DNA of 59,687 nt, counting the filler, from Catajapyx aquilonaris (taxonomy: Eukaryota), in the NCBI GenBank assembly GCA_000934665.2. It is 3 parts of 3 records of this genome, joined end to end, with 100 filler letters (N's around TTAATTAATTAA, not from the genome) between each part and the next. Parts side by side here need not be neighbours in the genome. Positions count along the whole stretch, not along the records: positions 1 to 19,832 come from JYFJ02006384.1; 2 more parts are not named here. One strand, given 5' to 3'. The translations under genes and the position numbers were made by a program. Of this stretch, positions 1 through 59,687 are shown one piece after another; the first letter of the stretch is position 1; the number at the start of each line of letters is the position of its first letter. The notes under the pieces are model-generated. The model saw only the letters and a list, made by a program, of their open reading frames with translations. It did not search any database and was not told the origin of the DNA.

Positions 1-415
1 GGCCTTTCATAAACAGTCAGGAGCCAGTCTAAACCCTGGCCCGTAAAGTAACAGTGCTGTGGCGTCGTGGTGAGCAGTTTACTGTCCAGGGTAATAGAGG
101 TAGCATGCCGCCCACGGAAACCCCCTTCAAAATTGGCGCAAACCAACGACCCGACACCCGTGCAGACCAAATATGGCGCGGACCAAAGACGGCTGAAATC
201 TATGGCAATTTCTGCCAAGCCCGATTGGCGGCGCGCCCGGAGGGGGCGGACTGGGCCGGGCGGGCAGCTCTTTTGCGCCAGATTCGAATTTCCGAACTTT
301 GACGGCTCGCCCTGGCCTTACCGTTCGTCTCTCAGGAAAACTGCTTATACCCTCGGAATAAGGATTTCTTGCCCGATTTTTAGAACACAACTTGTATTTT
401 GAGTGGAGTGTCCCT
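1..415. mobile_element. Right part of a non-autonomous TIR element (Kolobok/T2-like, ...CCCT|TTAA), truncated by the window start
   Basis: Ends CAACTTGTATTTTGAGTGGAGTGTCCCT|TTAA. The last ~110 bp match the right end of the complete copy at 15655-16158. Confidence 0.75.
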
Positions 416-1636
416 TTAAGACATAAGACTTATCCTGAGGGGAACAATGGGGCCACTCTACTTGTTGGGGGAAGGGGGAGCAGAAGGAGAGAGGGAGAGG
501 AGAGATGGGAGAGGAGGGCTAAGTGTGAAGGTAATCACAGAAATGGTTGTGTGAGTTTGTAAACACATTCAACACAGGCAGAACAATTGAGTTTGGAGCA
601 CTTTTTTTCAATTCTGGGAAAATTATTGCAAAGGGCAAATGCATCGCATTCTTCAGCCATAGCAGGGAATCTGCATCCTGCCCAAAATGGGACATTGCAT
701 AGCAAGAAAGAATAACAAACAGTCCAAAAAATTCGAAATGAGAATCCACACTAAATGCTGTTATATCCATGCAGCCTGCACTGCTGTACCATGTGATTCA
801 ATATTGAGCTCACATCCATATTGGCAGAAATCTCGTGCCGACCCACAAATCATACTGGCACCACGAGAAGGGAGACAAAGAGAGAGGGGAGTTATGCATG
901 GGGATGCACCTTTGGTTCTTCTGCCCAGCTCATATTTGTCGGATTCACTCAGTCTAAATAAGGCCAGTTAGATGTAGGAGCATCCACAATATTTTCACCA
1001 ATATGTATGTGTGAGCTATCTTTTGAAACACTCAGTGTATGTTTCATGCACTACTGCATATTTTAAAAGTTCACAGCTGGCCAGGAGGTAGCACCATAAA
1101 ATCTGAGGCCAACAAACAACAATGGAAACTTAGGGTCTACCCAGGGGTGGTCCTTGTACTTGTCCTGGTCCAATCAGAATGGGCCCAGGAATGTTCCTGT
1201 GTAGACCCCTTCACAATTGTTAGATGTATTGGGAATTTTCCCATAATCTCGCTTATGAGTTTCCATGATAATTTGTTGTTGGCTACTGACATCCTTAGCA
1301 GAAAGATGAAAAACTACCAATAATTTATATATGCAAGTCACACTTAGTAAGTTGACAGATCTGGACAATGTCACCACTTATGCTCTCCCCAAAAGTTACA
1401 TTATGTTGCGGTAATGATACAAAACAATGACTTAGCATACGTATTATTACGAAAACAGGTTTCGGAGTTAGGAACTTAGAAAAGAGTTTTCCAAAAGCTA
1501 AATTAAAATCACACATAACATCTTGGCACTTGGAAGACAGAATTATGAACTCCCACTTTCATGTTAGTGGCATACAAATGGTGCTGAATGGAGGTTTCTG
1601 AGTTCCAGAACTTGGAAATCTGTTTTCTTACTCTAA

Positions 1637-1804
1637 AGGGGCATTTACACATGAAGACCCGGTCTGCAGGGGTATATCTGTGTAACCAGGTTTTTAAACC
1701 AGCATAGAGTGGAATGGGTAGGCAGCCTGACGGCAGGTCTTAAGACCAGCCAGATTAGTCTTTAGACCCTGTTTGCATCCTGAATCCTGTATGCAAACAA
1801 CCTC
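1637..1804. mobile_element. Degenerate PIF/Harbinger-like MITE
   Basis: TAA|AGGGGCATTTACACATG ... TGTATGCAAACAACCTC|TAA: imperfect terminal inverted repeats with TAA flanks. Confidence 0.4.
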
Positions 1805-2018
1805 TAAACTGAATGTTAGCTCCACTGTAAGAAGCAGCACATGAGAAATGCTATATTTCTCTCAGGTCATCTACACACATCAGAACATAGAAAATGTTGT
1901 ATATTCACAATATCCTGCATAAAAAGATAAGGCATGAGAGGTGTTGCATGTTGACTGACCATGCATAAAAAATCGATGTCTGACCGACGAGCTTCTTTTC
2001 AAATTGTCTTGCATCCAT

Positions 2019-2139
2019 CTATGGAAAGCTCCGCAGTTTCCAATGACCTCCACACGGGCATCCACGAGCCCACCTTTGATCCCAGGCACGGTTGGCAGCA
2101 GAACGTGGTAGACCTTGTAGTAAAGTCAAACTACAGCAC
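2019..2139 (-). CDS. MED16: Mediator subunit 16, last coding exon (RCCSLTLL...WDQRWARGCPCGGHWKLRSFP*)
   Basis: Acceptor ttcag, TAG stop, phase matches the previous exon. W-x-QRW-x3-C-x-CGG-x-W is the MED16 C-terminal motif. Confidence 0.93.
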
Positions 2140-2570
2140 CTGAAATGTTTATTTATTTATTTATTTTCATACTCTGTGCTTGAGCTGTACTCCTTACAAT
2201 AGATGTTACATTGTGTGAACCAACCCATTCATTGGAGGAGAAACAAGAACATTAAAAAAAAGAGAGAAGAAAGGTCATACGCTGTAGAAATGCAAGTAAT
2301 GAAAAGACATGTTAACTGAATTGATAACAAGTAGCATGCTTGAAGTACACCCAAAAATTTCACTCTGTACTGATTTCACCCTAATTCTTTACCTGTTTTT
2401 AATACTCACATAAATTTAGTATTTTTGCTGCATTCAAAAAAATCTGCTGTTTGTGAATTGTAAATAGCTTCGTGAAATGGTCTGGTGGGTAGCAAGGGAT
2501 GTCATATACAAATCTGTGCCTTGGTGTGGAGAAAAGCTGACATTCATATATCAGATGATCAATCGACATA

Positions 2571-3318
2571 CAGTGCACCCCGCTTATTTGGACCACATCG
2601 GGGCCCCATAATTTTGGCCCAATAAAGTGGGTGTTCGATTAACCGGGGTTCATGTGAAAAAAAACCGGGGAAAAACGCAAAAAATTAGACTGTACTACCA
2701 GCTTTAATCCTCAAAAATGATTGTGCAACAGGTGCAGGTAAAATAGTCGTATAAAAGTGACTGTGTCATGCAAACGTCATGGAAGTGCAAAGTACTGTAC
2801 GACTGTACAGTAATTTAGTGCTCACTCTGCTGTAAAAATTGTCTAGTAACACCTGTCGGGACTTCATGTTAACAAAGTCTGCGCAGGTGTCGAGTGCAGT
2901 CACAGGACCGCCGTCATTCCCTACTTGCATAAAAAACCGTCTTACAACAGCCACAGAATTCCGCGCTTCTGTGGCTATCACTGGAATGGGCGCAGGTGTT
3001 TCATCCTCCTCACTTTCTTGGTCATCCTCTTCCTTTAGGTACTTGGCCGCCACTTGATCAATAATGGCATGTTCCACCCCGGATGCACTACTGTAAATGA
3101 CTTAGGAATGGTCCCTTAATCACAAGCCCTACAGGTGTTATGTGCAGTACAGTAGTATAGCATTATAGCAACCAAACTGGTCCGACTAACCGGGGAAATC
3201 ACCAGCTATGCGAGGAAAAATTACATTGACGGTATTGATTTGATTCCGGTCCTGGCGATTATGTCCAAAAATGCGGGGCCCCCGAAAAATCAGGGCACCA
3301 ATTAAGCGGGGTGCACTG
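2571..3318 (-). mobile_element. pogo/Tigger-like internally deleted DNA transposon
   Basis: TA|CAGTGCACCCCGCTTATTTGG ... CCAATTAAGCGGGGTGCACTG|TA. Internal ORF 2766-3077(-) has the acidic tract and 'RQVLLDNFY' tail typical of pogo/Tigger transposase C-termini. Confidence 0.85.
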
Positions 3319-3731
3319 TATTTGTTTTCCAATTGCACTAGTCGCACACCTCCTCTGGGTTTAGTTTTATCACCAACTGATTTTGAAGTCTTAGTATTGT
3401 AGAATAATTTCTTAGATTATCAGTAGACGTATGTCCGGTTAAGGTAAACCCAGAGTGAAGTAATTTTCTTTCTGGAAATCATGCTTAATTGCTTTGTAGT
3501 GTAAATATCGTCAGGTCACCTCATGCCTAGCCAGGGCTTCATTTTTAAGCCTTGTTCCACCGTATGTAACAATTTAGGGAGTTCTTCTATTTCATTTATC
3601 CAATCTGTTGTGTATGGTTGAAAATTTTTGTTGCAGTTAATCACCCAGTTCAGAGTTTCATTTGGCTTAGTTTCTGCCCTTTGAATGGAGTAGTCAAGTG
3701 CTGCTATCAGCAGTTCATTATTAGAGTGCTA

Positions 3732-4080
3732 GGGGAGGCGAAGTGGTGCTGCGGTAACGTATGCGCCCACGAATGTTAAGGTCGCGGGATCAAATCCTGC
3801 CTGGGGACACCCCTTCATCTCGTGCAGAGTTCAGGGTCACCTCTGGCTTCGTCTCAGGTGGTATTTCCAATAGACTAAACCACCGGGGGGAGTTCACTAA
3901 AAATGGGCACATTAGGACATTGCAATGCACTTTGCACATCCCCTCCTGTCATCCTGCCCGTGGGCCCGGGCGCTTCGTCAAAGGTTCCAATTGTGTACAA
4001 TTGTACTAGTTAATAAATAAAGGTCCATGCAATACCCCAAGAGGGGTCCAAGCACTACCCGGATTAATTAATTAATTATT
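3732..4080 (+). mobile_element. tRNA-derived SINE, family A
   Basis: A/B-box-like head (GTGGTGCTGCGGTAA...GGATCAAATCC), (ATT)n tail, TSD ATTATTAGAGTGCT. Homologous to 8921-9304 and 17511-18095. Confidence 0.85.
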
Positions 4081-6107
4081 ATTATTAGAGTGCTTTTTTA
4101 TCATGAGGGTAAAGGACCTGTTCAAGTAGCCCCGCTACCTAAACGGCCACCATCTTGCGCATCTTGTAGTGTATAATCTATGCACCTAGTTTTACGCTGA
4201 AGGCCGCTGTGTTCGCCACTGACTGTATCTTTGATGTGGTAGGGGTTGCTACCTAGCGGCCTTGGTAGGATTCAAAACATGTTGTCACGTGGTGAACTGT
4301 TTTATTAGTTGATTTAGAGGCAGGAAAACTCGTGTGGTTTTTACCCCGTAAAAATGTTGTAAGAATATTCGTGTGAGACAAATGCCGCCTCAGGGAACCG
4401 ATATGCGAAATGCAAGCCCCATCGAGATATCACGCGTTTGCCCAATCGCGTATCTCTCCCTCACTCCCTTTCCTCTCTCTCACTCTCCCCTAAAAGAGAG
4501 AGAGGAAAGAGAGAGACGAAGCTGGCGGACTCAAGATGGCGTTCGTTGGCAAAGCAAGTGCGAACTCTCTCTCCAAACTGATGAAGGTCACCCTTAAGAA
4601 GCATTCTTCCATTGAATGACATATATTAGAGTGGCTGGACAGCAACATTTTGATCCAACTCCCCTGCGTTGCCAAGTTTCGGTGATCTGCTCCAATCTAA
4701 TGACACGAATCATTGAGCCATGTGGGTGGCCTTTCTTTGCCAGGATAACTTTGAACAGGTCCTTTAGCTATTGCCCTCAGTGCATTTAATGTTAAGGGTA
4801 ATGTGCCTGTTTCAAGAAACAAAAAGTATCCTGGTGTTGATCTCGGTAGCATTTAGAATTTTTTTTCAAAAAATACGCTTGCACCGGTTGGATCTCCGCT
4901 AAATGCCTGGGTCCCCAAATGGGGCAAGCATATACCATATTACCTCACTTAAAGCGGCATGCCGGTGTACTAGAGGTCGACCAGTTTTTAGTAATTCACG
5001 ATCTGGTGGCTATACCAGCATGCTGGTCTAAGGGAGGTATGCCGATATAAGGTGAGGTTTTCTTAAGCAGAGCATTGTCACGATCTCTGTGAAAATTATT
5101 CTTATTATTACTCAATTGAATGCATTGCACCATGTTCTATGGTGCGGACACAGCCCAGTACACTTATATTTCCTGACACATTTCATAAGATCATTCGATA
5201 AGTTCTTTCACGGTAACTTCAATTAACAGTACGAGGCTGCAAGAAGGGAAGCATACCTACCAGGATATTACATACGGTGGGTTTGGATTTTATTTTCTGA
5301 GTAATGAGGCTTCTCAGACAAATTGATACCACTACACAAATTGATCATCTGATTGCCAACGAGATCCACGACTAGCGTATTATCGAGCATAACGAAATAC
5401 TTAAGTAATTTGCCTTTATCGTAATTAGTAATGTTTAGGGGGGGTTCCCCTCTCAGAGCAGGCTTAATATGAGATTGGTTTTACACTTTATGACCTGCGC
5501 AACAGATGAACTTGCATATTCTCACAGCCCTTTGTGCCTGTACTGGCACATTTTTCACCATAACATGATTTTAGTACATTGTATTCGAAAATATTTGTCA
5601 AAGATCAAAATGATGGAAAGGTGTGTTCACATATACGCGAATAAACACTTGCGAGCGATTTTCAGGTTTTGCTTTTTCGTGTCTTTTACGTCACGAAGCA
5701 AGCGAATTTTTGGAAAATTTTCCGGGCCTTCACGTATCCGCTATCCGATAAAACTTACTCGTTAGTTATGAAACATGCACTGTGCAGCAGGGCAGGTAGG
5801 AGGGAGGACAGGGTCGGGGTCATGTGGGCAGGAGGAGGTCTTGGGCTGAGAAAGATGGCGGAGCCCTGTGCTGCGGAGGCAGCCGGCATGGCACTGAAAA
5901 TGCTGCTGAACCGACCTCGGAAGGGCGTCCAGGTCGCAGTGCACCAAGTGGGGCAAGAGCTGGACATGGTGCGGAGGCTGGCAGGGTCGGGAATTTGCGA
6001 CAAAAAAATAGGTAACTTCCAAGCTCAGGCATCCGCATTCCAAACATGGCAGAGGAAGGCCGACAAGTCCGCGTGGCGTCGCTGGGTGGCTCAAACCACC
6101 TACTATA

Positions 6108-6918
6108 CAACTCTAGTGCATAAGTATTGGGCCACCCCCAAGAAATGGAGTGGTGGGGTTATAAACAAGATGTGATAAAAAGTTTCCATTAAGACTATCT
6201 GGACTTTAGAATGAATAATTATGAATAGTAACAATTTAGCTAGGATGATACCAAAGTTAGAGTTAATTTGACAATTAACAACTGAAGTAAATACGATTAT
6301 ACCTTGGACAGTGAATTTCTGTGGGGTCTGATAAAAATTGCTTTCACTACGTTTATTTCTTACTTAGTGGGATATAAATATTAATAACAAACCGCAGGAC
6401 TGTATTGAGAAGAAAAACTGTATTGAGATTAATTACAAAGAATCTATCACAGAATTAAAAAATATTTATCATGGCTTGCAAATATGAAATTTCTGTGCTT
6501 TTTTGGATTAAGGAATTTTTAAAGTCATAATTTTACATTAATTCTTTTGAAATTTTTTATTATAGCACATTGGACTGAGCGATAAATAAAAAATACTATC
6601 ACATTTTAATTTATTAATAAATAACATTGGTACAGCAAACTGTATCAATTTCTGAAAAAAATTCACTAGCATAAATATTTTTTAATTCCGTGGCAGATTT
6701 TTTGTAATTAATCTCGATAGTTTTTGGGTTTGTGTGGCCCCTCAGGTTCGCTATAAATATTTACATCCCGCTAAGTAAGAAATAAAAATAGCGGAAGCAA
6801 TTTTTTTGTCAGACCCCACAGAAATTCACTGTCCAAGGTATAATCATATTTATATCAGTTGTTAACTGTCAACCACTCCATTTCTTGGGCGTGGCCCAAT
6901 ACTTATGCACTGGAGTTG
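6108..6918. mobile_element. Tc1/mariner-type foldback element with long inverted repeats
   Basis: TA|CAACTCTAGTGCATAAGTATTGGGCCAC ... GTGGCCCAATACTTATGCACTGGAGTTG|TA. Additional internal inverted repeat ~6268-6395 vs ~6745-6872. Confidence 0.8.
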
Positions 6919-6956
6919 TAGCAACAGAAAATTAATGAAAAAGGAATGCATCAAAC

Positions 6957-7102
6957 CTGGTGCACTGCTTTACAGCTGCAGGTTGCTGGCCCAAATAGAT
7001 ATGGCGGACAGCATCCATTAAGGCTTCCCGCTGAGCAGCACCATCAAACAGACTAGGTTCAGTTTTGAACTGGACAAAATCAGGCTCCTGTCCATATTCA
7101 AG
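6957..7102 (-). CDS. MED16: MED16 coding exon (LEYGQEPDF...MDAVRHIYLGQQPAAVKQCTR)
   Basis: ttttcag acceptor, GT donor, 146 nt, phase 0 to 2. D-x-RH-x-LG...K-x-CTR motif. Confidence 0.92.
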
Positions 7103-7267
7103 CTGAAAAATAAAGTGGCATTCTCTACATCCTCGATTTTCTAGATCACTGAGAAATTATCCAATATCATCTGTTCCATCAAAAATGATGTTTTTCATTT
7201 TCCTAAACCTTTAGAATCCATATGGGACATATTGGCACCCTGTACAATGTACTACATGAGTACATAC

Positions 7268-7377
7268 CTGTAATGGTGGTGTTTGTTGCCACAGAGCTGG
7301 GCTTGCAATACCATATGCCATAGCGCCAAAGTTGACATGAGGAATCATCACCTGGCTGTACAATACGCAGCATTCAT
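7268..7377 (-). CDS. MED16: MED16 coding exon (DECCVLYSQVMIP...QQTPPLQ)
   Basis: cacag acceptor, gtatgt donor, 110 nt, phase 1 to 0. Matches the conserved DECCLLPSQ segment. Confidence 0.92.
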
Positions 7378-7444
7378 CTGTGCAAGGGAGTCATATAAAA
7401 GTTTTGCTTAATGTTCATCAAAATGGTTAGAATCCACAGCACTG

Positions 7445-8191
7445 TCAGTGTTTTGCATTGCCCCCTATCTCACTGTCTATGTGATTGCTGTCACGGGGTA
7501 GACTGTTTGTGGGTGTTGCAGGAGTGTCCACATTCACTAAATGCAAATACCGGTCAAAAGCTTGAAATTCTGGAAGGCCTTGAAATGAATCCTGCCTTGG
7601 AACCAACTCTAGTGGCACAGGTCCTAAATTATCCACCGAGTTGTTCCGACTAAATATTGGCTTATCCTCAAAAATCTCTTCATCTTCACCAGTTTTGTTC
7701 ACAACATTCCTCACCACTTCAGAACCTCTCTGAAGCTTGAATGACCGTCTAGTCTTGATTTGCCACCGCGGATGCATTTGACGGCGTCGCCTTTGCCACA
7801 GAGGGACCTCATCCTTTTTCCAACGCGTTACATCATATGTTGGCTGTATCGTATAAAGTTTGGTTGCATATGAAGGTCCAGCAGCACTGAATGGCATCAA
7901 TGACTTACTCAGAAAGGCATCTTCCCCATGTGATTTGTCATGTTGAACACACAAAAAGAGAATGAGCAATGCCAATATCCAACAAACAGTAGCACTTAAC
8001 CAGTAGCCATAGAGCCAGTGAAACGGCCACGCATCACCCGAATGGTAGATGTAGCTGAAATGTGCTTCCCAAATATATGGACACAAGATGAACCAGTAAA
8101 GTGGAAAGATGGCACTGAAGAGGAGAAAAACTAACACTGTTGCTGCAATAAATCGCGAGAGCTTGTCTTGCCACAGCCATGGCTTCCACAT
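7445..8191 (-). CDS. Uncharacterised 248-aa predicted two-pass membrane protein nested in a MED16 intron (same strand)
   Basis: 747-nt uninterrupted ORF. ATG directly follows a pyrimidine-rich acceptor (tattttagcag|ATG). Two hydrophobic stretches (about aa 14-36 and 59-82). No transposon hallmarks recognised. Confidence 0.65.
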   Translation of the reverse strand: MWKPWLWQDKLSRFIAATVLVFLLFSAIFPLYWFILCPYIWEAHFSYIYHSGDAWPFHWLYGYWLSATVCWILALLILFLCVQHDKSHGEDAFLSKSLMPFSAAGPSYATKLYTIQPTYDVTRWKKDEVPLWQRRRRQMHPRWQIKTRRSFKLQRGSEVVRNVVNKTGEDEEIFEDKPIFSRNNSVDNLGPVPLELVPRQDSFQGLPEFQAFDRYLHLVNVDTPATPTNSLPRDSNHIDSEIGGNAKH

Positions 8192-8705
8192 CTGCTAAAA
8201 TAGTATGCAGCTGGTTCGGTCTCCATATATTTGTAAAATGCTGCGTTGTTACCCAAGTCAAGCAGGAAGTAGATAAGAATATCACACCACAACTTCCGGT
8301 ATTAGGTCAGACAAATTTTAGTCACTGTACTAGATTTGACATTTCAATAGTCCTGATATAAAAAGCGTATAATAAAAGTAAAGAGAATTATGCAATGTTT
8401 TCCGATTGAGGTGCCACTATGGTTCAATTTTTTTCTTTTCTTCTACTAATCTGCTTCTTACTAAGCAGTTACTTTCCAAATTAAAATGGTACCTAGCAAT
8501 ATTAGGTCCAATGGAAGAACCTCCTTCAGGCAATGAATTGCAATCAATTTCTCAAATTGAAACATTTTGTTTCACTTATATCTGAGATCAATGCTAAATC
8601 CATTTTTCAGAGCTTAGTCAAAAAGTGAGGCATCAATTCAACCTAACACCAGCAGGTAAATTTATTTCAGTACTCTAAAGTGATTGTTCAAATGCATCTG
8701 TTTAA

Positions 8706-9254
8706 CCCTTTGTCTCCCACTGGATTCCCCCAAAAGGGCCAAAGATGGCTCAGCATGGGACAATAATATATATAAAAAAAACTTATTTGTGGCTTTTTGG
8801 CACTTTGGAAAACTCCATCATTTTGGGAGTTTTCCAAAGTGTCAAAAGCCGCAAATAAGTATTAATTAATTAAATTTTAATATTATTATTATAAATCAAT
8901 ACTTATTGTACTTATTTGCAAAGGGAGGCAGAGTGGTGCTGCGGTAATGTATGCGCCCACGGATGTTAAGGTCCCGGGTTCGATCCCAGCCTGGGGGGAC
9001 ACCCCCTTCATCTCGTGCAGAGTTAAGCGGTCGTCTCTGGGTTCGTCTCGGGTGGCATCTCCGAAAGACTAAGCCACCCGGGGAGTTCACAAAATGTACC
9101 ACGCCACTCATTGCACTTGCACATTGCACATCCCCTCCTGTCATCCTGCCCGTGGGGCCTGGGCGATTCGCAAAAAGGCACCATGTACCATCCTAAATGA
9201 TCAATAAAGGTCCGTGCGAAACACCAACCAAGGTGACTGCACTACCCACAATTA

Positions 9255-9311
<57 letters not shown>

Positions 9312-9709
9312 TTGCAGCTTGTTGGCACTTCGGAAAACTCAAATTTGGGAGTTTTCCGAAGTGTGAAAAAGCTGCAAATCATTATTAATTTATTTTTCGC
9401 AACGTACGGCGATTTCAGTAAATTCGTCTGGCATGGTTTTCAAGGTTGTTATTCCCAATATTTTCAAGCATTTCATAATTAAATCAGCCTAACAGTTGGT
9501 CAGCAGTACTCGAATTTAGAGTTTTTATAGCCCTTTTTTAGAAATTAATTTATGGACTTCTAGATGAGCAATTGTTCCAGACCCATTCATAGTGTTTTCC
9601 CAGATAGGGTAAGTATAGCTGTTATTACTTGTCAAATATCTTGTCCATATCTTTGGAGTACGCATAAGCCGAAATCTGTGTGGTTCAGGCCTATCTGGTA
9701 GTGAAGGGG
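8706..9709. mobile_element. piggyBac-like non-autonomous element interrupted by a SINE
   Basis: TTAA|CCCTT ... AAGGGG|TTAA. The right end recurs at ~36340-36480. Confidence 0.7.
8921..9304 (+). mobile_element. tRNA-derived SINE, family A
   Basis: B box GGTTCGATCCC, (AAT)n tail, TSD TACTTATTTGCA at 8909-8920 and 9305-9316. Confidence 0.9.
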
Positions 9710-9713
9710 TTAA

Positions 9714-10740
9714 GGTGGAAATGAAGCTAGAGTCACTTAATGAGAATTTTATGAAAAAAACATATGTTACGCAGTTTCGTGTCCTCTTATCAATGGCGCA
9801 AAGAAAAATACACGTCACCGTGCAAATTAGCGAACTGGAGGACTCAGAAGTTCGCGATTTAACATGGGCCCTTATGGCAGAATTTTCAATAGTCCACAAA
9901 AAAATCATTAGTAAATGAGAATTTTAAAATTTAATGTGGAATATGTCGGGAATTATATACTGATCGTAACCGCAAAAAGAAAAACCTACCTCACCTTGCT
10001 CTTTCAATTTGTATTGCTGAAAAACGATGCGAAAATGATCCAGTGATGTCACATTGCTCCACTCCAGTGAGGGAGTGGCAACACAGCGTTGTTTACGGTA
10101 GCGTGATACGGTTGCATACGACCGTGAAATATGAGTGCAAGTTAGTATGATGGTTTTTACAATGGCTCACACAGGATTTTCGTTTGGCGGGGGTGTTTGT
10201 CAGACGTCAGAACCGTTATATTAGTTTATACAGTTATAATTATAATATAATAATAGAATGATTCGAATCCACCCGGCAATGACGTCACATACTGCTACGC
10301 GATAATTGGCCCGGACCTTTGCTGCGTTGCTGCTTCTATCTGTCACACGCATACCAACTGAACGTGTTCCAAATCCAACACAAATGAAGAGCTACAGGCT
10401 CCCCTTTCGGAACTAAACTTTTTAAAACGCCATGACAAATTGGGACCTCGTAATTACGACCGAATAAAATCGATTTCCATCAAAAATAAAAAATATTAAC
10501 CACACCTCCAAATACCATGTTTAAGTTGGCAGTCGTGAAAATTGCGCCTGCGCACAAAAACATCCAGCCGGTAATTGGCCCATATTAAATCGAGTTTAAA
10601 ACGCAGATTCGAATGGAATGTATAGGATTGAACAGCATTTACGGCTGCATCGGTTGCGTATGTTTCCCTGATTTTAGTCCTTCTTATTAACATTCCAATT
10701 CTAGACTCTCATTTGATTAGCAAGTCGCTTCATTTCCACC
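9714..10740. mobile_element. Kolobok-like non-autonomous DNA transposon
   Basis: TTAA|GGTGGAAATGAAGC ... GCTTCATTTCCACC|TTAA: perfect 14-bp TIR, RR...YY termini, TTAA flanks. Confidence 0.8.
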
Positions 10741-11089
10741 TTAAGTGTCAGTTTAAAATTTTTTAAAGGTCTAGTTTAAATGGAGGTAATGCGAGCCACC
10801 AGGTACAACAAAAGGTGGGTCAAGTGGCAAGCGGACACCGTCTAGAGCTCGGAGCAGTCCGCCCGGCCAATTAAGAGTGAGGGCACTTTTTACGATTGAA
10901 ATGACGGCGGGGAGCTTGCCTACCCTTGACAGATAGTTCTGATTTTTCCCTCGGCGAAAAGTAAGTCACAGAATTTCGGGCATTTTAAAATGGTTTTCAG
11001 CTGCACGTCCACTTACCGGGATTATTCCTATTCTTTCAAGTAGCACCAGGGAGGGGGGAGGGGGGTGTAGTTTCTCTTTTTTTCCCCCA

Positions 11090-11972
11090 CCCAAGTGCGT
11101 GATTATTGGTCCATCTGTATACCACACAGTGTCATCGATAGAGCTTCAAAACCCAGTAAAGTTCATACAGTATCTGTAACTGTTTTCGTTTTCAAATGAA
11201 AAGGGTGGGACACTTGGGTCAAAAATGGGGCCTAGGAGGGTGTTGTTCACCTTTTATTTCTCTTCCCCTCTCTTCATTTTCGCGTCATTTGCATACCTCG
11301 ACAAACGTAGATCGACAGAGCTTCAAAACTCGGTAAAAGGCATCTTTGTAACTGAGTACGTTTACATGGGACTAAAAATCGGCCTAGCTACGGCCGCCTA
11401 GCTAGGCGAACCGGTTTACTCCCATGTAGCCGCTGGGCCTACGATAGACCGGCCTTATCTGATCCGTTGTCGGGCGCAGCCCAAGCCTTTTGGATCGGGT
11501 GGTCTACCTAAGGCGATGGCGGTGATTGGCTGCTAGTGAACAGCCCAGGACTTGCTTCTGAGTGGACTACAGGCCGCGAAAATAGTCCCCCCGTATCTGT
11601 GGCTTTCTCGAATAAACAGTGCTGGTATATGTAATTCAACTGCCTAATTATCATGGGCAGCCCATGCGGTAGCTGCAGAGCTACACATATTGCACATTTT
11701 GCTGTGAGGAGCGGAGTATGGCCCGGCATGGTAGGGACTATTTTCGGGCGGCTCACCCCCTCGGTCCCATGTAGTGCCCGGTATAGTCTGTCCCATGTAG
11801 CAGTGGAAAAAGTGGGAGCAGGCTTTGCGTAGATAGGCCTTGCTTAGGAAGCCTGGGTCAGGCCGATTTTTAGTCCCATGTAAACGTACTCACTGTTCCA
11901 GGTTTCGAATAAAACAGGCACAAAGTTTCAGCCTCATTTTGCAGGGGGGCCTATTATTTTGTCCAACCCCTG
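11090..11972. mobile_element. mariner-like non-autonomous remnant hosting the 11354-11891 MITE
   Basis: Ends TTTTGTCCAACCCCTG|TA. Internal duplicated block ATCGAyAGAGCTTCAAAAC. Left end not found. Confidence 0.45.
11354..11891. mobile_element. PIF/Harbinger-like MITE
   Basis: Perfect ~30-bp TIR GAGTACGTTTACATGGGACTAAAAATCGGCCT with 3-bp TSD ACT. Confidence 0.8.
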
Positions 11973-12288
11973 TATGTAGGGATCTGACTTCTATCAGGCA
12001 AATAAGGATGTAAGTTGAAAAAAAAAAAAATCTGACAAAGGTACAGGTCCATAACAATTGTGCTGTTATTGTAGGGAAAGATGAGTCCTCTCTTGACAGC
12101 CATTCAAAAGAGGGAAAAACTAGCATAGGCGAAGGAGAGAGGAAATGGAGGAATGCAATCTGGTCGAAGGTCACTTTTAGTCATGAGTCCATGTTAGAGG
12201 TCAGCCCTGGTGGCAACCAGCGGCGGATTCAGCACACCAAGTGAGAATGTGAGATATGCATCTTTCCCTACAATAACGGCACAATTAT

Positions 12289-12581
12289 ACCGAAGCAGTT
12301 TGGCGGAGTGGATAAGGTGTTCAACTGCTAATCGGGAGGTCCTGGGTTCGAGTCCCAGGGCCGGCAATCCTAACCATGGTTTTCTGTGGTTTCCCACGGT
12401 CCACCCAGGAGAATTCCAGGATTGCTTCCTAAATAATAGGCCACAGCCGCTTCCTTCTGTCCCTATCCTATCCCAAAAAGCGAAGTAAATATGAAAAAGC
12501 AAAGAGTTCCAGTCAAGACAAAATTGGGATGACCTCCCCCCCAAAGAGCCGCCGGCTGATAACGGGGCATGAATTATTATT
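12289..12581 (+). mobile_element. tRNA(Ser-GCT-like)-derived SINE, family B
   Basis: TGGCGGAGTGGATAAGG...CTGCTAATC...GGTTCGAGTCC head, (ATT)n tail, TSD ATAACGGCrCAATTAT. Confidence 0.88.
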
Positions 12582-12780
12582 ATAACGGCGCAATTATTAC
12601 GGACCTGTAACTCTGACAGATTTTTTTTTCTTCAACGTACACCCTTATTTGCCTGATACAGCCAGCGGCTCACCAAGAATGCACGTCTAGCATCTTCCAC
12701 TTTTCAAATTTCCACAAAGGCATGAGTGATGTTTTTGAAAATAATGTTGTTACGTTATAAAACAATTACATACAGAAGTG

Positions 12781-13123
12781 CAAGGGGAAGGTGTGGTGGC
12801 TGAGATGGTAACATCTCGGCTTGCTGAGTGAAAGGTCCCAGGTTCGATCCCCTGTGTTGGGAGGGTCTCTGACCTGCACCTTTGGAGGTGTCTGGCAACC
12901 TCACCTCCTGGGGGATTGCCCATGGCCCAACCTTGAGACATTGCACTTGCACCTGTGTCCCCTCACCAAAAAGCCCTATCCTCTCCCATTGTCCTGTTTC
13001 CTTGCACCGGAGATTGAAGAAAGAGTACAAGAAAATTGGTGGTGGTGTACCACCCCCCAAAAAGGCCTATGTAGGCCTATCACAGGGTAAAATAAATAAA
13101 AATAAAATATAATAATAATAAAA
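12781..13123 (+). mobile_element. tRNA-derived SINE, family C
   Basis: GTGGCTGAGATGG A box, GGTTCGATCCC B box, A-rich tail, TSD ACATACAGAAGTG. Confidence 0.85.
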
Positions 13124-13598
13124 ACATACAGAAGTGAATCATAACTCAATATTATTTTACATATGAAAAGCACATGCACCTGAGTAATATTTCCTTTGCC
13201 AGTGGAATGTTTTTAATGAGATAATGTTCGCTTCATTTGGTACCCTCACTCCACCCTTGGAGCATGCGTGGAAATTAGAAAAGTGAGAGGAGCCAGACGT
13301 GCATTCTCGGGGGGCCGCTAGCTATTGAAGTCATATCTCTGCATATGTAGCCTGTGTTGACACGTTGATATGGACTGTCGTTTGCCCATCACAGTGGTCT
13401 AATGTTGTCTTGCCATGGTGCGTGTGGATTTGTCACCTTTATGAACCTTCAAGATTTCACCCCCAAGTGTTCTTCCACGTACCATGTTTGTGACTGACAA
13501 GATGTCCATATCATATATGATGAGAATGCCAATGACTAAGATATACTTGGCACACAAGTAACAAAAACTAAATTTGTTCTTTACAACTATTACCTCAC

Positions 13599-13794
13599 CA
13601 AGCAATGCGTCATCAGGCTCTTGTGTCTGGAGCAAACGTGTGAGAAGTCTGAACAAATGGCCCAAAACATCCAGATTCTCTGTGCTCCTTACAAAGGTTG
13701 GGAGACATGTAGAACGAATCAGGCCCCAGATGCGCATGATGACCACCAGCTCACGCAAAAGACTCAATGTTTTAGCATCCTTCAAAATTTCATA
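13599..13794 (-). CDS. MED16: MED16 coding exon (YEILKDAKTLSLLRELVVIMRIWGL...EPDDALL)
   Basis: ttgcag/gtgag boundaries, 196 nt. LRELxVxxRIWGL and LFRLLTRL motifs. Confidence 0.95.
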
Positions 13795-13861
13795 CTGCAA
13801 CAATGAACAAAAAACTACAATTAGTACCTCCTTGGAATACATATTATTAAAATGCCCATAC

Positions 13862-14052
13862 CCCTGGGCCTTTGTTCTGCCGATGCTCAGGAAGTGCAGC
13901 CAAAAGTGAAAGGGCAAAGTTGGCTACCCACTGAATCAGCTGCTGCAGAGACTGCAATGTGCTTGCTTCTACTGTATATTCCTTTGCCTCTAGATTCAAT
14001 AATGCTTTGTCCACATCACCTACACATTCCACACTCTTGGCACTTAATATTT
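13862..14052 (-). CDS. MED16: MED16 coding exon (EILSAK...TLQSLQQLIQWVANFALSLLAALP...)
   Basis: ttttcag/gtatg boundaries, 191 nt. TLQxLQQLxQWV motif. Confidence 0.95.
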
Positions 14053-14122
14053 CTGAAAATGCATAATGTATGTAACTTGTCTGAACTCCACGTAATGAAA
14101 AAAAAGTCTCATGTAGATGTAC

Positions 14123-14262
14123 CTGACAAACTCTCCCCTGGGCCTTTGTCATGGCTTGGCAAATCGGATGGACGCAACAGAGCCTTGAATGCTGATGCTA
14201 TGAGATGTAACATCAAAAGTGCATTTTGAAATGATGCCTTCTGCTGCCCACCTTGTTGCATC
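14123..14262 (-). CDS. MED16: MED16 coding exon (MQQGGQQKA...AFKALLRPSDLPSHDKGPGESLS)
   Basis: ttgcag/gtaca boundaries, 140 nt, phases consistent. KxLLRP...DKxPG motif. Confidence 0.93.
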
Positions 14263-14322
14263 CTGCAATTACACAAGCCAATTTCAAAATCTGCACTGTA
14301 AGCAATGTTATGATTTAATTAC

Positions 14323-14503
14323 CTGTACAACACCACTTTCATGGCCATAAACCGCACGTAGTAGCACTGCTGCAAGCTCTGTGACTGTCGATTAAAACTC
14401 TCAGTAAATCGTTCACATATCATCTCCAACATATGGCCTCGAAGACACATTAACACGTCCCACCAGTTTGTGCCTGTCACTAAGCAGTACTCCAACAAAA
14501 TCA
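14323..14503 (-). CDS. MED16: MED16 coding exon, most 5' one visible (ILLEYCLVTGTNWWDVL...AMKVVLYR)
   Basis: ccttag/gtaat boundaries, 181 nt. LLEYCxVTGxxWWD motif. Upstream exons are not in this segment. Confidence 0.95.
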
Positions 14504-14987
14504 CTAAGGGGATGGAAACAATTATATTATTATAGTTTTCATCTGCAAGAACAAGATACATAATATTCTTCATAAAATTGGCCAGTCCATCTTGGGTGAA
14601 GATCAAAATGTCCTGGTCACACAAATCGTCGGGTAAGATCAATACTATTGCATGTCCAAAAAATTCAATTTCAGGGTAAGTCCACCACCATATTCTACGC
14701 TAAGAGACGTATCTGCTGAATTGTTATTTCAAGTCCACCTTCCACCATGCGCCTGTGACATCACTAGAACGAAATTATTGTATGTTCAGCTGCACACAAC
14801 AGAAAACTTTCAATATTTTTTCCTGTGAAACTACTATTTTGTGACTTACAATAGTATTGATCTCACCCTTGAACGAAATTATAACCAGAAGCTTTTACAG
14901 TTGAATCCGGACTTCAAGGGACCACTTTTTTTTATAATTGATATTAGGGAGGTTGGCCCAGCTTTGCCTCTTCAACCTCCAAGGATA

Positions 14988-15100
14988 GGTTGATTGATTG
15001 ATTGAGTGATGGTTTATTGGCGCAAGAGCAGCAATGGCTATACTGCGCCAAGCACCTGTGACGTTGTAGGGCAGGAAAGGCAATACCACCTCAACCCCAA
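14988..15100 (-). mobile_element. 3' end of a non-LTR retroelement
   Basis: Minus strand GGCGCAGTATAGCC...TTGCGCC stem, then AATAAACCA and a (TCAA)n tail. Confidence 0.5.
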
Positions 15101-15221
15101 CGTTAAATGAACGAAAGGTTTTTAAAAAAAGAGATAATTAATTAATTAATTATCATTTTACTTGAGTATTTATTACAGTAGCAACTATAAAATTCCAATA
15201 GAATGTAATCCATCCATCCAG

Positions 15222-15392
15222 GAAAGGAAGGAAGCGGCTGTGGCCTATTATACGGAAGCAACCCCGAAATTATCCTAGGAAGACCGTGGAAAACCACAGA
15301 AAACCACAGTCAGGATCGTCGGCCCCGGGATTCTAACCCAGGACCTCCGATTAGCAGTCGGATGCCTCATCCACTATGCCAAACTGCTTCGG
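15222..15392 (-). mobile_element. SINE family B, partial
   Basis: Reverse-complement match to 12290-12460. Confidence 0.8.
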
Positions 15393-15654
15393 ACCACAGA
15401 ATAATGTCTGTTATAGCCAAATCGCCACTTTTGCAAATAAATCGCTGGGTAAAGGATATTTTCAACAAGACCATACAATGCCATACATCAAACAAATCCA
15501 TGGCGCTCATTGAAAGTTTCTTTGACGATCGGATAATTTCCAAAAATCTGTGGCCACCGAGATCTCCCGATTTGACAAGCCCGGACTGCTTTCTATGGGG
15601 TTTCTTAAAAGACAGAGTTTACGCCACAAGCCCCCGAACGTTGGACGATTTGAA

Positions 15655-16158
15655 AGGGACACTCCACTCAAAATACAAGTTGATCTGTAAAAATCAGGCA
15701 AAAAATCCTGATTCCGGTGATACCATCCGTTTATCTCTGATACAAACGGTAATGTCAGGGGAAGAGACGAAAGTCGGAAAAAATTCGAGGTCTGTTCGAG
15801 AGTGGCGCCGCCTGGCCACGTGGCCAAGTTAGGCGACGTTGGATAGAGCGCCGCCCTTCCCAACGGGCACTAGGGGAATTTGGCTTCGGACACAACCAGA
15901 TCCCCACGAATCCCCATACCCGCAGGGAACTTATCCAAGTCGCCGTTGGGAAGGGCGGTGCTACTATCCAACGTCACCCTCAGAGGGTGGCGTCGCCACC
16001 TGCGCCGGGCCCGTTTGAGCGCGGTTTTCGAACGACACACTTCCAGCTTTCGCCCTGGCCTTACCGTTCGTCTCTCAGAAAAACTGCTTATACCCTCGGA
16101 GTCAGGATTTTTTGCCTGATTTTTAGAGCCCAACTTGTATTTTGAGTGGAGTGTCCCT
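15655..16158. mobile_element. Kolobok/T2-like MITE, complete
   Basis: TGAA|AGGGACACTCCACTCAAAATACAAGTTG ... CAACTTGTATTTTGAGTGGAGTGTCCCT|TGAA. Confidence 0.85.
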
Positions 16159-16290
16159 TGAAGCAGAACATTACACAAGAGATCAGTGGTCTTGACAACA
16201 GCATTCTCCAATGAACGGCCAGCAACATGGAACGACGTGTTGCACTGTGCTTAGAGCAGGAGGGAGGACATTTTCAACATTTCCTCTAGA

Positions 16291-17371
16291 GATGGTTCCC
16301 AACCTTTTTTGCCTCATGCACCCTTTTTACCATAACCCAGCACACCATTCCCCCCCTCCAAGATTGGCTAAAAAATTGCATTCCAAATCATATGCATGCA
16401 ATATTGAAAGTGGTTTATATTTCTGTATAACTTACATTTCCATATGGATTGTTTATAGTGGATTGTTGCATAATTAATAACAATAGAAAGGGTTGCTGGA
16501 TTTTAAAATATTAACCAAAATGTGGGTAATTTTTCATTACTAAACATAATTACTGTACTTAACCTACTAAGTCACTAGTCATTAAAGTGACTAAACTTCA
16601 ACAAGTGAAAGGTAGGGTCTTGCAATACAATTTGCTCCTATGAACATTCCAGTCAGTGAGACACCTGTGATTGTTTTTTCTTCGCCAATTCTGTGATACG
16701 CGGAGGAATGCTTGATAGGGCACAACGCATGTCATCCTCAACTTCCAATCTATTTCGTTTCTTTGATTTTATTTCCAACAGAGTTGAAAACCCTGATTCA
16801 CAAAGATACGTTGACACAAATGGTAGTAATGCCCGGATAGCTCTTTCTGCAACTTTTGGGTAAGAATCGCACATCAAAGGCCAAAATTCTGTAATTGATT
16901 TGTCTTCGAACAAATCTCTTGCTCCTGAATCACTCTTCAGCTCCAGAAATTCATCTTGACAATCATCAGGTCGGGGTGCAAGCCGCTTACCCTCACCGGA
17001 CACCGGAGGTATGGCGAGGGACGGCCCTCCTACCCACAGATACCTGTGGCGCCCGGCGCCCCTGGCGGCGTGTCGAGAAACAGTACTTCATGTGGCAACA
17101 TTGTATACGGGATAATTTTCGCGCTAATTCAAACTCGCAAGACTGCTTCCCCCTTCTTGAGCGGCTCGAGAGGCATCTGAGAGGCTTGAGGGAAAGCGTA
17201 AGTGTTGCAACCCTCTCTACGGGTAAGCCAAAGCTTCATGTGGAGGAAAATCGAAGGCAATAAGATGATAAAAAATATCAAAAAGTGGGTCTGCGGAGCC
17301 CAATCAAATCCCCCCCTGAAACCCGGGAATTCCCCCCTGGGGGGGAATTCCCCCCCGGTTGGGAACCACTG
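16291..17371 (-). mobile_element. hAT (Charlie/Buster) internally deleted element
   Basis: TIR TGGTTCCCAACC / GGTTGGGAACCACTG, with CTCTAGA on both flanks (NTCTAGAN-type target). Confidence 0.85.
16653..16968 (-). pseudogene. hAT/Buster transposase C-terminal dimerisation-domain remnant
   Basis: FW...YP...A...LLPFVSTYLCESGFSTL...KRNRL...DMRCALS...Q-x-SH*. Confidence 0.9.
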
Positions 17372-17510
17372 CTCTCTAGACTGAGTCTAGAGTTTAGTAT
17401 TCTCCCAAAGTTACTCTACATTTGAGGTACAATACATAAATAAATATACCATTCTTGTTAAAATTAATTGAGAACGAAATGTGTCAGTTTTATGGGAATC
17501 ACCCTGATAT

Positions 17511-18049
17511 CATCACGTGCAGAGTTCGGGGTCATCTCTGGATTCGTCTAGGGTGGGATTTCCGATAGACGAACCACCCGGGGGAGCTCACAAAATACCC
17601 CGTTATCAGCCATCGGCTCTTTAGGGGGGAAGTTTGTTTTGCCTGTAACTCTTTGCTTTCATTTTACTGTGCTCTTTGGGATAGGATAGGGACGGAAGGA
17701 GCGGCTGTGGCCCATTAATAATTACGGAAACACCTCCGGAATTTCCCTGGAAGGACCGTGGGAAACCACAGAAAACCACGGTCAGAGTTGCCGGCCCCGG
17801 GATTCGAACCCAGGACCTCCCGATTAGCAGTCGGACGCCTTATCCACTATGCCAACCTGCTTCGGTAGGGGAGCTCACAAAATGACCATAGTGCCGACAT
17901 TGCACTGCACATTGCACTTCCCCTCCCAGTCACCCTGCCCTCGGACCAGGGCTCTTCGTTGTCCAAATTAATGTACATCTTGGCAAATAAAGGTCCGTGT
18001 CAAAACCTCAGCTGAGGTACGGCATTACACCCAATTATTATTATTATTA

Positions 18050-18092
<43 letters not shown>

Positions 18093-18095
18093 TAC
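17511..18095 (+). mobile_element. 5'-truncated SINE family A carrying a nested family B SINE
   Basis: Matches 9008-9304; (ATT)n tail; split at the duplicated GGGGAGCTCACAAAAT. Confidence 0.85.
17597..17867 (-). mobile_element. SINE family B
   Basis: Reverse complement of 12289-12570. 16-bp TSD GGGGAGCTCACAAAAT at 17581-17596 and 17868-17883. Confidence 0.9.
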
Positions 18096-18515
18096 TGCAT
18101 ATTGATAAATGAAACTATACACAAACATGCAAAATTAGCTCACCCATAACTTAGGCAGGACCAAAAAACATCCATAATTTTCTTGTCTCATTATTGTCAA
18201 ATATATATCAGAAAAAGAACGATTTTGATCTTTTCGGCAAGTGTTAGATCAGTGACAGGTGGGAAAATCACCCCTTCTCCAGTATTCAATGCTTTCCTCG
18301 CATGGAAAAGGAAGCTGAGTGATCAAAAACAGCATATTTTCCCACCGAGGGGCCAAGAAATGGTCTGTTGCCGACGTGAGGTGAAAATGAGTCTGTTATA
18401 TCAAGAGTAAAAATACACAGGGCCTCATGGAAGTATGGTGGGACTGGCCCTTCGAGTCTGTTATAACCCTAAGTCTGTTACAGCCGAGGCTGTTATATCC
18501 GGATACAACTGTATA

Positions 18516-19413
18516 CAGGGTGACGGGAAACTCGTGCCAAATCCCCAGATAGACTGATAGTACTTGCAAAACTAATACAGGGTGTAAATGAATTCAACCG
18601 ACAAACTTGTAGGGGTAATAGAGGGGACCAAGACAAGTATTTTTGACATAGGAACCCGTGTCTGGAAACGCCATCTAGAGGGGGGTTCATAGACGAGGAA
18701 CGGGTGCGCTCAGACGCGTCACGCAGGAGGCGCAAGGTGAGCGTACTGTTTTGTTGATAGATGGCGTTCGGATAATAAACAAAGGTGAGATGTGCCATAA
18801 CCTGGCAACAACAGAGCCATCTAGCAACTAAAGTACGCCTCCTAGGAGACGCGTGGAGAGTAAACAACGGTTCTGTTGTTGCCATGTTATGGCGTATCAC
18901 GTCGTTGTTTGCTTACGACGACACGATATGCCATAACCTGCCAACAACTGCGCGTCCTCTATCAACCAAACAGTCCGGTCGCCTAGCACCTCCTTCCTGA
19001 CGCGTCCGAGCACACCCGTTCATTGTATATGATCCCCCTCTAGATGGCGTTTCCGGACACAGGTTCCTATGTCAAAAATACTTGTCTTGGTCCCCTCTAT
19101 TACCCCTACAAGTTTGTCGGTTGAATTCATTTACACCCTGTATAGGGATGTGCAATTCGTTTTGGGCGCCGATGCATAGTTAATGTGTATGGTGCCTTTA
19201 AAGTGTAGAGGTCCGGATGGTAAAATATGAGGTAAAAACGACAAGTGCATGGGTATTGTACCCGGATCCTTACTTTGACGGGATTTGATCGCTTTTTGCA
19301 CATGGACGATGTGTTATAGACCCATGGCTGGATTGTTCGGAGGCCGTCGAGCTGGCTTTTGCTTCTTTATAGCTGGCGGAATGGATGTGACATCACGAAA
19401 CTTTGACGGCGTC
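18516..19413. mobile_element. mariner-type MITE (same family as 27165-27603), interrupted twice
   Basis: TA|CAGGGTGACGGGAAACTCG. Colinear with 27165-27495 once the inner MITE is removed. Confidence 0.8.
18578..19140. mobile_element. Near-perfect palindromic mariner-type MITE
   Basis: TA|CAGGGTGTAAATGAATTCAACCGAC ... GTCGGTTGAATTCATTTACACCCTG|TA, with inverted arms over 100 bp. Confidence 0.9.
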
Positions 19414-19416
19414 ATA

Positions 19417-19832
19417 TCCTCCTGAGACCCGAGAAGAATTGAGTAACGCAATATCAGTTCCTATTGCATTTTCTGAACATTTTCCCAATAAGAAACGAGA
19501 AAAAAAATTTAGTTTTAAAATATCAACAAAAATGGCGACAAACAACCAATGAGAACATTGGCATTCATTTGCTGCTACAGAAGCAGAACGGATGAAAGCT
19601 GAAAATTGAAATACCCCTTAATGGATCACTCACATAGTGCTCTATCCTCAAAACAATGTTTTTAAAATTCATTTGTGGAATTAGTGGTAGCAATTCCTCT
19701 CAGAAGACAATTAAAGATAAATGAAATTATTTTTGAACGCCACCACTCCAGGCATGGGGCTTGCTCCTTCCCTTCTTACCCGCTAAAGTGGTACCTTGCT
19801 ATTCTAGATTTTGAAACTGAACTGCATAGTGA
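19417..19832 (-). mobile_element. Partial copy of the TCCTCCTGAGACC element, cut by the gap
   Basis: Reverse-complement match to ~32129-32544. Confidence 0.85.
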
Positions 19833-19932
19833 NNNNNNNNNNNNNNNNNNNNNNNNNNNNNNNNNNNNNNNNNNNNTTAATTAATTAANNNNNNNNNNNN
19901 NNNNNNNNNNNNNNNNNNNNNNNNNNNNNNNN
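19833..19932. other. Artificial assembly spacer (N44-TTAATTAATTAA-N44)
   Basis: Exactly 100 nt with a palindromic linker that has stops in all six frames. Repeated identically at 39763-39862. Confidence 0.95.
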
Positions 19933-20686
19933 TTGATGCAACAGAGTGATGGAATGTATGTTTACAGGCATGGGCTAGCTAGTTATGAACAAAAATCCCA
20001 AATCCCAGACCAAGGCTAGTTCCCCATTTGTGATGGTTGTATTGGACAGTTGTTCCAGCAGTGGGGCAAGTGTCTCAATGCACATGTGGCGTACTCTTAA
20101 ATAATCTGTGCAGTCCGAGTAATTTTCGTGCTTCCATTTGCCACCACCCGCAATCCCATATCCTCACCCCTGCTGTCATCAACCCTTATACTGGATGCCA
20201 GTCTGCTATTGAATGTTGATAAGCTTTGACGTCAAACAAAATTTATGAACAGGTATGCGAGACCTTAGAAAAGCTACTGACTGGTAGATGGCAATAGATG
20301 GGTTGATTAGGGGGCCATTATACCCAGGGGAGCTGGCCGGCCAGTATAAAGTAGGGCGTTTTTCGCGCCTTTTCCTTCCCCATTGTCGCCTATATAGCCC
20401 TTCTGGGGAGGGGAAAAATGAGTCGAGTTACAAGTGATATATAGGCGTGAAACAAGGTTAAAAACTTGGCCATTATTTGCTATCTCATAATTCTGCCCTA
20501 ACTAGTAACCACCATGCACTTTACTTTCAGATATGCATCACTTGTCACATATTGTGTTTATGAGTTGCATGGTTGCATATTTTTTTCCTTGAGGGGGACA
20601 GTTGCCAATATTTTTCATGAGACTGTGTTTTGGGGCAAAATGCACAAATTAGCCTAATTGGTTAACAATTACTTGCCTTTTTCCAG

Positions 20687-20758
20687 AATAAACGCAAGCG
20701 GCAGGCTGCTCAACAGGAGAACAAGACAGCCAAGAAATACAAAGAATTCAAATTCTGA
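20687..20758 (+). CDS. SF3B2: Splicing factor 3B subunit 2, last coding exon (NKRKRQAAQQENKTAKKYKEFKF*)
   Basis: Acceptor ctttttccag, TGA stop, AATAAA at 20832-20837. KRK...KKYKEFKF* is the SF3B2 C-terminus as I recall it. Confidence 0.85.
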   Translation, partial: NKRKRQAAQQENKTAKKYKEFKF

Positions 20759-20942
20759 GCCTTGGAATACTTTTTATTGGGTATTTCCAAATACAATGTA
20801 TGATTCCTCTCTGGATACTTTGTAGTTCTTCAATAAAACTTATTCCTTTTAATCTTATATCATCACTTCTAGGGAAATCAAAGCAATGATGAAACGTGAA
20901 AAAATCATGAAAAGAAAACACGATAAAGCAGGAAACTAATGA

Positions 20943-21087
20943 TTAAATTAGATCAGCCACATTCATAGGCATTTCATCAATCTGAGTGGAGTAGTACTGC
21001 TCAATATCTCGAAGGATGCGGATGTCGTCGTTCTTGACAAAGTTGATGGCCACACCTTTGCGCCCAAAGCGTCCTGATCGTCCAATC
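20943..21087 (-). CDS. EIF4A3: eIF4A-III coding exon 4 ([47 protein letters not shown])
   Basis: Motif VI HRIGRSGR is completed across the splice. Canonical eIF4A3 C-terminus; TAA stop. Confidence 0.97.
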
Positions 21088-21497
21088 CTAGAATGACAAT
21101 CATATATTCACTTCATTTGCATATTTCTCTATTAATAATACACAAGACTGTGCAATTTTCACTAGTTCAACATGTGTCAAAATCTGAATATCGCGAGAGA
21201 GCCACAAAAGTTATGCCTCAGCCCTCCATTTAATTGCATGCACAGAAGGGTATCAAGAAGTGTCCAAATAAAAAACTAATACAGATTATAGATTGGAGGG
21301 ATCAGGAGTTAAAAATATCATTAATAATAATAAAATCCTGTAAAATGCAAGTGCAATGTCAATTTAAAATGAGGGTCTTGACATAATTACCCAGAATGTG
21401 CAAATATATTTTTAAAGGGGGTATCTCATATGGATTGGTTCGGCTGGACAGACATAAATAGGCTAGGAAGATCCACAAGATTTCAACCAACGTGGAT

Positions 21498-21755
21498 AAT
21501 AATATTATAATAATGGATACCCCGAGATAGGCCTTGGGCCTCTTAGGGATCTTCTTTTCGTGAACCGACTTTAATCATTGCCTGCGTGTGATGGATTTTG
21601 ATTGGGGGAGGAAACGGGAGAACCCCGAGAAAACCCACGCGAACACGGAGAAAACCCATCGAAACTCTATCCACATAAGTATCCTCCGTCCGATCCAGGG
21701 ATCGAACTCGGGACCTTAGAGGTGGAAGGCTAACCACTCCGCCACCGTGTCACCC
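21498..21755 (-). mobile_element. tRNA-derived SINE, family D, with V-domain-like core
   Basis: GGTGGCGGAGTGG A box, GAGTTCGATCCC B box, core GCGTGGGTTTTCTCGGGGTTCTCCCGTTTCCTCCC, TSD TTCAACCAACrTGGAT. Confidence 0.85.
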
Positions 21756-21964
21756 TTCAACCAACATGGATGTGAGCTAAATTATGAAACACATGGTATT
21801 TATGCTTGTCATATGACCACCATTTCAGAAGAAACCTTTTTTTTTACACCTTCCATAAGAGTACTCACTGGTCCTACTTTATACACTTTACCTACTTTCA
21901 TATGCTTTACAGTGCACCCTTTATGTTCCAAAATACCCCAAACCTGTACATGTAAATTATTGTA

Positions 21965-22492
21965 CAGTAAAACTTCTATAAGTCGAATCTCCATGGGGCC
22001 AGGAAAAAACTTCGAGTTATGGAAGATTCGAGTTAGAGAAGTTTGCATTTTTTTAAGCACAGAACTCTATAAGGTTATGTCCAGCAACGAAAGGTGTTCA
22101 AAGCTTAAAAATAATTGCACTATCACACTTAACAATGTTTCTCATTGTTTTGTTGTAAAAAAAAATCTCGGTTATGGTCATTCGGCTACTCTTAGACTCA
22201 AGGATTCAATTGTCACAATCGATTCAAACACTTCTTTGGTTACGTCTGGTAGACGGCGATCAGGAAATTGAGCCTATCTCTACATGTGGCCTACTCTCGA
22301 CCCTTCATCTGGGAAATGAGAAAAAAATTTCCAGACTTGCAACATGAACTTCGACTTAGGGAGACTGAAAATGCATTGACATCCCATCGAAAGGTCCTGC
22401 CTGCTCTTCAAGTTCGGGAAGTTTATTTCCTATTATTTTGCATTGTGACCAAGCAAGCTCATCATTTTCTTCGACTTATGGAAGTTTTACTG
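21965..22492. mobile_element. pogo/Tigger-like MITE
   Basis: TA|CAGTAAAACTTCTATAAGTCGAA ... TTCGACTTATGGAAGTTTTACTG|TA. Confidence 0.85.
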
Positions 22493-22499
22493 TATATTA

Positions 22500-22731
22500 C
22501 ATGGGTCGAATTTTAACATTTTTGTCCAGATTCAAAGTTTGCACTCCCGACTTTAATCTGGAGTGCAAATCGCTTACTTGGGAGTGCTTCATTTTTAATT
22601 TCTTGGTATAGCCATGTTTAAAAGCAGAGCCAATTGGAGTGCAAACTTTGCATTCCAAGGCTCAGTTTGGAGTGCAGCTAACAATTTTGGAGTGCAAATT
22701 GCACCTTTGCATCCTAATATTTCGACCCCTG
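22500..22731. mobile_element. hAT-type MITE
   Basis: CATGGGTCGAA ... TTCGACCCCTG, 8-bp TSD GTATATTr, repeated TGGAGTGCAAA motifs. Confidence 0.75.
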
Positions 22732-22833
22732 GTATATTGCATACCCATTTTGGTACAAGTAATTGACGCAAACAGGTGCCAATTGGAACTTTGATCTGCT
22801 CCCTTGTCTTGGAAATTGCAATTTAAAAATTAC

Positions 22834-23552
22834 CTGTGAATGTACAGCTCCCTGTTGTTTGGCAAGTCATAGTTGATGACAAGGGAGACTTGCTGCACAT
22901 CAATGCCCCTGGCCCAAACATCAGTGGTGATGAGGACCCTGGTGTGCCCTGACCGGTACTCCTTCATAATAGCATCCCTCTCCTTCTGTGGCATGTCTCC
23001 ATGCATGGAGGACACTGTAAAGTTGGCTTCCCTCATCTTCTCTGTCAGCCAATCTACCTTGCGCTTTGTGTTGCAAAAGATGACAGCCTGGGTGATGGTC
23101 AGGGTGTCATACAGGTCACATAGTGTGTCAAACTTCCACTCCTCCCGTTCCACTGCCACGAAGAACTGCTTAATCCCCTCCAGGGTCAACTCATCACGCT
23201 TCACCAGGATCCGCACTGGGTCTGTCATAAACTTGCTGGTCATCTCCAGAATTTCATGCGGGAGTGTAGCTGAGATGAGTACCACTTGGGTAGCTGGAGG
23301 AAGGTAACGGTAGACATCATAGATCTGCTCCTTGAATCCCTTATTTAGCATCTCATCTGCCTCATCTAGCACCAACATCCGGATGGAGCGAGTACGAAGT
23401 ACACGCCGCCGAATCATGTCAAATACTCTTCCAGGGGTACCAGACACCACATGCTGGCCATAGTCAAGCTTGCGGATGTCCTCACCAAGGTTGGTCCCGC
23501 CAATGCAAGCATGGCACTGTACATTCATGTAGTCTCCTAGGGCCAAAACCAC
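22834..23552 (-). CDS. EIF4A3: eIF4A-III coding exon 3
   Basis: 719 nt, cccag/gtaat boundaries. TPGRV, DEAD, SAT and DVWARGID motifs; the W in the last is typical of eIF4A3. Confidence 0.98.
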
Positions 23553-24527
23553 CTGGGAAGGCAAGTGGCATTTTCCTTTAGATTATCTTTACCTAGGTTT
23601 TTGCTAAAGTCATATTAATAACAGGGTAACACCAAGCTTTCCCACCAAGATCATGTGAACCTTCATAATCATGTATGCACAATATCCTCATTGATCTTTT
23701 CCTTTTTCTACCATACTGTATGTCCAGGATAATATTGGGTAGTATAGAATGCCAGAGAAGAATGACTGCTATGCATAACTGATGTTCCAAAAAGGAAGGA
23801 TCTCTGTTGTTGGCAGCTCATGCATGAAAATATTCATTCATAGCAACTAGTAGTAACTGATAACCAGCTTTGAAATCCATTCCAAATTAATTAACTGACT
23901 ACACTTCATATAAGCCACAGAGTAACTAACCTGGTACCTGCAATATGAAAGCTTGATACACTATAGCAGGCCCCACTTATCCTTGGGTTCATTATCCGTG
24001 GTTTGAAAATGTTAAATAAACATTAATAAAAAATCAACTTTAAAAAGTCCAACACATTTTTAGTACATAGTCGCATAACTCATATTTTATTGTTAATATT
24101 GTGTTTGCTGTGTTAATTGCATAATGTGTAAATTAAACCTATCATAGGTATGTATGAATGTTAAAAAACACATTATTCAGGGTATTTACTTAGTACAATA
24201 GCAGGTAAACTGGCAGTCAGTGTATTCCTTGGCCCAAAACAAGTCAAAAATGAAGGGGGGAGAAATGTTGGGGGAGTAACCATTGACGACATAGACAATG
24301 ATGGAGATTTGTGAACCCTGAGACCAATGGATTGACCCACCAACAGCTTTTCTGTGGGGAAGGCAGCAAACCACTATACTCCAGATAGTGCAGCGGTTGT
24401 CTAAGTGTCAGGATGTGACTCCGATATTGATGACTGGTAAGAGAGGTGACCTTGCCAGATCCCGTAGTTCATCCTGTGCAGACTGAAATGAATGCATCTA
24501 TGGGCAAACTAAATGGAAGATAAGGTA

Positions 24528-25022
24528 CCATATTTACGCGCATATAAAACACACATGCGCATAAGACGCACCCCGGTTTTGAGGCGAAAAATCGTGGAAA
24601 ATCGGTTGTTGACTTATATAAGCCGCACGCAGATTTATTGCCGTAGTTTGGGAACTGGTCTCGAGCTGCTGGCAGCAACCTCGTGTGCAATGCATGTGCG
24701 TGTGGAATCCATTAGAATCCAGTAAAGGGTGGGGGGGGGGGGGGGGNGCAAGTGGAAAATGGGACAATGCTACGCATCTGAAACGTATAGGTAGCAAGGT
24801 CACACCGGAATTGTGCACATGTATGGACGGCCGAGGAGAGCGATGATGACTGATTCGAACGTGCGATGTTTTTAAATTTTTCAATAAACGATTTTCACGA
24901 TTTCTCACAGGTTTCACCCGTTGTGCCCTGCCGTATAAGACGCACACGCGTATAAGACGCACCCTACATTTTGACCTACAAAAATCGGAAAAAAGGTGCG
25001 TCTTATCTGCGCGTAAATGCGG
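24528..25022. mobile_element. pogo-type MITE
   Basis: TA|CCATATTTACGCGCATATAA ... TTATCTGCGCGTAAATGCGG|TA, with internal TATAAGACGCAC repeats. Confidence 0.75.
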
Positions 25023-25242
25023 TATTGAAGTTCGGTGAAAGCCAAATTAGTGACTGATTATCACAGCACTGGGGAAAGGAATGGTCAGGCCAAGTGCTCA
25101 AAACATCCCACCAATGGGAAGAGAGTCAACTTGGACATTGTTGTCACTAGCATGTAACTGCATGTCCACCTAATGCCATGGCAAAGATTTCCAGGCAGAC
25201 AGTGAGACACAGTAACCTGTTTAAAAAGACAACAGGTACGTT

Positions 25243-26252
25243 CACACAGGCGCGAAATTCCTAGGAAAGTACTTGGAAAGTTGAATTCCAGGTTTTATCA
25301 CCTGTCCAAACGGGAAAGTACAAACTCGGAAATTCTGCCCCACGTTGGAAATAATTCCAAGTTGGAGAATGTTGGAATCTGGCCCGAACTTGGAAAGTGA
25401 GGTCACGTGACATTCGCATGCATGCACTTCACGAGCACATGCCGCCATTTCCTCCCCTCCACGGGTCCAGCCCCCCTGGACACCTCTTTGCCTCTCTGGC
25501 TCTGCCTCTCGACTGCCTTTTCCCCTTACAGCTTATACACAATCCTGAGCAAGACTCCCCAAAATTGTCGCCTTCCGAAAAACGGGTCATAATCTCCCTT
25601 TTATGGGCTGTCAATCAGAACAAGAGGAAGGCAGCCCCGCCGTAAGTCAACAGTCCAGAACAGGTGGGGCGGAAGACCTTCCAAGAATCAAAAGGGTCAT
25701 TCGGACCAGGAGTATTGTCTTCTGCCTGTCAGGGCAACTCCGCCCTCAATTCAGATTTGCCTTTCTCCTCCTTGCATTAGTTGCATAACAAGTCAACCCT
25801 TTCTCCCCAACGGCCATGGTAATATTTCTCTTTCCTGCGTATTAATTTGTGGGGATTAATTGAGGATAAATTAGTGGGGGCAAACAGCATATCGCATAGG
25901 GCCAGGAGTGGCTAGGAGTAAGGAGTGGCTAGGAGTAAGGAGTTCTCGAAGAAGTTCCACAAAGAGTGAGGGGAATTTCAGATTTATCTAGACTAAATAT
26001 CGGCAGTTTATGGAAAATTATATAAATCGATATATTGTTGCTGGCCGTGGCCGCTGTGGCGGTGGTGTGCGTTTCGGGATCTCGCCTCGTTGTTGGGATG
26101 CACGTTTCAACTGTTTTAGTCTCCGGTGGCGCCATCCAATGGAGCACACCGGAAGTACTAACCTGGCTCGTGAGGCCTGCTGCCACTGGGAAGTTGGAAA
26201 ATACTTGGAATCTACTTTCCAGCCACTTTCCTAGGAATTTCGCGACCGTGTG
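25243..26252. mobile_element. CAC...GTG-ended TIR element (Chapaev/Transib-like, unclassified)
   Basis: CACACAGGCGCGAAATTCCTAGGAAAGT vs ACTTTCCTAGGAATTTCGCGACCGTGTG; subterminal TTGGAA repeats; no clear TSD. Confidence 0.65.
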
Positions 26253-27164
26253 CCTGAAGTTAAGAGTAATTTAATGCCAATCGAGACTTCAATGTACCAG
26301 CCCCATTGAAACATGAGCTGTACTCAGAACAGTGACGGCTTGTACCCGTACTTAAATGTTGCAGGCTACATGATGAAAAGCCTGTGATGGATACAGCCTC
26401 ACTGCAAGGATTTAATTCACAATCATGATATTTGACTTCAAGTTATCAATAATGGGCACTTGACCATGCACAATACAAAATACGTCCTAAGGGAGCATGA
26501 GACAGCAGAAGGCAACATGCTGGCATTCACGAATGCAGAGTACGCTAGCATGCACCTGGCACTTGATGTAAAAAAAAATTCAGCTTTCACTGAACTTCAA
26601 TATCCCATCTGCCATTTAGTGTGCATAGAGATGCATTCATTTCATTCTGCTTGGAATGAACTAATGAAATCTGGCAAGGTCACCTCTTTTCCCAGCCATC
26701 AATATCAGGATTACATCCTGACACTTACTATCCTATCCGTAGTGTAGCAGTTTGCTGCCTTCCCCACAGCAAAGCTGGTGGGTGGATGCATTTGTCTCAA
26801 GGGCACTCAAATCTCTGTTGTCTAGGTCGTCAACAGTTGATCCCTCGACATTCCCCCCGCCCTACATTTTTGAATTGTTTTGGGCCAAGGAATACACTTG
26901 ACTGCCAGCTGACCTAACTACTGTAGTACGAAACACCCTGTATACTGTATAGGGTTCAGTTTACCCACTAGTTTCACTTTTCCACAGGAGGACTTGGAAT
27001 CAATTACCAGTGGATAATTGGGGCCTGCTGTATTTTCCATTGCCAAATATGTGGTTGTCTTTTTGTGAATGGCAGCCTCTATATTCAAAAAAGCCTGGTT
27101 ATATTATATCAATGCAAATTACGGGAAAATCTCCAATTACATGTAGTATACACAACATATTATA

Positions 27165-27603
27165 CAGGGTGAAGGGAAACTCGCGGACAATCGCCAGGTA
27201 AACTTATAGTACTCGCAAAACTAATATAGGGACGTGCAATTAGTTTTTGGCTCTGTTGCGTAGTTAATGCGTATGGCGCCCTTAAAGTGTAGAGGGCCGG
27301 ATGGTGGAATATGAGGCAAAAACAACAAAGTGCATGAGTGTCATACCTGGATTCTTACTCTGACGGGATTTGATCGCTTTTCACACATGGATGTGTTATG
27401 TGACCAAGGCAAGGGACCGGAGGTCCTCGAACTGACTTTTGCTTCTTTGAAGCTGGCGGAACGGATGTGACGCCACAAAACTTTGGCGGCGCCGTACGCA
27501 TTAACGACGCAATGGCGGCCAAAACTAATTGCACATCCCTATATTAGTTTTACAAGTACTATCAGTCTACCTGGCGATAGTCCGCGAGTTTCCCTTCACC
27601 CAG
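27165..27603. mobile_element. mariner-type MITE, complete
   Basis: TA|CAGGGTGAAGGGAAACTCGCGGAC ... GTCCGCGAGTTTCCCTTCACCCAG|TA. Confidence 0.88.
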
Positions 27604-27729
27604 TATATTTTCCATTAATTTGAGTTGAAGCAACCTGCTGTAAAGTTTGATGTATCAATTTCCAGAAGGTTTTATCCAGTTATCCTGAAAATCCAAAGTT
27701 TTATGTGGCATTAAAAAGTGGCTGCTTAC

Positions 27730-27932
27730 CTTCTGTATTTGAACAGCTAACTCACGAGTTGGTGAGAGGGCAAGCACTTGCGTCTCCCGCACCTGGGTAT
27801 CCAGAGACTGCAACACAGCTATGGAGAAGGTAGCTGTCTTCCCTGTGCCTGATTGTGCCTGGGCAATGACATCCCTGCCAACTATGATGGGCTTCACAGA
27901 TCGCTGCTGGATGGCAGATGGTTTTTCAAAGC
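27730..27932 (-). CDS. EIF4A3: eIF4A-III coding exon 2 ([11 protein letters not shown]...AQSGTGKT...[12 protein letters not shown])
   Basis: 203 nt, cacag/gtaag boundaries. Q motif, Walker A and motif Ia. Confidence 0.98.
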
Positions 27933-28896
27933 CTGTGTGAAGTACAGTATGTGTGTCAGATACCTCATAGCAATAACAAATTAGATAAACTGACCCAACC
28001 TGCAGGTTACTGTAAATGAATAATTTATCCTATATTTAGAGGGCTGAAATTACAAGTAGACCAAGTCCATTTTTTGAATATAGGGTATGGCCCGTTATAC
28101 CCCCTTGCCCTTTTCCCGCTCTTCCACCAAAAAAGAATGCAGTGAGACCAACAGATGTAAGTGAGTCGGGGGGAAATGAAAGTCGAGGAGGCCAAACAGT
28201 TCACAATGAGAACGCTGCCTTCCCCATTCCAGATAGGTCAATGATTACGGTGCTGAATGCCTTTTCAGCTTTCAGCAATTTTTTCTCTCTATCAAGTGCC
28301 ATGCTTGTATAAAGCAGGGGGACCAGCAGGGGAGGTGGCCTGTCACTGTCAAGGGGGAAAATTTTTGTGGTATCCTCCTTCCCTGGAAAATCCTTAGATA
28401 TATTATTGTAACCACTATTTAATGTAGAAAGCTTATCACTAGTCCCCTTTCATCTCAATGCCACCCAAGAGCCACCAGCACCTGCCCGATATCCCTCTAA
28501 ACATGGCTGCCACGTTTGGAACTGACGATCAAATAGGCTTAACCCGCCTGAAAGGCAACTTCCGCTTGTGCCTTCCTGTGTATGGTCATGCCAGACGAGC
28601 AATGTGGCAGGTCATTATTACAATTCGTTCATTATTGCTGGCTACCTCTTTGATCAGAAACAGACTATAATTAAATCAATGAATTACCTTTGCAACACAC
28701 CCTGGGCTTAGGACTACACACTAGTCATTTTCCTACTAAAATGTGTGTATCTTCAGTAATCATATGCAAGCGAAACCAGACATTAACCAATGCTTGAAAA
28801 CATTAAGTGAATTATACCCCAGATTTGAGACACATGGTATGACCATGTCCATGCAAGGTTATTCACAACTGTTAGTGTGCACACTCCATTTCATAC

Positions 28897-29074
28897 CATA
28901 TGCATAAATTCCTCGCAGCAGATCCTCCCTCAGCCCCATGTTGTCGAAAGTCGGGATAACCTGCACATCTTCGCTTGTTTCGAACTCCACATTTGAGAGG
29001 TCCTCGGTATCCAGCACACGCCGGTTCCGAGACCCACCCTTCAACGGTGCAGACGCTCCTGGCGATCCACTCAT
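28897..29074 (-). CDS. EIF4A3: eIF4A-III coding exon 1 (MSGSPGAS...[31 protein letters not shown])
   Basis: ATG at 29074, gtatga donor. The four exons total 1245 nt = 414 aa + stop. A likely acceptor at 29083-29084 suggests an upstream UTR exon. Confidence 0.95.
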
Positions 29075-29099
29075 TGTTCTACCTGTCGTACAAAGTAAG

Positions 29100-29420
29100 T
29101 GCAAGCCGATGAGCAAAAAGCCGGATTAGCGAACGACGAACGACGACGGCAAGGAAGATATCGCCGCTTGTACGCCACCAGCACGCCACCAAAGCCGCCA
29201 AATGCTGGAACCAAGATGGCGTTGATGAGTAAGTGCCGAGGGGAAGTAACAGGGGGTTGGGTCCGCTAGATGACGCGCTCATTACCTCTTGTCACGCCTC
29301 TTGTGTCCAACTCTCGAACCATGATCCGAACCGCTCCGACCTCCGAATGTTGGGATTTCAGGTGGACTACCATGAACCATGTCCCCCGCGTCACTTTCGC
29401 AACTTCTTCAGTAACTTATT
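29100..29420. promoter_or_regulatory. CpG-rich 5' region or promoter of EIF4A3
   Basis: Local CpG enrichment just upstream of the ATG. CAAGATGGCG (YY1/Pho-type) at 29212-29221. Candidate minus-strand donor GAG|GTAATG at 29285/29286. Confidence 0.55.
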
Positions 29421-30102
29421 TATTACAACATTCTTCTAATTCAACATCTCCTTGTCAAGTCATGGGTTTTATTCCGATCCTCTTCTTCTATTAGATTTAG
29501 TTTTCACCAAGTTATGGCTCCTTAGTGCATAGTTTCATTTAAACATCATTATCTCATAATACTGTACAATAATTCCACATCTAACTCATCCCATTTTTTT
29601 CTACTTGTAACTCAAAATTTAATGGCTCGAAAACACCCTGTTTATCATCTTTGTGTGACCACAACAATTTCACCATAGGCTCTAGAGTTTAAGTTAGACT
29701 TTGCGGGTGTCAAAAAATTATTCATAATGCAGATATGGTCCCAATATTATCCTCAACCTTACCCCAGATATACCGGGAAAAATTTTTGTTGATTTTTTGA
29801 ACTTTTTTTGTTCCCTATACAATATTATATGGGATGCTAGGAAAATGTAACCTAGTATGGGTATAATAGTTGCTGATTTACATTATCATGGCGACAGTGA
29901 CATTCAGCAATATCCATAGTTTCATAATATAACTAATGATTGATTGTTGTCGATTGCAATGCCATGGAAACAGGCCGTGCAAAGAAGGCGTTGTAATTTA
30001 GTCACAATCAGCCCCCGGTTACTTTTTCTTATCTTTTTTACGTTACCCCATTGCATTGGAGAGAACGGTGCTCTTTTAGGGGGTGGAAACCACTGTAAAT
30101 TC

Positions 30103-30127
30103 TATTATTATTATTATTATTATTATT

Positions 30128-30172
<45 letters not shown>
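30103..30172. repeat. (ATT)n(GTT)n compound microsatellite, tail of the adjacent SINE
   Basis: Visible directly in the sequence. Confidence 0.95.
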
Positions 30173-30356
30173 CCTTCACCACCGGTGCAAGGACGAGGGG
30201 GCATGGGGGGTGGGCGGTTTTGGGGACGGGACATGGGTACAGGTGCAATGTCGGAAAGTGGGTCATGTCAACGCTCAGTGGGTCATGTCAACGCTCAATG
30301 GGTCATGTGCAGTCCCCCACGGGGCTGGGTTACCAGACGCCTCCAAAAGGTGCGGG
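30173..30356 (-). mobile_element. Truncated SINE related to family C
   Basis: Reverse-complement similarity to 12873-13020 (CCGGTGCAAGG, GTGCAATGTC, CCAGACrCCTCCAAA). Confidence 0.7.
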
Positions 30357-30762
30357 TGATTGATATTTCGAACATTTCGTAATATTTCCGGTCTAATGGA
30401 GCACCAGGCCGTGATTTCCCATTAAATTTGCTTGAAGACGCCGTCAAAAATGGGGATTTGGAGTTTTACGAATGTTACGAGTTGACCTCTGCCCCCCTCA
30501 AAAAGTGGTCATTTTGAGCAGGTAACTTTACTCGTAGGTGGGTGTTTCATCCGTTGGGGTGGGCTACCGAATACCGATATGTACCGAATTTGAAGAAAAT
30601 TGGAGTTGGAGAGTGTCCCTTGAATTCGAGAGGTCATAACTTTTGGCCTTGTATCGTTCCGCATAAACGGTTTGCATTTTGTTTAATAACTAACCTGCCT
30701 ATATTATTGTGCCAAGTTTCATTCAGCAACAGCTCCATTTACAACACGTCACAGTTCCCTTG

Positions 30763-31250
30763 TCAGTGCCCGGATTTACAGCCCCCCCCCNGGCCGCCCT
30801 AGGCAGTTGAGATCCCCCCTCCCCGATGCCGCTTAAAAAGTCGATTTTTCTATTGAGTACTCTCCTTCATGTCATTTTAACTTATTTAAAAATTTACATT
30901 TTAACTTATGGCCGCCACCTGAGGGCGGCCTCCCTTAGGCTTTTCTACACTTTTCTGCCTTGTGGCAAATCCGGCGCTGGGAATCCCCCCTGCGAAAACT
31001 TTGAATTATTTACTGATTTCGCATTTATTTCCTATTATTTTGACAAATATTTATTGCAACTCGCGGCCCCTCATAGGAAATTATTCCCTACTCTGCCTAT
31101 TGGTAAATCCGGCGCTGCTTTCAGTCGCGTAATTATTTATTATTACGGTAATTCTTCGTTTACTTTTTTTTGTATGCCTATTTGCCGCCCCTTGAAATCT
31201 GCCACCATAGGCAACTGCCTATAAGTTGTCTTGCCGTAAATCCGGCGCCG
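30763..31250. mobile_element. hAT-like MITE
   Basis: CAGTGCCCGGATTTAC ... GTAAATCCGGCGCCG, with internal AAATCCGGCGCTG copies. Confidence 0.55.
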
Positions 31251-31344
31251 AGTGCGCTAACACTCGCTCCTAAAATAGAGTTTTGAAGTGTATTTACTTG
31301 GAAAATCCGAGCTAGTATACTGTACTTGTATCATACACTACTAT

Positions 31345-31512
31345 CATTCAGTACCACCCAAAGTCAAAGACTCAATAGCATTTTGTGCCTCTGGTATTGT
31401 TACCGTGTCCAGTGATTCTCTACTATTGTTCAGTAAACTGTTGCTAAAATGACGGGCTCTTAAGTCGAGATTTTTCGAGGTAAGACGAGCATTGAAGTCT
31501 CCTAGTAACGTT
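31345..31512 (-). pseudogene. Decayed LINE apurinic-endonuclease fragment
   Basis: Translates ITLLGDFNARL...SRESLDTVT, then (with a frameshift) NTRG. GDFNA and N-x-RG are LINE endonuclease motifs. Confidence 0.65.
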
Positions 31513-31642
31513 ATTCAATCCAGCTCGTTATTACAGTTTCAATACACTGTAGATGTGGAAGTAGAGAATGAAACTTTTTATTTGGATGCAGATACATTAA
31601 AGATTAAACCAATATTATGATTCGCCAAATGTGAGACCTATA

Positions 31643-32544
31643 TCCTCCTGAGACCTGGTGTCGACATATGTAGACATCAGCAAAAGATTTTTTTGGCGCC
31701 AACCAGTGATGCCAACAGAACTGTAATAGGCTGGTATCCCATGGTTACAATCTGGCCTCAATAGCTGTAGCCACCTAGCGTCGAATATCTGGCTTGGGCC
31801 GCGAAAATTAAATCGCGGACAAAATGGCGGAGTCTGCTGCTGAAGCTTAGGCGCTCATCTGATAAGTTTTATTTTTTTTACTCATATTTAGAATGCGATT
31901 TTCGCAATGCAGTGAATGTCCTGGGATTCGCAAGGAATGTGTCTTAGGAACTGCGAAAAGATGATTCTGTGACAATCTTTGTTTCTGTAGAGAACTGGTC
32001 ATTTTCTTTTCTTCCTGAGACAAAATGTCCATTTAAATGGACATCCGAAAAATGACATTTTTAGCTGAATGGGTGTGACTTTTCTTTACGTGCCTGTACC
32101 TATATACACCCATAAGGAAGTGGGCTTTGCACTATGCTGTTCAGTTTTGAAATCTAGAATAGCAAGGTACCACTTTAGCGGGTAAGAAGGGAAGGAGCAA
32201 GCCCCATGCCTGGAGTGGTGGCCTTAAAAAATGATTTAATTTATCTTTAATTGTCTTCTGAGAGGAATTGCTACCACTAATTCCACAAATTAATTTTAAA
32301 AACATTGTTTGGAGGATCGAGCACTATGTGAGTGATCCATTAAGTGGTATTTCAATTTTCAGCTTTCATCCGTTCTGCTTTTGTATCACCAATTGGGTCC
32401 TAATGTTCCCATTGGTTGTTTGTCGCCATTTTTGTCGATATTTTAAAACTAAATTTTTTTTCTTGTTTCTTATTGGGAACATGTTCAGAAAATGCAATAG
32501 GAACTGACATTGCGTTAAAAAATTCTTCTCAGGTCTCAGGAGGA
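31643..32544. mobile_element. Unclassified TIR DNA element
   Basis: TATA|TCCTCCTGAGACCTG ... CAGGTCTCAGGAGGA|TATA. Second copy at 19417-19832. Confidence 0.85.
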
Positions 32545-32725
32545 TATAGTGGGCCTATTGTGGAGATAAAAATTGGATACTGAGAATTTCCAGTTTTGGA
32601 GTCAAATTAGCATTCATATATGGTGTATGTTAATATCAGGTGTACTGTACATTTTGTGTGCACTTTTACGACTGGAACCAGGACACGGCATTTTGTAAAT
32701 GCGAAGTAGTTACATTTTTAGAAGA

Positions 32726-32960
32726 GTGACACAGTGGTTATCGCCACAACATTTTATTCACCCCTCAGTTCCTGCTGAGTTCGATCCCCGAGTCGGACAG
32801 AGGAGTTTCTAATGTGGAAAGATTTTCTCGGAGTTCTCGTGTTTCCTCCCATTATCAAAATCGATCACAGTACGTCAATGAATAAAGTCGGTCAATTAAA
32901 AGATGATCCCCTATAAGGTACTTGTAGGCATCTCACTCGGTAAAAAATTATTTTTATTAT
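32726..32960 (+). mobile_element. Diverged SINE family D copy
   Basis: GAGTTCGATCCCC B box; TTTTCTCGGAGTTCTCGTGTTTCCTCCC core; ATGAATAAAGTCGG shared with the 21498-21755 copy. Confidence 0.7.
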
Positions 32961-33473
32961 ATGATATAGTTTGAGTGTTCCACGTTTCAATAGAACTATG
33001 AAATCGCAAAAATATTGTAGTATAGTCTCAATCTGCTTGTGTACAAAAAGCTGTTCCACGTGCGGAGATTTTCGAAGGAAGCAACAAGTGCATACGTGCC
33101 AATTCATTTTCGATGATAACGTGATTTTTTCCGGTGAGATGGTTCGATTACAGAAGTGACTGTAATACAAAATTTACATCCATAAATCCACGTAATTTAT
33201 ACAAATTAATTATGTAATGGCTAATTACAATTAACCATCAGCTCTCAGTAACTTCATTTTCCCTATGAATTAGCTAAAAATAACAGTCCTCACGAATGCG
33301 TTTTCTCTCCCCTTCGTAGCAGCTGGGTATACATTCTTATAATTATGGAAAAATGGAATTTATAGCCATTAATACGAAAAATAGTTAAAATAGCATATAA
33401 TGTGCTAAATACTGGCCGTTGAGGACATAGACTTGAAAGATCGTAGATTGTCGTACCGGTACAATATAGTATA

Positions 33474-35078
33474 AGGGTGATTCTCCAAAATTTTACCAAT
33501 ACTACGAGTAGGCTATGTCCAGGCATAATAACTCAAAAATGGCATGACTGGAGAGAGCAGATTTTTTAAACATTATTTTGTAGAAGAAATTGACACCTAG
33601 CCATCCCCATGCAAGGACAATTTATGCAAATTTGTATACACGAATATAGCTCAACCATACATATAAACCTACATTCCACCACTTTTCGGCACCAAAATGT
33701 CATTCCTCGATAAATTATCGGGGGTTTAAAAGTCACTCGCAAATTGGCGGCAAAAACGGGGGCGTGGCCTCTGACCCCAGTGACGTCAGCAGGTCGTTGC
33801 CTCTCGGTCGTTCGATTCGGCTGATTGGCTGATTGGCGGTCGTTCGATTCCGTTGCTAGGCAACAAACAAAGGAACAAAGCAACCATGTTTTTGTTTGTT
33901 TGTTTGTTTGTTGTTGTTGTTGTTGTTTTTTTTGGGGGGGGGGGGCAACAGTGACGTCAGAGGGCAATACGATACCGTATAATTTTTATGATCTTGGATC
34001 GTTCATATCTCGACAACTGATATTTATTTCTTCAAACAAAAAACACCAAAATTCATTTAAAAATAAGGACGATTTTTTTACATGGGTTTGCAAAATGTAG
34101 GCTAGGACCCCATTAAACTATACATTCTTGAAGGTTTGCTTGAAGGTATAAAACAATATTTTAAAACCATTAATCATTTGAAATGAACTTGCTACATCAC
34201 TCCAAAGTGTGTCCCGAGTTTTCGTGTTACTCTCCTGGATCATGCAGGATATTTTTTAAACATTTTGCAATGAAACAAAGGGACTTTTTACTCAGTTATT
34301 TGGCAACACTGCTTCTCCCCATGACACCTTGATTTAACTACAGATTTCTGTGCAAGTAGTACGTCTCCTAGTGGGTTAAAAAAATAAAGGCGTTTTAAAT
34401 TAAGTTACGTAGCACATTTTACGCTCACACTCCTGGCTCACTATTCTACTGGCATATAATAAGTCTAATATTTTGAAATAACTGTTATTTCATGGAATGA
34501 AGGGACCTCATCACCTGACAGAAATTTCTAGAGTCAACGTTTGTCATGAGCCGTGATATTAATCCTAATGCATCCAAAGGTCATTCTTCCTGCTCCCAAA
34601 CTCCTGGCATTAATATTTAATAATGTTAATATATAATTTTTAACAAAATTATCGTTCTTGAACAAGATGCGACTCAAAAAAATGGCCATCATCAACTAGC
34701 GTCTGAAAAATTTATATTAAAATTCCGGCAGCTATTTAGTGCCTGCTGTGGCCATTTCAAGTGCAAAAAAAATTGCAAATTCTCGACTTTTGAGCCCAGG
34801 TTTTCACTACTTGGGGGACGAATATTTAAAAACTGAGTGTCGCTTTTTGATCTAATATTATGAGGAACTATGTCCAATAAAAATTATTGCAGTTAACTGC
34901 AAAATCAATCCTGCATGGAAGGTTTCAACCACTTTAGAATAAATTATGAGAGTTACGTCCCTCTATTTTCCCCTTGTTTGTGACCTCTAAGTGTGAATAT
35001 CTTTTCCTAATTTTTAAAACTAGTTTTGAAATTCATTAATTTTTGCTTTGAAACTGGTAAGATTTTGGAGAATCACCC
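33474..35078. mobile_element. Old mariner-like element with internal insertions
   Basis: AGGGTGATTCTCCAAAATTTTACCA vs TGGTAAGATTTTGGAGAATCACCC. Confidence 0.5.
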
Positions 35079-35713
35079 ATAAACACTTAAAAGTTGCAGT
35101 GTGTTCCAATTAAGGTGTAAATTTCATTTAGAAATTTTTCGCTCTGCAAGGCGAGCTTGAGCTACAGTTAAAAATATATCCATGAGCTTATAATCTTGGC
35201 AGCAGTCAAGAGATGCTGCTACCTGTCCAAAAACGCAGAAATTAGAATGGTTAGAGGGATATCAGTGATATTGGATCATATATTGGATCATCTCATATTA
35301 TAACCTTACTTCTGTTTCCCTGAACCCCGACCCCGTATTTTTGTGAATTTACAGCGCGTCGCCGGCGCGTCTCGATAATCCGAACTAAACGGGAGCTAGA
35401 GGTGACTGGATAATGATTTTCAAAAAAACAATGAGGAGTGGGGGTGGGAGTAGGGTATAAAAGGCACAACAGTGGATGCTAATAATGAAAGTGCATGTTA
35501 ATTCCAGTTTTCAAATCAGGCTCATTAATCCCTACAGTATCTAGGTACAGTCGTACAGACCATTACTGAAACTGAAACTCGCACTGATAGAAAGCTGCAC
35601 TATGCGTTTTCACATACAGACCACCTGTCCAGCAGTCGTAAATGACATAGGCCTATCTTGTGTATGTGTTAGGCTCAAACCCCTAGCGGCCATTGGGCGA
35701 GAAAAAGGCCACA

Positions 35714-35865
35714 CTGCAGAATGCTCTATTATACGCCAAACCATCCATTCCGCAGAATGGATGGAGCATTCTGCAGAATGCTCAATGTCAAACCGTCAAT
35801 TCTGCAGAATGCTCCATCCATTCTGCGGAATGGATGGTTTGACATGGAGCATTCTGCAGTATGCA
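35714..35865. repeat. Array of nested palindromes (CATTCTGCAGAATG / CCATCCATTCyGCrGAATGGATGG)
   Basis: About six copies of the self-complementary core in ~150 bp. Confidence 0.85.
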
Positions 35866-36149
35866 GATTAGCTTTATAAAACGAGACCATTGCCAGCTCT
35901 GTATCTGGAACGGTTCTCCTGGAAAATCGTATTTAAAGGTTTGTCGGTGAGCGGTTTTGGGGGGAGGTTTTGCAATTATTGAACATTCCAAAACTCAAAA
36001 ACTGATGACAGGAAAATTTTTAAAAATATATTTTTGTCCATGTCAGATGGGAAGGAACAGGTATCCCAAAAATTAGCCAAATCCATGACATCAAAATCCG
36101 AAACTTATTATTTTTCTCAGTGATGATTTGACATGGAATGACCCACTTC

Positions 36150-36480
36150 TACATGAGTTACATTTTTCCAACCGCATTCATAGTGTTTTCCATGAACGTG
36201 TAATTATAGATGATATTATTTGTAAAATATATTGTCCTTATCTTCAGAGTAAGGGCGAGCGAAAATGTACTGTAGGCGCTGGCAGTACAGGCACTCTGCA
36301 GTCTTCTTTTTGAAAATTAATTTAGGGAATTCTAGACGAGGAAAATTCTTCCAAACGCATTCATGTTTTCCCTGAACGGGTAAATATAGCTGTTATTATT
36401 TGCAAAATATCCTGTCCGTATCTTTAGAGTAGGCGTAAACTAAAATCTATGCGTTTTTGTCCTAGATGGTAGCGAAGGGG
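36150..36480. mobile_element. piggyBac-like right end with duplicated subterminal block
   Basis: Ends GGTAGCGAAGGGG|TTAA and resembles 9575-9713. Confidence 0.65.
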
Positions 36481-38680
36481 TTAATGAGGACGATCATGCG
36501 GTAATAATTTGCAGTGGTTATACGCTTGCGTATACTGTATTCTGACACATTGCAGGGTTAGGGTTATGCTGCTATGTCGCTCCAATTCCCCCCCCCNCCC
36601 CCCTAATTTTTTTCTCTCTCCCTACCACCCCCTCTCACCTGCCACCCGCCTACCATTCCAGCTCCGCCACTTTGTTGCCCTTAGTGACGCTTATGGACCC
36701 TTTTTAAATTTTTAATTTATTTTTGCATACGCGAGAGAGTATAACTTACGCTACATAACATGATGTGTGTGGGTGTGTCAGGATCATTACCTCTCCTTTC
36801 TGCAATCCACACACTATGCACCGAGCTTCCGGCTTCGTTACGGAGATAATACAATTTTATGTTTAGATTCGTCCATCCTGCGATTTATGCCATCCTTTTA
36901 CCACTACTGCTACATGGGTCGTATGACTCGCAGGATAACCCAATAATCCACGTGTCTGACGCCACTAAACCTTACTATAATTGTCTTCGCGTCAAGTAGT
37001 GTGATTTCGTCTTCAACTGTATAATTATCCGAGATGTAGTGCGCGCGCCAATTTTTCAGCACCCTGTATTCTTTTAAAAATTAGTACATATGCAGCACAC
37101 ATTCATCATTATAATAATTATATTCCCCACTACAAAATTGACGTTCCAATGTCACTTGCGGTATTTCCGTTGTCAGTCGAACTACCCCTACTTCGTTTAC
37201 ACGGTCGAGGTGCCCTATTAAGTTATATAGCAACGTATATTCGACCACCTGGGAGTAACTTAATTGGGCCATAGTCCATAGGGATATTCACACAAATGGT
37301 AATCTCGGGGATTTCATTAAGAAAAGGGAAAGAAATCCTCTCGTTAACCCAACGTTGGTAGTCCGACATCCTGAAAACATTTATTGGATTGGAAATATTT
37401 AATGCCGATGGACCAAGTGCGTTGAAAAGAAAGAGAGGTCGCGTCGTATAAAAAAGGCAAAGTATTATGCCATGACTCGCTATAGTATACTGTATACTCT
37501 GTAGTATCAAAATGTGCTTTCATGCTAAATACCAGGTGCATACAGTCCCGGAACCACTAACTCGAACAGCCCTCTTATTAACAAAACACAGCTTAGTCTG
37601 GAGAGTACTCAATATGAATCCCCCCCCCCCGAATACGTGTGTAAAGGATCCCTGTCAGGATTGCTTATCCTGGGACCGTGCACAATTTTTAGCGAAAGTT
37701 TTTCCTAATAATGTAAAATGAAAAAATGAAATAGCTTTGTTTTGCCTAATATAATGTTTATTCCGGTATTGCGGAAATGTTCATTTGAAATTCGCGATTT
37801 TGCCTGATTAAAATTCGCCCGAGGAAACCCCAGTTTGCATGTAACTTTTGTACCAATATAAAAATAACGCCCGATTTTCACATATCGTTCACTAAATGAT
37901 TTTTGCAATACTGGTTATACAGGATGAGACCCCCTCCAAATATCGTAATAATGAAAACTCTGATTTTGTATACTATATTATTTTCATGAAATCCAGTTTT
38001 AGTGAACAATTGGCAATTCAAAAAATCAGACATTGCCATAAGAATTTAAAACGAAAATGATCTCTGGTTAGAGGCATCTCCTTGCGCCAATTTAAAAGAT
38101 GGGGGGAAAACACTTGAAAAAAATATATAAAATTGCGGATTGCAAATGTGTTTTCGACTATACCGGAATAGACAGAGCAAACGTGATTTTCATCCCCCCC
38201 TCCCCCTCCCCAATCTTACGTTGTTACGAATAATTTACCGGTACACTAAAATAGTGAAGGTTCGGGGAAGGGGGCGGCGGCGGCTCATGTGTGGGTGCGT
38301 GCAGGGGTGCGTGTCAGAGTCTGTGCTCTTTTGATGACCTGAAAGGGGAAGGGGGGGGGGGGTCCCCAATAGATGACATTGTAGTATGACGAGGGGGTAA
38401 GCCGGACGCTCATGGTGCCCAACCCGCCCCTGCCATTCGCGACTGCTTGGCCCACAGGTGATTAAATTGTGCTCTATCCCATACCCGCCATACGAGCTGT
38501 CCATTTCTACCTCAACGGGAGGCAGGCATGTGAATGCCCCTCCCTCTCTCCCAGCTAACCTTATTTGACACCATTACATTCCTGATGGTGGAAATGAACA
38601 AGTCCGGAGTTTACGACAAAAAAAATACGAGATTCATTATGATTCACCCGAGATTCAATGTCCGATTGCATTATTTACTA

Positions 38681-38916
38681 CTAGCTGGGGCACCTGGCGT
38701 TGCCCGGGAAGAAAGGAATGAAGGGAAAACACATGCCAGTACCCCCGTCAACTGTCTGTCTTTCTGTGTGTCCGCCCACTAATGCCATCTGTGGTTCTGC
38801 TACTCCAACACCTCCATCCTCTCCCGGCTTGGGGGTGGACCGCAAATGGCAGGCAAATGACGGTTGGCAGGCGGACAGACAGACAGACTCACAAACGGCT
38901 TTATTTATATAGAAGA
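38681..38916 (-). mobile_element. Non-autonomous Helitron
   Basis: Minus strand begins A|TCTTCTATATAAATAAA, carries (CTGT)n, and ends with hairpin CCGGGCAACGCCAGG then CTAG|T; no TSD. Confidence 0.8.
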
Positions 38917-39053
38917 TCTGAGTGTCACGTTACCCTCATCCTATCTCTTCGCCGAAGAGATAGGATGAGGGTAACGTCACTAACGTGACACTCAGATTGG
39001 TAGTGCATTGCGGGTTGCTCCGAAGAGTCTTCGGAGCAACCCGCAATGCACTA
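38916..39053. repeat. Two adjacent perfect inverted repeats
   Basis: 24-bp arms at 38927-38950 and 38954-38977, with outer 17-bp arms at 38916-38932 and 38981-38997. 26-bp arms at 39001-39026 and 39028-39053. Confidence 0.95.
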
Positions 39054-39762
39054 ATCCCGACTGCCGCGCGGCCTTTCCACCTTCCCGTTGACGGCAACCC
39101 ATCCGCCAATTCGCAAACATCCGCAAAATCCAGAACCCATATTTCGGCCCACAAAATTTTTCGCAAATTATAACCTAGTTCCAATTTCGACCAAAATGCC
39201 CATGTAAAAAGTGCTTCCCGCCACCGGATGTTTTCAGCCCAATAGAATTTTCGCAATCCATCAGCCCCTGAACATCCACCATAATGAATGGCCCGGTATA
39301 GTAATGAGCAAGAGGTTAATGGCCGTGGATTCAGAAAAGAGGAGGAGGAGTGGGGAGGTGGTGGTAGCGGGAGCAGTGTTGGGGGCAAGAAGGGCTCAAG
39401 AGGCTGCTTCTAATTGCCTACTGCGCTCCCCCGGCCTCCCTCCAGCCCATCCACCCGCCATCCCCCTTCAACCCCCCCCCCCCTCGCGTTTTCGCCCACC
39501 CACCCCACAAGAGGGAGAGAGGGGATGGGTGGGAAGTTGTGGGGAATGTAGGGGGATGGCTTGGGGGCGGTGGGGTGGAGTGGCAGCCAGGCGGGGGGAA
39601 TGGGGAAGGCAGTCGGGAGGAAGGAAGCAGAGGCGAGTCAGTCGTGAGACCGGACTCGGAGTGATCCCCACGTTGTGTTTTTTTAAGGGGGTGGTGCTTG
39701 AACACCCCTGTAGAGGGTGGTTGTGTAGGGGGTGCGTTTTTTTTTTTTTGGCGCTCCCCCCC

Positions 39763-39862
39763 NNNNNNNNNNNNNNNNNNNNNNNNNNNNNNNNNNNNNN
39801 NNNNNNTTAATTAATTAANNNNNNNNNNNNNNNNNNNNNNNNNNNNNNNNNNNNNNNNNNNN
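39763..39862. other. Artificial assembly spacer (N44-TTAATTAATTAA-N44)
   Basis: Identical to 19833-19932. Confidence 0.95.
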
Positions 39863-42800
39863 CTGTAAATATGGATGACAACACCGCCTTTTCCCCCACC
39901 TCCAACCTGATTATGCTGGATGTCACACCGCAATTTTTGACAAATCCGTCGTGTTCAACCCCTACCGTTGAAGTTGAGGAACAAACTTAGGAGGGGTCCA
40001 AGTTTCTACTCGTGAAAAGTAAAAAGCATGTAATATGGAAGCGAGACGCCTAGTAATCCTCCAGCTAATGAAATCTGCGAGAAAGAAGGTAGGAAACAGG
40101 AGCAGACCTTACCGAGAGAGAGAAAAAAAAGGAAGGCTTGGCATGATAAGCTACTTTCAGGGGGAAAGCAATCAAAGGCTTCGTCTGCGACGGAGGATCA
40201 ATCACCCAGAAGATCAATCGAAAGAGGTCCGCTTGTTTATTCAGTTGTACCCCCGACCATCGCATGGATCCGGGGATGATCCCGGAAAGAGGAGGGGAAA
40301 TGCCAATGTTCCGGGTCAAAGGAGAAGGGGAGGGCCTGGGGTCGAATATCAAAAGGAGGTGGAGGAGCATCTCATCTACTGAAGGGAAGTACCGGGGAGA
40401 TGCGTGTGACCTGGTATACACTGCATGAATTATTTAGGGGGCCACCTTCCCGCAAAATATTTGTGGAAATATTTAGTAGCGGACTCCATCAGAGACTCGG
40501 GCCACGGAAGCAGTAGGGGGGGGGGGGGGGTCGGGGGAGGGGGTCTCAATTATTAATCCTAATTATCGGATTAAGTACAGTGGAGGCTGCTAATGAATCT
40601 TGGAGGGCAACGGCGTCGGGGGCCGGCAATTGAAATTAATGCTGCTGCGCTGGTGGCCATCCACAATTTATCAGACGTACGGCGGAGGAATTTGGGTATA
40701 TGTGCTGCTGGGATGTATAGGGTGGGGCTATGCACAGGCGACCAAGTCAATCGAAAATCAATTCGTCGACATCCCTAACCCCTGTTCAGCCTTCGGCGAA
40801 TCAAAGTGCCGGCCGGCCTGCATGCATGTATTCAGACAGTTCAATATACGGGTGTTCTTTAACACTTCAGCCTTAGGGGTGGAATAAGGGTGTGGCATAC
40901 AAGGTATTTTGACTCTTAAGTGACGTCGTATATTGCGGCTGGCAGCTCGAATTAAGTGAGAATTTGGTGGAAAAACGTTCAATGAAGGGAGTGGCTTAGC
41001 AAGTGTCACGTGCCACTTGCTGAACCTAACCAGCTGGCGAAGTACTGTACAGTAGTTCAAAATTTACCCCAAAGCTATTGAACCTGCAACTGAATTATCC
41101 GAGGTAGTTAGCCCAAACTTTATCACTTAGCCTGTTTTTTTTATTAATTAAGAGGCTGCTTGCAGGTTAGGAAATACTTGCTAACATTATATGCCTGGAC
41201 ACAAGGCTCCATGATTGCGACCCAGTCAGCCCAATGTTACCAGAAGGTGGCCACCATCAGCAGCCAGAACTTTTCCCTTCCCGGTTGGTTCCATCAAAGT
41301 GGAGGAAAAGTGCTCTTGTTGCTATCCTGGCTGCTGCTGCCGCCTTTGGTTGAGTGAGTGGCTCTTCATCAAGGTTGTCAAGGGAGCCTATCAATTCGGC
41401 CCATTTCTCCCGGCTAATCATTTTCAACCGTTGCACTCGCTCACTCAGTCTTCCCTCCCCAAAATCTCTCTCCGATGATTAATGAACCCGCGGTTCTAAT
41501 CCGGAAAGTAACTCGCCTTCTCTTGTCTTACCTCCCACCCTCCTCCTTCCACCCCGCCCCCTCTTTCAAACTGTACAAGCTGCATGATTATTTTACACCC
41601 AAGATTTTCATTACTCATCCTCCAGGATTCACGACATTTCATCTCTTACCCTTTCATGTTGCCAGGCCAGGGTTATTCACATGATAATCCAATGTACGCA
41701 TATGTGCCAACACTTTCTCATTAGGTAAAATAAGATGTAAGTGGACCTATGGGAGGTAAAAAAATATATATAGGGGTGGAACTTGATGAATTGAATTTGC
41801 AGTTGCCTGACGAGCATTAAGCTGGAAGCCTCGGAAATTTCCGGGACGCTGACGAAACGCACACTTGTGTGTGGTGCCACATGTGCTCAAGCGCGCGGAA
41901 AATCTGGCCTCCAGAAAATGACGAATCCCATTTGAGGATGGGGCAGAGTAGGCCTACAGCTGAGTGAACCGGTCCAGATGAGCTCCTCGCAGGAATGGGG
42001 CTTCAGGAATGCTCGACCATGGGAGGGGAAAACGGGGAAAAGGATGCTGCAAGTCCGGTTGCCGATGGAATTTCTTGGCCCGCACTTTGTCTTCCTCCGG
42101 CCGTCCGGTGCCCACCCTCCACCCCCGCATCCTTCTTCCAACCCTTCCCAACTCCTTTCGAGCTCGAAATTGGCTACCTCAAGACCCTACCCTGGAAAAG
42201 CTATTCTTCGGAGCGATTGCTAAACAACTCGTTTCCACTCGTCCATTCAATCATTTACATTTAGAGCCAGAAAAAAAAAATCGCTATTGCTTAAAGAGGA
42301 TGTAAGCTAAGCGGGCGCATAACTATGATAAAGTGAAAGGGAGGTTTTCTTGGATTTGTTAAACTGTTAGTCACAATTTTAGAGGCTATGCAGAAAGGCA
42401 ACGTTAATAACTGTTAATCTTGGTGCCTTAACCGCGGTGTTGTAAATCACTCGGAGTGAATTAAATATCCTGGAAGACTCCGCGTGGGAATCAGATAATA
42501 TAGCCCACCCCCCAGACTCCTCCACCCAACCCAACTCCCACCCCTCCTGGCCCTTCCCCACTTTCTCCTTTAGCGGGCCAAAGCCACACAGACACGCAAA
42601 CTTACTTTCTCTAAAACCAGTCCTTGCCTCATCCAGAGGGCCTACTGTACGAAACCAATTTCCCCTTGGCTACAAGAGAAGCAGCACTGAATTTAAGGGA
42701 AAACGAGGTCCTTAACTAATAATATTCCTTTCAAGGGTATCATTAGAAGCCATCCGTCAAGTTCCACTCCCACTCAATTACTACCCACAGAGTAGTCCAT

Positions 42801-43723
42801 GTAAAACCTACAACAAGTCCTTAGGGTGTTGCTGATAATGCCCCAATAATGATTCTCCCATTTACAAATATTTCAACGCCCCTGCATATGTCGCACAAAT
42901 TGCCGAACAACATGAAAAAAATTAACGTAGCAGCAAGGAATGTTACCCTCCAGCTAGCAGCTTTGATTCCTGAACGGTGATTGGACTTGAAAAGAATCCC
43001 AGCACATGTTCAAGTGGGCACGCGGGGCACTAATTACTTGCGGCAAGTGGATGTCTCGCGACATGCCAAGAAGCCGACACCTCCACACAATCTCCGGATT
43101 CAATGACTATACAGAGGGGTTGGCTGTGATCAAATCCCCCCTCATGCAATGACCTTCTTCAACCGTCCTGGAGGGAGGCTGCAGGGTTGGAGGCAGCAGA
43201 CAGGCAGGGCCCAACGGCTATTTGCATTGAGCACGCGCCGAGAAAATTGCCACACGATCGAGTTATTCATAGCCAAATGCAATTCCGGCCTTTAGCCCTC
43301 CCCCACAACCCGGCCCAAAACTCATTACCACAGATGGAATCTCATCTGCTGCTCAATCTGCGTGCGGTTTATCTCCCCATCCGCCCTGCCTCCCACCCAC
43401 CCCCACCTAGAAGGCACAAGAAGCACATAATTCTGCACATTCCTCTCACATTGTGCCCCTTTCCTCATCCAGCTTCACGCATCACACAAATCCCATCCAC
43501 CTACCCCCTACCTCCCCCATTTTCCACCCAAATACGTAATCATCCGGGCTCCGAAACTCACTCCAGGCTTCCCCACAAGATTATTACCCAGTACCGACTA
43601 ACTATCTATTCATCTGCATCTCTCGATAGCAGGCAAAGAGGGAGATCTCAGCCACTAATTAGTGCACATATAAGGCCACCAATCCTAATCTAGCCAGATA
43701 ACCCCCACTGGAATCGTACTCAC

Positions 43724-43895
43724 CTTTGCTGAGGCCAGTGACTTTGTCCCTAAGAACGTTGATTTGGTAGACCTTCCCGTACTCCTCGAACATCTTGCGA
43801 AGGTCGTTCTCGTCCATGGAACGAGGAATCTGGCCGACGAACATCTTTATGGCATCAGAATCAGGTTGGTCAGTGTTTGTCATATTGGAGTTCAT
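43724..43895 (-). CDS. bruno / CELF1-2 (CUGBP) family RNA-binding protein, exon encoding the first half of RRM1
   Basis: ttccag|A ATG acceptor, G|GTGAGT donor. [48 protein letters not shown] matches bruno-type RRM1. The exact paralogue cannot be assigned. Confidence 0.93.
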
Positions 43896-44072
43896 TCTGG
43901 AAATAAGAATATAATTTTAATTCAAGATCACTCGGACCGATGGTATGTGATCTTAACCAAGCATGAGGTAGTGTTATCAAGGGGTTATTCACTAGTGAGG
44001 GTGGGACTGGGGTGATTGGCTTTTGATTGTTTTTACCTTTTCGTGCTGTAGTATCCAGTATAGTATATATTT

Positions 44073-44163
44073 ATCCCCTAGACGAGGATATAGGAGGAGG
44101 ATATAGGAGGATATACGTAGGAGGAGGAAGATATAGGTTATAGGCGGACATAGGAGGAGGATG
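44073..44163. repeat. Degenerate (GAGGATATAGGAG)n purine-rich tandem repeat
   Basis: Visible directly in the sequence. Confidence 0.75.
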
Positions 44164-44482
44164 GAAAAGATTTCGAACTTCCCGGCGTCACAGAGAGCTC
44201 GGAGTACCCCCGTTGGATTTCTTACCCACGAATTAGTGTAGCGAAAAATCCTCATAATCGCAAAATTCCCCAGAAATTCCCAGCCGTTTTCGAGATATTA
44301 CCAAAAATCGAATTATTTTATGCCCGGCCTTTCCCAGATGGTCGTTAAGCCCGGGAGAACAGTAGCCCATCCACCCCTCTCCACCCGCTCACATCTGTAC
44401 CACTCTCGACTCAAACCGTCCGTTTGAATGATACGTCAGAGACGCGTTCGGATGGTCTTCACCTGTAGTGGTGACATATCGG

Positions 44483-45088
44483 TGGTGGCTGTTTAGTCAC
44501 CGGATAAGCCCTCCCTCCGACCAATTTTCGCGTAAAAGCACGTGCTGTGTTCGCATCGGAGAGTGACGGTCGTGGGGGCAACCTGGTGCACCTGCACTGG
44601 GCCTCGCATAGTTACGGAGACCGACGGGCACCTGCCCGGGACCCGACCAATTCGTGCCGAAGGCGCGCAAGGAGCGAAGCGAGATTACCTGATATACAGT
44701 CAGGTACAACGATACGGTCACGAGTGACGGGATGACTGGGAGTGACTTGGGGGCGACTGGGAGTGGGACTGGGGAAATTGTGTATATACACCATACTGGG
44801 GAAGTGACTAACCCCTCGAGTGTGCTCCTAACGACTGGTCCCGCCATCTGTCAGCTAATAGCCGGAAATCCACAACTTTTCAACAACTTTTGATGAGCGT
44901 CGGAGATCCAAGTAGTACCACCCCCAATTTTCCGCACACAAAGATCCAACATGGTGCAAGTGCTCCCCCATCTCACATATCCGTCCCGCAGATGAATCCA
45001 GCTAATGGCACTGGTCAGCCCCTCCTCCCCTAATCCCCTCCAGGAAACCCCGATCATTCCCTCTCTCTGAGGGGGGGGAACTGTCACA
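44483..45088. mobile_element. Probable solo LTR
   Basis: TG...CA termini (TGGTGGC ... TGTCACA), 606 bp, CpG-rich, flanked by direct repeat TATCGG. Confidence 0.55.
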
Positions 45089-48000
45089 TATCGGTCCGAG
45101 TCCCTCTCTTATTCTTCCTTTAGTTATTCCATATCCCGTGAATGAACCCCGCAGTGCAGTAGCTGCATGACTGCTGCAGCATCCTTCCCCAGGGCAGGAT
45201 AAAAGGCATGCAATGGGTCACCTCAGGATACGGCCACGTGGTTGCAAATGTCACTATCAATATGTACGGAGTCAGGTCCAGTGAACATGCGCTGCATGCA
45301 GGGGCTTCCGTACTGTATACCCTGGGCGGATTATTGTGCTTCCGTTGCCCTGGAGCCAGCTAATGGCTTCTTCCCCCGACCCATTTCAACATCCGATATC
45401 GCAGGAGAGGAAGCGCTGTCTAAAATGTCTCCCAAGTCCTAATGAACAGCTTCTCCTTTTACCCGTCGGGATCAATCTCAACTTTTATTATCTGCCTACC
45501 TGGGGGAGGATCATTTGTCACAGCCAGATGCAAACTACAAGGCTAAACAGACTACAGAGATGCTGCTGCACACTCATTTTACAAGTTCTCGAGCTCGTGT
45601 CACTGTGGATATCGATTCAACACACGGTGCAAAGGGTCCCAAATATCATATGACCAAGCAACGCTTGAATAGTGCATCGCAGATAATTATTTTTTGCATT
45701 TAAAAAGTGACTTTACCCACATTTTAATCATTCTGACACACCTAAAATCCGCAGGGTCTCTCAGGGTAGTGGACGTGGTCTATGAATACACGGGTTGAAA
45801 TTTATTATGAAAATCTTCTTCAGAGGCTGCCGCGAGACTAATTACAAACTTACAAGCCTCCCTCCAGGTCCGCACGCATCCACGACATCTCGTATCAAGA
45901 AACCCATATCTATTACAGCCCCATCTAGTGGATGCGGAGGGTGTTACAACATGCATAGAACATCCTTTTGTGGTACACTGTACCTTTAAAGACACAATGA
46001 AACCGTACATAATTAGTACTTTCCTCACCCCTACGCACCTGACAGTGCAAGACGTACCCCTTCCCCTCCCGTAAAATGCTAACTTATTCAAGTGGTACCA
46101 GAAAACGTAGGTGCTAAAAAGTAACCTGAGACCAGAGGCACCTAAACATTTACGAGTAGAAATGCTATTTTCAGCTTGGAGCTACTGTTTCATTCACTAC
46201 TGCAGTCACTCTTCAAGAAACCCAGGGAGCTTTTCAACCATGCACGTCATTCCTAATTTCACCCTGAATCACTCTCTTTGAAGTAGACAAAAAAAAGCAG
46301 TGCCAATAGCTCCAGTTATAGGAGCGATGTTTGGCCAGGATAAAAAATAATAGAATTTGGTTAGAACCATCCACTCTGGTTTGCCTGCCCTGCATTTTCA
46401 TTTAGAATTCATTAGTCGGACAAGCACGCTACTCTCTGACTGCATGCATAGGAAGAACTAAGAACGGACCAAAAGCACTCCAGGCAACAACGTTGGTGCC
46501 TCCTTTCCTCTCCAGCTCCCAATTACTTCGCGACTTGTCATTGTATTCCGACAACACCTCGGGCAACATACGACAAAAAAACAGCAGTCTGCACGGATTA
46601 CGTTTCAAAACAGTATACCGTCATCACAACTCAATTATTTACTCATTTGCATGATTCACGATTTCTTAACCAGACGACAAACATAATTCAGGAAGTATCG
46701 CTTAATAAATGCCAGGCCCGTATCAATGATGGATACAGGCAGCGATTCGCAGGATGTGCTTGTGTATATATGCAAAATAGATAAGCCATGGTGGCCTGTA
46801 TTTTGGGTACCCTTGCGCGCCTGCTGAAAAGAATGATGGCGGAACGAATGGAAGATCATGAAGAGTGCTGGCCACTTCTTGCCATTCCGTTTGGCGGCGA
46901 GGCTGTTCAAAATGAATGACCTGGCGCCTGATGCATGGAAAGATGGATTCGGCCGCAGTTGACAGACCGAGAAGGAGTGTCTGGAGGACAGCAATACCAT
47001 TCACTCCGCATACCGCACGTGTTCAAAGCCCCTTTGCCATCCGATGCTTCCGCCTTTCCGATCCTAATTCCATCGCAAACAATATAGGTCAACCACAGCT
47101 TCTTTGTCTTCACTCTGCACCTACGATATTTATGGATTCGACTATTTTAAGAATCGATTTTAATTGCGAACATTAACTGATGCCAAGCGCAAGAACAAGG
47201 ACAATAGCTAGAAAAATCATTCAACGTACACCTGCTGCTGTCACAATGCGTATTCCTGTACTAACAGGTATAGTCGCATCGGTCATTAGCCTAGATACTA
47301 ATAAACACATCGCATAATTAGAATGACATTTGCGAGATGTAAAATTGCTCGGTCACACATTGTACATCATGAAAGTTCCATGAGCAAATATTTACCGAAT
47401 AAATGACTCGCAACAGTTTATTTATCAACTGAATCGAGCTGCCCCCGTAATTATTTGGAGCCTGTACATTCTGATGCGGTAAAACCCCGAAATAAATAAA
47501 TCCGGTCATAAATGCTGCTAAATAATTCGAAAATGAAGTGCGCTTCATGGACGAGTGTTGATCCAGGTCTGGGTTTATAGTGCTCTGGAGTAGGTGGAGG
47601 AGCTTCTTCTCGGGCTGCTGCTGGTGACAAACGAGGCCAATTCCTGGAAGAGCCTCAAAAGACGGTGCTGGCAATGCCCGGAGGAGCTGGATTTATTATT
47701 CCAAGAGCCCGGCGGATGGTTTCATTATTCACGAGCATTTTGGTGGGGCGATCTGTGCGCGCCATGATTTTTGGAGGACGCCATCGTGCTGCGGTATTTA
47801 AGATACGTTGAGCATCTAGCCTTGCTGGATTCGTCCAACTTTCGCTCCGGTTCCCTAACTACGTCAGACTGCTGAATTAGTCAACACTAGAAGCGTAATA
47901 CTATTTGATAAAAGGGAGGAAGGGAGAATCCCTCCTGATATGACAAGCAGCATGTCCTGGCTGCTGGTGCAGAGGCCACAGTACCATGGCTTTTCGCCAT

Positions 48001-51000
48001 TTTGCCTTTCTCGCCTCGACACTCCCCATCTAAATTTCAGCACTTCTGTGCTAAATAACACCTGCAAGGTTGCAATTTCGATCCGGGCCTCCATGTTTCC
48101 CAGCTCCCTACCTTTCCTCTGCATTCACCCCGCCCCCCTCTCTCAGCTTTCTGGTGCAAAGTTGATGACCTGGGAGGGAGAGGCCTCCCAAAATTTCCTG
48201 CGCCTTCCTCTCCCAACTTTGGTCCATTTAATGATTCACACCAATATTATTAGTTAATGGAAAATAAAATGGCTTCATTTTCAGTCATTCTCATTAAATG
48301 ACCTCAAATAAGGAGTCCCAGAAGGTTAGAGGTTATCTGGCTCGAATATTTTAGGAGGCTGCCATTTGATGCATCAGCACCGGACACACTTGTTTGGCTT
48401 AGCAGAGGTCACAGCACGTACTGACAAATATAATCACCTTTCCGGCCTCTTACTGGACACGGGCCAATGTCAACTAGTATCCAACCAGCTAAACAGTGTT
48501 ACAAATCAGCTTCAGTCGCTCCAGAGAAGGGATTTGCGAGGCTCATTTGTCTACCTTCCACGTGCTGCTTCATCGGTATAGTCCTCGGAATGTTTCATTT
48601 TCATTCTCCCTATAACCTCCTTGGCACCACCTCACTTTATTTTCTTTTTTTCTTTTTCCTCAGCCGCACTGGATAAAAGCAAATTGTCATAACAGCAGCA
48701 TTCGCTACTTCATCACCTTCCGGCTGCCACACCGCCAACATACATGCCATGCGTGCCTAAATAATTGCACGCAACCTCCTCCTACACCAGTCTATCAAGG
48801 AAACAATAACCGCCACTCTTTCAGGATATAACACTGCTGTCAAGAGCATCTACAGTATGATATTAAATATTTTCATGAGAGATTGAGTGTCGGCAGGGAT
48901 ATATTTGTAATGGAAGGAGGTCATCATGGTCCAAACTTGCCAATCCGCCCCCCTGGTCCATCCAGCCAGCCAGCCAGCCATCCCACCCCCGTTCCGTTGG
49001 TTCCGCACGTGGTCCCCATGCTAACCGCCCACAATCCGCCCTCCAAAATAGCGCCCTGTTTATTTGGCTTTCAATTAGGGTTTCCTAGGGGAGCAGGAAA
49101 CAGGCCGCCAGGGATAAACGTCAAAGTCCGATGGCTGGTGCTGCTGCTGCCTGGATGCCCTGGCCTCGGGGCCTTCATGCTCAGCACTGAGCTGCTGCAC
49201 TCACCACCTACACCAGAGAGCGTCAAGGCACCAAGGCAGGCACAGAAATGAAATATTTACCCTAACCTGCCCGCCTGCTGCGAAAGCTTGCCCCCGGGAT
49301 CTACAACCACCAGCCTTCCATTAGTCTATTCGACCTTCTGCATGCGCACTACGTGTTAATCTAAATGTGTAGAGCAAATATTACGGAGAGGGGGAAAAAA
49401 AACTGCACTCCCATGAAAGTATCCGTTGAATCATCCGGTACTCAGGTAGATGTCTTATGAAAAGGAAGTTTCTTGGGTCTCAAAAGCCAGACATGAACAC
49501 TGTGGAATATTTTTGGAATGCGACATTGTTTGTGGGCAGGAACGCCCAATTCAGTTGCAAGCGCGCAGGAACCATGTTAAAACGTAAAAAGTAGAGGGGT
49601 AAAAAGGGGGACTCGCAGCTTGGAATGTACCCAAAACAATCTGTTGCCACACCAGCCTAATTGAAAATAGCTCAGATAGTAGACTAGAAAGCGGAGTGCA
49701 TGTGCCGTCGCGGACAGCCTTCTCTGTACATAAATTACTGCAAGCTTAGATAACACTCATGCTTTGAATGCTTCGTGTGCGATGTGATTCTTGGAATCAC
49801 ATGCTGCTGGACGTATCTGGACCATACACTACGAAATTTATAATGCGAGGCATAATATCCCCTACTATATCATTCGACATGGATGCACCCCACTTGCTAC
49901 AGGTATGAAGTATTAGCGGAAATATTCATATTTGAAATTTTCCTTGCAAAACAGCTGGATGACGTATATGTGTAAAATACTGCATACCGTATCCCCGCCT
50001 CAACAGTCTACTCTGTGTATTTAAAATAGAAATAATTACTTCTAGGAGAACGGGCACTATCAACAGTCCGTAACAATTCGCATTAGTATGTATTTTCTTG
50101 CTCGTCAAGTTTTTAAAAAATCTCCCATAGAACGTGTCCATTTAGAGGCTTCAGGGTATACAAACGTTCAAAGCTAGGGCGCTAAATATAGTCAGGGTGC
50201 CCACAAAGAAACCAGGTTAATCGCCGCTTAGGTCCAGCTTGCCAGGTATACAAGGTCGAATTGTTTTTCTTCACGTATGGTGTGTAACCGCAGCTACACT
50301 TTGTGTCTATTTAGTTGCTTATAAAACGCAAAATCTCATTTACCTAACATATACTGCAAGGAAAATATGCATAGAGTTACACGACTACACGCTCCGTGTT
50401 TATATATTTACAGTTCTCTCATATTGAGCTGGCATTTACCTAGTATACAGGAGCAAAACAATTTCCCAGACCTTGCTTTGCACTTGCAGGCACGTCCATT
50501 ACAACTGCTCACACTGCCATTTCGCATGCAAACTTTTCTCCCAACTTTTCCATGGAGCTTGAAGAGAGCCACTAAATTATTACACAATGCAGCCTTTAAA
50601 ATTAGCTACGGTAGAGCAGCAGCAAACAGCAGTTGCCAACCTCCAGACTTGTTGTCACAAAAGGTTTGTCATCAAAATGTGCTGCAAAATTTTGCATTCG
50701 ATTTTCCAACGTCACATGTGTGCATTAACCGCAATTTGGCGATAGGCGTGGGCCTAACTAACCGCCACATCACCCCTCAACAGGTGAATCCCTCAGAGCC
50801 CACCAATACTTTTTTAACATGGCAGCCAAGACTACATTTTCCCTAGCTTCCTGCCATATCCGCCAGGCTGCGCGTTCAACAAGTGTACCCACTTCCAACA
50901 ATTTCAAGTGAAACCCTGCAAATGTCAGAATAAATTCCGAGTCCCCCTCCTTCACTTCTGGGGACGACATTGCGGGGTTCTGGAATAATTAGAACGGAAT

Positions 51001-54000
51001 TTGGTTCGAGAAACCTGCAAATCACCTGTGAAAGATCTGCTAGAGTCCGGATGACTGCGGTACACTAAATTAGGAGGAAGTGCTATGTAGAAGTGCAATT
51101 AGGCTGGAGGGCAAGTGGCGCCAAGGTGGTTGTGCGGCCACCAGGCGCTAAAGAAAATGGCAAATGTCCAAAAGGTTGGCCAGCTTAAGGGGGAAATGGC
51201 GGTTGTCGTGATTAGTCGACCCACTAATGGATGGCGCTTGGAGACCAGCCAGTTTTACCTGACAATTTTTTCCCACCATCTTGATATTCCGCTCTTTTCT
51301 GTCATGTCCACTGGTCAGATGAAATCAGAGCCAAGGGCGGCCTCTAAACAAATCAGAGTCCATTTGCGGTCAACTCGCACCCTGTTCTCGGATAATGTTC
51401 CTCTTTTTTTTCCAAGGGTAGAGAATACAGCTTTAGGGAAGTAGGTGCTAGGGGAGGGTTGCAATGGCACGCTCTGGCTTTCTGGCCACGTCGGAAGTGC
51501 CAAGACAGGGGTGTGGAAGTGAGAAAGCCCTCTTCGACTCCCCTTCGCCTCTCTCGCCTTCTCCGTGGCTCGAATGCAAACCCACCCTCCCCGCCTGCTT
51601 CCCCAATGAAGTCCTCAAAAAATGCTTAGCAAACGGTCCCGATAAATTAGGTCCACAAAAGAACACCGCCCCGACTTATGGCCAGCCGCCTTTCAAGGAA
51701 TTGCTAACTCCCCTCCATTCTTTTTTTCCCTCCTTCCTTTTTCCCCCCCCCCCCCCCANCTCGGCCTCCCGACTTCTTCTCAGGTCTCTCAGGCCACATC
51801 CATCTTTGCTCTCATTGTGCGACTAAATCTACTGTCTGTACTCTCAACCCTCGCTCTCTCATTTCCACGCGTCAACTCCCCTCACAATAAATCTCAGAGA
51901 TCCGGCCGGGGTTCATATTTGAAGAATTTCGATTAACCTCGTCATCTCCGGGGCCCGCCCGAAATAATGCCGGATAAATTCTCTGCAGGCCACAAAATGG
52001 GCATTTCCTGCCCGCAAAACGCGCGCGCCATTTTCTTTCAAGATGGCGGTCTTGACACCAGGCGGCAGCACCAAGTGCTCGGGCGCCATCGCTTGACTTG
52101 GTGTCAACAATGTTTCAGGTAATGGCAAAATGTGAATTGGCGGTAGTTGGGAGAATGCCTGCTCCCCTCCTTCGACTTAATTGCATCGCCTTTGGAGTGA
52201 AGGAAGGAATGAAGGGTTTGCTTGCGACATGCAGGGAGAACCTACCCGAGGGAGTGGTAGGGGGGGGGGGGAGAAGAAGCAAGAGAGAGGGGGGGTCCCT
52301 CCTGCGCGTTATGTCTCGGAAACTTTACGCTGTCTACGTTCCTAAAATCCCCTAATTATACAACTACAGCACGGAAAGCTATAACTGTCTCGCCGGCATG
52401 ATAAAATGCTGCAGCCCGAGCCCTTCCCTGCCTGCCTGCCTTCCTTCCTACCCTTGCTGTTACACCCGCATAATGACTCTGATTTCTCCATTTGACTAAC
52501 AAGTAAGGAGGGAGAATCGGAGTTGGAGGGGGGAAACTCCCAGTTGAAAATTGAAATCCAGACATGGTTGACATACACACAAAAAAAGAACAACAACAGT
52601 CCACCTTTTACCCGGAGCCCACCTTATCGTCCGATGAGCGTATTGTTCTGCAGTCCTATCCCAGCCCAGCAGGCAGATAGACCCAATTTCATCCGCTGCA
52701 ATTGCTGCTGCGTGCAACCGCACCCGCCACATCTAAGCTAAGCTCCGCTGCAAATACCCTGCAGCAGATACCCNNNNNNNNNNNNNNNNNNNNNNNNCCC
52801 CCACCCCACCCAGGCACTGAATGTGCAGGGGAAAAAGCTTTTGTCTCTGGGTAGAATCCGGCATGACCCCAGCCCTGATTCAATATTAAAAGGCTAATAA
52901 CGTTCGCTGAGGAATTGCTAGTGTGGACACCGATGCTGCAAGATACAGCCGGTTGTATCCTGGAATATGTTTCCGGCCGCAACTAGGCCAACGCTTCAAT
53001 TCCGGGATAACCCGGGGTGTTTAAATCGGGCCATTTGAATGGACCGGGCGCCCAGGGGTGACCCAAAACTGGCCGCTTTCGGTCGGGGATCCTCTTCCCA
53101 ATCCCCAACACTCTTTGCCATTCCCTCCTCCTTTACGACCCATAACCACCCATGCAGTAGCAGCCCCGATATAAGTCCACCCCAACCCAAATCAAACGAA
53201 AGAAAGGGGGGCCCCATGTTTGATCATATATGACACGCCCCAATTCACACGTGCCCATCATAAGCACCCAACCATTTTTTTTTTTCAATCCACAAAATTC
53301 GTAAAGTTTGAGCCCATTATGCGACCTATAGCCACCCTTTGCTTCAGACGGCTCTTTCATAATGTGCATCTGTGGGAAATGGATGTTTGATAGCGACGCA
53401 TCGACGCAGAAATGTAGAGGGGGGGGCCGTATATTTGGTGGAAGCCTATAGCCCCCCAGATGGACCGGACATTTAGCTGCGTGCAATCAATCTCTAGCCC
53501 CCTCCCTCATTTTATTTCCAATCAATAGGCACAAGCCCCATCGAAGCCCAATCGAGCGAACGGGGCCTGCTGGCCTCCCCCATCCAAATGCATGGAATCC
53601 GATATCCATTGACTTTAATGGACTTGCATCGCACGGCAGAGGGCAGCCCACTCTCATGTCCCAGAGATGAGGAATAAAGAAGAGATCTCCCTATACACGC
53701 CACCACTTCCTTCATATTGGTGGGTTGGAACAATCATGCATGTCCCCTTTGCCCTCCCCCACGTCCTTTCCTCGGACAATTCCATTTTCTATCCGGTGCG
53801 AGCCATTGGCCAGGGCTTCAGGGAAGAAATAAATCGTTTTACGAGAAGTCGGCCGATACTCTGGGGCTCACATAGACTTTCCAAGGCCCGTGGACCCCCC
53901 ACCTCCCCACTCCCCCGGAAAATAATTTAGGCCGCGTTTAAAGGGCCGCAGGATTCTTTCCTTTGCAAACTGAATGGGCTCACCACCAATCCGAGCTCCC

Positions 54001-57000
54001 CTGGGACCGTCTAAAACCTGCTGCTGGCCGCTTTTATGTGGAGCCCCGACGAATTGGTGGCCCCTTACCCCACCCCCTCCATCTCTTCCTCCCAGCTCGA
54101 CCTAATGTGATCAGTGCTAGACTGCAGCCAGCCTGATAGTTCCAATCAAACGTGTCGCTCTGAGTCGTCTACTAATGTGTCGCACACCGCACAACCCCTT
54201 CCTTTTTGTTCCTCCATTTCGACCACCAACTTCCTTCAATTACGACACTCAACCAAACACGTCTTTCCGATAGTTACAGAAGGTAATTACACCGAAAGAC
54301 AACTGTACATCGGTTGGCTCGTTGAAAATTTATTAATGAGTTACCAGATTCAAAGAAAGCAATAGGGTACGATCAGATAATTAATGCTACATGTCCTGTA
54401 TTGTAGCACACATCATTACACGGCCATCAAGCTAAAGCCGGAATAGATCTGTCTGCTTAGAAGGGTTAGGTCCGGCTGATCAAAAACAGATCGAGTCCCA
54501 GATAATTTGGGACAGTACTGCCCCCCCCCCCCCTCTTGCATTCCCTGCCNCTGGTCTGACACCCACCCACCCATATTATATATGGGCCCCTCCTCCTGGA
54601 TTCCCCCACCCAGGGAACCAAAACAGCAGGAGTGACAGATAGGGGCAATACAACGCCGCTTCCGGTCAGCCACAACTATCCGATCGTTTGTTTCGTTGTC
54701 GCTCTTGTTGGCCTTACATTGACCACATCTGCTCATTTATCCAGCCTGCTTTGCTGCACTTCCCATCACTAACCCAACTTATAAGCCGATATGCCCATAT
54801 CTTGCCCTTGAACACCTTGCGGTATGCAATATCTCACTAAACATAAGCAGGATGCAGAGTGTAATCCCCCCCCTCCGTTAGCCGCAATTAGTTTGGTAGT
54901 GTTGGGCAACTTTCTTCCGAGCACCCCCCCTCCGGCATCCAATACAGTATAATCACCGTCATTCGGCGGTTAACCATCCTATATACAACAATATGGTCCC
55001 CCCAAATCGCCAACGTAAAAAAAAAGTCCGTTGAAGAAGACGCAATCTAGCGGGCGAAAAGGCGAGCTAGGGAGAAAAGGTGCGTAAAGGGCCGCCGTGG
55101 TTTGAACGGGGGGATAATCGGGTTAAACGAGGTAATCTGACACCACCAAGACGAGGAAGCGCATCATAAACGCAATTAGGCAGAGAATATGACCATTAAG
55201 GCAAGGAATTAGCCCCCGGACCCGCCGCTAAAAACCTCTCCGCAATTTCGCTACCTACACGCGGGTATAATACAAGGCTTGCAGCTGCGACATCCTCCTA
55301 TACTTATACACAATAGATTCAAACCCAAAACCTAGATTCTAGCCTAAAAATCTAGGGGGCTCCGGCAGCCATATTGATTAGGCGACTCGGGGATACCTTA
55401 TACCTGCTGCGTATATGCGCAGTTCCTATTACACCTCCTGCCTCTAAGAAAATGCCTATATTGAGTCGTGCTATGTGTGGGTTTTCTAGCAGGGGATCTA
55501 GATAGAATTGCGGAGGAAGGATTTCCATGCAGTCCCCCAAACTCTCTCCTGTTTCACCTTAACGAATCGAATTATCTCGGTTCGGCGGGACGCAGGCCCG
55601 GCCTATTATGTCTGACGGCCTACTTGTCCTAATTAAGTCGGAGGGGGAGTTGCTTGTGGGATGGAGGAAAAGCAAGTCTTGAGACTCGACACGACACTAC
55701 CACTACAAACTGGCAGCCTTGGCTGCATGCGACTGACTGCATGGATGCTGGGCTGGCTTGGTGTCGCAGCCCGCGTCTAATTGCCTACCCACAGACATAT
55801 ATTGGCAACTCGGATCCTTGGGTTCATCTCAGTCAGATCTGACTCTCGTCTCCGGCCGTCTCACGACTGATTACAAATCTGGAAGCCGACACCCAGGTCC
55901 GACATCTCTTGGCAGCATTGAAGCTGGGCCTCCAGCAATAATTGGTGGTGTGAGACCCTGAGAGATGAGCCCTGCTGCTTCTATTCCTCCACATGCAGTG
56001 GCGTATTGTAGTTTCTGTTACTTAGGAGGGAAAATGCGGCGTAATCCAATCCGCGCCTCCGCCCCCTGCTGATGCAATTACAGCTCTGCTTTCACCTGAC
56101 TGTTAACATGCAAATGGAGCCTCCACCTCTGCTGCCTTCCTCAGACACGTACTCCTAATCCGATTACCACCATCTGACCCACTCTGATAAATATTTACGC
56201 CCTGCTCGCCTATCAACCGCCAGGTGTCCATACTTACATCCTCCGACCACACTAACACACTACCAGCCGCATACAAACCCCCCCGACATACTAGCAAGCT
56301 TGCTAGTTCCGATCCCCGTGAAATACCCTCCTCCATTTTTTATCAATAAAAAAAACCTCCGGCATCGGGCCGTTCCAGTGGCTTCCTCCCTAAGCCCTCG
56401 AACGTAATACCTCAAGTTAATTTGTCGGCGCGTGGGGGGTTGACAATGCATGATTGCCGTTGCTTGACACGACGCCAGCAGGTCGGATAGCCAGCCATGG
56501 GGGCAGGGCGCTTAGCAACATACGAAGGAATATGAAAAGCAAGGCCGCGCTAAAAAGCCCCCACTGGATGACTAATAATTCCATCCGCGGACAAGTCTGC
56601 CGGCTGCAGCTGAATAATCGGCTTATCGGCAGCAAACTGTCGAGGACTTGATCCCCCCAACTTGCAGAGCTTCCCATCCAATCAACCAGGATGGTGGTAC
56701 AGGGAGACAGTCATGCACAAATAAATGTCAACTGACCAGACACGGTCAGAATTGTTTTTATTATTTGCAAGAACATGGACTATAGTGTTCAATTTCCTGG
56801 TCGCGAACCGTCGCCGAGCCTTGAAATTGGGTTTTACCTTGGTTATTTCCGTGGTAATTAGGGAGCTAATCACGTCCAGGGCTCCACCTTATGAGACGGC
56901 CTTTCTACCGATCGACTGTCAATACAGTGTATAAAAGCTAGGAGGGTTGGGGATGCCAACTATTCATCACAGCTGCCAAAAGGTCGGCCAACAAACCGTG

Positions 57001-58854
57001 GGGAACAAAAATGATCAATCCCGGCTCCTTCGAAACAAAAAGCACGAACGTGCGCCGATTAGTAATATGCAACAATCGGAGGGATTCCCCACAGGAGGTC
57101 TAGGGGATTCCCTCGATACATAAAAAAAATATCGATTCCGTATTTTGAAGACAAGAGTTGGCGATGATCTATCTGAGGTTCTGCTCCCTCTCTATCAGAA
57201 CAAGTGACGATGTGTCCCCGGAATCCATTCCCCAAAAGCCATCCAAATGTCTGCACCACACACACACACCAGCTCGCCTGTTGGCTTCCCATCACATTCA
57301 ACCTTCGCGACTGCTCCCAACAATTTCCGCTGCGGGAAATGGAAGCAGCTCACATCGCAGCCAGCCTGTCAAACTATTCTTGCCCCTAGATCAATGCCCC
57401 AAAATGCACCGGGGCTTGGACCTACCCTCCTTTTTTCTAGGGGGTCTACCTATAGCCGGCAAACAAAAATATTGCGACGCCCACAGGACAAAAAACAGAC
57501 ATTGTATAGAGTCCGGACCTGTTCTCAACACTTGGTTTTTTTCGTATTCAGACCGGGATCATTATTTCTGACAACTTTACGGATTTTTCGCACTGCATAA
57601 AGACGCTTTCTGAATAAGAGAGGGCAAAAAGTCGAAAATCTCTTTTGTGCCGCGCTTTCATAGAAACGGATGTTTCCGGTTATAACTTCACCACCCAGTG
57701 CGCTTTGTATAGCTCTAAAATAGCAACTCCACTCGTTATTGCGGTCTCATTGGGCCCAAACTGGACTCATGCTGAGTAAAAGGCAATGTATCATGTAGGA
57801 CTCTGAATTATGCTGCACTATCACATGTCCAGAATTGCAAAAGATCCTCCACGGTTGCCTCCATCCTGAATAATTTGACGTTATGCCTTAGGGTAATTAA
57901 ACTTGCGGTCAAAACCATCCCTAGAGCCTTCTATGACCTAGTTTCTACTTGAGTAGATGTCCCCCGGCTTGAAGTTTAGTTGAGTGATGGGTTGGCAGCA
58001 ATGCGCCAGAAAAAGTGTGATCATCGAATGATCCTTTGGGGCCGGCAAACGGCAAGGATTCCAGCCGACCTCATCACCTCAGCCGATTACAGCCCGGGCC
58101 TGGAAATTACCGCGCTCTTCATTCGCATTATAGAAAGTAATCCCTGGGTGGCTCTCTTTTCTCTCCTACCCCCACCCTATACCCCCTTACCCTCTCAGCC
58201 AGCATCCCAGATCAACCGCGCGATTTGTAATTAAAACCCAATTCAACTGGGGGTCCAACGACCAAGTGGGGGCAGACTGGGGCTATGAGGATGACTTTTC
58301 CACTGCCCTCCACGATCGGCCGGCACTGCCCTGATCGTTTTCACGCTTTGCACATTCCACTTATAGCTTGTGGTCCACGATCAACTGCCACCGGCCCATC
58401 CCGGCTGTTTACTTTTTTTCGTTGGACAATCTGGGTACCGCCAGATCTGGATTTCATAGTGCAAACTTGGATAGGCGTTGGGACCGGAGTGGACGTGCAA
58501 AAAACACGGGTTTCACCTTATGTAAATCTGGGCGTGGGTGCTCGGTGATTATTCACTGACGCATATTTAAATTGTGTACGTCATTGTATAAGTTCATCCT
58601 GTTACATTAATTATACGATGGCGGGAATATGTTGTAGCGAACCAGAAATGTCAGTATGACATATTGTATAGTCAGCTTTATTTGTACTGTACAATATGTA
58701 GATTTTTATCTTTTATCTTTTATTTTTATTTCGATTTTTTATTTCATTTTTAAATATTTTTTATTTTTTATTTCATTTTTTAAATATTTTTTTATTTTCT
58801 ATATCATTTTTTAAATATTTTTTATTTTTTACTTTATTTTTAAAATATTTTAAA

Positions 58855-59119
58855 TACCCCGTGATAGGGCCCGAGGTCATCTTAGGGGGGAAGGGGAGGT
58901 TCCCAAGGGAGGGCGCTGTGCGGTAGTCATTTATGACATTCTTTAACACCAGGCCTTTTCTCCTGGCCCTGGGCAGAGTAGGGAGTGCAATTCTGCCCCG
59001 GCATGTCGGGTGAAAAGCGGAAAAAGACCCGGCCAAGCAGAGGTGACGGGGACGGGATTTGAACCCCGGCCTCCCGCTTGGCTGGCCTGTGGCGTAACCA
59101 CCAGACCACCATGCCTCCC
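58855..59119 (-). mobile_element. tRNA-derived SINE, family E, with AT-rich tail extending to ~58705
   Basis: Minus strand GGGAGGCATGGTGGTCTGGTGG A box and GGTTCAAATCCC B box. Confidence 0.75.
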
Positions 59120-59687
59120 TATTTCTGCTGCTAGTGCATGTTAAGTTTTGTCCAGGCAGAATTTAGGGTCATTTTAATTCACCATGTTCTTTATCACGAT
59201 GTACGGTCTTTCAAAAATAGCAACCTACTCTTCTGAGCCAATTTGTGCCGCCACCGCCGGCTCAAAAAAATTTCGCCGACGCCGCCGAAAAAAATATGTG
59301 GTATCGGCACGCCGACGCCGCCGATTCGAAATATCCGCGCCGACGCCGGTTTCAAATGTGTCACAAAATTAATGTTGATGTCCCAACTTCTCCCGTCCTT
59401 CCCCACTCTACTGACAGTTACCAACCATTTGACCTCCGCTCCACATCACTTGGCTTCTTTCTTTAAGCAATAATTGTTGTGCATTATTGGACCAATAGGC
59501 CGCATAGGATACCACCTAAGTTGCTCCTTTTGCCAACCAGCAACATGACTGCCGCGTGAAAGGTCAACAAATGACGGCTATAAGATCCTATCGATAAACC
59601 CGGCTTCAACTACGGCCTCACACGATACACCGACACTCACGGGGCGTAGATAAGGGGGGGGTTTTGGGGGTTCACCCCCCCCCCCCC

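Follow-up and report, generated by a model that had tools for sequence, protein, structure and literature searches.

The window analysed here is the whole stretch of 59,687 nucleotides from Catajapyx aquilonaris (assembly GCA_000934665.2). Its minus strand carries the gene for Mediator subunit 16 (MED16) and, inside one MED16 intron, an intact nested gene whose predicted product, a small two-pass membrane protein, belongs to an unnamed family of arthropod proteins. The host gene was identified by protein P0077 (800 aa), which contains the Pfam Med16 N, bridge and C domains and is 95-98% identical to the exons in the window. The exon that precedes the host intron, at 13599..13794 (minus strand; Med16_bridge domain), aligns to P0077 residues 611-675 and ends in the donor G|GTGAGG. 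The exon just downstream of the nested reading frame lies at 7268..7377 (minus strand; residues 676-712) and the following one at 6957..7102 (minus strand; residues about 713-761, 96% identity), and the alignment and the joined reading frame place the final coding exon, including the stop codon, at 2019..2139 (minus strand). Residue 675, at the exon end 13599, runs straight into residue 676, at the exon start 7377, and intron 7378-13598, 6.2 kb in length, is therefore confirmed. Neighbouring MED16 introns are 60, 70 and 67 nt long, as stated in the initial annotation. Searches of PDB and Pfam with single C-terminal exons gave no MED16 match, and these exons were identified through P0077 instead.

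The nested coding sequence (P0001) occupies 7445..8191 on the minus strand as a single uninterrupted exon of 248 codons plus stop, from the ATG at 8191-8189 to the TGA at 7447-7445. Since P0077 joins 13599 to 7377, it lies wholly within one host intron and on the host strand, which agrees with what the initial annotation had proposed. It is the second-longest stop-to-stop frame in the window, and none of 100 simulated windows (first-order Markov; mean longest frame 178 codons, maximum 246) contained a frame of at least 249 codons. By itself, the length of the reading frame is only moderate evidence of coding. The codon-usage score was -0.078 bits per codon in the ORF frame versus -0.251 and -0.456 in the other frames; none of 500 intronic segments matched this score, and exon-like usage was confined to the ORF frame.

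Relatives of the nested protein in Daphnia and insects

We regard homology as the decisive evidence that the nested ORF is real. A profile constructed from 25 relatives, with the ORF left out, matched the ORF at residues 18-234 with 130.5 bits (E 2.3e-38), and the next best of the 3654 frames of the window had an E-value of 3.7. Together with the 22 proteins found at E ≤ 1e-3 by exhaustive phmmer search, this match bears out the earlier suggestion of a real gene from a family that had not been recognised. BLASTP aligned the nested ORF to P0003 with 26% identity over 219 aa (E 8e-16) and to P0070, the Daphnia pulex protein EFX72266.1, with 33% identity over 126 aa (E 6e-13).

The family members that carry names, Daphnia proteins and a click beetle protein, are all 'hypothetical'. 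The D. pulex protein DAPPUDRAFT_110954 (EFX72266.1, UniRef E9H7P8) and Daphnia galeata CAH0099981.1 have in common with the nested protein the N-terminal hairpin, with YWFILCP..W and WNSPWLYGYWL, and the (V/I)QP motif. Their tails, however, differ from that of the nested ORF (FTWDNEDIPW and others) and are without the motifs numbered 3-5 below. The hairpin is also shared by Ignelater luminosus ILUMI_09760 (KAF2896417.1, P0012) and by P0005, P0006, P0013, P0017, P0018 and P0032. The family thus outlined appears to consist of unnamed, fast-evolving, small two-pass membrane proteins of insects and the crustacean Daphnia, and its definition as a conserved arthropod family with a hairpin and linear motifs is one result of this work.

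No Pfam entry, solved structure or name for the family exists in the libraries searched. Pfam gave nothing at the curated cut-off for the nested ORF and 17 relatives (the only match of the ORF, DUF6268 with E 0.14, lay below the cut-off), and neither did NCBIfam for five family proteins. A PDB profile search with family alignment A2 returned no matches, and the ESM Atlas yielded no usable match with P0001 and P0018. Word-seeded protein search with the nested ORF produced 164 candidates, none of them significant; with alignment A1 it found seven proteins, none named. We found no literature naming DAPPUDRAFT_110954, ILUMI_09760 or E9H7P8, and none of relevance on a nested gene in a MED16 intron. 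A close orthologue of the nested ORF (above ~57% local identity) was not found in either protein collection, whereas MED16 has a near-identical counterpart there (96-98%).

The top phmmer match, P0002 (3337 aa, E 1.9e-14), matches in 15 stretches, and its score was judged to be inflated by repetition. Each repeat aligns to motif 3 alone (28-29 aa, 34-36% identity), and P0002 was left out of every family alignment. Metagenome contigs searched with a single Daphnia-type protein gave seven loci. One of these (L001, a 2.1-kb contig) encodes a full relative in a contiguous coding sequence at 152-1126, and the other six matched over 66-72 residues at 33-39%. MED16 similarity was not seen at any of the seven loci, L001 being too short to show nesting.

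The acceptor-like site at the 5' edge of the ORF, on the host strand, might suggest an alternative exon of MED16, and a chance ORF or a gene of a transposable element or virus could also be considered. We think it extremely improbable that any of these accounts for the locus. If spliced from the upstream MED16 exon, the segment would be read in a frame different from that of the ORF and would stop after 52-53 codons. Chance is excluded by the 130-bit homology. The initial annotation had pointed to a match with a transposable element or virus as evidence that would speak against a gene; no such Pfam domain was detected, the region 7200-8760 is single-copy within the window, and in Daphnia and a beetle the relatives are encoded by ordinary single genes.

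Predicted structure: membrane hairpin and disordered tail

Two hydrophobic helices had been noted in the protein, and hydropathy, AlphaFold2 and alignment agree on them: residues ~14-37 and ~61-82 have 19-residue Kyte-Doolittle means above 1.6. The first helix (8081..8152, minus strand) ends in the family motif YWFILCPYIW and the second (7946..8011, minus strand) begins with WLYGYWL. In the AlphaFold2 model, helices span residues 5-51 and 58-89 (block pLDDT 81-87) and the remainder is disordered; the model of one full-length relative gave the same picture of a helical hairpin plus disorder. The disordered tail comprises ~165 residues after the N-terminal hairpin, with pLDDT below 50 over residues 139-167. 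Its basic and then acidic character, described earlier, was recovered as the basic cluster RRRRQMHPRWQIKTRR (residues 133-149; 7745..7795, minus strand) and the acidic stretch GEDEEIFED.

The protein, if expressed, is most likely a membrane-anchored scaffold with its helical hairpin in the membrane. Both ends would then lie on the same side, presumably the cytosolic one. Residues 83-110 have a net charge of -1, that is, this copy is not basic after helix 2, and the assignment of topology therefore rests largely on its relatives. Motifs in the tail may recruit partners, and within motif 3, R-x-x-S and TP resemble phosphorylation sites and could function as such.

Family motifs and a shortened C-terminus

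We numbered the family motifs from alignment A1. Motif 1 is the hairpin with its signatures YWFxLCPxIW and W..WLYGYWL; over alignment columns 0-99, 14 of 15 conserved columns (YWFxLCPxIW and W..W.Y.YW) are identical in the nested ORF. Motif 2, (V/I)QP at 30-40 residues past helix 2, is present as TIQP (residues 114-117) with identical Q and P columns. Motif 3, with the insect-type consensus R-x-D-S-[FY]-x-GLP...FD-x-YL-x-LV-x-VDTP, is present as RQDSFQGLPEFQAFDRYLHLVNVDTPATP (residues 199-227; 7511..7597, minus strand), as seen by BLASTP, alignment and an HMM built from the C-terminal parts of the relatives. This HMM had motif 3 as its sole match in the window (31.6 bits, E 3e-8; best other E 1.5). 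Unnamed insect-type relatives share motif 3 with the nested ORF at 46-71% identity over 28-47 aa, the highest value being that of P0018 (71% over 28 aa), and AlphaFold2 modelled a short helix within it (residues 209-215). In total, the nested ORF matches 19 of the 23 conserved columns of motifs 1-3.

Beyond motif 3, the insect-type relatives go on to PRELFFxDLI and EYF(I/V)A(D/N)V...E.F, whereas the nested protein ends after 21 residues. These last 21 codons, TNSLPRDSNHIDSEIGGNAKH (7448..7510, minus strand), form a degenerate counterpart of motif 4 by alignment and C-terminal HMM: (S/T)PRELFFxDLI is not kept, TPTNSLPRDS stands in its place and FF is replaced by LP. In this C-terminal part, three of 11 conserved columns are identical and two similar. 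Motif 5, EYF(I/V)A(D/N)V...E.F, was absent from the ORF and from the 3654 frames of the window when searched by HMM and regular expressions, though an exon farther downstream, beyond the window, might encode it. In alignment A1, the 10 insect-type relatives with a C-terminal module have both motifs. The copy in the window, a natural C-terminal truncation of the family protein, is thus shorter than its insect-type relatives, which leaves room for a truncated and possibly decaying copy.

The nested ORF might accordingly be a relic, namely a DNA-level duplicate of a coding exon that came to lie in the MED16 intron, lost its 3' part with motifs 4-5 and is silent or decaying while a full-length paralogue works elsewhere. 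We consider this unlikely, although several observations are in its favour. Motifs 1-3 are well kept, whereas motif 4 has degenerated and motif 5 is gone; the stop codon follows only 21 codons after motif 3, next to the splice signals of the host intron, and lacks a poly(A) signal; the protein collections hold no close orthologue; and the start context is weak. On the other hand, the frame has remained open over 248 codons (a length reached in 0/100 simulations), motifs 1-3 retain 19 of the 23 conserved residues and codon usage resembles that of exons, none of which would be expected of an old pseudogene. Moreover, the Daphnia-type and dipteran-like branches of the family are likewise without motifs 4-5, which are therefore not essential to the family.

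Ends of the nested gene

At its 5' edge, the nested ATG directly follows an acceptor-like tract, which the initial annotation had rated a good acceptor; the sequence reads CATACTATTTTAGCAG|ATG. This candidate site (8192..8212, minus strand) resembles the six MED16 acceptors and includes an in-frame TAG at 8197-8195, upstream of the ATG. The ATG itself stands in a poor context, with C at -3, and an out-of-frame ATG in strong context (GCCATGG) is located 11 nt downstream. Because the acceptor-like site adjoins the ATG, the mRNA probably begins in an upstream non-coding exon, which may be the gene's own or the host's.

At the 3' end, a gap of 67 nt (7378..7444, minus strand) separates the nested stop from the next MED16 exon, exactly as described before. 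It contains a GT at 7442-7441, a CTAAC at 7430-7426, a pyrimidine-rich tract and the acceptor CAG at 7380-7378. The host intron probably uses the CTAAC, 15 nt from the nested stop, as its branch point. The reported lack of AATAAA and ATTAAA in the gap and the following intron (7267-7103) was seen again and extends to the exon in between (7377-7268). The first canonical hexamers, ATTAAA at 6686 and AATAAA at 6615 (6610..6686, minus strand), are found inside the last MED16 intron, so that 758 nt after the nested stop, past two MED16 exons, are free of either signal. With the stop so near the likely branch point and no poly(A) signal over this distance, the nested mRNA most likely enters the downstream exons of MED16 and would probably overlap at least the next one. 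Most likely, it would either continue unspliced to the hexamers at 6686/6615 or be spliced to MED16 exons.

The initial annotation suggested a specific form of splicing, from the weak GT at 7442, 3 nt after the stop, to the MED16 exon at 7377, by which the last MED16 exons might become the 3' UTR of the nested gene; in full, this would comprise the last three MED16 exons and the MED16 poly(A) site. Both the GT and the branch-like CTAAC were found, and the resulting intron of 65 nt would be close to the 60-, 70- and 67-nt introns of MED16; the 758 nt without a hexamer also fit such an event. The site ACA|GTGCTG is a poor donor, however, with A at -1, the position at which all six MED16 donors of the window have G. 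Moreover, unspliced read-through to 6686/6615 or a non-canonical signal would do equally, and we regard this splice as rather improbable.

A second donor-like site, ACA|GTGAGA with its GT at 7472..7473 (minus strand), allows for an in-frame chimera. The nested gene, with its own promoter, would be spliced from GT 7473 to exon 7377 and encode 364 aa, that is, the hairpin with motifs 1-3 followed by the C-terminal 125 residues of MED16, in a layout like that of clusters in which variable first exons are spliced to a common set of constant exons. The candidate donor and the acceptor at 7377 are both in phase 1, the MED16 frame continues for 125 codons to MED16's own stop in the joined sequence, no better donor core than GTGAG occurs near the end of the ORF, and the family's usual C-terminal module is missing in this copy. 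Nevertheless, a phase match has a one-in-three chance of arising, this donor again has A at -1, unlike the MED16 donors (6/6 G), and none of 75 family proteins compared resembles MED16 (best E 1.0). Nor is there an evident rationale for a membrane anchor on the Mediator tail, and we consider the chimera very unlikely.

As a whole, the findings are in our view rather better explained by a genuine, intact family member that is nested in MED16 on the same strand and whose mRNA probably runs into host exons.

Comparison with other nested genes

Apart from its odd 3' end, the locus is an ordinary case of same-strand nesting, and the nested gene adds a further member to a family that is uncharacterised. 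Nested genes that share exons with their host occur at the cholinergic locus (VAChT/ChAT) and at Su(var)3-9/eIF2-gamma, and variable exons are combined with constant ones in the protocadherin and UGT1A clusters. As at such shared-exon loci, two unrelated proteins would come from one interleaved unit; here this comparison draws, at the level of sequence only, on the acceptor-like site at the nested ATG and on one donor-like site in phase with the host exons. In the known insect cases, 5' exons are shared, not 3' exons.

If RNA with shared 3' exons or the in-frame chimera were true, MED16 and the nested gene would form an unusual interleaved gene pair. In the case of the chimera, one locus would give rise to Mediator subunit 16 and to a membrane-anchored protein of 364 aa in which the C-terminal 125 residues of MED16 replace the lost motifs 4-5. 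For the preferred reading, too, the locus is a test case for the way in which the mRNA of a gene nested on the same strand can terminate while host splicing stays undisturbed: the nested stop lies 15 nt from the likely branch point, and the nested gene lacks its own canonical poly(A) signal.

A survey of Drosophila found that nested genes on the host strand mostly have a single exon (Lee & Chang 2013, PMC3814207). The pairs described there have no overlap of coding sequence or UTR, whereas for the nested ORF overlap with host exons is likely, given the 67-nt gap and the lack of a poly(A) signal; selection is thought, according to the same survey, to act against same-strand nested layouts of this kind. 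The arrangement also presents an annotation hazard, in that pipelines may miss the nested gene or fuse it to MED16.

The ORF lies within an intron of MED16

The nested ORF runs uninterrupted for 248 codons on the minus strand, from an ATG at 8191 to a TGA at 7447-7445; an in-frame TAG lies two codons 5' of the ATG, within the acceptor-like tract CATACTATTTTAGCAG|ATG. The intact frame, its strand and the position of its ATG after an acceptor had been described in the initial annotation, and all were found in the sequence. By length it is the second stop-to-stop frame of the window, after a 250-codon eIF4A-III exon. Simulation of 100 windows with matching first-order composition gave longest frames of 178 codons on average and 246 at most, none reaching 249, so that ORF length by itself is suggestive, not decisive. 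The region 7200-8760 is single-copy within the window, and dispersed repeats start at 8762.

Three minus-strand frames between 13.4 and 14.7 kb carry Pfam Med16_bridge. With a 48-residue exon (7102-6959) as query, we retrieved at 96% identity an 800-aa protein with Pfam Med16 N, bridge and C domains (P0077). By tBLASTn, residues 440-800 of this protein align between 14504 and 2022, with a break between residue 675, which ends at 13599, and residue 676, which begins at 7377. The splice sites at this junction are canonical (donor G|GTGAGG, 13599/13598; acceptor CTTGCACAG|A, 7378/7377). We conclude that the ORF lies inside the 6.2-kb MED16 intron 7378-13598, on the host strand. The mapping places MED16 exons downstream of the ORF at 7377-7268, 7102-6957 and 2139-2019, all on the minus strand, and agrees with the earlier placement of the nested stop 67 nt before the next MED16 exon. 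Nearby MED16 introns measure 60, 70 and 67 nt, the same values as previously listed.

MED16 residues 1-439 were found nowhere in the window. The same strand carries an eIF4A-III (DDX48) gene upstream of the MED16 exons (20943-23582, minus), with a 250-aa exon that matches human eIF4A-III chains at E 3e-153 and a C-terminal exon at 20943-21107. Either a MED16 intron exceeds 45 kb and has eIF4A-III inside it, or there is a break in the assembly at this point.

The ORF encodes a member of an uncharted protein family

With the nested ORF as query, no Pfam domain reached its curated cut-off, a word-seeded protein search gave no match and the ESM Atlas gave no usable match. When 1.84 billion cluster representatives were searched exhaustively with phmmer, 22 proteins came up at E≤1e-3. 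The best match, P0002, was left out since its score was inflated by 15 repeats: each repeat of this 3337-aa protein aligns over only 28-29 residues at 34-36% identity. Its ~15 tandem repeats with P(K/R)(E/Q)TRxxGIPSxQ...VN(L/V)D(T/K)P resemble motif 3 of the family (GLPEFQ...VNVDTP), either as a shared linear motif or by chance. The 21 remaining phmmer relatives and six more from a profile search were kept. These proteins of 107-544 aa share, at the N-terminus, a hairpin made of two hydrophobic helices.

From an alignment of 15 relatives we defined five motifs, in our own numbering: motif 1, YWF(I/V)LCPxIW ending helix 1 and W..W.YGYW opening helix 2; motif 2, (V/I)QP; motif 3, R-(E/Q)-D-S-(F/Y)-x-GLP-x4-FD-x-YL-x-LV-x-VDTP-x-(S/T)P; motif 4, PRELFFxDLI; and motif 5, EYF(I/V)A(D/N)V...(T/S)-x-E-x-F. 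Informative source names were available for three cluster members only, Ignelater luminosus (click beetle), Daphnia pulex and Daphnia galeata, and all three are named hypothetical proteins. None of the relatives reached cut-off in Pfam or NCBIfam, a profile search of PDB sequences with the family gave no match, and a full-text literature search found no paper on the named relatives' accessions or on a MED16-nested gene. The earlier interpretation is partly supported: its proposal of a real gene of an unrecognized family is borne out.

A profile of 25 relatives, built with the ORF excluded, matched the ORF at 130.5 bits (E 2.3e-38, residues 18-234); among the 3654 frames of the window the second-best had E 3.7. 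At 34 well-conserved columns of 26 relatives, the ORF is identical in 22 and similar in two. It keeps 19 of the 23 conserved columns in the part with motifs 1-3, and in the part with motifs 4-5 three of 11 are identical and two more similar. We also computed codon-usage log-odds, using 617 codons from MED16 and eIF4A-III exons of the window for training and intronic triplets as background. The ORF frame scored −0.078 bits per codon and the other two frames −0.251 and −0.456; none of 500 intronic segments matched the in-frame score (null mean −0.473, sd 0.13). As the training set is small, this score is supporting evidence only. Homology, with the conserved columns and codon usage in support, rules out a chance ORF. 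A transposon or viral gene, a match that the initial annotation had wanted checked, is likewise ruled out, the ORF having no TE or viral Pfam domain and lying in a region that is single-copy in the window. The ORF is almost certainly a true member of the family.

Protein shape and the short C-terminus

Hydropathy gives two hydrophobic spans, at about residues 14-37 and 61-82, and an AlphaFold2 model from a 27-sequence alignment has helices at 5-51 and 58-89 (block pLDDT 81-87), in agreement with the two hydrophobic helices claimed before. The remainder is low-confidence coil save for a short helix at 209-215 in motif 3 (mean pLDDT 63). The model of P0006, a full-length relative, has the same hairpin at pLDDT about 90; in it motif 4 is helical and motif 5 is modelled, with weak support, as a beta hairpin, and there is no compact domain (mean pLDDT 58). 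We infer that the protein forms a hairpin in the membrane, its two termini on the same side, followed by a disordered tail that holds short linear motifs. Basic or Cys-Cys juxtamembrane residues follow helix 2 in relatives, and on this basis the tail is probably cytosolic; the nested protein is not basic there (net −1 over residues 83-110). The R-x-x-S and TP sites of motif 3 look like possible phosphorylation sites, and the protein may serve as a scaffold.

Motifs 4 and 5 are present in all 10 aligned relatives that possess the C-terminal module. In the nested ORF, VDTPATP is followed by TNSLPRDSNHIDSEIGGNAKH and the stop codon; its motif 4 is degenerate, with LP in place of FF, and it has no motif 5. 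The ORF may therefore be a truncated duplicate, but the Daphnia-type and dipteran-like branches likewise are without motifs 4-5, and for this reason their loss alone is no sign of a dead gene. An HMM built from motifs 3-5 of the relatives matched the window solely at motif 3 of the ORF, the best other frame having E 1.5, and a search with regular expressions also gave nothing. A further exon past the low end of the window is possible.

The transcript may overlap MED16 exons

The acceptor-like tract adjoining the nested ATG is similar to the six MED16 acceptors. Splicing of the MED16 exon upstream of the host intron to this acceptor would yield a different frame that stops after 52-53 codons, which excludes the ORF as a coding exon of MED16. 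More likely is a leader exon, either one belonging to the nested gene or an early exon of the host. The start context of the nested ATG is poor. Eleven nt past it (8181-8178) is an out-of-frame ATG whose context, GCCATGG, is strong; this ATG opens the frame that the upstream MED16 exon would read via the nested acceptor, with a stop at about 8034.

On the 3' side, CTAAC at 7430-7426, 15 nt from the nested stop, is likely the branch point of the host intron. No AATAAA or ATTAAA occurs in the 67-nt gap, exon 7377-7268, intron 7267-7103 or exon 7102-6957, which matches the absence noted earlier for the gap and the following intron and extends it to the exons. The first canonical hexamers past the stop are ATTAAA at 6686 and AATAAA at 6615, in the last MED16 intron; variants occur earlier (AATGAA 7199, AAGAAA 6886, TATAAA 6854). 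Because there is no canonical hexamer before 6686, an mRNA for the ORF would have to overlap MED16 exons, unless a non-canonical signal within the 67 nt serves. If the ORF is a working gene, we expect with modest confidence that its mRNA includes MED16 exon sequence, whether spliced, as first suggested, or unspliced.

Two donors could join the ORF to these exons, ACA|GTGCTG (GT 7442), proposed previously, and a better site within the ORF itself, ACA|GTGAGA (GT 7473). Both have A at −1, where the MED16 donors in the window have G in six of six. A spliced mRNA using MED16 exons as its 3' UTR, as first suggested, would accord with the distance to a canonical poly(A) signal, but we judge this form unlikely. 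An in-frame chimera, with GT 7473 joined to the MED16 C-terminus, seems highly improbable. GT 7473 is in phase 1, as is acceptor 7377, and the joined frame would pass through the last 125 MED16 codons to give 364 aa; however, phases would match by chance in one case of three, and MED16 is unlike all 75 family proteins compared (best E 1.0). The final 100 nt of the ORF hold three GTs (7473, 7494 and 7503), all of them in phase 1 like the acceptor, and only GT 7473 has a good donor core (GTGAGA).

Comparison with known nested genes

We regard the ORF as probably a working gene. Counted against this are the poor start context, the out-of-frame GCCATGG ATG and the orthologue gap: neither protein collection holds a close orthologue of the ORF, whereas MED16 has one that is 96-98% identical. 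According to Lee & Chang (2013; PMC3814207), about 10% of Drosophila genes are nested, and same-strand nested genes are under-represented and tend to have a single exon. The ORF fits this pattern, and the nest itself is therefore ordinary. Two features are less ordinary: the host splice signals follow the nested stop with no space for a 3' end in between, and the protein family is uncharted.

Other elements in the window

Copies of a SINE-like dispersed repeat (77-84% identity) occur at 8917-9272, 3727-4085 and 17510-17596, and a 112-nt palindromic element at 8765-8876; the unique region with the ORF has repeat copies and this element immediately upstream. Upstream of the MED16 exons, a 144-aa minus-strand frame at 16656-17087 with a hAT-family C-terminal dimerisation domain (PF05699, E 1e-6) is a transposase remnant. 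A 207-aa open plus-strand frame at 15209-15829 had no Pfam match at E≤0.01; it contains ...LWPPRSPDL...FLWG..., which we take to be typical of mariner/Tc1-type transposases. (ATA/TAT)n microsatellites are found at 9255-9300, 18034-18094 and 30103-30160. Identical N patterns (44 N, 12 bases, 44 N) at 19833-19932 and 39763-39862, 19,930 bases apart, are probably masking or scaffolding marks.
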